DNA from: Acidobacteriota bacterium
Lineage (GTDB): Bacteria; Acidobacteriota; Thermoanaerobaculia; Multivoradales; J023
DNA length: 47,395 nucleotides
Assembly (NCBI GenBank): GCA_038530905.1
Contig: JBCBCF010000002.1
Coordinates: 1 to 47,395, forward strand
Reading direction: 5' to 3'
In this document: positions 1 through 47,395 of the stretch, in pieces
Layout of the letters: every line of letters starts with the position of its first letter
How positions within the stretch are numbered: the first letter of the stretch is position 1
Notes under the pieces: model-generated
The model's input: the letters and a program-made list of their open reading frames with translations, nothing else
Databases searched by the model: none
What the model was told of the DNA's origin: nothing
Program-made: the position numbers and the translations under genes

Positions 1-186
1 CCCGCGGTGCCGCCCGCGAGTTGACCTGGCTCGGCCGGCGGTTTCGCGGCCGACGCTGATCCTGTCGAGGGACGGCCGGGACGCGCGGTCCCGTGCCGCG
101 ATCCGAGCTGCAGAGGGCGCAGGGAACGGTGCGCCCGGCAGTGCGCTCTCCGCGAGGTGAAGCATGCGCGGCGTCGGCGCGGTGCG

Positions 187-1938
187 TCAGTCGCGGGGCC
201 GCGTCCAGCGGGCGTACGGGAAGAAGTCGACCAGCTCGCCGCCGCGCTGGTGTTCCTGAGCGTCGCGCCAGAAGTCGACCTCAAAGAGATCCGCGTGATG
301 CTGAGTGAAGATCTCTCTCGCCTCGCCGCGCAGGCCCAAGAAGGCATGCAGCTCTTCGGGGAAGACGTCGCGCTCTTCCACCGAATACCACGGCTGATCC
401 GACATCGCCTCGTACGGATCGCGCGGCTCCGGGATGCGGCGGAAGCGACATTCAGTGAGCGGGCGCAGCTCGTCGTAGTCGTAGAACACGACCCGGCCGT
501 GGCGGGTGACGCCGAAGTTCTTCATCAGCATGTCGCCGGCGAAGAGATTCGCCACCGCGAGATCCTTGATCGCCCAGCCCCAATCGATGATCGCGTTGCG
601 GGCCTCGGCGACGCTTCGCCGATGCACGTGCAGGTCGAGCGGCTCGACTCGGCGGCCGACGTAGAAATGCTTCAGGAGCACGCGATCACCGTCGATCTCG
701 ACGCTGCGCGACGCCAGCGTCCGAAGCTCTTCGAGCATGTCCTCGCCGAAGCGCTCGCGCGGCAGCGCGAGGTCCTCGAGCTCCTGATAGTCGATCAGCC
801 GGCCGACGCGATCGTGCAGCAGCACCAGGCGATATTTATCGCGCACCTCGGCGCGCGTCACCGCCTTGGCCGGTGGAAAGTCGTCCTTGATCACCTTGAA
901 GACGAATTCGAAGCTCGGCAGCGTAAAGACCGACATCACCATGCCGACCTGACCGGGTGCGCGATGGAAGCGCTCCGACGTGCGGGCCACGTGCTGGACG
1001 AGATCGTTGACCAGCTCGGTCTTGCCGTGCTTCCAATAGCCGAGCGAGATGTACAGCTCGCTGATCCGCTTGCGCGGCAGGATCGAGTGGAGAAATCCGA
1101 TCACCGCGCGAGGCGTCTCGACGTCGACATGGAAATACCAGCGCGCGAAGCTGAAGACGATCGACACAGCGTCCTCGGTCTGCAGCACGGCGTCGACCTC
1201 GAGTCCGTCGTCGCCGTGCAGCAGCGCCAGCGTCAGGGGCTGGACGTGCTTGCCGCGCCGCGCGCGTCCGACCAGGTAGGCGGCTTTGTTGCGCAAGAAC
1301 AGCGGCCGCAAAATGTCGACGGCGTCGATCGGGCCGGCGAAGTGGGCGTCGACGCCGGTCTGGAGGGCCTCGGCGACTCGCTCGACGGTCTGAGACTCGT
1401 CCGCGAGACGGATCGGTAGCTCGATGTCGCGGAAGATCCGTCGCACCACGGCCGGCGTCACGGTGCGCGTGGAGTAGGCGCGGGCCGCCGTCATTTCCCA
1501 GCCGCCGTACGGCAGCGGGAAGTCGGCCGAGACGAAGAGCGTCTCAGGATCGAGCCCGACCTGAGAGAAGATCCGCCGCGTCAGAGAGTTGAAGAAGGTC
1601 TGCGCCAGCTCGAAGTCGTCGCGGCCCAGGATCGCCTCGGCATAGGCCACCTTCAGCCGGCGCCAAACGGTGGGCTGCCCGACCGCGTCACCGAAGAGTG
1701 CCTGCAGCTCGGCGACCGCTCGATCGAGGCCGAGCGGCTGGCAGCGAAACCGCTCGCGGGTGTCACGGCGCAGCCCGATCCAATCGCGTCGTGCGAATCG
1801 CCGCCCGGCCTTTCGGGTCAGAGAGCGGAAACGCTCGTGGTACTCCTCGAACACGTCGACGACGACGGCGGCGGCCTCTGGCGCCAGCCGTTCGAGGCTG
1901 GCGTCGTCGAGCGCGGGCTGGTCCGGCCGCTCGGTCAC
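187..1938 (-). CDS. aceK: isocitrate dehydrogenase kinase/phosphatase
   Basis: ORF 187..2037 is collinear with AceK, including 'VFKVIKDDFPPAK', 'LLHDRVGRL' and 'AGDMLMKNFGVTRHGRVVFYDYDE'. I placed the start at the in-frame GTG 1936-1938, which overlaps the bshA stop as GTGA. The ORF-track start at 2037 would overlap bshA by about 100 nt. Confidence 0.85.
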   Translation of the reverse strand: MTERPDQPALDDASLERLAPEAAAVVVDVFEEYHERFRSLTRKAGRRFARRDWIGLRRDTRERFRCQPLGLDRAVAELQALFGDAVGQPTVWRRLKVAYAEAILGRDDFELAQTFFNSLTRRIFSQVGLDPETLFVSADFPLPYGGWEMTAARAYSTRTVTPAVVRRIFRDIELPIRLADESQTVERVAEALQTGVDAHFAGPIDAVDILRPLFLRNKAAYLVGRARRGKHVQPLTLALLHGDDGLEVDAVLQTEDAVSIVFSFARWYFHVDVETPRAVIGFLHSILPRKRISELYISLGYWKHGKTELVNDLVQHVARTSERFHRAPGQVGMVMSVFTLPSFEFVFKVIKDDFPPAKAVTRAEVRDKYRLVLLHDRVGRLIDYQELEDLALPRERFGEDMLEELRTLASRSVEIDGDRVLLKHFYVGRRVEPLDLHVHRRSVAEARNAIIDWGWAIKDLAVANLFAGDMLMKNFGVTRHGRVVFYDYDELRPLTECRFRRIPEPRDPYEAMSDQPWYSVEERDVFPEELHAFLGLRGEAREIFTQHHADLFEVDFWRDAQEHQRGGELVDFFPYARWTRPRD

Positions 1939-3146
1939 GAGGAGGTGGTGGAGGAGGGCAGGGCCGAGCACGGCCCGTCGGTCTTGGGCGCTCGTTCCTG
2001 CAGGGAGCACACGTCGCCCTGGCTCACCAGGCAGCAAAGCGCTCGCTCGTAGGCGGCGAGGATCGGACCGGTGGCGAAGCGTTCCGCGTTGGTTCGCGCC
2101 GCCTCGCGCATGGCGCGATGTCGCGTCGCGTCATGCAGCAGCTCGGCCGACAGCCCCCCGAGGCAGACGTCCTCGCCCTCCGGGCAGAGGATGCCGGTTT
2201 CGCCGTCGACCACGACCTCCGGCAGGCCGCCAGCGCGATAGCCGATCACCGGCACGCCGCAGGCCTGCGCCTCAAGCGCCGCCAGGCCGAAGCTTTCGGC
2301 GATCGACGGCAACAGGAAGAGATCGGAGGCTTGCAGCACCTTCTCGGGGCGGTCCAGCCGGCCGAGCACCCGGAGATCGTCGCGCACGCCGAGCTCCTTG
2401 GCCAGCGCCAGGGCCGGCTCGAGCTCGGGGCCCTCACCGACGAGAGCCAGGACCGCATCGGCCTCGGTGCGCAAACGGGCGAAGCCGCGGACGACATCGG
2501 CGACGCGCTTGACCGGTCGGAAATTCGACGCGTGAGAAACCACGAATCGATCCTCGGCATCGAGCCGGCGGCGCATCTTCGCGGCGTCTTTCGGCGCAAA
2601 TCGCTCGAGGTCGACGAAATTCGGAATCACCTGGATGCGGCCCGGGGCAACGTCGAATTCTCGCTCCGTCTCGCGGGCCAGCCAGGCGCTGGGCGCGGTC
2701 AGCAGATCCTGACGCTGGATCGAGAAGCGTGTCAGCTCGTGGAACGAGCGCTGCAGGCCGACCAGCGTGATGTCGGTGCCGTGCAGCGTGCACGCCAGCT
2801 TGACGTCGCGGCCGCGCGCCTCGCGCAGCACCTCGCGCGCCATCCACGCCGCCTGCGCGTGCGGAATCGCGTAGTGGCTGTGCACCGCCTCGACGCCGCG
2901 CTCCTCCACCAGCTCGACCAGCTTGTTGGTCAGATTGAGCGAGTAGGGAGGGTGTTTGAACAGCGGATAGTCGCTGACGTCGACCGCGTGAAAGAAGATG
3001 TTCTTCTGCAGCGGGTCGTAGCGGAACGGTCGGCGGTAGGAGACCAGGTGGATCTCGTGGCCGAGGCGGGCGAGCTGTTGGGCCAGCTCGGTGGCGACCA
3101 CGCCGCTGCCGCCATAGGTGGGATGACAGAGCACGGCGAGACGCAT
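1935..3146 (-). CDS. bshA: GT4 glycosyltransferase, BshA-like (N-acetylglucosaminyl-malate synthase of bacillithiol synthesis)
   Basis: 403 aa. 'MRLAVLCHPTYGGSGVVATELAQQLARLGHEIHLVS', 'LHGTDITLVG', 'SNFRPVKRV' and 'ESFGLAALEAQACGVPVIGYRAGGLPEVV' track Bacillus BshA closely (reference recalled from memory). GGAGG lies 7 nt upstream of ATG 3146. Confidence 0.75.
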   Translation of the reverse strand: MRLAVLCHPTYGGSGVVATELAQQLARLGHEIHLVSYRRPFRYDPLQKNIFFHAVDVSDYPLFKHPPYSLNLTNKLVELVEERGVEAVHSHYAIPHAQAAWMAREVLREARGRDVKLACTLHGTDITLVGLQRSFHELTRFSIQRQDLLTAPSAWLARETEREFDVAPGRIQVIPNFVDLERFAPKDAAKMRRRLDAEDRFVVSHASNFRPVKRVADVVRGFARLRTEADAVLALVGEGPELEPALALAKELGVRDDLRVLGRLDRPEKVLQASDLFLLPSIAESFGLAALEAQACGVPVIGYRAGGLPEVVVDGETGILCPEGEDVCLGGLSAELLHDATRHRAMREAARTNAERFATGPILAAYERALCCLVSQGDVCSLQERAPKTDGPCSALPSSTTSS

Positions 3147-3282
3147 CGACGACCTCCGCGGATCCGCGCGCTCCGTGCGCGCGGACGGCGCCTCATCCTA
3201 CGTCATCGCCAGCGGTCGATCTTCAGCGTGACGATCGGCTCGGCGTCACCGGCCGGCGGCGCTGGCGTGCGACGACGTCTGC

Positions 3283-5001
3283 TCACATCGGCAGTCGGCT
3301 GCCGATGCGTAGGGGCGGTGTCGGACCGCCGTCGTCGAACGGGAAGTCCGGCGGCAGATCGGTGTCGGGCGTCTGGAGCGCCAGCGAGTCGACCCAGGCG
3401 AGGAGATCGCGCACGGCGCGCTCGGCCCGATGCCGCCGCTGCGGGTCGCCGAAGTCGTACGCCGGCGGTATTGCGGGCCCAAAGTAGTCGAGGATCGAGC
3501 GGTCGCCCGGCATCGGGTGCGCGACAGTTTGCTCGAAGCGGCGCAGGGCGACGGTCAACGCCGCCAGGCTCGAGCGCAAGCGACCCCAGCGGTGCGACTC
3601 CCAGGACAGCGGGTCGTCGGCCGGGGTCTTGATGAAGCGATCACGCAGGCGGCGGCCGGCCTCGTCACCGCGCGCGATCAGATCCTCGATCGTGGCGCGC
3701 GACATGTTCAGGTTGAGCCCGCCCTCGTCCGGCCGCAGCCAGATCTCGATGACCCGCTCGCGAAAGCCAGGAAGGCGGAAATAGCTCGCGTCGTGCCACA
3801 TCTGGGCGCTGCGGAAGATAGCGTCGAGGAAGTCGAGCGCCCGCCCTGCCACCGTTGTGCGGTCCTCGAAGCCGTGCCACAGCTCGCGCCGCTCCTCGCC
3901 GAGGCTCTCCACCATGTCCAAGAGGTCGTCACCGACGTGCGCGCGCGCCGGCGTCCCATCATCTTCGGTGGCCTGCAGGCTAATCGCCAGCGTCGGCCAG
4001 CGCGGAAAGAGCACGTCGAAAGTGTGGATCGGCAAATTGCTGGTGATGCCGCCGTCGCTAAACCAGACCTTGCGCAGCGGCCGCCGCGCGTCCTCCTCGT
4101 CGACCGCCCACAGCGGCACGAGCGAGAACAGCCCGGGCAGCGCCAGGCTGAGACGCACGGCGACGACCACCGGCAGGTCGGCACCGACCGCCAGCGGCAG
4201 TTTGCCGTCGCGGCGCAGGGCCTCGCCGCCGGCGACGCGATCCGACGCGGCGATCAGATGGTCGATCACGCGGGCCGGGAAAAGGCGCGACCACGCCTCG
4301 GGATCGAACGCGAAGCGGGGCGCGCGAAACGGCAGGAGGTACGGCCGACGGAAGGTCAGGCAGGTCGTCACCATCTGGAGACGGATGGAGTGACCTTCGA
4401 GATCGCGCATCGCGGCGCCGAGCGCTCCCGGCGGCAGGGGCGCGCGCCAGAGGTGGCCGAAGGTGAGGACCTCGCGGTCGAGGTCGGCGACGGCGTCGAG
4501 TGCCCCGGTCAGCCAGCGCGTCATCGGCGGCCGTCGATCGCTCGGCGGACGGTCGTTCGCCATGCCGGTCGCCAGACCGAAGCCGTTGTCGATCCACGGT
4601 CGCAACGTCCGCCGATGGAAGAGCACGCGTCGGAGCATGCCGAGCTTCAGCCCGAGACGCTCGAGTCGGCCGGCCTCCGTCAGCCGAGACGCCCGATGAA
4701 CGAAGTCAAAGAGGTCGCAGGTCGCGCCATCCGGGCGAAACAGGCCGGCGAGCGCGCCATCGGCGGCCAGGCTCTCGACATAGCGCTCCATCAGGCGATA
4801 GCCGGTCGCGCGGCCGGTGCGTCGGCGTCTCAGCTCGGCGGCGGCGGCGAACGCCGCGCAGATGGCGCCGGCCGACGTGCCGCCGAGACCGGCGAAGACG
4901 TAGCCTTCGGCCAGGCGTGCGATGGCCGGCGGGTAGAGGATGCCGCTGGTGATGCCGCCCTTGAGCACCAGGTCGCAGCAGCGGGTCGGTGATTCGCTCA
5001 T
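3283..5001 (-). CDS. patatin-like phospholipase with long uncharacterised C-terminal half
   Basis: 'DLVLKGGITSGILYP' (Gly-rich oxyanion loop), 'GGTSAGA' (GxSxG nucleophile) and 'FSDGGITSNLP' (catalytic Asp in DGG). Start set at ATG 4999-5001 (MSESPTRCC...), which overlaps the nth stop as ATGA. Confidence 0.8.
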   Translation of the reverse strand: MSESPTRCCDLVLKGGITSGILYPPAIARLAEGYVFAGLGGTSAGAICAAFAAAAELRRRRTGRATGYRLMERYVESLAADGALAGLFRPDGATCDLFDFVHRASRLTEAGRLERLGLKLGMLRRVLFHRRTLRPWIDNGFGLATGMANDRPPSDRRPPMTRWLTGALDAVADLDREVLTFGHLWRAPLPPGALGAAMRDLEGHSIRLQMVTTCLTFRRPYLLPFRAPRFAFDPEAWSRLFPARVIDHLIAASDRVAGGEALRRDGKLPLAVGADLPVVVAVRLSLALPGLFSLVPLWAVDEEDARRPLRKVWFSDGGITSNLPIHTFDVLFPRWPTLAISLQATEDDGTPARAHVGDDLLDMVESLGEERRELWHGFEDRTTVAGRALDFLDAIFRSAQMWHDASYFRLPGFRERVIEIWLRPDEGGLNLNMSRATIEDLIARGDEAGRRLRDRFIKTPADDPLSWESHRWGRLRSSLAALTVALRRFEQTVAHPMPGDRSILDYFGPAIPPAYDFGDPQRRHRAERAVRDLLAWVDSLALQTPDTDLPPDFPFDDGGPTPPLRIGSRLPM

Positions 5002-5708
5002 CCCGAACCGGCGCGCGCGCCGGTTCGGCGCCGTCCCGACCGCCGCTGACGCAAGGCTAGGTTCTCTCGCGCCTCCTCGCGCTGGCGCTTCTTGGTCGAC
5101 GCCCAGGAGCAGATCGGGCAGGTTGTGAGGTCGTGGAAGCGCGCCGGACAGTGCTCGCGACCGAAGTAGATGATCTGCAGATGGAGATCGTTCCACGCCG
5201 AGCGCGGGAATAGCTTCTTCAAGTCGCGCTCGGTGGTCTCGACGTTCTTGCCGTTCGACAGTCCCCAGCGGGCGGCCAGCCGGTGGATATGCGTGTCGAC
5301 AGGGAACGCCGGATGTCCGAAGGCCTGCGCCATCACCACCGAAGCCGTCTTGTGGCCGACGCCGGGCAGAGCCTCGAGCTCTTCGAAGGTCTGCGGCACG
5401 TCGCCGCCTCGATCGACCAGCATGCGCGACAGCTTGGAGAGATTTTTCGCTTTCTGCGGTGCCAGGCCGAGCTGGCGAATGTGGTTCCGGATCTCCTCGA
5501 CCTCGAGTGCCGCCATCGCCGCCGGTGTCGGCGCGTCGGCGAAGAGTGCGGGCGTCACCTCATTGACCTTCTTGTCGGTCGTCTGCGCCGACAGCAGGAC
5601 GGCAACAAGCAGCGTGAAGGAGTCGGTGTGGTCGAGCGGGATCGGAGGCTCTGGATAGAGCTCGGCGAGCTGGCTCGCAATGCGCTCGGCCTTTTCGGCT
5701 CGTTTCAT
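4998..5708 (-). CDS. nth: endonuclease III family DNA glycosylase
   Basis: 'LLVAVLLSAQTTDKKVNEVTPALF', HhH 'LEALPGVGHKTASVVM', 'VDTHIHRLA' and the Cys loop 'HCPARFHDLTTCPIC'. Start at ATG 5706-5708 (MKRAEKAE...), because the ORF-track N-terminal extension is Arg/Ser low complexity. Confidence 0.85.
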   Translation of the reverse strand: MKRAEKAERIASQLAELYPEPPIPLDHTDSFTLLVAVLLSAQTTDKKVNEVTPALFADAPTPAAMAALEVEEIRNHIRQLGLAPQKAKNLSKLSRMLVDRGGDVPQTFEELEALPGVGHKTASVVMAQAFGHPAFPVDTHIHRLAARWGLSNGKNVETTERDLKKLFPRSAWNDLHLQIIYFGREHCPARFHDLTTCPICSWASTKKRQREEARENLALRQRRSGRRRTGARAGSG

Positions 5709-5730
5709 GAGGTTCTTTCGGTCGGTTCGC

Positions 5731-6900
5731 TCATCGCACCGAGGTACCGGGCTCGGCGTCGAGGAGCTGATCGGTCGGCGTTTCGAAGCCGACGAAGGTC
5801 GGTTCGGGCTCGAGGGAGATCCCGAAGACGCGGCGCACGCGCTGGCGGATCTCCCGCGCAAGGTCGACAACCTCCGCCGCCCTCGCGCCTTCGTGCGTGA
5901 CCAGCGCAAGAGTGTGACGACTCGAGATGGCTGCTCGTCCGCGGCGATGGCCGCGGGCGAAGCCCGCCTCCTCGATCAGCCAGGCGGCCGGCAGCTTCAC
6001 CCGCCGCTCGGCCGGCGGTCCGTCGGCAGGATAGCGGGGCAGCGTTCGCTCCGTCCCGCGCCTCCGAGCGACGTCAGCGACGCGATCCGCGTCCGCGGCC
6101 GCCACGATCGGATTGAGGAAGAACGAGCCGGCGCTGCGTGCATCGGGTCCGGTGCCCGACGGGTCGAGGACCATCGCTTTCGATCGTCGCACGGCGAGAA
6201 CCGCCGCGCGCAGCTCGGCGAGGGGCACCTCGGCCTCGCCGTCGAGTCGGAGGTGTCGGAGCAGATCGCCGTAGCGGGCGCGGCCGGTGGGCCGCGGCGC
6301 GAGGCGCAGATCGACGCGGGTCACGATCGGCGGCGGCCCGAGATCTCCCCTTTGCCGCCCTAGATCGCCGCCACGTCGCGCGCGCTTGAACGCGCTGGTG
6401 CGGTAGCCGAAGCCGCATGCTGCAGCAGAGAGCACGCGCGTGGCGCCGGTGGCTCGATCGACAATCTGGACCGTCTCGACGGTGGTCGCCAGCTCCTGGC
6501 CGTAGGCGCCGATGTTCTGAATCGGCGCCGCGCCCACGCGGCCGGGGATGCCGCTGAGGCACTCGAGGCCGGCGAGTCCTTCCGCCACCGTGGTTGCCAC
6601 CAACTCATCCCAATCGACACCGGCGCCTGCCGACACGCCCACCGAACCGTTGTCGAGCGGCGTGAACTCGGTCCGTCGATCGTCGATCGAAAGGACAAGG
6701 CCATCGAACCCAGCATCGGCGACCAGCAGGTTCGAGCCGCCGCCGAGCACCAAGAGCTGCCCGTCGCGCGTCTCCTGCAGCAGATCTCTCAATGCCTCTG
6801 CGTCCGGCACCGAGGCCCAGCGCGCGGCCGGTCCACCAACGCCGAGCGTGGTCCGGTCGGCGAGGCGGATCGATGTCGGAGAGGCCGCGGTGGAGGTCAC
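5731..6900 (-). CDS. murB: UDP-N-acetylenolpyruvoylglucosamine reductase
   Basis: 'LADRTTLGVGGPAARW', 'LVLGGGSNLLVAD', 'GLECLSGIPGRVGAAPIQNIGAYG' and 'GSFFLNP'. The start is uncertain. I chose GTG 6898-6900, 14 aa before the conserved LADRTTLGVGG. ATG 7005 is the alternative. Confidence 0.8.
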   Translation of the reverse strand: MTSTAASPTSIRLADRTTLGVGGPAARWASVPDAEALRDLLQETRDGQLLVLGGGSNLLVADAGFDGLVLSIDDRRTEFTPLDNGSVGVSAGAGVDWDELVATTVAEGLAGLECLSGIPGRVGAAPIQNIGAYGQELATTVETVQIVDRATGATRVLSAAACGFGYRTSAFKRARRGGDLGRQRGDLGPPPIVTRVDLRLAPRPTGRARYGDLLRHLRLDGEAEVPLAELRAAVLAVRRSKAMVLDPSGTGPDARSAGSFFLNPIVAAADADRVADVARRRGTERTLPRYPADGPPAERRVKLPAAWLIEEAGFARGHRRGRAAISSRHTLALVTHEGARAAEVVDLAREIRQRVRRVFGISLEPEPTFVGFETPTDQLLDAEPGTSVR

Positions 6901-7003
6901 GATCGGCGACTCTATGGCGAAGCGGGCGTGCGGCCAAGCCGGTCGATCAGCGGCATTCGAGCGTCGGTCGGCCGGTCGTCGGCTGCTAGCATCGATCCCT
7001 GTC

Positions 7004-7501
7004 ATGAACACCGACGACGCGCGCGGGTTGCCGCCGCCCACGAGCGACGATCGACCGGTCGAGGCCGGCGCGACGGTGGTGCCCGGCCAATCGCCGGACC
7101 CTCCAGCGCCGACCGATACGGGAGACTGGAAAGTCCCCGTGGCCCTCGCCCTGGCCGGCACGCTCCTGCTGCTTCTCCTCTTCTGGCAGGTGTTCTCTCG
7201 CCGCGACGCCTACCAGAGCCGCACGCCGCCGTCCTCGGTCGGCTCGTCGACCGGCGAGGCGCCATCCGCTGCAGCGCAAACCGGCGAGTCGGCGCCGACC
7301 CGGCCGCTGGTCGCCATTCTCGCGTCCAGTGCCCTCTCGGTGAACGAAGAGGCCGCCTGGATGTTGCCGGCCTCCGTCGAGCTGGCCGCGATGGACGCGG
7401 TGGTGCCGTCCCGCCGACCCGGCGCCGCACGTCTCGGGCCGAGGCGCCTCCAAGAGACCGGCGGCTTGGCCGATCTCGCGCTGCTCGCGGGCGCCTCCTG
7501 A
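7004..7501 (+). CDS. hypothetical single-pass membrane protein
   Basis: The portion of ORF 6548..7501 from ATG 7004 has strong G/C third-position bias in this frame and one TM helix, 'VPVALALAGTLLLLLLFW'. I recognise no family. Confidence 0.45.
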   Translation: MNTDDARGLPPPTSDDRPVEAGATVVPGQSPDPPAPTDTGDWKVPVALALAGTLLLLLLFWQVFSRRDAYQSRTPPSSVGSSTGEAPSAAAQTGESAPTRPLVAILASSALSVNEEAAWMLPASVELAAMDAVVPSRRPGAARLGPRRLQETGGLADLALLAGAS

Positions 7502-7673
7502 AGCATCGTCTGCCGATGAGTTCGCAGCGGAGCCTGCCGCTGCAATGCCGCGCCGCGGCGCGTCGATGAGAGATTTTTATGCAGAATATGCAGTTTTCAG
7601 GCCCTGAATGGAGATTTATTCGGCGATTATCTGCAGATTGACTTATAAATCAGTGTCGATCTGCAGAGATTGA

Positions 7674-7702
7674 TTGATTGTCTCCCGGTTGGGCACTATG
7701 CT
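7674..7702 (+). promoter_or_regulatory. candidate sigma70-type promoter of amtB-glnK
   Basis: TTGATT (7674-7679), a 17-nt spacer, then TATGCT (7697-7702), about 58 nt upstream of the amtB ATG. It lies inside the only AT-rich stretch of the window. Confidence 0.4.
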
Positions 7703-7759
7703 TAGCCGCACCTTGACGAACGGTCGGCGTGACGCCGGCCGCTGCCCGGGAGACGCTCG

Positions 7760-9064
7760 ATGGACGCCCTTTCCCCCGCTTCGACCGCCTGGCTGCTGAC
7801 TGCCAGTGCTCTCGTCTTGTTGATGACACCTGCGCTCGCCTTCTTCTACGGCGGCTTGGTGCGACGCAAGAACGCGCTCAACACGATGATGATGAGCTTC
7901 GCGGCGACCGGAGTCGTCGGCGTCGTCTGGGCGACCCTTGGCTACAGCCTGGCCTTCTCGCCGGGCAACCGCTGGATCGGCGGGCTGGATTATGTGTTGC
8001 TGCGCGGTGTCGGGCTCGAGGCGAACGGCGAGGTGCCGCATTTGCTCTTCATGACCTTCCAGGGCACCTTCGCCGTGATCACGGCTGCTCTCATCTCGGG
8101 AGCCGTGGCAGAACGCATGCGCTTCGGCGCGTATCTCCTCTTCATCGCCGCCTGGACGCTCTGCGTCTACGCACCGGTCTGCCATTGGGTGTGGGGCGAC
8201 GGCTGGCTGGCCGCACTCGGTGCGCTCGACTTCGCGGGCGGAACGGTGGTCCACGTCAACGCTGCCGCGGCGGCGGTGGTTGCGGCGCTGGTGGTCGGAG
8301 CGCGGCGCGATCACGGTCGACGCGCGATGCTGCCGCACAACGTGCCGTTCGTGCTTCTTGGCGCCGGTCTGCTCTGGTTCGGTTGGTTCGGCTTCAACGC
8401 CGGCAGCGCGCTGGCCGCCGACGGCGTTGCGGCGCTCGCCTTCGCCAACACGTTCTTTGCTCCGGCGGCAGCGCTCACCGCGTGGCTGCTGCTCGACCTG
8501 CTGGTCACCGGGCGGGCGACGGCGGTAGGTGCAGCGACGGGTGTCGTCGTCGGCCTGGTGGCGATCACGCCGGCAGCGGGCTTCGTCTCGCCGGCCGCGT
8601 CGCTGGCGATCGGCGCTCTTGCGGTGGGCCCGAGCTATTGGGCGATTCTGCGTCGTTCACGCTCGCGCCTCGACGACAGTCTCGAGGTCGCGGCGGCCCA
8701 CGGCATGGGCGGCATCGTGGGCGCGCTCTTGACCGGTGTCTTCGCCGGCGCCGCCTGGGGCGGCGCGAGCGGCTTGATCGAGGGCGGACTCGCCGCTGGC
8801 GGTCGCCAGGTGGCGGTGCAGGCGGTGGCCGTCCTCGGCACACTCGTCTACAGCGGCGTCGCCAGCTTCCTTCTGCTGAACATGATCGGCCTCGTAGTGC
8901 CTTTGCGAGCAACATCGGGCGACGAGCGTCGCGGCCTCGACGGGCCGCAGCATGGCGAGCAGGCCTATGTCGACGGTGATGGGGCGGTGCTCCTCCTGCC
9001 GGATGCGACGCCGCCCGCCGAGCGCCCGCAGCTGACGATCGAACCGGCAGCGGCGACGTCGTGA
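7760..9064 (+). CDS. amtB: ammonium transporter (Amt family)
   Basis: 434 aa. 'LVLLMTPALAFFYGGLVRRKN', 'DFAGGTVVHVNAAAAA', 'WFGWFGFNAGS' and 'AAHGMGGIVGALLTG'. GGGAGA lies 7 nt upstream. Confidence 0.9.
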   Translation: MDALSPASTAWLLTASALVLLMTPALAFFYGGLVRRKNALNTMMMSFAATGVVGVVWATLGYSLAFSPGNRWIGGLDYVLLRGVGLEANGEVPHLLFMTFQGTFAVITAALISGAVAERMRFGAYLLFIAAWTLCVYAPVCHWVWGDGWLAALGALDFAGGTVVHVNAAAAAVVAALVVGARRDHGRRAMLPHNVPFVLLGAGLLWFGWFGFNAGSALAADGVAALAFANTFFAPAAALTAWLLLDLLVTGRATAVGAATGVVVGLVAITPAAGFVSPAASLAIGALAVGPSYWAILRRSRSRLDDSLEVAAAHGMGGIVGALLTGVFAGAAWGGASGLIEGGLAAGGRQVAVQAVAVLGTLVYSGVASFLLLNMIGLVVPLRATSGDERRGLDGPQHGEQAYVDGDGAVLLLPDATPPAERPQLTIEPAAATS

Positions 9065-9086
9065 GCCGCGCGCGGAGGCTGAAGGA

Positions 9087-9464
9087 ATGAAGCTGATTAC
9101 TGCGATCATCCGTCCGGAGCGACTCGACGACGTGCTCGCCGCTCTCTTCGCCATCGATGTGCGTGGGCTGACCATGACCCGAGCGGCTGGCCACGGCGGG
9201 GAGCTGGAGCGTGTCGAGACCTATCGCGGCACCACGGTGAAGATGGAGCTGGTCGACAAGATTCGGCTCGAGATCGGCGTCTCGGACGGCTTTGTCGAGC
9301 GGACGATCGAGGCGCTGGTGGCGGCTGCGCGCACCGGCGAGGTTGGCGACGGCAAGATTTTCGTCACCCCGGTCGAGCGGGTCGTGCGCATTCGCACGGG
9401 GGAGGTCGACGCAGCGGCGGTGACGCCTGCCGAACCGGCGTCAGCCGAGTCGTCCGACAGCTAG
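9087..9464 (+). CDS. glnK: nitrogen regulatory protein P-II
   Basis: 'MKLITAIIRPERLDDV', T-loop 'GHGGELERVETYRGTT' and 'TGEVGDGKIFVTPVE'. It starts 22 nt after amtB, the classic amtB-glnK pair. Confidence 0.9.
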   Translation: MKLITAIIRPERLDDVLAALFAIDVRGLTMTRAAGHGGELERVETYRGTTVKMELVDKIRLEIGVSDGFVERTIEALVAAARTGEVGDGKIFVTPVERVVRIRTGEVDAAAVTPAEPASAESSDS

Positions 9465-9685
9465 CGGGCCGCGGGCGTCGTCGACGATCGATCGGTGTCG
9501 ATGATCGGTCGGTCTCACTCGGTCCGACTGCGGAGCCGGTGCGTCTGATAGCATTGCCGCAAAGCGGCATTTTGCCGTTCCGCAGCAATGACACGACGCG
9601 TCTCGGCCGCCTGTTCGCGGGTCGCGAGATGCCCCTCGACCGACGGCCCGACGTCGGTCGCCGTGCCGACTCCGAAAGGACCGCC

Positions 9686-14335
<4,650 letters not shown>

Positions 14336-14417
14336 GTCAGCCCGCCTCGCCGCAGCGGCCGAAAATTCGTGCCGCGCTCGGGGATGGCGCTGAGCTCTGT
14401 GGCCGGGAGGCCGTGTC

Positions 14418-15311
14418 TCAGCTCCTGACGTCGAGGAACATCTGCCAGACGGCGCTGTCGAAATACGGCGAGTACTCGATATTCGGCGACGTGGGATGAC
14501 CGTAGCTGTTCAGCCCGTTTGCCGTCGCGCCGCCGAGCAGCCAGGGGCCGCCGCTGGCGCCCTCCGCGAAGTTGCTTCTCATGCCGACCGCGATGGTTCC
14601 ATCGGGGTCGAGGCCGGTCGACGGCCCGGTCAGCGACCACATCTGCGTTCCGTCATAGGGTGGATAGGGAGAGGCGGGATACCCCAAGGCCTGCCACACG
14701 AGCCCATTCCAGCCCTGGTTGACGATCAGGCCGAGAGAGCCTGTGATGTCGGCGATGTTCTGCGGGGTCGTGGTGGCCATGCCGACATCGAAGCTGTCGT
14801 TGCCGGTCGTGTTGTATCCCGGCAGCGTGTAGCTGACCGAGACGCCCCAGGTGCCGAGCGGCGTCCGGCCGGCCCAATAGGCGGGAGCGAACAGGAGGTT
14901 CTGCGCCCACTGCTGGTTCGGGAAGTCGAAGAGAGCATGTGCCGCGGTAAGCAGCGTATTGCCGGAAATCACCGCGGCCGAGGCCTCATACGACATGCCG
15001 TTCTGAGTGTAGAAGAGCTTGCCGACGGTCGAAAACGGGAACACCATCGCGTCCGCGACCGGCACGGCAGAGAAGGTCGCCCGGGCGTCGTCGATCGGCG
15101 GTTCCCGTCTCGGGCGCTGCGGCGGTGAGCGGTGTTGCGACTCCTCGGACGGCTGGGTGATCTCGCGTCGAACCCGTTTGACGCCGGCATCCGGCCGTCG
15201 GCTCGGGGCCGGAACTGCATCTTTCATGCGCTCCGGCGTCCAGAAGGCCTTCAGATCGTCGAGAGACTGCTCGCTTCGTGGGCTCTGGGAGGGCTTGGTG
15301 TCGTTGGCCAT
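14418..15311 (-). CDS. trypsin-like (S1 family) serine peptidase
   Basis: Catalytic triad contexts 'LLTAAHAL' (His), 'DSFDVGMA' (Asp) and 'FAEGASGGPW' (Ser). AGGAG lies 6 nt upstream of the ATG. The first ~90 aa are Pro/Arg/Ser/Glu-rich with no visible signal peptide. Confidence 0.7.
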   Translation of the reverse strand: MANDTKPSQSPRSEQSLDDLKAFWTPERMKDAVPAPSRRPDAGVKRVRREITQPSEESQHRSPPQRPRREPPIDDARATFSAVPVADAMVFPFSTVGKLFYTQNGMSYEASAAVISGNTLLTAAHALFDFPNQQWAQNLLFAPAYWAGRTPLGTWGVSVSYTLPGYNTTGNDSFDVGMATTTPQNIADITGSLGLIVNQGWNGLVWQALGYPASPYPPYDGTQMWSLTGPSTGLDPDGTIAVGMRSNFAEGASGGPWLLGGATANGLNSYGHPTSPNIEYSPYFDSAVWQMFLDVRS

Positions 15312-15407
15312 GCCGTTCTCCTTGTCAACATCGGTTCTTGTCTCGGGTGCTCGGTCGGGCGGTGCCGCATGTCACGGAAGGCAACTCGAACGCGCGCGGG
15401 CCGGGAA

Positions 15408-15447
15408 GCCGCGGAGAGAGCCTCCGGTGCGAGGCTCTCTCCGCGGC
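15408..15447 (-). terminator. perfect 17-bp GC-rich hairpin downstream of the thaumatin-like gene
   Basis: gccgcggagagagcctc (15408-15424), loop cggtgc, gaggctctctccgcggc (15431-15447). All 17 pairs are Watson-Crick. It lies 19 nt past the stop at 15466 and has no U-tract. Confidence 0.5.
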
Positions 15448-15465
15448 GAGCGTCGCGCGGAGGGC

Positions 15466-16638
15466 TCAGAGAGGGCAGGGGCAGGCGTCTTCGCCGCAGT
15501 CCGGACAGGCGGTGCCGTTCGGACAGACCTGCGGCGGCGAGGTGTTCGGGTTGCAGAAGGTCTGCGGCTCGCGACGCTGCGTGGGAACGCTGAGCGAGTT
15601 GCCGTTTGGACAGATCGTCAGCTCGTATTTGACGGCGCCCTCGCACTTCACGAGACCGATGCCGTCGTCATAGGCATAGGCGTAGGCGTTGCACTTCTGC
15701 CGAGTGTGGATCGACTCGTGGTACTCGCTCGTCGCGGCGACGCCAGCGCGGCAGTCGGCCGCGCTGACCGGCGGCGTCGGGCAGCAATACATCTGCGCCT
15801 GCGGCGAGTTCGGCTGGAGCCCGCCGAGAACCGTCGCCCAGCCCTCCCACTGCGACGAGGTCAGCTTGGTGCACGGACTGAAGCAGCCCACGACGTCGGC
15901 CGCATCGGTATAGGCCTGGTACTGCAGGTTGACGCTCGTGACGTTGTGGCCGTTGATGTTGTTGTATTCGCCACCGGTCGAGAGGTTTTCCGTCGTTGGG
16001 CAAGCGGCCGGATGCAGCTTGCCGCAGTCGACCGATGGATCGGCCAGGGGCTGGCCGGTGTTGCCGTCGGCACACGAGAGCGTGCCTCCCTGCACGGCGG
16101 GCGAGACGTCGATCGTGTAGGCGAAGGTATAGCCGTCGACCGCGGAGCCGTCCCAATACGTCGCTGAACCGAGCTTCTGCTGCGGGGCCGAAGGATTGGC
16201 CGCGCAGTCGTTTGGATCGGCGAGCAGGCAGCCCCAGGTTGCCTCGAACTTGCTGTCGATCGGTGGGTCGTAGATGGTGCGGCTGGTTTGGTGGCCCGCC
16301 GCCTGCGCCGACGGCACGCCGACGCTCTCGCCGACCGCGCAGTCGTAGCCGTAGATGTTGCAATTCGCCTTCGCCCAGAAGCGCGTCGAGGCGAGGCCCT
16401 CGGCGGGGATCTCGTAGTCGTAGGACTCGCCAGCCGGAATCTGCACAACGATGGGGTCTGGGGTTTTGAATTTGAAGTCCTGCTCGATCCAGAGATCGTA
16501 TGGGCAGGAGTTCGTCACCGTGAAGTGGTTGGTCGGCGTGTCGGCGAAGGCGGCGACGGCGAGCAGGCAGAGGGTCGAGGCGAGCACGGCGTGCAGCGCC
16601 GCGCGGCGAAGGGTGGTGGGATCGGTCGGCCGGTGCAT
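15466..16638 (-). CDS. secreted thaumatin-like protein (PR-5/osmotin family) with insertions and a Cys-rich tail
   Basis: Start at ATG 16636-16638 (MHRPTDPTTLRRAALHAVLASTLCLLAVAAFA, Sec signal), with GGAGAG upstream. 'FTVTNSCPYDLW', 'RFWAKANCN', 'YWDGSAVDGYTFAYTI', 'GCFSPCTKL..QMYCCP' and 'KCNAYAYAYDDGIGLVKCEGAVKYELTICPNG' are collinear with plant osmotin/thaumatin motifs (reference recalled). Confidence 0.75.
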   Translation of the reverse strand: MHRPTDPTTLRRAALHAVLASTLCLLAVAAFADTPTNHFTVTNSCPYDLWIEQDFKFKTPDPIVVQIPAGESYDYEIPAEGLASTRFWAKANCNIYGYDCAVGESVGVPSAQAAGHQTSRTIYDPPIDSKFEATWGCLLADPNDCAANPSAPQQKLGSATYWDGSAVDGYTFAYTIDVSPAVQGGTLSCADGNTGQPLADPSVDCGKLHPAACPTTENLSTGGEYNNINGHNVTSVNLQYQAYTDAADVVGCFSPCTKLTSSQWEGWATVLGGLQPNSPQAQMYCCPTPPVSAADCRAGVAATSEYHESIHTRQKCNAYAYAYDDGIGLVKCEGAVKYELTICPNGNSLSVPTQRREPQTFCNPNTSPPQVCPNGTACPDCGEDACPCPL

Positions 16639-16774
16639 CACATCTCTCCAGGAACGTTCAACGACAGCGGAACCGGCGTCGGTCGATCGACGCCTCACTG
16701 TCTGAGCTGCGATCCGGCCGGTTCGCGGCTCATGGACTTCGACCGTCGGCCCGGTCGATCGTCGGGGCCCGCCG

Positions 16775-16780
16775 TACAAT
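16775..16780 (+). promoter_or_regulatory. -10 box TACAAT, 9 nt before ATG 16790 (leaderless-type)
   Basis: ccgTACAATgccgcggccATG. There is no Shine-Dalgarno between the box and the start. Confidence 0.4.
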
Positions 16781-16789
16781 GCCGCGGCC

Positions 16790-18709
16790 ATGGCCCTTCC
16801 CGAGCCGGTTCGCGATCGCCTCGCGCTGCTTTTGACGATGACTCTCTCGGCGCTCGCCCTGCTGCCGGTGGTGCGGCGTGGCTGGCTGCCGCAAGATGTC
16901 GGGCTGCTGGGGCAGACGGCCGAGCGAGTGCTCGCTGGCGAGCTGCCGCACCGTGACTTCATCGATATGTACACCGGCGGGCAGGCCTTTCTGCATGCCG
17001 GTGTCTTCGGCGTCTTCGGTGTCGATGCCGTGCACCTACGCTGGCTGCTCTACGCGACGGTCGTCGTGTCGGTGCCGATCTTCTTCGCGCTGGCGCGGCG
17101 CGCCGCTGGGCCGTGGGCCGCGTCGGCTGCCGTGCTGGTCGGCCTGTCATGGGGACCGCCGCTCTACTTCGAGTCGATGCCGTCCTGGTACAACCTGGTC
17201 CTGGCGGCGGCGGGCGCCGAGCTGCTGCTGCGCCACCGCGACAGCGGCCGGACGTGGCCCCTGGTCGCGGCCGGTCTATGCGCCGGCGCGTCGCTGGCGA
17301 TCAAGTCCGCAGGTCTGCTTTTCGTGGCAGCGGCTTGCCTCTTCTTCGTCCACCTCGATCAAGATCGCCGCGCGCGCGCTGATCGTCTGGCGGCAGGATC
17401 CAGCGGGCGGATCGTCGTGATCGGCGGGCTGATGGCGTTCGCGTTCGTCCTTCTGCGCTTCGTCGGCCAGCAGTGGACCTGGATGGGATTCCTGCATTTC
17501 GCGCTCCCGGCCCTGCTGCTCACTGCCCATCTTGTGCGGCGAGAGCTGGCTCTCGAGTCGACGAGCGCGCTGCCGCGCCTGGGTGCCCTTGTGAGTCGGG
17601 CGGCGCCGTTCCTGCTCGGCGCTGCCCTGCCGATGGCGTTGCTGACCATCCCGTACATCGCACAGGGTGCCTCCGCCACGCTGCTCGATCCTGCGATCTA
17701 CTTCCCTTCGGAGCGTCTCGAGCGAGCGTCCGTGCCGCTGCCGCCGGCCCGGACGCTGATCGCGGTCGGGCCGATCGCCCTCGTCTTTCTCGCATCCTTT
17801 GCCGCGCGCGGCCGGTGGGTGCGCTCGCGGGCCGTCGCCTGGGCGCTTGCGATCGTGGCCGTCGGCGTCGTCGCCGCGGGAACCGATCCTCGGGTGTATC
17901 AGCTGGTCTGGTTTGCCGCCCGTCCGCTGGTGCCGATGCTCGCTTGCGTTGGGACGTGGTGGCTGTGGCGGGCCGAGCTGTCGACGACCGCGCGCCAGAA
18001 CCTCTTCTTGGTGCTCGCGGTGACCGCCCTCCACAGCATCGTGCAATTTCCGCTGGCGCTGGCGGTCTATTTCGCCTACGCGGCGCCGCTCGTCGCGGTG
18101 GCCTACCTCCATGTCGTTGCAGCGGACCGTCGCGCGCCACGACGCCTCCACGCGGTGCTTGCAGGCCTCTTCTTCGCCTTCGGCGCGCTGTGGAACGGCC
18201 TGAACCATCCCGAGAAGCTGGCGCGTTTCGTCGAGCCGCAGACCACGATGCAACCGCTCGACCTCGCGCGCGCGAGTCTCGAGGTGGCGCCACGGGAGGC
18301 GCAGATTTACCGGGGTCTCGTCGAGCTCGTCCGAAGAAGCTCGCCGGAGGGTTCGTGCATCCTCGCCGGGCCCGGGGCGCCGGAGATCTACTTCCTAACC
18401 GAGCGCTGCAATCCGACGCCGACGCTGATCGAGATCTTCGATCCGGACTACGGCACGCCGCAGGCGGTCGAGCGACTGGAACGGCTGGTGGTCGACGCCG
18501 ATCTGCCGGTCGCCGTGGTCAACCGCGCGCCGGCGTTCAGCGCCGTCCCTCCCGAGCTGATCCCCATCTACGAGCGCCATTTCGGCCGGGCGACGGCGAT
18601 CGGCAGATTTCTCGTCTTCACCGAACGGCGGTCGCACAGCGTCGATCCGGACGGAATCCACCAGCCGGCCTCGGAGCCGGGAGCAGTCGCCGATCCCACC
18701 GTCGACTGA
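16790..18709 (+). CDS. polytopic membrane protein, putative GT-C glycosyltransferase (ArnT/PMT_2-like)
   Basis: 639 aa with many hydrophobic segments over the first ~460 aa. The N-terminal loop 'AERVLAGELPHRDFIDMYTGG' resembles the first periplasmic loop of ArnT/PMT_2 enzymes, and there is a soluble C-terminal ~170 aa. The family call is by pattern only. Confidence 0.5.
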   Translation: MALPEPVRDRLALLLTMTLSALALLPVVRRGWLPQDVGLLGQTAERVLAGELPHRDFIDMYTGGQAFLHAGVFGVFGVDAVHLRWLLYATVVVSVPIFFALARRAAGPWAASAAVLVGLSWGPPLYFESMPSWYNLVLAAAGAELLLRHRDSGRTWPLVAAGLCAGASLAIKSAGLLFVAAACLFFVHLDQDRRARADRLAAGSSGRIVVIGGLMAFAFVLLRFVGQQWTWMGFLHFALPALLLTAHLVRRELALESTSALPRLGALVSRAAPFLLGAALPMALLTIPYIAQGASATLLDPAIYFPSERLERASVPLPPARTLIAVGPIALVFLASFAARGRWVRSRAVAWALAIVAVGVVAAGTDPRVYQLVWFAARPLVPMLACVGTWWLWRAELSTTARQNLFLVLAVTALHSIVQFPLALAVYFAYAAPLVAVAYLHVVAADRRAPRRLHAVLAGLFFAFGALWNGLNHPEKLARFVEPQTTMQPLDLARASLEVAPREAQIYRGLVELVRRSSPEGSCILAGPGAPEIYFLTERCNPTPTLIEIFDPDYGTPQAVERLERLVVDADLPVAVVNRAPAFSAVPPELIPIYERHFGRATAIGRFLVFTERRSHSVDPDGIHQPASEPGAVADPTVD

Positions 18710-18717
18710 GTCTGGCC

Positions 18718-20253
18718 TCAGCCGGCACCCTCCAGCTCGCCCAGTCGTTCGAGGGCGTGGGCGTTGTCTGGATCGAGATCGAGCACCCGCCGATAGCTGT
18801 CGATCGCCAGGCGACGATCGCCACGCTCCGCAAACGCCTCGCCGAGGCTGTCGTGGACGTTCGGGGAGTCAGGGAACTCTTCCACGTTGAGCTGAAAGAG
18901 CCCGACCGCGTCGTCGACGCGGCCGGCACGTAGGGCGACGTAGCCCAGCCGGTTGAGCGTCCATTCGGCGAGCGCCGGATCGTGCGCGTTGCCCTCGATG
19001 AGCTGCCGATAGAGAGCTCGCAGCGTCTCCGCCGGCGCGTCGCGGCGGGCGAGAAGCGGTGCCGAGATCGGCGTCTGCGTGTCGTCGCCGAGAGCGACCT
19101 CGCGCATCAGGAGGTCCGCCAAGTGGACGACCAGCTCCTTGTTGTCCTCGTGGTCGGTGAACACGCCGACCGTGACGCGCCGCGACGGAGCGAAGCGGAT
19201 CGTGGCGCGTCCGCCGCCGCCGCGATGGCCGAAGGTTTCGACATCGTCGAGAGTCTCGAGAATCGTGCCCAGGCCGTAGCCGTCCATCACATAGCGATCG
19301 TTCGAAAGCAGACGTTCGAGCATCGGGAGATCGACGATCGCGCCGGCGTGAAGGGCGCGAAAGAGTGCCGCGAGATCGTCGGCGGTCGATCGATGCCAGC
19401 CGGCCGAGGTGAGCAGCGGCGCCGACGGCTCGCCGGGTGCCGCGGTCGACGAGCGCTCGAGGGCCTTCAGGCCTGCCGCGGACAGCACGTTGCGGTCGAC
19501 GAGCTCGGGCCAGGACGCATCGGTCACCTCATGCAGGAGGTGCTCGGCGACGGCGTAGCCACTCTGCCGATAGCTCGAGCGCTCGCCCGGAGCGAACTCG
19601 AGCGGCAGGGGGCGCAGCAGCTCGATCAGATCAGCGGCGGTGGTCTCGGGATCGGCGGCGAGGGCCTCGAACTCGGGGCGATGGACCAGCCGCGGCAAAC
19701 CGGCGGTGTGGTTGATCAAGCGAAAGAACGGAATCGTTCGCCAGGCAGGCGGAGCGTCGCGCATCATGTCGCCGATCGGTGCGTCGAGATCGAGCAAACC
19801 GTCCTCGACCATCGACGCCAGCGTCAGAGAGGTCAAGAACTTCGTAGCCGAATAGAGCTGAATCGGCGTCGAGGCGCTGTACGGGTTGCCGTCGGCCTGG
19901 ACTCCGATTCCCTCGGCCCACAGGATCTGGTCGCCAGCGACGACGACCGCGACCAAGCCACCGACACCGTAGCCCTCGCGCATCGAGGTGAGCCGCTGGG
20001 TCAGGAGCGGAGCGCGCGTCTGCCACCGAGCGATCGCGGCTGCCTCGGCCTGTGCCTCGGCGTCCGCTGCCTCGACCTCGGTTGACGCGCCCCCGGGCTG
20101 ATCGGACGGGAGGTGGCCGTCGCCGGACCTCGGGTCCGTCGAGCGCCCACAGCCTGCGATCAGGAGGGCGGCGAGAGTGCTGACGATCCAAGCGACGGCG
20201 AAGGGCGTGCGCTGGGCGGACGGGCCAGACAGGCGGCGGGAGAGAGTGGACAC
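18718..20253 (-). CDS. beta-lactamase-fold serine hydrolase with C-terminal TPR repeats (lipoprotein-like signal)
   Basis: SxxK motif in 'LYSATKFLTS', signal/lipobox-like 'LLIAGCG', and TPR-like 'AVGLFQLNVEEFPDSPNVHDSLGEAFAERGDRRLAIDSYRRVLDLDPDN'. Start set at GTG 20251-20253 preceded by GAGG. The ORF-track start is 20364. Confidence 0.65.
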   Translation of the reverse strand: MSTLSRRLSGPSAQRTPFAVAWIVSTLAALLIAGCGRSTDPRSGDGHLPSDQPGGASTEVEAADAEAQAEAAAIARWQTRAPLLTQRLTSMREGYGVGGLVAVVVAGDQILWAEGIGVQADGNPYSASTPIQLYSATKFLTSLTLASMVEDGLLDLDAPIGDMMRDAPPAWRTIPFFRLINHTAGLPRLVHRPEFEALAADPETTAADLIELLRPLPLEFAPGERSSYRQSGYAVAEHLLHEVTDASWPELVDRNVLSAAGLKALERSSTAAPGEPSAPLLTSAGWHRSTADDLAALFRALHAGAIVDLPMLERLLSNDRYVMDGYGLGTILETLDDVETFGHRGGGGRATIRFAPSRRVTVGVFTDHEDNKELVVHLADLLMREVALGDDTQTPISAPLLARRDAPAETLRALYRQLIEGNAHDPALAEWTLNRLGYVALRAGRVDDAVGLFQLNVEEFPDSPNVHDSLGEAFAERGDRRLAIDSYRRVLDLDPDNAHALERLGELEGAG

Positions 20254-20354
20254 AGGCACCTCGGGACGGCGGGCGTTGAGACGAAGTCGAGGGAGCGGCG
20301 CAACGGCAGACCGTCTCTCGAAACGCACCGCGCCGAAAAAAGTTCGACGGCCCG

Positions 20355-20360
20355 TACAAT
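20355..20360 (+). promoter_or_regulatory. -10 box TACAAT, 6 nt before ATG 20367 (leaderless-type)
   Basis: ccgTACAATccacggATG, the same CCGTACAAT nonamer as at 16772-16780. Confidence 0.4.
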
Positions 20361-20366
20361 CCACGG

Positions 20367-21143
20367 ATGGATCTTCACCTCGACGGCAAGGTTGCGCTAG
20401 TCACCGGCGCGAGTCGCGGCATCGGGCTCGGCATCGCGCGTTCGCTCGCGCAGGAGGGCTGTCGGCTGGCGCTTTGCGCGCGCGGCCGTGAGGCGCTGGA
20501 CGCGGCGGCAGAGGAGCTGCGCGCGACCGGTGCCGAGGTGCTGACGCGGTCTTTCGACGTGACGGCACCCTCGGCGATCGAAGACTTCGTGGCCGAGACC
20601 ACGGAACGCTTCGGCTGCGTTGACGTGGTGGTTGGCAACGCGGGCGGCAACCACCGCGGCCGCGTGCTCGAGGTCGACGACGAGGCTTGGCATCGGATCT
20701 ACTCGCTGAACGTCCAGGCGAACATTCGCGCTGCCCGTGCGGCGGCGCCCGGAATGATCGAGCGTCGCAACGGTTCGATCCTTTTCATCGCCTCGATCTA
20801 CGGCCGGGAGGCCGGCGGTGCCGGCCTCGCGATCTACAACAGCACGAAGAGCGCCTTGATCAGCTTCGCCAAGATCTTGGCGCTCGAGCTGGCCGGATCC
20901 GGCGTGCGGGTCAATACCGTAGCGCCCGGCTCGATCCGCTTCGCCGGTGGCAGCTGGGATCGTCGATGCCGCGAGCAGCCTGCGGAGATGGCTGCCTTCA
21001 TCGAGCGGGAGCTGCCGCTCGGACGCTTCGGCACGGTCCAAGAAGTCGCCGACGTCGTCGCCTTTCTGGCGTCCGAGCGCGCCGGTCTCGTGACCGGCGC
21101 CTGTGTGAACGTCGACGGTGGTCAGTCGAGCTCGCTGATCTGA
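20367..21143 (+). CDS. SDR-family oxidoreductase (FabG-like)
   Basis: 'VTGASRGIGLGIA' (TGxxxGIG), 'GNAGG' and 'YNSTK' (YxxxK), 258 aa. Confidence 0.85.
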   Translation: MDLHLDGKVALVTGASRGIGLGIARSLAQEGCRLALCARGREALDAAAEELRATGAEVLTRSFDVTAPSAIEDFVAETTERFGCVDVVVGNAGGNHRGRVLEVDDEAWHRIYSLNVQANIRAARAAAPGMIERRNGSILFIASIYGREAGGAGLAIYNSTKSALISFAKILALELAGSGVRVNTVAPGSIRFAGGSWDRRCREQPAEMAAFIERELPLGRFGTVQEVADVVAFLASERAGLVTGACVNVDGGQSSSLI

Positions 21144-21207
21144 GCCGAGCGCCTCGGCGCCGCGTCGATCCTCGGTGCAGATCGACGCGGCAGATCACGA
21201 GAGACGA

Positions 21208-21666
21208 TCACCGGGGGCGATTCCCTCGCCGCGGCGGGCGCGGCAGCTCGTCGCCGGTGACGACGCCATCGCCGTCGCTGTCAAAACGATCGAAGGCCTC
21301 GCTCAGCATCGCGACCTCGAAGCGACTCGGAGCGTCGTCACCGCCGCGACGACCGAAGCCACGTCCGCCGCGACGGCCGGCTTCCTCACGCCGTGCGTTG
21401 ACCAGGGTCTCGATCTCGTCACGTTCGATCTGCCCGTCGTCGTTTGCGTCGAGGTCGGCGAGGACGTTGTCCCACTCTTCGCGGGTCACTTCTCGATCGC
21501 GATCTCGATCGGCGAGCCGAAACAGAAAGGCGCCGCGCTCAGGTCGGGCGTCGGTGGCGGTGTCGTCGGTCGGAGGGGCTGGCTCCTGCGCGCTCGCCCA
21601 GGCTGGAACGAAGAGGGCGAGCGACAGCATCAGCAGCAGGGGAAGCAGCCGGAGTTGGAAGATCAC
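21208..21666 (-). CDS. secreted EF-hand calcium-binding protein (3 loops)
   Basis: GTG 21664-21666 with AGGAG 9 nt upstream. Signal 'LLPLLLMLSLALFVPAWASA'. Loops 'DRDRDREVTREE', 'DANDDGQIERDE' and 'DSDGDGVVTGDE'. Confidence 0.7.
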   Translation of the reverse strand: MIFQLRLLPLLLMLSLALFVPAWASAQEPAPPTDDTATDARPERGAFLFRLADRDRDREVTREEWDNVLADLDANDDGQIERDEIETLVNARREEAGRRGGRGFGRRGGDDAPSRFEVAMLSEAFDRFDSDGDGVVTGDELPRPPRRGNRPR

Positions 21667-21765
21667 GGGGTCGGCTCCTGAGTGCAATGGGGGAGAGAAA
21701 GGCGGAGGCGAGGGTGCGCCGAGGCGCGCAACGCGAGTCGGCGGGACGGCGAGAGGGCCGACGCC

Positions 21766-21798
21766 GCCGAACGGCAGCGGCGCCGGCCAAGAACGCGC
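21766..21798 (-). terminator. 12-bp hairpin (one mismatch) after the large EF-hand gene
   Basis: ggccgacgccgc (21766-21777), 9-nt loop, gcggcgccggcc (21787-21798). It lies 10 nt past the stop at 21809 and has no U-tract. Confidence 0.3.
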
Positions 21799-21808
21799 GG
21801 CAACTTGG

Positions 21809-22780
21809 TCAGAAACGACCCCGATGCCGCGGGCGAAGCTCGTCGCGGGTGACGACGCCGTCGCCGTCGGCGTCGACGCGGTCGAAGAGGCCGGCCAGCC
21901 GGTCGACGTCGACCGAGCGCTCGCCGGCTCCGGGCCGGTCGGGCAGCTCGCGATCGGCGAAAGCAGCCAGCTCGGCGCCGGAGAGCATGCCGTCGGCGTC
22001 GGCGTCCGCGGCGTCGAGAAAGGCAGTCCACTCGCTGCGCTGGACCGCTCCGTCCCCGTCGACCTCGGCGAGGCGGAGCAGGCGGGCGCCGAAGCGGGCG
22101 CGCTGTCGAGGGTGCGGACCACCGCGGAGGCGGCGTGGTGGCATCTCGTCGGCGGTGATGGAGCCGTCACCGTTGCGGTCCAGCTGGTCATAGACCATCT
22201 GCAGCTCGACGATCTCGGTTGCGCCGTTGCCGTCGAGATCGAGAGGCCGCGGGCGGTCCGCTTCGCCATCGCGACCCGGACGGGCAGGACCCCGACGGTC
22301 GCCGCGGCGAGACTCGACGAGCGCGCGGATCTCGTCGTCGGCGACGGTGCCGTCGCCGTCAACGTCGAGCTCGGCGAGAAAGGCGCTCCATTCTTCGGGC
22401 GAGATGTCGCGGCTGCGATCGACGTCGGCGGCCCGCAGCATCAGGCCGGAGGCGCGCGGCGGCAGGGCGTCGAAGTCGTCCTCGGTGACAGCTCCGTCGT
22501 CGTTCCGGTCGAGGAATGCGAAGTGACGCGACTCGGCGGCGATCTCAGCGGCGGTGACTGCGCCGTTGCCGTCCGCGTCGAAGCGCTCGGCGAAGCGGTC
22601 CCAGCGGTCGAGATCCTGTTCGGGCGGCTGCGCGCCGACGGCCAGAGCGGAGAGCAGGCTCATCGCTACGAAGGCGACGAGAACAACGACATGAGTGAAC
22701 GTGAAGCGTGCGCCTCGGCCGCGCGTCGCAGATGAGTCTTGAAATGTGTTTTCAACACTGTCTTGGAATCGATGGGTCAT
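21809..22780 (-). CDS. secreted multi-EF-hand calcium-binding protein (9 DxDxDG-type loops)
   Basis: ATG 22778-22780 with GGAGA upstream. Signal 'VVVLVAFVAMSLLSALAVGA'. Loops include 'DADGNGAVTAAE', 'DRNDDGAVTEDD', 'DVDGDGTVADDE', 'DLDGNGATEIVE', 'DRNGDGSITADE', 'EVDGDGAVQRSE', 'DADADGMLSGAE' and 'DADGDGVVTRDE'. Confidence 0.8.
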   Translation of the reverse strand: MTHRFQDSVENTFQDSSATRGRGARFTFTHVVVLVAFVAMSLLSALAVGAQPPEQDLDRWDRFAERFDADGNGAVTAAEIAAESRHFAFLDRNDDGAVTEDDFDALPPRASGLMLRAADVDRSRDISPEEWSAFLAELDVDGDGTVADDEIRALVESRRGDRRGPARPGRDGEADRPRPLDLDGNGATEIVELQMVYDQLDRNGDGSITADEMPPRRLRGGPHPRQRARFGARLLRLAEVDGDGAVQRSEWTAFLDAADADADGMLSGAELAAFADRELPDRPGAGERSVDVDRLAGLFDRVDADGDGVVTRDELRPRHRGRF

Positions 22781-22925
22781 CGGGATTCTCCTGGTCGAGC
22801 GGCTCGTCCTTCGAGCCATCCCCATCCTAGGAAGCGGTCGTGTTCGAGTCTTCAGCAGCACGCAAGAACTTCGTCAAGGGTGTAAAGCTGGTCGCCGCCC
22901 GCCCGGCAGATGGTCCGAAGGTCCC

Positions 22926-22931
22926 TATACT
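22926..22931 (+). promoter_or_regulatory. -10 box TATACT, 6 nt before GTG 22938 (leaderless-type)
   Basis: cccTATACTgagttgGTG, with no Shine-Dalgarno. Confidence 0.35.
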
Positions 22932-22937
22932 GAGTTG

Positions 22938-24824
22938 GTGAGATTGTCGTGGCTCGCCCGCCGCTCTGGCCTGCTGCCCTGGCTTGCGTTAGGGCTGCTG
23001 CTCGCTCTCCTGGGCGTGCTGGCCGTGCTGCAGTTTCGGTGGCTCGGCGAGGCGGCCAGGGCCGATCGGCTGCGGACGGCCGCCAGCCTGCGCGCCGGCG
23101 CCGTCGATTTCGCGCGGGATGCCGAACGCGAGTTGATCCGCCCGGTGCTGGAGCTGCTGCCCGAGATCGTACGGAGCGACGGCTGGCACGGCGATGAGAA
23201 CCAGCTCGCCGCAGCGCTGGCCGCGGGGCGTCAGCGCTGGCGGTGGACAGCGCCCGATCCCGAGCTACTGGCCTCGATCGAGGTCCTGATGCCTCTCCCC
23301 GATGGCAAAGGCGCGCACCTGTCGTTGAGGCCGAACGGCCGGCTCGAGCCGCATGCCGGTGGCCCGCTCGCGTCGCTGTGGTCCGATGGTGGCGTCTCGG
23401 CCTGGTCGGGTCTCGCGGGTCGGCGGTTGCGCTCTAGACTCCTTGGAGTGCGACTTGTCGACGACGCACCGGTTCTCGTGTTGCCGATGGGCGGCGCGCG
23501 CAGCGGGCCGCGAGAAGAAGTCGATGCGACGGTCGATGGCGACGAGGATGAGTTGCCTGACGCCAATCGCAATGCGAACCCGGAGCGCTTCGCTCGTCGC
23601 TGGCTGCGGTCGCGGACGCGCGGCCGCGCCGGCGGAGGGCTCCTGGTCGTGCGCCTCGATGGGGATGCGGTGCGGGGTCGGCTGCTGCCGGAGCTGGCGA
23701 ACCGGCACTTTCGCACCGGTGACGGTGAGCTGGGTGCTTCCGTGCGCCTGCGGGTCGACGGGACCGCCTGGTGGTCGATCGGTGGCGCGGAACCGGTCGA
23801 GGCGACGAACGTCCGTTCGACCCCGGGGCCGCCTCCCGACGTGGTCGTGTCTCTCTTCGATCGCGGTCCGGATGCTCGTGCGTCGCCGCGGCTCGGGCCA
23901 CCAAGCGGCCGGCTTCGGCCGATGGCGCTCGGCCCGCCAGCAGCGGCATGGAGCCTCGAGGTCAACCATCCGTCGGGATCGCTCGATGTCGCGGTGCGGC
24001 GCGCGCGCCGCGGCAGCTTCGCGCTCGGTCTGGCGATCTTGGCTCTGCTCGGTCTTGCCGCGGTCTTTTTGGCGCTCGGCGCGGCGCGCGCGCGTGCGCT
24101 GGCGGCGCGCCAGCTCGACTTCGTTGCAGGCATGACGCACGAGCTGCTGACGCCGCTGGCCGCCCTGCGCTCGGCCGGACAGAATCTCGCCGACGGGGTC
24201 GTCAACGATCCTGCGCAGGTGGCGCGCTATGGCGAGCTGGTCGAGCGCGAGGGTCGGCGGCTGTCGGATCTCGTGCAGCAGGTCCTGGCCTTCGCCGGAG
24301 TGTCGAGCCGGCAGCTCCGCTATCGACCGCAGCCGGTCGCTCTTGCGGCGGCGGTGCGCGACGTGCTGGCGGCTCTCGGCCCTGCCATCGAAGCTGCCAA
24401 CGTCGCGGTCGACGTCGACGTGTCAGCGGATCTTCCGGCGGTCGAAGTCGATCGCGAGGGTCTCGATCGGGCGCTTTCTAATCTGATCGCCAACGCGCTC
24501 AAACACGGCCAGAGCGAAGATGGCTCTGGCTGGCTGCGGATCGCCGCTGCACGCCGAGGCGGGCGGATCGCGGTCGAAGTGGTGGATCGGGGCCCCGGCC
24601 TAGATCCACGCGACCGTGGCCGGATCTTCGAGCCGTTTGTTCGCGGGCGCGGCAAGACCGCCAGCGCCACGCCGGGCGGCGGGCTGGGTTTGGCGTTGGT
24701 GCACCATTTCGCGGTCGGCCATCGGGGCCGTGTCCGCGTCGGCCCAGGAGCGGACGGCCGAGGTGTGACGTTCACCCTCGAGCTGCCGATTGCGGCAGCC
24801 GTGGGCGCATTTTCGGAGGCTTGA
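22938..24824 (+). CDS. sensor histidine kinase (HisKA + HATPase_c) with large N-terminal sensing region
   Basis: H-box 'FVAGMTHELLTPLAALRSAGQNL', N-box 'LSNLIANALKHG', G1 'VVDRGPGLDP' and G2 'GGGLGLALV'. N-terminal TM 'LLPWLALGLLLALLGVLAVL'. The start (GTG 22938) is inferred. Confidence 0.8.
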   Translation: MRLSWLARRSGLLPWLALGLLLALLGVLAVLQFRWLGEAARADRLRTAASLRAGAVDFARDAERELIRPVLELLPEIVRSDGWHGDENQLAAALAAGRQRWRWTAPDPELLASIEVLMPLPDGKGAHLSLRPNGRLEPHAGGPLASLWSDGGVSAWSGLAGRRLRSRLLGVRLVDDAPVLVLPMGGARSGPREEVDATVDGDEDELPDANRNANPERFARRWLRSRTRGRAGGGLLVVRLDGDAVRGRLLPELANRHFRTGDGELGASVRLRVDGTAWWSIGGAEPVEATNVRSTPGPPPDVVVSLFDRGPDARASPRLGPPSGRLRPMALGPPAAAWSLEVNHPSGSLDVAVRRARRGSFALGLAILALLGLAAVFLALGAARARALAARQLDFVAGMTHELLTPLAALRSAGQNLADGVVNDPAQVARYGELVEREGRRLSDLVQQVLAFAGVSSRQLRYRPQPVALAAAVRDVLAALGPAIEAANVAVDVDVSADLPAVEVDREGLDRALSNLIANALKHGQSEDGSGWLRIAAARRGGRIAVEVVDRGPGLDPRDRGRIFEPFVRGRGKTASATPGGGLGLALVHHFAVGHRGRVRVGPGADGRGVTFTLELPIAAAVGAFSEA

Positions 24825-24825
24825 C

Positions 24826-25515
24826 GTGGTTGGAGCCAGAATCCTGCTGATCGAAGACGAACCGAGTCTCCTGCTCACCCTCGGTGATCGGCTGCGCGGC
24901 GAGGGGGCGGAGGTCGCGATCGCGGAGGACGGTGTCGCTGGCGAGGCGGCGGCGGCGGCCGGCGGCTTCGATCTTGTCGTTCTCGACCTCAATCTACCCT
25001 CGAAGGGCGGCCTCGACGTGTGCCGAGATCTGCGCGCTCAGGGGGTCGAGGTGCCGATCCTGATGCTGACCGCCCGCGGCGAGACGATCGACAAGGTTGT
25101 CGGACTGCGCCTGGGCGCCGACGACTATCTCGCCAAGCCGTTCGAGATGGTCGAGCTCTTGGCCCGCGTCGACGCGCTCTTGCGCCGTCGACGCTCGATG
25201 CCGAGCGGCGGTGAGCGTGCGCACTTCGGGGACGTCCGGCTGGATCGGACCGCCGCCACGGTCACCAAAGGCAGCGAGCCGGTGGAGCTGTCCGCTCTCG
25301 AGATGCGCCTCCTCGAATACTTCGTGGCGCATCCTGACGAGGTTCTGAGCCGCGATCGACTGCTGAACGAGGTCTGGGGCTACGACGCGACGCCGGTGAC
25401 CCGGACCGTCGATGTGCATGTCGCCTCGCTCCGTCAGAAGCTCGAAGACGTTCCATCCAAGCCGCGCCATCTGCTGACGGTCCACGGGCGCGGCTATAAA
25501 TTCATCGCGGACTGA
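24826..25515 (+). CDS. OmpR/PhoB-family response regulator
   Basis: 'ILLIEDE', 'DLVVLDLNLP', 'LMLTARG' and 'YLAKPF', plus winged helix 'RTVDVHVASLRQKLE..TVHGRGYKF'. GTG 24826 lies 1 nt after the HK stop, with GGAGG 7 nt upstream. Confidence 0.85.
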   Translation: MVGARILLIEDEPSLLLTLGDRLRGEGAEVAIAEDGVAGEAAAAAGGFDLVVLDLNLPSKGGLDVCRDLRAQGVEVPILMLTARGETIDKVVGLRLGADDYLAKPFEMVELLARVDALLRRRRSMPSGGERAHFGDVRLDRTAATVTKGSEPVELSALEMRLLEYFVAHPDEVLSRDRLLNEVWGYDATPVTRTVDVHVASLRQKLEDVPSKPRHLLTVHGRGYKFIAD

Positions 25516-25520
25516 AGCCG

Positions 25521-25554
25521 CCGCGCCGGCAGGTCGTCAAGACCGCCGGCGCGG
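25521..25554. terminator. bidirectional hairpin between convergent genes
   Basis: ccgcgccggcaggtc / gaccgccggcgcgg: a 14-bp stem with one bulged A and loop gtcaa. It sits between the RR stop (25515) and the stop of the minus-strand gene (25562). Confidence 0.5.
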
Positions 25555-25561
25555 ATCGGGG

Positions 25562-26380
25562 TCAAGGCTCCGGCAGCGTGAACGGCACCGGCTCCGGCGA
25601 GGTGTAGACCGCGTCCGGTAGATCATCGAAGACGCCGATCGGCGTCAGGTCGCGCGACGTGCCGCCTTCACCGAGCTGGACGCGCGTGCCGGCCAGCATG
25701 ATGTCGCCGTACTCCCGCCAGTCGGTCCAGTCCCAGGCGGTCGGCTCGCGATCGGCCTCCCAGCTCTCGAGGTGATACGCCCAGCGGCTCATCAGGCCGG
25801 ACTCGGGATCGAACCATGCCCAATAGGTGTCGCCGGGGGTCAGGCCGACCTCGCCGAAGGTGAGGCGGATCTTCTCGAGCTCGGTGCCGTCAACCGTCTC
25901 GCGGCCTTCGTAGGCTAGATGAACGCCGGGATCGAGAACTTTGTAGGGCATCACGAGCCAATAGACATCGTTGATCCAGGCGCCGTAGGCACGCTCCAGC
26001 CATTCGGCCGCGGCGTCACCCGCGAGGAGCTCACCGTCGAGAAAGACCTGCCCGGTGCGGCTGTTGACGTTGTGGAGCACAACGTAGTTCTGACCCTCGC
26101 GGGTGGCGCCTTCGAGTCGATGGCGGCCGGTCTCACGATCCCAGGCGTGGCGTCGGAAGTCGAAGAAATCGAAAACCAGGTGGCGGCTGGCGGCCCAGGC
26201 GTCGGCGCCGCCCATGCCGTCGAGAGCCTTCTGGGCGATCTCGACCGCTTTCGGGTCGCGGGTCTCCGAGTCGGAGGAGGCGGCAGCAGTGACGGGGAGG
26301 AGGAGGCAGAGCAGCGCAGCGGCGAGTGCGAACCGATGGTGCACACCAGTACGGTGAGGACGGGCGAGGGGATCCATCAT
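25562..26380 (-). CDS. hypothetical secreted protein
   Basis: ATG 26378-26380 with GGAG 5 nt upstream. Signal 'FALAAALLCLLLPVTAAAS'. Trp/Asp-rich mature part. I recognise no family. Confidence 0.55.
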   Translation of the reverse strand: MMDPLARPHRTGVHHRFALAAALLCLLLPVTAAASSDSETRDPKAVEIAQKALDGMGGADAWAASRHLVFDFFDFRRHAWDRETGRHRLEGATREGQNYVVLHNVNSRTGQVFLDGELLAGDAAAEWLERAYGAWINDVYWLVMPYKVLDPGVHLAYEGRETVDGTELEKIRLTFGEVGLTPGDTYWAWFDPESGLMSRWAYHLESWEADREPTAWDWTDWREYGDIMLAGTRVQLGEGGTSRDLTPIGVFDDLPDAVYTSPEPVPFTLPEP

Positions 26381-26479
26381 GGGGTCTCCAGGGCTGGCCG
26401 GCGATGTCGAGAGGCAGCGACCGGCAGAATGAGCGGTGATACGATCCCCTTCGCTTCCGAGCCTTCCGGAGATTCGTTC

Positions 26480-27082
26480 ATGTCGCTTCTCGACTATCCC
26501 GCCCTGATCCAGGACGCGCTGCGCGACGTGGTGCGCCGGACGCTGACGCTCGTTGCGCAGCACGGAATTCCGGATCGCCACCACTTCTACATCACCTACC
26601 GAACGGACGCCGAGGGGGTCGTGCTGGCCGAATCGTTGCGCCAGCAATACCCGGAAGAGATCACCATCGTGCTGCAGCACGACTTCCGGGATCTCGACGT
26701 CGATCGGGCGGGATTCGCGGTGACGCTGCGCTTCGGCGGTGTGCCGCATCGGGTGGTGGTGCCGTTCGCGGCGATGATCGGCTTCTACGATCCCTCGGAG
26801 CAGTTCTTGTTGCGCTTCGACGCCGGCTCCGAGGCGGCGGAGGTCGGCGACACGACGGCTTCCGGCCTGCGCCCCACCGGCGCGCCGGTTCTCCGCGAGG
26901 CGACGCCGCTCGATCCGGCGCCCGCCGCCGCGGACGTCGACGAGATGGCGTCCGCCTTCGTCGGCCCGAGGAAAGACGCGACGGGAGAGAAGGTGCCGGA
27001 AGACGAGGTCGCGGGGACCGATCCCGAGCGGCTGCCAGCCGACACCAACGTGGTCTCCTTCGACAGCTTCCGTCGGCGCTGA
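26480..27082 (+). CDS. sspB: SspB-like ClpXP adaptor (alphaproteobacterial-type stringent starvation protein B homologue)
   Basis: 'DYPALIQDALRDVVRRTL..HHFYITYRTDAEGVVLAESLRQQYPEEITIVLQHDFRDLDVD..FAVTLRFGGVPHRVVVPFAAMIGFYDPS' parallels Caulobacter SspB (recalled). It has a disordered linker and ends 'VVSFDSFRRR'. GGAG lies 9 nt upstream. Confidence 0.65.
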   Translation: MSLLDYPALIQDALRDVVRRTLTLVAQHGIPDRHHFYITYRTDAEGVVLAESLRQQYPEEITIVLQHDFRDLDVDRAGFAVTLRFGGVPHRVVVPFAAMIGFYDPSEQFLLRFDAGSEAAEVGDTTASGLRPTGAPVLREATPLDPAPAAADVDEMASAFVGPRKDATGEKVPEDEVAGTDPERLPADTNVVSFDSFRRR

Positions 27083-27100
27083 CGCTGCGCCGAGGTCCCC

Positions 27101-27985
27101 GTGTCGCTCCTCGGACTTCTTTATTACCTGTCACCCGTGCTGACGGTGGTGGCGGTGATCGACATCCTCCGCACGCGTTCAGAGTGGTGGTGGGTGCTGA
27201 TCGTCCTGTTTTTTCAGCCTTTCGGTCCGCTGATCTACTTTGCTTTGTCGTACGGCCCGTGGTCGACGGCGGGGAGCGTGCGCCAGCTGTCGCCGGCCGC
27301 CGCGCGCCGCGCTCAGGCGCGCCGCCAGCTGCGTGATTTGCAGGTGCAGCTTGGTCATTGGCGCGGACCCGCCGTGCTCGCCGAGGCCGGCGAGCAGTGG
27401 ATGACGCTCGGCAAGATGGATGCTGCCGAGTCTCATCTGCGCGAGGCGCACGAGGCCGGCGCCAAGCCCAAGGACGTGAGCTTCAACTTCGCGCAGGTTC
27501 TGCAGGTGCGCGGCGGTCGCTATGCCGAGTCTCTGCCGCGGCTCGAGGAGTTGATCGCCGTCGAGCCCGATGCGCGCTTCGGCGTCGCCCGTCTGGCGCT
27601 CGCCCGAGCGCTCGACGAAACGGGCGATGACGCGCGGGCCGAAGAGGAGCTCCGAGCGGTCCTCGCCAAGCGCAGCCCGCCCGAAGCCAAAGTGCGGCTC
27701 GCACGGCTTCTGCTGCGCCGCGGAGACGGGGAAGAGGCCCGCCGGCTGCTCGACGAGGTGCAACGGGACGCGGCCACAATGCCCGCGTATCTCAAGCGCG
27801 AACACGGCCCGTGGATCCGCGCAGCGCGGCGAGTCCGGTCGGGCACCGAGGCGGTGCCGAAGCCGCGGCTTGAAGGCGCGCCGCCGCGCGGCCGTCTGTG
27901 GGTGGCTTTGGCCGTCTCTCTCGGCGTGCTGTTGGTTCTCTTCGCGCTCTACGGCTATGGCTTCGTGAACCTGCCGTTCGGCTGA
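27101..27985 (+). CDS. membrane protein: PLDc_N-type N-terminal 2-TM domain + TPR repeats + C-terminal TM
   Basis: 'LSPVLTVVAVIDILRTRSEWWWVLIVLFFQPFGPLIYFAL' matches the PLD-nuclease N-terminal (PLDc_N) pattern. The middle is TPR-like helical repeats, and the C-terminal TM is 'LWVALAVSLGVLLVLFALYGY'. GTG start lies 18 nt after the sspB stop. Confidence 0.6.
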   Translation: MSLLGLLYYLSPVLTVVAVIDILRTRSEWWWVLIVLFFQPFGPLIYFALSYGPWSTAGSVRQLSPAAARRAQARRQLRDLQVQLGHWRGPAVLAEAGEQWMTLGKMDAAESHLREAHEAGAKPKDVSFNFAQVLQVRGGRYAESLPRLEELIAVEPDARFGVARLALARALDETGDDARAEEELRAVLAKRSPPEAKVRLARLLLRRGDGEEARRLLDEVQRDAATMPAYLKREHGPWIRAARRVRSGTEAVPKPRLEGAPPRGRLWVALAVSLGVLLVLFALYGYGFVNLPFG

Positions 27986-28001
27986 GCGGCATCGTCAGCG
28001 G

Positions 28002-29039
28002 ATGAAACTCCTCGCCAGCTACGACGAGGTGGTCGATCGGCTCGGCCCGTCGCGTGCCCTGCTGCTCGGCAATGGCTTCAGCATCGGTTTCGACGACCGC
28101 TTTCGCTACCGTGCTCTGCGCGAGCGCACCAACCTCGAGCTGCCGGAGATCGCCCGCGATCTTTTCGAGCGTCTGGGAACCTCCAGCTTCGAGGTCGTCA
28201 TGGAGGTGCTCGAGAGCGCCGGCTGGGTCAACCGGCACTACGGCGGAGCGCAGGTCGACCCGCAGATCGACGACGACGTCGCCGCCACGCGCCACGCGAT
28301 GGTGGCAGCAATCGAGCAGGACCACGTGCCGGGCCTCGGCCACGGCGCAGAGCGCGAGGGGGACACGATGTCGACACGGGTCGATGTGGTCGCGGACTTC
28401 CTCGATCGCTTCGACCGGGTCTTCACGACCAACTACGATCTCCTGCTCTACTGGTGCTGTCTGGCGGCCCACCAGCGGGGACGTTCCCGCTGGCGTGATG
28501 GCTTCCTGCGGCGCCAGGGTGACGCCTTTGGGACCTTCACGCCCGATCTCGACGTCCGTCTTTTCTTTCTGCATGGCGCGCTCCATCTCTACGAGCACGC
28601 GATGAGTCATGGCGGCGACCTCACGGCGCGCAAGCGCGTGCGGTCCGAAGAACGAAGTCTGCGCGACCTGGTCCGGGAGATGATCGGCGAGAAGTCTTTC
28701 CCCCTCGTCATCGCTGAGGGGTCGGCGGAGCGCAAGCTGCAGCGCATCCGCGCCAATCGCTACCTGTCGGCTGCGTTCGACGCGTTCGGCCGCCTCGAGG
28801 GCGACCTGGTCGTCTATGGCCATCGGCTCGGTCTGAGCGACCGCCACCTGCTGCGGGCGATGATCGACGCAGAGGCGCTCGAGACGCTGTTCGTCGGCCT
28901 GTACGATGACCCCGAGTCGCCAGGGAACCTCGAGACGCGAGCGGCGATCGCGCGCCTCGAGCAGGAGGCGGGAGATCAGGCTCCGGAGACGTTCTTTTTC
29001 CCGTCGCAGACCGCGCCGGTCTGGACGCGCCCGGACTGA
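28002..29039 (+). CDS. stand-alone SIR2-like protein (DUF4917-type)
   Basis: 345 aa. It has 'LLLGNGFS' (aa 20-27), 'FTTNYDLLLYW' (aa 141-151) and 'FFLHGALH' (aa 188-195), i.e. Gly loop, TxNxD and HG in SIR2/SIR2_2 order and spacing. It starts 16 nt after the TPR gene stop. Confidence 0.55.
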   Translation: MKLLASYDEVVDRLGPSRALLLGNGFSIGFDDRFRYRALRERTNLELPEIARDLFERLGTSSFEVVMEVLESAGWVNRHYGGAQVDPQIDDDVAATRHAMVAAIEQDHVPGLGHGAEREGDTMSTRVDVVADFLDRFDRVFTTNYDLLLYWCCLAAHQRGRSRWRDGFLRRQGDAFGTFTPDLDVRLFFLHGALHLYEHAMSHGGDLTARKRVRSEERSLRDLVREMIGEKSFPLVIAEGSAERKLQRIRANRYLSAAFDAFGRLEGDLVVYGHRLGLSDRHLLRAMIDAEALETLFVGLYDDPESPGNLETRAAIARLEQEAGDQAPETFFFPSQTAPVWTRPD

Positions 29040-29066
29040 AGCTCTGGCTGCGGAACGTTCGGCGAC

Positions 29067-29567
29067 TCAGCCGCGCGCGCCCTCGCGCCGACGCCGACGG
29101 CCGCCGGTGCCGCGAATCCGGTCGAGCGCGCGCTGGCCGCCGAAGCGCGCCACGATGCGGTCGTCGTAGCGATCCGAGATCTCGGCGACCGCGGCCACGG
29201 CATGGAACAGACTCTGCCGCTCGAGGTCGTCGGCGAAGAGCGTGTGTGAGAAGAAGATGTCGCGGCCGACGACCGAGAACGCGCCGAAGGGCAGCGTGTG
29301 GTTCGCCTCGAGCAATGCGGTCGCAAGCTCCTCGTCGACCTCGGCGCCCTGGACGCAATAGGCCATGATCACGATCGTCGTGCCGTCGGCGACCTCGATG
29401 TCCTCACCGCGATGCTCCTCCGCACCGATCTCGAGCACCGTCGAGCCGTAGCTGACGTAGAACTGCCCCTCCTCCTCGATGACCTCGTCGAAGAGTTCGG
29501 CGAGGTAGACGCCGAGCCTGCGCTCGAGCTCGGGATCGCTGGTGTCGCGTTCGGAATCGGTCGTCAT
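29067..29567 (-). CDS. YbjN-family (T3SS-chaperone-like fold) protein
   Basis: ATG 29565-29567 (MTTDSERD...). 'QFYVSYGSTVLEIG', 'TTIVIMAYCVQG', 'LLEANHTLPFGAFSVVGRDIFFSHTLFADDLE' and 'ISDRYDDRIVARFGG' fit the YbjN pattern, followed by a basic tail. Confidence 0.5.
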   Translation of the reverse strand: MTTDSERDTSDPELERRLGVYLAELFDEVIEEEGQFYVSYGSTVLEIGAEEHRGEDIEVADGTTIVIMAYCVQGAEVDEELATALLEANHTLPFGAFSVVGRDIFFSHTLFADDLERQSLFHAVAAVAEISDRYDDRIVARFGGQRALDRIRGTGGRRRRREGARG

Positions 29568-29711
29568 GAGAGCCGCCGCTGGTCCGGAGGTGGGCAGAGA
29601 GCGAGCCGCGATCGGCCCGAAGAGGGCGCCCAGGATACCCGACGGACGGGTGCCGCGCGAGGCGGTTCTTGAGGTCATCTTTCCCCGGACTACCGCCTCG
29701 CTACCGTCTGC

Positions 29712-29717
29712 TACGAT
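29712..29717 (+). promoter_or_regulatory. -10 box TACGAT, 8 nt before uvrA ATG 29726 (leaderless-type)
   Basis: gcTACGATccgccgccATG, with no Shine-Dalgarno. Confidence 0.35.
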
Positions 29718-29725
29718 CCGCCGCC

Positions 29726-32560
29726 ATGGACATGATCACCGTCCGGGGAGCCCGCGAGCACAATCTCAAAAACCTCACCGTCGAGATTCCGCGCAACCGC
29801 CTGGTGGTCATCACCGGCGTCTCGGGTTCGGGCAAGTCGTCGCTTGCCTTCGACACGCTCTTCGCCGAGGGACAGCGACGCTACGTCGAGTCGCTCTCGA
29901 CCTACGCCCGGCAGTTTCTCCAGCAGATGGAGAAGCCGGACATCGACTCGATCGAGGGATTGTCGCCGGCGATCTCGATCGAGCAGAAGTCGGTCTCGCG
30001 CAATCCACGCTCGACCGTCGGGACGGTCACCGAGATCCACGATTACCTCCGTCTGCTCTTCGCGTCGATCGGCGTTCCGCACTGTCCGGAGTGCGGCATT
30101 CCGATTCAGCCGCAGACGGTGCAGCAGATGGTCGACCGCGTGCTCGCCCTGCCCGCCGGCACGCGCTTGGAGCTGATGGCTCCGTACGTGCGGGGCAAAA
30201 AGGGCGAGTACCGCAAGCAGCTCGAGCAGATGGCGCGGGAGGGTTTCGTGCGCGCGCGCATCGACGGCGAGATCTACGATCTTTCGGCGGATCCTCCGAA
30301 GCTCGACAAGCGACGCAAGCACACGATCGACCTGGTGATCGACCGCCTCGTGGTCAAGCCGGGGATCGAGAAACGGCTCGCGCAGTCGATCGAAACGGCG
30401 CTTGGTGTTGCCGACGGCCTGGTGCTCCTGGTGCCGCGTGGCGGCGACGAAGAGCTGCTGTCGCGCAACTGGGGCTGCACGGGATGCGGCTTCAACCTGC
30501 CCGAGGTGTCGCCGCGCCTCTTTTCGTTCAACAGCCCGTTTGGCGCTTGCACCGAATGCGCCGGCCTCGGCACGCTGATGCGTGTCGACCCGGAGAAGGT
30601 CGTGGTCGATCCCGCGCGCTCGATCGACGCCGGCGCGGTGGCGCCGTGGAAGCCGGGCTCGGGCTCGATGCGCATGCGGATGGTCGAGAATGTCGCCGAG
30701 GCGCTCGGCTTTTCATTGTCGACGCCGTGGCGCAAGCTGCCGGCCAAGACGCGCGAGATCCTGCTCTACGGCTCCGGCGACCGCGAGATGGAGTTCGCAG
30801 TCAAAGGCAAGCGCTCCAGCTATACCTGGCAGGGATCGTTCGAAGGTGCCGTGCGCCGCCTCGAGAGGCGCTATCGAGAGACCGACTCGACCGCCGTGCG
30901 CACGGAGATCGAGCGCTATATGTCGGTGCAGATCTGCCCGAGCTGCAAGGGTCGGCGGCTGCGCCCGGAAGCGCTTGCCGTCCGCGTCGATGAGCACTCG
31001 ATCGACGAGCTCGAGGCGCTGCCGGTCGACGAGCTGCACTCGGTGATTCTCGATCTCGAGCTGTCGGAGCGGGATCGCTCGATCGTCGCGAAAGTGATGC
31101 AGGAGATCCAGGATCGGCTCAGCTTCTTGGTCAACGTCGGCGTTGGCTATCTCACCCTCGATCGGTCGGCCGCGACGCTGTCGGGCGGTGAGTCTCAGCG
31201 CATCCGACTGGCGACGCAGATCGGCTCGAAGCTGATGGGCGTCCTCTATGTGCTCGACGAGCCGTCGATCGGTCTCCACCAGCGCGACAATGCACGGCTG
31301 ATTCGCACACTGCAGGGCATGCGCGATCTCGGCAATTCGGTTCTGGTCGTCGAGCACGACGAGGACACGATTCTGGCAGCCGACCATGTCCTCGACCTCG
31401 GGCCGGGCGCCGGTGTGCACGGCGGCGAGTTGGTGGCGCAAGGCTCGCCGCAGGAGATCGAGGCCGACCCTGCGTCGCTGACTGGTCAGTACCTGTCCGG
31501 CATGCGAGCGATCGAGCTGCCGGAGCGGCGGCCGATCGATCGCGACAAGCGGATCATCGTGCGCGGAGCGCGCCACAACAACCTACGCAACGTCACGGCG
31601 GCGTTTCCGGTCGGCTTGTTGACTGTCGTGACCGGCGTCTCGGGTTCGGGAAAGTCGAGCCTGGTCAACGATGTCCTTCACAAGGCGATGGCCCGACACT
31701 TCTATCGTGCCGGGGATCGGCCGGGGGAGCACTCCACGATCGACGGTCTTGAGCACGTCGACAAGGTGATTTCGATCGATCAGAGCCCCATCGGCCGTAC
31801 ACCGCGCTCGAATCCGGCCACCTACACGAATGTTTTCAACCACGTGCGCAACCTGATGGCCAAGACTCCGGAAGCGCGCATGCGCGGCTACAAGCCGGGC
31901 CGGTTCTCGTTCAACGTCGCCGGTGGTCGCTGCGAGCACTGCAAGGGCGACGGTCAGATCAAGATCGAGATGCACTTTCTGCCTGACATTTATGTGACTT
32001 GCGATGTCTGTGGCGGCAAGCGCTATGACCGCGAAACGCTGCAGGTGCGCTACAAGGGCCTCAACATCGCGGAGATCCTGGACTTGACGGTCGAACAGGC
32101 GCTCGAGGTGTTCGCCAACGTGCCGGCGGCGAAGCGGATCTTTCAGACGCTTTCCGATGTCGGGCTCGGCTACGTCAAGCTCGGGCAACCGGCCACGACG
32201 TTGTCCGGCGGCGAGGCGCAGCGCGTCAAGCTGGCGACTGAGCTGGCGAAGCGTTCGACCGGTCGGACCCTCTATCTGCTCGACGAGCCGACCACTGGCC
32301 TGCATTTCGAAGACGTGCGCAAGCTCCTCGACGTATTGCAGCGCCTCACCGCCAAGGGCAACACGGTGATCATCGTCGAGCACCACCTCGATGTCATCAA
32401 GTCGGCGGATTGGATCCTCGATCTCGGACCGGAAGGCGGGGCCGGTGGCGGTGAGTTGATCGCGGAAGGGACGCCCGAAGAAGTGGCTCAGAACACCGGC
32501 AGTCAGACCGGTCGATTCCTGGCCCCGGTCTTGGCGAAAGCACGACGCCACGCCGCGTGA
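29726..32560 (+). CDS. uvrA: excinuclease ABC subunit A
   Basis: '[41 protein letters not shown]', two ABC modules ('[12 protein letters not shown]', '[12 protein letters not shown]') and Zn modules 'CPECG', 'CTGCG..CTEC', '[14 protein letters not shown]'. 944 aa from ATG 29726. Confidence 0.95.
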
Positions 32561-32574
32561 GCGGCGTGGCGTCG
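32543..32574 (+). terminator. perfect 14-bp hairpin whose GTGA loop contains the uvrA stop codon
   Basis: cgacgccacgccgc (32543-32556), loop gtga (32557-32560, TGA = 32558-32560), gcggcgtggcgtcg (32561-32574). A second 7-bp hairpin cgccgac/gtcggcg lies at 32582-32600. Confidence 0.45.
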
Positions 32575-32621
32575 GATCGATCGCCGACTACGGGTCGGCG
32601 ATCGGCGGTCGAGAACGGTCG

Positions 32622-33407
32622 TCAGCCGACCTGATGCAAGGCGAAGGCGGCGCCCTGCGGATCCATGCACTGCGCGATGTGGTCGCCGCCCGGGACCTCG
32701 ATCGGGCCCACGAGGACCTGGCCTCCGAGCTCCGCGACGCGCGCGACGGCGTCGTCGAGATTCTCGACAGTGACGTAGTAGAGCCAGGCCGACGGTCCCT
32801 GAACCTCGGCCGGCTTGTTGTACATGCCGCCGAGCGGGCGGCCACCGGCATGGAACATGTGGTATTTGCCGGCTTCGCCCATGTCCATGGTCTCTCCGGC
32901 CTCGAAGCCGACCCAGTCGGAATAGAAGCTCCAGGCTTTCTCCCAGTCGTCCGCCAGCATTTCGTGCCAAGAGAAATCGCCGGCGCCCGGCGCCGCCGGC
33001 GCGCTCATGTCGTCGCCTTCCGGACGAAACACCGCGACGACCGCACCCTGAGGGTCATGCAGGACGGCCATGCGGCCGACGTTGGGCACGTCCATGGCCG
33101 CAACCACCACTGTCGATCCTGCGGCTTCGGCTTTGGCGACCGTCGCGTCGACATCCTCGACGCCGACATAGCCGAGCCAATGGGACGGCGCGCCGGCCTC
33201 GATCGCCTCGGCGGGCAGCTCCATGACGCCGGCGATCGGGCGCTCGCCGTTGACCACCATGGTGTAGGGCATGCCGGCGACATCGTCGGTCATGTGGGTC
33301 CAGCCAATCAGCTTGCCGTAGAAGTCCAGCGCCTCTTGGGGCGCCGTGGTCATCAGCTCGTACCAGACGAAGTTGCCGTGAAACGAAGAGTCTTGGCTCA
33401 TCTGCAT
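32622..33407 (-). CDS. two-domain VOC (glyoxalase/bleomycin-resistance fold) protein
   Basis: Duplicated modules 'FVWYELMT..ALDFYGKLIGW' and 'FSWHEMLADDWEKAWSFYSDWVGF', each followed by 'GG.Y..P' and 'DPQGA.F.' elements. ATG 33401 is an alternative start with better spacing from GGAG. Confidence 0.7.
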   Translation of the reverse strand: MQMSQDSSFHGNFVWYELMTTAPQEALDFYGKLIGWTHMTDDVAGMPYTMVVNGERPIAGVMELPAEAIEAGAPSHWLGYVGVEDVDATVAKAEAAGSTVVVAAMDVPNVGRMAVLHDPQGAVVAVFRPEGDDMSAPAAPGAGDFSWHEMLADDWEKAWSFYSDWVGFEAGETMDMGEAGKYHMFHAGGRPLGGMYNKPAEVQGPSAWLYYVTVENLDDAVARVAELGGQVLVGPIEVPGGDHIAQCMDPQGAAFALHQVG

Positions 33408-33485
33408 CTCCAGAATCGGGGGGTGGCGCGACCGCGCGTGCGGTTGCGGAGCTAACGGCGGGACAAGAACGAAAGAGCCGGCATT

Positions 33486-33728
33486 CTAGCCCGGCTCATT
33501 CCCGATCTTTGGTTCGTCAGTCTCGTCACCGCCACCGCGGTCTTCATCGCCATCTTCGCCGCCCGGCCGCTCGGTCGGTGGCGGCCAGCGCCCGGCTTTT
33601 CGCAGCGCGTCGACCAGGAGGAATTCGATCTGCCCGTTGATCGAGCGCAGATCATCCTCGGCCCAACGCCGGACAGCGGCGTAGACCTCGGGAGGAAGGC
33701 GCAGAGCGAATCCCTTGCGGCCCGGCAC
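33486..33728 (-). CDS. Arc/MetJ-type ribbon-helix-helix DNA-binding protein with acidic tail
   Basis: GTG 33726-33728, 5 nt after the SPFH stop. '[40 protein letters not shown]' fits the Arc-like RHH pattern. The C-terminal ~35 aa are Gly/Asp/Glu-rich. Confidence 0.5.
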
Positions 33729-33732
33729 TCGC

Positions 33733-34599
33733 TCAGTGGTAAAGATTGCCGGTGTTGACCACCGGCTGAGTGTGGCGATCGCTGCACAGGACGACGAGCA
33801 GATTCGACACCATCGCCGCGCGGCGCTCGTCGTCGAGCTCGACGACCTGGCGCTGGTTGAGCATCTCCAGCGCGTGCTCGACCATGCCGACCGCGCCTTC
33901 GACGATCTCGGAGCGTGCCGCGACCACCGCGCTCGCCTGCTGGCGCTGAAGCATCGCGGCGGCGATCTCCTGGGCGTAAGCAAGATGGCTGATGCGCGTC
34001 TCGATCACCTCGATGCCGGCCTTCTCGAGTCGTTCCTGAACCTCGACCTGCAGGCGCTCGGAGATCTCGGCAGTGTTCCCGGAGAGAGATTGCGCTCCCT
34101 CCGAATGTGTGACGTAGGGATAGTTGGTGGCGAGCGTGCGCAGCGCGGCCTCACTCTGGACGTGCACGTAGTTGACGAAGTCTTCCACGTTGAAGACGGC
34201 TTCTGCCGAGTCGTACACTCGCCAGACGACCACCGCGCCGATCTCGACCGGGTTGCCCTCGCTGTCGTTGACCTTCAGGCGGCCGGTCTCGAAGTTGCGC
34301 GTGCGGAGCGACACTTTTTGCTTCGTGAACAACGGGTTGTTCCAGCGCAGGCCTGGTTCCTTGACGGAGCCCCGGTAGGCGCCGAAGAGCTGGAGCACGC
34401 GCGCCTGGTTCGGTTGGACCATATAGAGCCCGAGCATCAGGAAGACGATGAAGGCGATCGAGAAAATCGACAAGACGAAGCCGGCGACGAAGTCGGCGCG
34501 CGCCGAGGCGACGACTCCGACGATCGACGCGAAGAACAAGAGAATCAGACAGATCAGCCAGGGGATGCCGGCGCCAGAGCGGGCGACATTTTCTTTCAT
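33733..34599 (-). CDS. SPFH/Band-7 (stomatin-like) membrane protein
   Basis: ATG 34597-34599 with GAGGAGG upstream and two N-terminal TM helices. '[30 protein letters not shown]', '[21 protein letters not shown]' and '[27 protein letters not shown]'. Confidence 0.8.
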
Positions 34600-34640
34600 G
34601 GACGACCTCCTCAGAATGGGCTCGAAGGTTTGACATCGAG

Positions 34641-36494
34641 ATGATATCACTTCGACATCATCTTGTCGCTCTACGGGCGAGCCGCGAGACGCATTCGTGT
34701 GGTTGGCTGATTCGTTCAGGCCCGCTCCTGGCGCTTGTGGTGGTCGGCGTGCTCACCGGGGGCTGTGGCGGAACCGCCAATCAGGACCTGGTGGATCGCC
34801 GCGGCTGGCAAGACCTCCTGGTCGACGGCGGCCTTCGGATGGACTCGCCCGTCGGGGGCCCGCCGGTCGAGGCGGCCGTCCCGTCGCTGGAGCCGATCCT
34901 CTGCGGTGACGTCGTTCGGCAGGGGATTCAGCTCGCCGCTCGTCGTGACATCGCGCTCGACGTTCTCGACAGCTCCGGGCCCGTCGTCGATCCCGAGGCC
35001 GTCGCGACGCTCCGGCTCGAAGGCTGCGCTCGCCAGCGCTCGACGGAGCTGCGGCTGCGCTGGCGCGACGCCGGCGGCCAGACCCATCGATGGCAACACC
35101 GCGTCGAGGCCGGAGGGATCTTGCGCACCACGATCCCGCTGGATCCCGCGCCAGCGCGAGGACTGCGCCTGCGGTCGGTCGGCGGCGCGTTCGACGTTCA
35201 GGAGATGATCCTGGAAGGCCGCGCCGCATCGCCTCCACCGGACGCGGTTGCTGACGATCTCGCCGGCCGTCAGATCCTTCTCATCTCGATCGACACGCTG
35301 CGCGCGGACGCGGTGGAGCCGCCCGTTCTGCCGATGCCGGCGTTTGACGCGCTGCGCGTCCAGTCCCAGCGAATGACCCGCCATTATTCGGGTGCGCCGT
35401 GGACGAAGCCGTCGCACGGGACGCTGCTCACTGGTCAGCCGGTGCGGGTGCACGGTGCGGTGAACGTAGAAGACGCCCTCCGGCCCTCCGTGACCACGCT
35501 CGCCGAGCGCTTCCGCGACGCCGGCTGGGCGACCGAGGGCCTGGTTCACGATTGCGTGTGGTTGAACCCAAAGTTTGGCTTCGACCGCGGATTCGAGCGC
35601 TATCGATCGGTTCCATGGTCGGCGCCGAAGCAGGTGCGAGCGGCCGCGGCCAGCCTCGATGCGCTCGCCGATCGGCCGTTCTTTCTCTTCCTGCATACGT
35701 TCGACCCTCATTCCGACTTTCGTCGCCTGCCGTACGAGAGCTTGGAGGCGGACGCAACGAAGGCTGGCGCCGCCCTCGGCGTCGAGCGCTACGGCTGCCG
35801 GGAGGCGCATTGCGCCTCGGGCCTCCTGAAGGCGCTTGAGACGGGGGACATCGACATCCTGCCGGGCGAGGTCGAGCTGCTCCGCTCGCTCTACCACCGC
35901 GGCGTGGCCGATCTCGACGCGACGCTCGGCTGGCTGGTCGCTCGGCTGCGCGAGCGCGGCCTGTGGGACCGCCTGACGGTGGTGGTGACGAGCGATCACG
36001 GCGAGTCGCTGCACGGGGTCGGCCGGATGCTGCACGGCTCGCCGTTCGAAGAAGTGCTGCGCGTGCCGCTGTGGATCAAATGGCCGGCGGGTGAGCGCGC
36101 CGGTGTCACGATCGACCGCACGACCAGCAGCCTCGACGTCGCGACGACGCTCCTGTCGGCCGCCGGCCTGCCGACCTCAGGCCTGCCGGGTGTCGATTTG
36201 CGCGTTCCGAGCCGCGAGCGGCCAGCCTTCGCCGGAACACATTGGCGGGTGGTGATCGACGGCGATCTCAAGCTGTGGTGGCATCGGATCGAGCCGTCAC
36301 GTCTTTACGATCTGGCGGCCGATCCCGGCGAGACCCGCGATCTCGCTGCGCAGCGACCCGTGGAGGTGGCGCGCCTCGAGCGACTGTTGCGCCGTTGGCA
36401 GCGAGCGACGCGCGCGGCTGCCGACACCGAGGCGCCGTCGGCGACGATCGACGCCGAGGAAGCGGCGCACCTCGAGGCGCTCGGCTATCTCTGA
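34641..36494 (+). CDS. sulfatase-like hydrolase/transferase (alkaline-phosphatase superfamily) with ~200-aa N-terminal extra domain
   Basis: 'ILLISIDTLRADAV', nucleophile region 'APWTKPSHGTLLTGQ' (Thr where sulfatases have Cys/Ser) and 'VVVTSDHGESL'. N-terminal signal/lipobox-like 'VVGVLTGGCGG'. The exact start is uncertain. Confidence 0.7.
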   Translation: MISLRHHLVALRASRETHSCGWLIRSGPLLALVVVGVLTGGCGGTANQDLVDRRGWQDLLVDGGLRMDSPVGGPPVEAAVPSLEPILCGDVVRQGIQLAARRDIALDVLDSSGPVVDPEAVATLRLEGCARQRSTELRLRWRDAGGQTHRWQHRVEAGGILRTTIPLDPAPARGLRLRSVGGAFDVQEMILEGRAASPPPDAVADDLAGRQILLISIDTLRADAVEPPVLPMPAFDALRVQSQRMTRHYSGAPWTKPSHGTLLTGQPVRVHGAVNVEDALRPSVTTLAERFRDAGWATEGLVHDCVWLNPKFGFDRGFERYRSVPWSAPKQVRAAAASLDALADRPFFLFLHTFDPHSDFRRLPYESLEADATKAGAALGVERYGCREAHCASGLLKALETGDIDILPGEVELLRSLYHRGVADLDATLGWLVARLRERGLWDRLTVVVTSDHGESLHGVGRMLHGSPFEEVLRVPLWIKWPAGERAGVTIDRTTSSLDVATTLLSAAGLPTSGLPGVDLRVPSRERPAFAGTHWRVVIDGDLKLWWHRIEPSRLYDLAADPGETRDLAAQRPVEVARLERLLRRWQRATRAAADTEAPSATIDAEEAAHLEALGYL

Positions 36495-36512
36495 TCGGAG
36501 GGAGGTAGAAGC

Positions 36513-37037
36513 ATGCTCGAAACCGACCGCCTGAGAATCCGTCGCCTGACGGCCGCCGACGCCGACTTTTTGTTGGAGCTCCTGAACGATCCAGACTTCC
36601 TGCGCCAGATCGGCGACCGCGGGGTCCGCCGGTACGAGCAGGCGATCCGCTACGTGATCGACGGACCGGACGCCATGTTCGAGCGTCACGGCGTCGGTCT
36701 GATGGCGGTGGTCGAGAAGGCAAGTGGCGCGTCGGTCGGGATCTGCGGCCTGCTCCGACGCGCGGAGCTCGAGGGTTTTGATCTCGGCTTTGCGTTTCTT
36801 GCCGCGGCGCGCGGGCGGGGCTACGCCACCGAGGCCTCGCGCCGGGTGCTCGACGACGCGATCTCGCGGCTCGATCTCGGACCGAGCGTTCTGGCCATCA
36901 CCGCGCCCGGAAACGACGCTTCGGCGCGGGTCCTGTCGAAGCTCGGTTTCGTCGCCCGCGGTCGGCGGTCGCTCCATGACGAGGGCGAAGAGATCGAGCT
37001 GTACGCACTCGAGTTGCCGAGCGGATCGGTGCCCTGA
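36513..37037 (+). CDS. GNAT N-acetyltransferase (RimJ/RimL-like)
   Basis: 'LETDRLRIRRLTAADADFLLELLNDPDF' and 'RGRGYATEASRRVLD'. GGAGG lies upstream, 18 nt after the sulfatase-like stop. Confidence 0.75.
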   Translation: MLETDRLRIRRLTAADADFLLELLNDPDFLRQIGDRGVRRYEQAIRYVIDGPDAMFERHGVGLMAVVEKASGASVGICGLLRRAELEGFDLGFAFLAAARGRGYATEASRRVLDDAISRLDLGPSVLAITAPGNDASARVLSKLGFVARGRRSLHDEGEEIELYALELPSGSVP

Positions 37038-37121
37038 CGCCGACTGGCCTGTCGTTCTCGAAACGGCGTCCGCCGGCCGCGCGCTGCCTAGCCGCTCGGT
37101 CGGCGCGCAGGGGCGGGCGCC

Positions 37122-37709
37122 TCAGCCGCCGTAGGTGTAACGATTCTGCACGCTGCCGTCGAGTCGATAGATCACCAGCCGGCTGGGCTCGTGATCGCGC
37201 GCGATCTTGCGCGCGGCGTCGAGGGCGCTTTTCTTGGTGGCGTGCTCGTCCTGCACCGTGCCGTCTTCGAGAGTGATCTGCCACCCGCGCTCGGCCGGCT
37301 TCAGGTGGTAAACCAGCGTCGGCCGGCCGTCGGTCGTGTCGATGTCTTCGCTGAACTCGGGGTCTTCGCTGAACTCGGGTTCGGATGCCGAGACGGCGGC
37401 GGCCGGTGGGTTCGCTGGTCGGCCCTCCGTGCGTTCGGCGGGCGCCGGGTCGTTCGCGGCCGAGCGAGCGTTGACCTCTGCCGACTCGGTGCGGCGTTCT
37501 GTGGTCGCGGCGCGCGCCGGCGCATGCGGGGTCGGCGCGGGCTGCACCGTTCGAGGTGGCTCGTGCAGCGCGCTTTCCAACCGTTTCCACAGAGCGAGAC
37601 CTGCGCCTGCGGCCAAGCCGAGCGCTCCCAGCGCGGCCAGCCAGCCTCGGCGTCGCGGCGACGGCTGGTCTCCAGTCGGAGGCTCCGACGAACGATCGAA
37701 CTGAGTCAT
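37122..37709 (-). CDS. membrane-anchored protein with C-terminal DUF2188-like domain
   Basis: ATG 37707-37709 (MTQFDRSSE...), TM 'WLAALGALGLAAGAGLALW' and a disordered linker. The C-terminus 'WQITLEDGTVQDEHATKKSALDAARKIARDHEPSRLVIYRLDGSVQNRYTYG' fits the DUF2188 pattern. Confidence 0.5.
   Translation of the reverse strand: MTQFDRSSEPPTGDQPSPRRRGWLAALGALGLAAGAGLALWKRLESALHEPPRTVQPAPTPHAPARAATTERRTESAEVNARSAANDPAPAERTEGRPANPPAAAVSASEPEFSEDPEFSEDIDTTDGRPTLVYHLKPAERGWQITLEDGTVQDEHATKKSALDAARKIARDHEPSRLVIYRLDGSVQNRYTYGG
37344..37379. repeat. perfect 2 x 18-nt tandem duplication inside the CDS
   Basis: gtcttcgctgaactcggg occurs at 37344-37361 and again at 37362-37379. On the minus strand it encodes PEFSED-PEFSED. 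Confidence 0.9.
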
Positions 37710-38032
37710 CGTGCTGGGTCCCTTCCGGCGTCGAGTTCGCGCCGGCCCGCGCCGATGAGATCGACCTCTCGCGCGACGGGTGGCACGCCGGCAGCGGAGG
37801 CGTCGAACAGGATCGGGGGAGGTGCAGAGGCGGGCCGACGGCCGAATGGTATCACCGGCGTCGCACGCGGCGCGGCCGTGAAGGGATGCCGACGGATCGC
37901 CGCGAAGCGCCGCCGATGGTGAGTCGTCGGCGCTCCGCGGCAGGTGAGTTTCCGGCTCGTCCTCGGCGATTAGCAAGGGTGATGCCAACCGCGAATTCGT
38001 CGGTTTGGCCGGCCGACGCGGAGTTGGAGGCT

Positions 38033-38058
38033 GACGATTCTCAAAGTTGAGAATCGTC
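38033..38058. promoter_or_regulatory. perfect 26-nt palindrome (11-bp arms, 4-nt centre)
   Basis: gacgattctca-aagt-tgagaatcgtc, unusually AT-rich for this DNA. It lies 163 nt upstream of the PLP-enzyme ATG inside a ~510-nt spacer with no convincing ORF. Confidence 0.5.
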
Positions 38059-38220
38059 GTGTCGGTGCTGAGAACGTTCGAGTCGAAGACGCCGTCGATC
38101 CGTCGACCGAAGGTATGCTGCCCGCCGTCGCGCCCGGTACCGGTCGTCGAGACCGGCCCCAGAGTCCGCCCGGACAGCGCCGCCGAGCTGGCGGCGCATC
38201 AGCCTCCAGGAGCTCCATCG

Positions 38221-39417
38221 ATGTCCCGATCCCGAGATCTTCGCCTCGCGTCCCGCGTGATCCACGGTCACCAGCGTCCCGAGCCCGTGACCGGCGCGGT
38301 CATGCCGCCTATCTTCACATCGGCGACTTATGCGCAGAGCGCGCCAGGCGAGCATCGTGGTTTTGAGTACTCGCGCTCGCACAACCCGACGCGGTACGCG
38401 TTCGAGCGGCTGGTGGCTTCGATCGAAGGCTCGCCGATCACCGAAGCACAGGATCCGAGCTGCGGTGGGTTCGCGTTCTCGTCGGGCCTGGCCGCGATGG
38501 CGACGACCCTCGAGCTGGTCGACGCCGGCGCGCGAGTGGTCGCCACCGATGATCTCTACGGCGGTTCACGGCGCCTGCTGTCGCAGGTGCGTGAACGCAG
38601 CCAGCAGCTCGACGTGGTCTATGCCGATCTCGGCGATCCCGATGTCGCCGAGCGCGAGCTGACCGCGGAGACCGCCCTCGTCTGGGTCGAAACACCGACC
38701 AATCCGATGATGAAGCTGGTCGATCTCGCCGCCGTCGCCGAGCTGGCGCGAGCCCGCAACCCCAACGTCATTCTGGTGTGCGACAACACCTTCGCATCGC
38801 CGATCTTCCAGCAGCCGATCGAGCTGGGCTTCGACATTGCGATGCACTCGACGACCAAATACCTCAACGGACACAGCGACTCGGTCGGCGGGGTCGTGGC
38901 CGTAGCGCGTGAGGATCTGGTCGAGCGAATGCGGTTCTTGCAGAACGCCGTCGGCGCGGTGATGTCCCCGTTCGACAGCTATCTGGCCCTGCGCGGCGCC
39001 AAGACGCTCGACATCCGCATGCAGCGTCATCAGAGCAACGCGCTCGCTCTCGCTCGCTATCTCGACCAGCATCCCAAGGTCGAGGGCGTGATCTTCCCGG
39101 CGCTCGAAAGCCATCCGCAGCACGAGTTGTTTCGACGGCAGATGCGCGGCACGAGCGGCATGATCACGTTCACCGTCACTGGTGGCCTCGACGCGGCGCG
39201 TCGGTTTGCCGAAAGCGTTGAGGTTTTCCAGCTGGCCGAAAGTCTTGGCGCGGTGGAGAGTCTGGTCAACCATCCGGCCATCATGACCCACGCGTCCGTT
39301 CCCGCCGAGGTCCGCGCCGACCTCGGCATCGACGACAACCTTCTGCGCCTCTCGGTCGGCATCGAAAACCCGGACGATCTGCAGGAAGACCTCGAACGAG
39401 CGCTCGAGCAGGTCTGA
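38221..39417 (+). CDS. Cys/Met-metabolism PLP enzyme (cystathionine gamma-synthase / gamma-lyase / beta-lyase family)
   Basis: 'GAVMPPIFTSATYAQ', 'YSRSHNPTRYAFE' and PLP-Lys motif 'HSTTKYLNGHSD'. ATG 38221 has AGGAG 9 nt upstream. The subfamily cannot be decided by eye. Confidence 0.85.
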   Translation: MSRSRDLRLASRVIHGHQRPEPVTGAVMPPIFTSATYAQSAPGEHRGFEYSRSHNPTRYAFERLVASIEGSPITEAQDPSCGGFAFSSGLAAMATTLELVDAGARVVATDDLYGGSRRLLSQVRERSQQLDVVYADLGDPDVAERELTAETALVWVETPTNPMMKLVDLAAVAELARARNPNVILVCDNTFASPIFQQPIELGFDIAMHSTTKYLNGHSDSVGGVVAVAREDLVERMRFLQNAVGAVMSPFDSYLALRGAKTLDIRMQRHQSNALALARYLDQHPKVEGVIFPALESHPQHELFRRQMRGTSGMITFTVTGGLDAARRFAESVEVFQLAESLGAVESLVNHPAIMTHASVPAEVRADLGIDDNLLRLSVGIENPDDLQEDLERALEQV

Positions 39418-39583
39418 GCCGCCGGCGAGGGGCACCGGCCGAGGCCGCACCTGGTGACGTCGGCGGTGCGGCGCCTTGTGACCGTCAAGGAATAGCCGTT
39501 CATCAATGTGGCGTTATGCTGCGATGACAACTTCATCGAGTGCGCCACCCGCCCGGCGCCGCCTTCATCGGGAGAGGATCTCC

Positions 39584-42259
39584 ATGCGCCGGCTCGCCGT
39601 CCACGTCAGCACGCTTATCGCCGTCTCCGCCTTCCTCGTCTCAGCGGCCCAGGCGCTTCTTTTCGCCCGCGTCACCGACGAGCACCTCACCCGCTCGGCC
39701 GACCTGGTCGTCGAGGTCGAATTCGAAGAGTCGACACTCGCTCGGGGCGCCTCGATGCCCTCGACCGACTGGCGGGCGGCCGTCGTGCGAGTGGTGAGCG
39801 GGCCGGAGCCGGCGGCGAGTCCTCTCGTCATCCGCGTCCCGGGCGGTGAAGGCTCCGACGGCAAGCATCTGGCCATCTGGGGCGCGCCGCGGTTCGCACA
39901 GGGAGAACGGGCGCTTCTTTTCCTTGTCAAAGAGTCAGGCGGCGTGTACCGGCCTCTCTTCGTGAATCAGGGCGTCTTCCACTTGACGTCAGTGGAGGGA
40001 AAGCGCGTCGCCTGGCGGTCCTTCGCGGAGTCGGAAGAGATTGAGCTGCCAGGCCGGACGATCGAGCCCGAGCGCCCGCGTGATCTCGATCGCTTCGGCG
40101 CCTGGGTGCGAGCTGTCCAGACCGCGAAGTCAGCGGAGGCTCCGGCCGCCGACTATTGGCGCGACGATCTATCGGTGGACCAGCTCGAACGGCCGAAGAA
40201 GTTCACGACCTTCCTGCTCAACGGCTTTCCGGGCCGTTGGCGTCAGTTCGACTCCAACGCGCAGGTGACGTTCTTCGCCCAAGAAGGTGGACAGCCTGGT
40301 CTACCGGGCGGCGGCTTCAATGAGGTCCGCACCGCGCTGGCCGCCTGGACCAACGATCCCGGGACGCCGATTCGCTTGCGCTACGGCGGGACCACGACTT
40401 CCACCGGGGGCCTGCGGGACGGGGGAAGCGACAATCTCAACACGGTTCTTTTTGCTGATCCGAACAACAATCCGAGCTTCGACGGGCCGTTCTGCCCAAA
40501 CGGCGGCGTGATCGCAATTGGCGGGCCGTGGTTCACCTCGGCGCGACATGAATTCGACGGACGCACCTTCACGACCATCATTGAAGGCGATGTCGTCACG
40601 AACGAAGGTCTGGAATGCTGGTTCGCGTTCAACCGGCGGGCGGAGGAGACGTTCGCCCATGAGCTTGGCCACACGCTCGGCCTGCGACATTCCTGCGGCG
40701 ATGCTGACTCGGGCTCGTGCAACACGGCGGAGAAGAACGAAGCCTTGATGCGCGCGCAAATCCACGGTGACGGGCGCGGCGCCAGCCTCCGCGTCGACGA
40801 TCGCGCGGGTCTTGCGTTCCTCTACGGCTCGACGCAGGCCCCAACCCCGCCCGCCGCGCCGAGCGGCCTGACAGCGACGCCGGGCTTCGACTCCGTGGCT
40901 CTGAACTGGAACGACAATGCCTCGGACGAGCAGAGCTATCGCGTCGAACGCGCGCCGGGGACGTCCACCAACTTCTCGACCATCGCCACGCTCGCCGCCA
41001 ACGCCCAGAGCTTCACCAACACGGGCCTGCCGGGCGGCACGACGTTCTCCTATCGAGTCGTGGCGGTGAATTCGGCCGGCGCCACAGCGTCCAACGTGGC
41101 GGCGGCGACCACGCTCGGTGTGGTCGCGCCCAGCAACCTCGATGCCCGTCCGCTGTCGTCCAACTCAGTGCGGGTCACGTGGAGCGACAACTCCTCAGAC
41201 GAGCTTGGATTCGAGGTCGAGGCGCGACTCTTCGGCGACTTCGCTGTTGTCGTGACGGTACCCGCCGGCACGCGCCAGGCCGACGTTCTCGACCTCTTCC
41301 CGTCGACGACCTATCAGTTCCGCGTGCGGGCGCTGGGCGTCACCGGGCCGTCTGCCTACTCCAACATCGCGACCGCCACGACCTTCGTCGGCCAGGTCGA
41401 AGCGTGCGTGCCGGGCGCGGAGCGTCAATGCCTCAACGAGGATCGGTTCAAGGTTGAAGTGCAGTGGCGCGACTTCGCGGACGGTGCCGGCGCCGGTCGC
41501 GCGGTGCCCGTGCCGGCGCCGGTCGATGCCGACGACTCCGGCCTGTTCTACTTCTTCGACGAAGACAATTGGGAGCTTTTGGTCAAGGTGCTCGACGGCT
41601 GTGGCCTGAACGATCACTTTTGGGTGTTCCTGGCGGCGACGACCGATGTCGAATACACCTTGATCGTTACCGACACGGCGAGCGGCTTCGTGCGAACGTA
41701 TTTCAACCCTCTTGGTGTCGCCTCGCCTGCCGTGTCCGACATCGAGGCGTTTCGAACCTGCGCGGTGCCGTTGCAAGGAAGCCCGCAGGCAGCGACGGCA
41801 CCGCCGAGCCCGCCGGATGCGCTGCGGGCGCTCTCCGATGCGTCGATGTCGACCGACGCTCTGGCCGAACCCACGGCTGCCGCAGCCGCCGGCGTCGAGA
41901 AGATGGGCACCTGTGTCGAGTCGGAAACGACGCGTTGCATCGGCCGCGACCGGTTTGCTGTCACCGTCACCTGGCAGGACTTCGACTTGAATCGAGGCGA
42001 CGGCCGCTGGGTCGAGATCGAGTCGGAAGATTCCGGGCTCTTCTACTTCTTCAATCCCGACAATTGGGAGCTGCTGGTCAAGGCGCTCGATGGCTGCGCG
42101 TTGAACGACCGGTTCTGGGTCTTCTCGGCGGCGACCACCAACGTGGCCTACACCATGACGGTCACCGACACGGTCACCGGTGCCGTCCGTGTCTACGAGA
42201 ATCCTCTCGGCCGGCTGGCAGACGCGATCACGGACACGGACGCCTTCGCCTGCGAGTGA
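39584..42259 (+). CDS. secreted matrixin-like (M10 metzincin) protease with two FN3 domains and two C-terminal repeats of an uncharacterised domain
   Basis: GGGAGAGG upstream and signal 'LIAVSAFLVSAAQA'. 'HELGHTLGLRHS' at 40658-40693 and 'DDRAGLAFLYG' (MMP-like end of the catalytic domain). FN3 segments 'PSGLTATPG..YRVVAVNSAG' and 'PSNLDARPL..YQFRVRALG'. The duplicated ~115-aa domains lie at 41405-41761 and 41912-42253. Confidence 0.8.
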   Translation: MRRLAVHVSTLIAVSAFLVSAAQALLFARVTDEHLTRSADLVVEVEFEESTLARGASMPSTDWRAAVVRVVSGPEPAASPLVIRVPGGEGSDGKHLAIWGAPRFAQGERALLFLVKESGGVYRPLFVNQGVFHLTSVEGKRVAWRSFAESEEIELPGRTIEPERPRDLDRFGAWVRAVQTAKSAEAPAADYWRDDLSVDQLERPKKFTTFLLNGFPGRWRQFDSNAQVTFFAQEGGQPGLPGGGFNEVRTALAAWTNDPGTPIRLRYGGTTTSTGGLRDGGSDNLNTVLFADPNNNPSFDGPFCPNGGVIAIGGPWFTSARHEFDGRTFTTIIEGDVVTNEGLECWFAFNRRAEETFAHELGHTLGLRHSCGDADSGSCNTAEKNEALMRAQIHGDGRGASLRVDDRAGLAFLYGSTQAPTPPAAPSGLTATPGFDSVALNWNDNASDEQSYRVERAPGTSTNFSTIATLAANAQSFTNTGLPGGTTFSYRVVAVNSAGATASNVAAATTLGVVAPSNLDARPLSSNSVRVTWSDNSSDELGFEVEARLFGDFAVVVTVPAGTRQADVLDLFPSTTYQFRVRALGVTGPSAYSNIATATTFVGQVEACVPGAERQCLNEDRFKVEVQWRDFADGAGAGRAVPVPAPVDADDSGLFYFFDEDNWELLVKVLDGCGLNDHFWVFLAATTDVEYTLIVTDTASGFVRTYFNPLGVASPAVSDIEAFRTCAVPLQGSPQAATAPPSPPDALRALSDASMSTDALAEPTAAAAAGVEKMGTCVESETTRCIGRDRFAVTVTWQDFDLNRGDGRWVEIESEDSGLFYFFNPDNWELLVKALDGCALNDRFWVFSAATTNVAYTMTVTDTVTGAVRVYENPLGRLADAITDTDAFACE

Positions 42260-42328
42260 CGACCGGCGCCGGGCCTTGACGTGGACCACCGCGCGACGCC
42301 GGACCGGCTGCGTTGCGGTGATGTTGAG

Positions 42329-44692
42329 TCAGCCGACCGTGCGCACGGCCAGGCTGGTCGCCGGCAGGCCGATCGTCTGCAGCACCCGACGGAACGCGTC
42401 CACGTCGACAAGACCCTGGAACGCTGGCTCGACGCCGATCCAGATCAGGTCGGCGGCGCGCACCTTGACCGCGCGTTCGAGCGAGGCGATGGCGAGATCC
42501 TGATAGTCCAGGATGGCATAGGCCTGCGCTAGAAGAGTCGGCGGCACGTAGTGCCGATTGGACAGCTCCGGCAGGCGGTCGAGCAGGCTCGAGGCCCGCT
42601 CGAGACGGCCCGCGGCGGCATGCACCATCGCCAGCGTCACGAGAGCTTCCGGGCGTCCGGGCTCCATCTTGGCGCCGATGGTGCCGATCTCGAGAGCCTC
42701 GCGGTCATCGCCGATGCGGGCCAGCAGGCGAGCGAGCGAGTACCGGGCGAGGGAGAATTGATCGTCCGCCTCGACCACGCGCCGCAGCTCTCGCTCTGCC
42801 TGCTCGTCGCGCCCGGCGTAGGAGAAGAGCAAGCCCAGGCACGTCTGCACCGGGAGCGAGAGCGGATCCAGCTCCGCAGCGCGACTGAGCTGGTCCAGCG
42901 CCTTCTCGAACTGCAGTCGCGGTACCAGGACGTTCATAGCGTGCCATTGGTAGCCGAGCGGATAGTGCGGATCGATCATCAGCGCGCGCTCGAAGGCTTC
43001 GGCGGCTGCCTCCAGGTCCCAGTCGTAGCAAGAGAGCACGCAGCCGAGTGAGGTCAGGGCCTCGGCCGACTTCGGATCATGCTCCAGGGCCTCCATCGCC
43101 GCCTGCTTGGCGCGCGGCATCACCCGCATGGGCGGCGCCATGCCGTAGGCGCCGAGCATCGCGTAGGCATCGGCAACACCGGCACGGGCGCGGGCGAATC
43201 CCGGCTCGCGCGCCAGAGCCATCTGGAAGTAGTCGATCGCCCGCCGCATCTCCGGCTCGGAGCGGCGCATCCAGCAGTGGCGGCCTTTGAGGTAGAGATT
43301 CTGTGCTTCGAAGCTGCCGGCGCGGCGCGGCGGAGGCAGATCGCTGCGTTCCAGCGGCTGGCGATTCGGCGTTGCGAGCGGGGCTTCGAGCGCCTCGACG
43401 ATGCGTTCGGCCAGCTCGTCCTGGATGTCGAACAGGCTATCGAGGCGTCGGTCGTAGGTCGCCGACCAGAGGATCGTGTCGTCTTCGGCGAGCACTAGGC
43501 GCGCCGTCACGCGCACACGGTCATGCGAGGTCCGAACGCTGCCCTGGAGCAAGAAATCGGCGCTTGGATGGCGCAAGGCGAGATCGACTCCGGTCGGCGT
43601 GCGCGTCGCGATGCGTAGGCCCTCTCGCGGTGTCAGGCGGGCGATCAACTCCTCCGCGAGGCCGTAGCAGAGGTGAGCTTGGTCGCTGTCTCGGCTGAGG
43701 TCGCGGAAGGTCTCGACCACTACGGTCGGGACCCGCGGACGCGAGGCGCCGCCCAGCGCTCGCTGATCGATGCGCGCGTCGGCGGAATCCGCCGGCACCG
43801 GCGTGCGCGTTGCGGGCGCCGGTCGCTGGGCGGCCGGATCGCCGATGAGCCCTGGGCCGCGCGGCGCCGAGTCCACCTCGCTCTCGAGGTCGGCGAGCAG
43901 CTCGGCAGCGTGGCGGTAGCGATCCTCTGGGTCCTTTGCCAAGCACCAGCGCAGAATCTGCCGCAGGCGCATGTTCTGCGGTGCGTCGTAGCGCAGTGTC
44001 GGCTCCGGCTCCTCCTGCAGAATCACGGCCTTCAGCGCCTCGCGATCGCGAGCTCGGAAGGGCCGCTCGCCGGTCGCCATCTGGTAGAGGACGACGCCGA
44101 GCGACCAGATGTCCGTGCGCCGATCGATCGCCTGCCGGGACAGCTGCTCAGGCGACATATACGGCATTGTGCCAAGCGCCGAGCGAGCCCGCGGGCCGGG
44201 CAGCTTGGCAACGCCGAAGTCGAGAATCTTGACCTTGTCGTTGTCGGTGATCAGCAGGTTGGCGGGTTTGACGTCGCAGTGCACGATCTCGCATCGATGC
44301 GCCTCGGCGAGGCCGTCGGCCACCTGCCGCGCGATCGACAGAGCGACTTCGTGCGCCAGCGGCCGACCCTCGGCGCGTTCCAGTCGCTCGTCGAGGGTCT
44401 CGCCGGCGTAGAACGCCATGGCGATGAACGGATCGCCCTCGGCACTCTCTGAGATCTCGTAGATCGTGCAGATGTTCGGGTGTTCGAGGGCGGAGGCAGC
44501 GAGCGCCTCCTGAAGGAGACGCTCGCGGGCGACATCGTCGCGCCGGCTCGGCGGCAGGAATTTCAGCGCAACCTGGCGGTCGAGACGCTCGTCGATCGCT
44601 CGATAGACCACGCCCATGCCGCCGCTGCCGAGCTTCTCAACGATGCGGTAGTGGTGAATCTTGTCGCCGATCACGAAGTGTCGCCGTCCCAA
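42329..44692 (-). CDS. Ser/Thr protein kinase with middle TolB-N-like region and C-terminal TPR array
   Basis: 'LGSGGMGVVYRA', 'VALKFL', 'HCDVKPANLL', 'DFGVAK' and 'GTMPYMSPEQ', followed by TPR-like repeats to the C-terminus. The ORF-track start is TTG 44692. GTG 44674 is an alternative. Confidence 0.85.
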   Translation of the reverse strand: MGRRHFVIGDKIHHYRIVEKLGSGGMGVVYRAIDERLDRQVALKFLPPSRRDDVARERLLQEALAASALEHPNICTIYEISESAEGDPFIAMAFYAGETLDERLERAEGRPLAHEVALSIARQVADGLAEAHRCEIVHCDVKPANLLITDNDKVKILDFGVAKLPGPRARSALGTMPYMSPEQLSRQAIDRRTDIWSLGVVLYQMATGERPFRARDREALKAVILQEEPEPTLRYDAPQNMRLRQILRWCLAKDPEDRYRHAAELLADLESEVDSAPRGPGLIGDPAAQRPAPATRTPVPADSADARIDQRALGGASRPRVPTVVVETFRDLSRDSDQAHLCYGLAEELIARLTPREGLRIATRTPTGVDLALRHPSADFLLQGSVRTSHDRVRVTARLVLAEDDTILWSATYDRRLDSLFDIQDELAERIVEALEAPLATPNRQPLERSDLPPPRRAGSFEAQNLYLKGRHCWMRRSEPEMRRAIDYFQMALAREPGFARARAGVADAYAMLGAYGMAPPMRVMPRAKQAAMEALEHDPKSAEALTSLGCVLSCYDWDLEAAAEAFERALMIDPHYPLGYQWHAMNVLVPRLQFEKALDQLSRAAELDPLSLPVQTCLGLLFSYAGRDEQAERELRRVVEADDQFSLARYSLARLLARIGDDREALEIGTIGAKMEPGRPEALVTLAMVHAAAGRLERASSLLDRLPELSNRHYVPPTLLAQAYAILDYQDLAIASLERAVKVRAADLIWIGVEPAFQGLVDVDAFRRVLQTIGLPATSLAVRTVG

Positions 44693-44800
44693 CGGGGCAG
44701 CTCGCCGGAGAGAAGAAGGCGGCCGCGGGCGCCGCGTCGTCGCGGCATCAAAGTGTTCGAACCAGGGAGCCCGGCGATGATACCGCGCCGCCTTACGGCG

Positions 44801-47395
44801 TCAGAAGGCATGGCCGAAGCCGAGCGACAGCCGGTATTCGTCGTCATCCGGCCGTCGATCGAGCGGATAGGCGGCATCAAAGCGGAGAAGGCCGATCGGG
44901 GTCTGGGCGCGCACTCCGAGTCCGACCGAGTCGAAGAGGTCGAAGCCCGCGTCCGACGGATCCAGCCAGACGTTCCCTGCGTCGTAGAACGCGACGGCCC
45001 AATAATTGCCGAAGACGCGGTAGCGCAGCTCCTGATTGAGGACCAGCAGCGCCTCGCCACCGAGCGCCCGCAGCCGGCCGTTGTCGAGTCGTCGCGTCGG
45101 CCCGAGACTGCGGCTGTCGTAGCCGCGCACTGAGAACTGACCGCCGGCGAAGAAGCGAACCTCGAACGGCAGCTCACCGTCGAACACTTCTGCATAGCCA
45201 GCGCGAACACCCTGAGCCCACACGAGCCGCTCGCCGAAGATCGGCGGATTCCAATAGGTGCCGAGCTGCGCGAAGGCGCGGGCGTAGGTCGCATCTTCGC
45301 CGAGGAACTCCTCGGAGCCGGACAGGTCGATCGAGGCCAGGAGGCCGCCGAGCGGATTGAGAGGATCGGGCCGCGTGTCGTAGATGAGCTGAGTGCCGAG
45401 CAGCGGGCTCCGGACCTGCGAAACCACCGGCGGCGAGAGTCCGGTGTCGACATCCTCAGAGTCTCGGTACCGCGCATAAATGCGACCGCGCAGACCGTCG
45501 CGGATCGGCATCGACAGCTGGGCCTGGAGCTCGAAGCCGTCGGAGCGGAATTCTTCCTCCTGCTCCTCGAAGATCTCAGCGTAGAGCTCCAGGTCGGCGC
45601 GCGAGTTGAGAATGCGCGGCACCTCGGTGTAGAGGCGCAGAGACTGTTCGTCGTCATCGGCGTAGAAGGCGCGCAGCCCGAGCGTGATGCCGCGGCCGAG
45701 CGCGTTGCGGTCGGCGACGTCGAACGCAGCGCCGAGGCCCTCCGAGCTCTCCCAGCGCAGACCGTAGGCGACGCTGTAGCGTGGCTTCTCCCGCAGGTCG
45801 AAGGTGATCGCGGTGCCGTCCTCGCCGGTCGTTCCGTCCACCTGGACCGTCTCGAAGATCTGGGTCGAGAGCAGCGCTCGACGCGCGCGGGTGATCTCGC
45901 TGGCCTGCAGCAGCTCGCCCTCCTGAAGTGCCACCAGGTCACGGATCCAATTCGGACTGGTGTGGTACTCGCCGTCGATCTCGAGCCGATCGAGTTGATA
46001 TCGCGGGCCGAGATCGACCAGATAGCGCACTGCGATCTCGGTCGCCGTCTCGGTGTCGGCGGTGCGCTGCCGAACGCGTGCGTCGAGCCAGCCGTCGTCG
46101 CGCAGGACCCGCTCGAGGTCGATGGCCAGATTGGCCAGGCGGCCGGCGACGAACGGATCGCCCGGCGCCGCGTCGATCCGGGCTTCGAGCTTTGCGCGCA
46201 CCTCAGCGTCCAGAGACAGGTCCGGATCCTGCGGCTCCAAGTGGATCGAGGCGATGCGCTGGCGCTCGCCCAGTGCCACCTCCACCTCGAGACGACCGCT
46301 CTCGCGATCGAGTTGGCGGTCGACGAGGCGCGCCTGCGGGTAGCCAAGATTGGCGAGCGCGCGCAGCAGCCGACGGTCGCCCTTCGGGTCACCGATCGCC
46401 AGCTCGACGCGCGACAGAAGGCTGGCGAAGTCGCCGGCGACGACCGACGTGACCTCGCCGGGCAGCCCGCGGAGCGTCGGCGCTTCGACCTCGATCTTCT
46501 CCCCGGGCCGCGAATCGACGATGACGCGGCGGTCTCCTCGGGGTCGAGCCGGATCGAGAAGAATCCGGCTCACGTCGACCTCAGGCGACAGGTGGCCGCG
46601 GCTCCGCCAGACGGTCATCGTCTGCTCGCGCATCTCCTCCAGCGACGCATCCTCGAAGAAGTCCGCTCGATAGAGATTTCGGATGCCGTCGCGCCGAGCC
46701 CGCGGCGGTTTCTCACCGGTGAATTCGAAGGTGGCGTGCGGTCCGGCGTCGACGTCGACCTCGAGCCGGATGGTCTTGCTCGACCCGCCCGTCGGCACCA
46801 AGGCGGCGCGCACGGTCGGGTCTCCGTAGCCTTCGCGACGGAGCGCTTCGGCGACATCCACCTCGACATCGAAATCGATGCCGTCGGCGACGCGCTCGCC
46901 TTCGGCGTAGCTGATCGCCCGCTTCGCCCGGCGCTCGATGGTGCGATCGGCGCCGCAGGTCGGGCAGCTCAAGTCGATCTCGGTGAGGAGCGAACGCTCG
47001 TCGTCGGCGTCTTGATCGGGCGGTCGTCCCAGCTCGAGGACCTGCTGGAGGGTCGTCCCGTATTCGTTGTTCTCGTTGGTGAAGACGTTGGTCGACAGGC
47101 TCGGAACCGGCTCGATGTCATGGAAATCGAGGATGTAGACGCGGTCCTCCGAGTCACTCAGGTCCAGGGCGAGGGCGAAGGCGACGTAGGCCGACAGATC
47201 CCGCGAGATGACGAGTCGCGCCTGGGGGTCCGCCTCGCTGAAGAGGAACAACGGCTTGTAGTCGAGGCGGGTGCCGCCGAGCCCGCCAAGGCTCGAGGCC
47301 AGCCGCCCGCCGTAGTAGGTCGACAGGCCCGACTCGAGCGACTCTCGCGTCTGGCGCGCGCGCTCCTCGTCGCTCTGACCACCGATCTCATCTCG
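44801..47395 (-). CDS. Omp85-family outer-membrane protein (POTRA repeats + barrel, TamA/BamA-like), 5' end outside the window, with a TamB/DUF490-like upstream segment in the same frame
   Basis: Barrel motifs 'REKPRYSVAYGLRWES', 'VRFFAGGQFSVRGYD' and the C-terminus 'RLSLGFGHAF'. My own translation of 47252-47395 in the same frame shows no stop and G/C-rich third positions (..RDEIGGQSDEERARQTRESLESGLSTYYGGRLASSLGGLGGTRLDYKPL..), so the TTG at 47251 is not a forced start. Confidence 0.75.
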   Translation of the reverse strand, partial: RDEIGGQSDEERARQTRESLESGLSTYYGGRLASSLGGLGGTRLDYKPLFLFSEADPQARLVISRDLSAYVAFALALDLSDSEDRVYILDFHDIEPVPSLSTNVFTNENNEYGTTLQQVLELGRPPDQDADDERSLLTEIDLSCPTCGADRTIERRAKRAISYAEGERVADGIDFDVEVDVAEALRREGYGDPTVRAALVPTGGSSKTIRLEVDVDAGPHATFEFTGEKPPRARRDGIRNLYRADFFEDASLEEMREQTMTVWRSRGHLSPEVDVSRILLDPARPRGDRRVIVDSRPGEKIEVEAPTLRGLPGEVTSVVAGDFASLLSRVELAIGDPKGDRRLLRALANLGYPQARLVDRQLDRESGRLEVEVALGERQRIASIHLEPQDPDLSLDAEVRAKLEARIDAAPGDPFVAGRLANLAIDLERVLRDDGWLDARVRQRTADTETATEIAVRYLVDLGPRYQLDRLEIDGEYHTSPNWIRDLVALQEGELLQASEITRARRALLSTQIFETVQVDGTTGEDGTAITFDLREKPRYSVAYGLRWESSEGLGAAFDVADRNALGRGITLGLRAFYADDDEQSLRLYTEVPRILNSRADLELYAEIFEEQEEEFRSDGFELQAQLSMPIRDGLRGRIYARYRDSEDVDTGLSPPVVSQVRSPLLGTQLIYDTRPDPLNPLGGLLASIDLSGSEEFLGEDATYARAFAQLGTYWNPPIFGERLVWAQGVRAGYAEVFDGELPFEVRFFAGGQFSVRGYDSRSLGPTRRLDNGRLRALGGEALLVLNQELRYRVFGNYWAVAFYDAGNVWLDPSDAGFDLFDSVGLGVRAQTPIGLLRFDAAYPLDRRPDDDEYRLSLGFGHAF

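Follow-up and report, generated by a model that had tools for sequence, protein, structure and literature searches.

The window, by which we mean the whole 47,395-nucleotide stretch of DNA analysed here, contains three co-directional genes that encode an SspB-like ClpXP adaptor, a membrane protein with TPR repeats (gene A) and a SIR2-like protein (gene B). They are followed by a YbjN-like gene on the opposite strand. The locus comprises the following features:

26480 to 27082, + strand: SspB-like ClpXP adaptor, 200 aa (Pfam SspB, E 4e-41; gene call in L093)
27101 to 27985, + strand: gene A, 294 aa, GTG start; PLDc_N two-helix hairpin, TPR repeats and a C-terminal TM helix (Pfam)
28002 to 29039, + strand: gene B, 345 aa, ATG start; single-domain SIR2-like protein of the DUF4917/PDC-S21 family (Pfam, PADLOC, AlphaFold2, Foldseek)
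28068 to 28082, + strand: gene B codons G23-N24-G25-F26-S27; Gly-rich NAD-phosphate loop after strand beta-1 (homologue alignment, AlphaFold2 model)
28425 to 28439, + strand: gene B codons T142-T143-N144-Y145-D146; SIR2_2-type TTNYD motif with the putative catalytic Asn144 (alignment, HMMs)
28572 to 28586, + strand: gene B codons H191-G192-A193-L194-H195; putative catalytic His191 (alignment, PADLOC SIR2 HMM)
28818 to 28847, + strand: gene B codons G273...G277..D280.H282; C-terminal motif common to SIR2_2 and AbiH-type proteins (alignment)
29067 to 29567, - strand: TY-Chap1/YbjN-like gene, convergent with gene B (Pfam TY-Chap1, E 1.5e-16; gene call in L093)

The genes are tightly packed. Gaps of 18 nt and 16 nt separate the SspB stop codon from gene A and the gene A stop codon from the start of gene B, respectively. 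The stop codons of gene B and the YbjN-like gene lie 27 nt apart, and the latter gene is the right-hand limit of the gene B transcription unit. An independent Logan contig from a second assembly shows the five genes in an identical layout, with gene calls that agree. A scan of positions 26200-29800 returned no promoter-like sites and three weak terminator-like hairpins, all within coding sequence, compared to 1.4 expected; the result is consistent with read-through and otherwise uninformative. SspB, gene A and gene B are probably co-transcribed, and the read-through into gene B from the SspB and TPR genes probably stems only from its location. ORF and Pfam analysis reproduced the reading frames, motifs, spacings and domains that a preliminary description of this DNA had given for these three genes.

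Gene A scores above the Pfam cut-offs for both PLDc_N (29.7 bits, cut-off 23.3) and TPR_19 (44.7 bits, cut-off 25), and contains hydrophobic segments at residues 1-24, 30-51 and 266-288. It has no match in PADLOC. According to the positive-inside rule, its TPR domain (residues ~95-235) is probably cytoplasmic, so that contact with the gene B product would be possible. A role of gene A as an anti-sigma-like substrate delivered by SspB was considered and rejected, as homologues of gene A do not adjoin sspB.

Gene B belongs to a family that is already flagged in both Pfam and PADLOC. It matches Pfam DUF4917 (PF16263) with an E value of 3e-39 and 135.7 bits (gathering cut-off 28 bits), and the alignment of residues 20-341 spans the complete profile (1-311 of 311). 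Two PADLOC models of PDC-S21 recognize it as well: PDLC04960 with E 2.4e-75, aligning residues 1-342 to positions 1-335 of 336, and PDLC04961 with E 2.3e-65. The Pfam domain matches in this locus are far beyond chance. PDC-S21 is a single-gene PADLOC candidate, for which a second component is not required. DUF4917 comprises at least about 2,900 proteins of uniform length (310-383 aa). Gene B shares no more than 47% identity with any sampled member and falls into a small, Acidobacteriota-type clade (the window copy, L014, L001 and L002), adding one divergent orphan member to the family.

The characteristic motifs of gene B are the Gly-rich loop LLLGNGFS (residues 20-27), Asn144 within FTTNYDLLLYW and His191 within FFLHGALH. 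In an alignment of 39 homologues, invariant positions include G23, N24, G25, F26 and S27 of the loop, N144, Y145 and D146 of the TTNYD motif, and H191, G192, L194 and H195 around the histidine, as well as G273, G277, D280 and H282 near the C-terminus. Gene B retains every position that is invariant across the 38 other homologues. Its only cysteines are Cys152 and Cys153, and it therefore lacks a Cys4 Zn ribbon, in agreement with the preliminary description, which had noted the absence of the sirtuin Zn-ribbon cysteines.

The sequence of gene B is linked to SIR2 only weakly, which counts against reading it as a SIR2 enzyme. The match to Pfam SIR2_2 (PF13289) has an E value of 0.079 and 13.5 bits, below the cut-off of 24.5 bits, and the canonical sirtuin family SIR2 (PF02146) gives no match at E ≤ 1. 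Of the two profiles relevant to the earlier assignment, DUF4917 thus recognizes gene B and SIR2_2 does not. The weak SIR2_2 and PADLOC SIR2 alignments both start at TTNYD, from residue 139 onward; the PADLOC one covers residues 139-194 and includes the HG His motif. The close homologues P0051, P0082 and P0102 do exceed the SIR2_2 cut-off (25.6-27.4 bits), and the C-terminal motif region of another, P0067, exceeds that of Pfam AbiH. Because the DUF4917 profile has no match among PDB sequences at E ≤ 1, the SIR2 link of gene B rests on the fold together with the weak HMM alignments.

The AlphaFold2 model of gene B is confident (pLDDT 91.4, pTM 0.91) and places the Gly-rich loop directly after a strand formed by residues 18-22. 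In a Foldseek search with this model, the top 18 matches were all the SIR2 subunit of the SIR2-HerA system from E. coli, with E values from 4e-9 to 5e-7, TM-scores of up to 0.65 and a probability of 1.00; SeThsA (E 1.6e-3) and then SirTM followed. In the viral Foldseek library, no match fell below E 0.04, and the best was a phage SIR2-family protein; a tblastn search of 50,697 phage records for a viral source of gene B found no match. The fold matches to SIR2-HerA and ThsA, the conservation of the Gly loop, the Asn and the His, and the homologues that pass the SIR2_2 cut-off establish gene B as SIR2-like, as had been proposed from its motifs. Based on the weak HMM alignments, we infer that N144 and H191 would be equivalent to N112 and H152 of ThsA.

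The similarity to the described SIR2 systems is confined to the core. The SIR2 subunit of SIR2-HerA (Nezha; PDB 8sub, 8su9, 8sxx) is matched over nearly the full length, including the helical insertion, with about 390 aligned columns, and, like gene B, has an NAD-binding core of the SIR2 type that lacks a Zn ribbon. However, the two share only 15-18% identity with no match at the sequence level, and gene B has no adjacent HerA. ThsA of Thoeris contains the TTNYD Asn and HG His of the SIR2_2 type, as gene B does, and its fold is weakly matched (SeThsA, 7uxt, E 1.6e-3), but it carries a SLOG domain and is about 470 aa long, while the 345-aa gene B has neither SLOG nor a ThsB/TIR partner. DSR1 and DSR2 are far larger, at about 1000 aa, and combine an N-terminal SIR2 domain with a large C-terminal sensor domain. 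SIR2-pAgo (SPARSA) involves a short pAgo and an APAZ partner, whereas no Piwi/Argonaute gene lies within ±9 kb of gene B. Canonical sirtuins differ by their Cys4 Zn-ribbon small domain. HerA-, TIR- and pAgo-type systems were rejected because the partners are absent: none of these families occurs within ±9 kb of gene B, as the preliminary description had also stated.

The only characterised DUF4917 protein is SliP of C. jejuni (Cjj81176_0779), reported to be a flagellum-secreted, NAD+-dependent deacetylase that acts on host histones (PMC10421069). [quoted passage not shown] Carriage of its gene varies: 36 of 70 clinical isolates have it, as do 3 of 66 agricultural and environmental ones (PMC10421069). 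Gene B resembles SliP in Pfam family and in the GNG loop, but SliP is described as acting in a host, a setting that the environmental Acidobacteriota-like bacterium carrying gene B does not have. These sole experiments on DUF4917 report lysine deacetylation and not phage defence, which counts against a defence reading of the family.

The preliminary description had proposed that the PLDc_N/TPR protein and the SIR2-like protein form an undescribed conflict module. Here, gene A and gene B, perhaps together with SspB, would be dedicated partners: the membrane TPR protein would sense infection or envelope stress and release or activate a SIR2-like NADase. The co-directional arrangement with its short gaps, the identical layout in the second assembly, the possible contact through a cytoplasmic TPR domain, and the scan, in which neither a promoter-like site nor a convincing terminator separated the three genes, are in favor of such a unit. 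However, a tblastn search with gene A, SspB and the YbjN-like protein against 80 DUF4917 loci drawn from many phyla gave no match within 10 kb at any of them, and neither TPR nor PLDc_N families were among the recurrent immediate neighbors in a Pfam scan (147-protein set, with upstream and downstream sets run separately). The DUF4917 relatives closest to gene B do not have a gene A-like partner. Conversely, we found 14 homologues of gene A in all, the named ones being from Acidobacteriota, and the five loci examined (50-67% identity) have other, unrelated neighbors and no DUF4917. Gene A is also without a PADLOC match. A metagenome scan with the YbjN-like protein yielded 12 loci (47-58% identity) that have no common synteny. 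Genes A and B have so far been seen side by side in this genome alone, as chance placement predicts, and we regard gene A and SspB as unrelated neighbors and not conserved partners. Since DUF4917/PDC-S21 is already catalogued and gene A is not a conserved partner, the two-gene module is unsupported, and we consider it highly unlikely. Its supposed novelty is likewise contradicted by the full-length PDC-S21 match and by the characterisation of SliP.

A variant of this proposal is a young, lineage-specific module. Here, a DUF4917 NADase of the stand-alone kind would only recently have joined an operon with the TPR protein in the membrane and with SspB, the ClpXP adaptor, to give a membrane-tethered or proteolysis-gated switch for NAD+ depletion. 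Such a module would have escaped notice elsewhere for lack of sampled close relatives. None of the genomes found was close enough to reveal the state of the locus before or after insertion of gene B, and an SspB-A-YbjN-uvrA arrangement without gene B was not found at the gene A homologue loci or in the metagenome scan. We assign this variant a slighter chance still.

At the level of the family, a different association emerges. Type I restriction-modification (R-M) genes lie beside or inside 29 of the 80 DUF4917 loci, on the same strand as DUF4917 in all but one of these (28/29), and are absent from 228 kb of control loci. In at least 11 loci hsdM/S is found upstream and hsdR downstream of DUF4917, often in the order hsdM-hsdS-DUF4917-hsdR. 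All-against-all clustering of the flanking ORFs of the 80 loci yielded HsdM/HsdS (27 loci) and HsdR (19 loci) as the sole recurrent clusters, in agreement with Pfam; HerA was not among the recurrent neighbors. The R-M-linked members are spread over the whole DUF4917 tree, and the remaining 51 loci contain orphan copies. DUF4917 also occurs on 36 plasmid records. Independent annotation gives the order MTase-PDDEXK-HsdS-HsdR-DUF4917 on a Methylobacter plasmid, and on plasmids of Roseomonas and Moraxella the gene adjoins a recombinase, as well as transposases and an endonuclease of the HaeIII family. This plasmid carriage marks the gene as accessory. The R-M association speaks for a role of the family in defence, exercised by a single gene, so that the suggested link to conflict holds at this level: homologues do lie beside defence genes, and it is the PLDc_N/TPR partner that they do not retain.

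PrrC, an ABC-ATPase-like anticodon nuclease, is encoded within EcoprrI, a type I R-M locus, between hsdS and hsdR. Many DUF4917 genes occupy the same slot on the same strand, although the encoded protein is a SIR2-like enzyme and the copy in the window has no R-M neighbors. By analogy, this position hints at a latent suicide effector that is linked to restriction. The PDC set consists of as yet untested candidates, which were derived from genes that lie inside BREX, DISARM and type I R-M systems (bioRxiv 10.1101/2024.01.29.577857). Our literature search found no paper naming PDC-S21 and no phage test of any of its members, and the name was not found in the supplement text of the guilt-by-embedding paper. 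Gene B resembles PDC-S21/DUF4917 in its full-length HMM match, its length class (336-383 aa), all family-invariant residues and its nature as a single gene without an obligatory partner. It differs in that no R-M, BREX or DISARM system encloses or adjoins it in this genome; the embedding in or beside a known defence system that served to select PDCs is seen in the family (29/80) and not in the window copy.

The surroundings of gene B are in line with the housekeeping flanks and native composition noted before. Within ±9 kb, Pfam identifies housekeeping-type genes only, with no defence or mobile context, and no Hsd genes occur in the 47-kb window. GC content is flat over the region and the GC3 of gene B (0.84) is like that of its neighbors; there is therefore no sign of recent transfer. 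The nearest relatives (42-45% identity) are likewise lone genes in non-defence settings. Two of them, P0009 and P0018, are syntenic in different species, which points to stable vertical descent and not to the turnover of a defence island. The window copy is thus an orphan in a housekeeping neighborhood of an Acidobacteriota-like genome, with native composition. The missing defence or mobile context, the native GC3 and the lone-gene relatives count against a defence reading of this copy.

We favor, as the reasonably likely explanation, that gene B encodes an orphan, stand-alone SIR2-like NAD+-consuming enzyme from a known family of defence candidates. The soluble, single-domain product would bind NAD+ via the GNG loop after the first Rossmann strand, and Asn144 and His191 may cleave the nicotinamide-ribose bond as happens in ThsA, in DSR and in the SIR2 subunit of SIR2-HerA. 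The protein would most likely act as a stand-alone NADase of the abortive-infection type or as an NAD+-dependent protein modifier, neither of which would need a dedicated partner gene. It is less probable, though a serious alternative, that gene B is a sirtuin-like housekeeping or regulatory enzyme, an NAD+-dependent protein deacylase or ADP-ribosyltransferase that acts on cellular proteins of this acidobacterial lineage and is not an immune effector. [quoted passage not shown] However, the family is patchy over phyla, plasmid-borne and strongly enriched in type I R-M operons tree-wide, which is atypical of housekeeping genes. In addition, its best structural matches are defence NADases and not deacetylating sirtuins, gene B has no Zn-binding Cys4 module, and the activities of SliP are modest. 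Least likely of all is that gene B is the stranded remnant of an R-M-associated gene, left without its partners and by now neutral or in decay. The window is indeed devoid of R-M genes and orphan copies are common, but the ORF is full length with all invariant positions kept, a confident model and normal coding-frame GC3, and sister lineages likewise have orphan copies that are intact and syntenic.

The locus itself matters little, as it provides one more divergent orphan DUF4917 member. The survey of the family is more useful, since it presents DUF4917 as a minimal SIR2-like protein without a sensor domain, which might serve as a latent effector, either guarded by restriction or acting as its back-up. 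Whether a small SIR2 protein can be an NADase that guards restriction, and how its off-state is kept, is a worthwhile question independent of this window. The role of SliP as a host-histone deacetylase may need to be read beside a likely anti-phage origin of DUF4917.

The locus follows an SspB-like gene (Pfam SspB, E 4e-41) and contains two ORFs, a PLDc_N/TPR membrane protein gene (gene A) and a gene for a SIR2-like protein (gene B):

27101-27985, + strand, gene A, 294 aa, GTG start (ORF listing)
28002-29039, + strand, gene B, 345 aa, ATG start (ORF listing)

The stop codon of SspB lies 18 nt before the start of A, and 16 nt separate the stop of A from the start of B. The second gap is too short for a promoter, and A and B are therefore likely co-transcribed. 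The PLDc_N and TPR_19 matches of A each exceed their own Pfam cut-off. Downstream of B are a convergent TY-Chap1/YbjN-like gene and uvrA (Pfam). Only 27 nt separate the stop codon of B from that of the YbjN-like gene, and no terminator-like hairpin was detected there; the YbjN-like gene and uvrA flank a divergent intergenic region of ~159 nt (29567-29726). The identical five genes, with the same order and gene calls, recur in another, independent assembly (Logan contig L093). As the ORF listing, gaps, motif positions, Pfam matches and this contig agree, the preliminary description of the ORFs, spacings and three motifs is right in every checkable detail.

B matches Pfam DUF4917 over its full length (E 3e-39) and two PADLOC-DB models named PDC-S21, a single-gene phage defence candidate, end to end (E 2.4e-75 and 2.3e-65), and belongs to both families by their membership tests. 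The system had been considered undescribed; B is instead a new, divergent member of the catalogued candidate family DUF4917/PDC-S21. The proposed DUF4917 assignment holds, while the SIR2_2 assignment fails for B itself (E 0.079) and stands for three close homologues (P0051, P0082 and P0102), which pass the gathering score in the TTNYD-to-HG region. Since another homologue, P0067, passes the gathering score of Pfam AbiH (abortive infection) in its C-terminal GxSxxDxH region (aa 241-289), DUF4917 appears to connect SIR2_2 with AbiH at the sequence level. The homologue search returned >2,860 DUF4917 proteins. Lengths span 310-383 aa across the best 120, and BLASTP gives 45% identity between B and its nearest non-self match. 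Invariant positions in a 39-sequence alignment are G23-N24-G25-F26-S27, N144-Y145-D146, H191-G192 and H195, as well as K211, K245, G273, G277, D280, H282 and W341. B contains only two cysteines (C152 and C153).

A sequence-only search of the PDB found no match. The confident AlphaFold2 model calculated from the 39-sequence alignment (pLDDT 91.4, pTM 0.91) recovers the SIR2 fold: places 1-18 of the Foldseek comparison with the PDB are all the SIR2 subunit of the E. coli SIR2-HerA system (E 4e-9 to 5e-7, TM up to 0.65, ~390 aligned columns), followed by SeThsA (E 1.6e-3) and the ADP-ribosylating sirtuin SirTM. Together with the conserved NAD-loop, Asn and His, these matches uphold the SIR2-like assignment. 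The model predicts a minimal SIR2-like enzyme, with a Rossmann core and a helical insertion at ~aa 30-135; the Zn ribbon, SLOG domain and large sensor domain are absent. B differs from each of the named SIR2 groups, failing the membership tests for canonical sirtuins, Thoeris, SIR2-HerA, DSR and SIR2-pAgo.

The preliminary description combined A and B into a TPR + SIR2 module. We surveyed 80 DUF4917 loci from species-representative genomes (Acidobacteriota, Gemmatimonadota, Chloroflexota, Planctomycetota, Proteobacteria, Bacteroidota, Cyanobacteria and candidate phyla), each including flanks of at most 10 kb per side. Relatives of A, SspB and the YbjN-like protein occur in none of the 80 (tblastn), so the PLDc_N/TPR partner is not retained. 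Only 14 homologues of A were found, the named ones in Holophagales and Thermoanaerobaculia MAGs. Their neighbours vary across the five readable loci (glutaredoxin-like, Usp, VCA0040-like and others), and neither DUF4917 nor SspB is present in any of the five. Because both surveys lack the partner, this is the only genome sampled so far in which A and B adjoin. A two- or three-gene module is unsupported. A young, lineage-specific SspB/TPR/NADase operon is very improbable; no genome near enough to reveal whether B was inserted between A and the YbjN-like gene was found. The only other TPR neighbour observed is convergent downstream of a plasmid DUF4917 gene in Moraxella osloensis p4 (L109, 7004-7993 and 8539-9324); a Tn3 transposase and a HaeIII-family restriction endonuclease also lie beside that DUF4917 gene, and the TPR neighbour is probably coincidental.

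The surroundings of B have a housekeeping character, with the following genes within ±9 kb and elsewhere in the window:

±9 kb, in order: beta-lactamase-fold/TPR protein, SDR, multi-EF-hand protein, histidine kinase + response regulator, unknown secreted protein
±9 kb, continued: SspB, A, B, TY-Chap1, UvrA, glyoxalase-fold protein, Band 7, sulfatase-like protein, GNAT
190-2037, - strand, AceK isocitrate dehydrogenase kinase/phosphatase gene
7760-14332, + strand, amtB-glnK-gltB nitrogen assimilation cluster

Outside the ±9 kb, the window contains these genes (AceK, AmtB-GlnK, glutamate synthase) and others like them; the AceK gene and the amtB-glnK-gltB cluster confirm its core-metabolism character. 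HerA, TIR, Argonaute, R-M, integrase and transposase genes are absent within ±9 kb of B, in line with the reported lack of such partners and of mobile-element scars. GC is flat across the region and the GC3 of B (0.84) resembles that of its neighbours, which bears out a native composition. PADLOC matches elsewhere in the window (strong ones to many PD-T4-6 models, and others to mad3, mad6, mad8 and MkoA) appear to be cross-matches of generic domains in housekeeping genes, those of PD-T4-6 probably arising from a Ser/Thr kinase at 42332-44692. The EF-hand protein (21809-22861, - strand, 350 aa) carries repeated calcium-binding motifs (EF-hand_5/6/1/7, E about 1e-25) and a hydrophobic, signal-like N-terminus; its gene is just upstream of the histidine kinase/response regulator pair, which has overlapping reading frames (22746-25512).

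The clade of B (the window copy, L014, L001 and L002) contains lone copies only. The closest long-contig homologue, P0003 (43% identity), has an RND pump on one side and is followed on the other by a ParD-like ORF of 87 aa (L086, 9182-9445; weak ParD-antitoxin match), in an interval bounded by the RND efflux operon and by an M1 peptidase. P0009 and P0018 are syntenic, each being flanked by an ECF sigma gene and the gene of a propeller protein of 720-747 aa. In the clade nearest B, 719-747-aa proteins with SGL/SMP-30 beta-propeller matches are encoded downstream of DUF4917 on the same strand:

L088, 9078-11291, beta-propeller protein
L089, 2569-4782, beta-propeller protein
L091, 9035-11194, beta-propeller protein, gene overlapping DUF4917 by 4 nt

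Two species share this pair, so the propeller may be a clade-specific partner; its gene is absent from the window.

The family is enriched in type I R-M operons and on plasmids. When all flanking ORFs of the 80 loci were clustered, only two large groups recurred, identified by Pfam as HsdS/HsdM upstream and HsdR downstream of DUF4917. Type I R-M genes are present in 29 of the 80 loci (seed-based count), which substantiates the proposed conflict association, and in none of 228 kb of control loci nor in the window. They are co-stranded with DUF4917 in 28 of the 29, and at least 11 loci have the embedded order hsdM-hsdS-DUF4917-hsdR. R-M-linked members are spread through the entire family (neighbour-joining tree). 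AbiEii, Mrr_cat, RhuM, resolvases and transposases are also found directly next to DUF4917, as are ordinary metabolic genes (Pfam). RefSeq annotations of plasmids agree independently with this picture, for example that of a Methylobacter plasmid (MTase-PDDEXK-HsdS-HsdR-DUF4917). DUF4917 genes occur in 36 plasmid records, 15 of them Leptospira interrogans plasmids (for example NC_025151.1, 29970-30980, among plasmid matches H7-H25), and in 0 of 50,697 phage records.

PADLOC PDC systems are candidates chosen for their embedding in BREX, DISARM or type I R-M (bioRxiv 10.1101/2024.01.29.577857). The Campylobacter jejuni DUF4917 protein SliP consumes NAD+ and requires its GNG glycines, and was read by its authors as a secreted lysine deacetylase (PMC10421069). 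In the main rival reading, which is conceivable but unlikely, the clade of B has a regulatory role, as a deacylase or ADP-ribosyltransferase. B combines a SIR2 fold and the conserved NAD-loop, Asn and His with a single-domain architecture and has no conserved partner. Although filed under DUF4917/PDC-S21, it would work most like the defence SIR2 NADases, with a putative NAD+ cleavage using N144 and H191. DUF4917 proteins embedded between hsdS and hsdR may be latent effectors that are freed once restriction is blocked, similar to PrrC in the EcoprrI locus, which we take to be an analogue. The main role of the family would be an abortive-infection-type defence.
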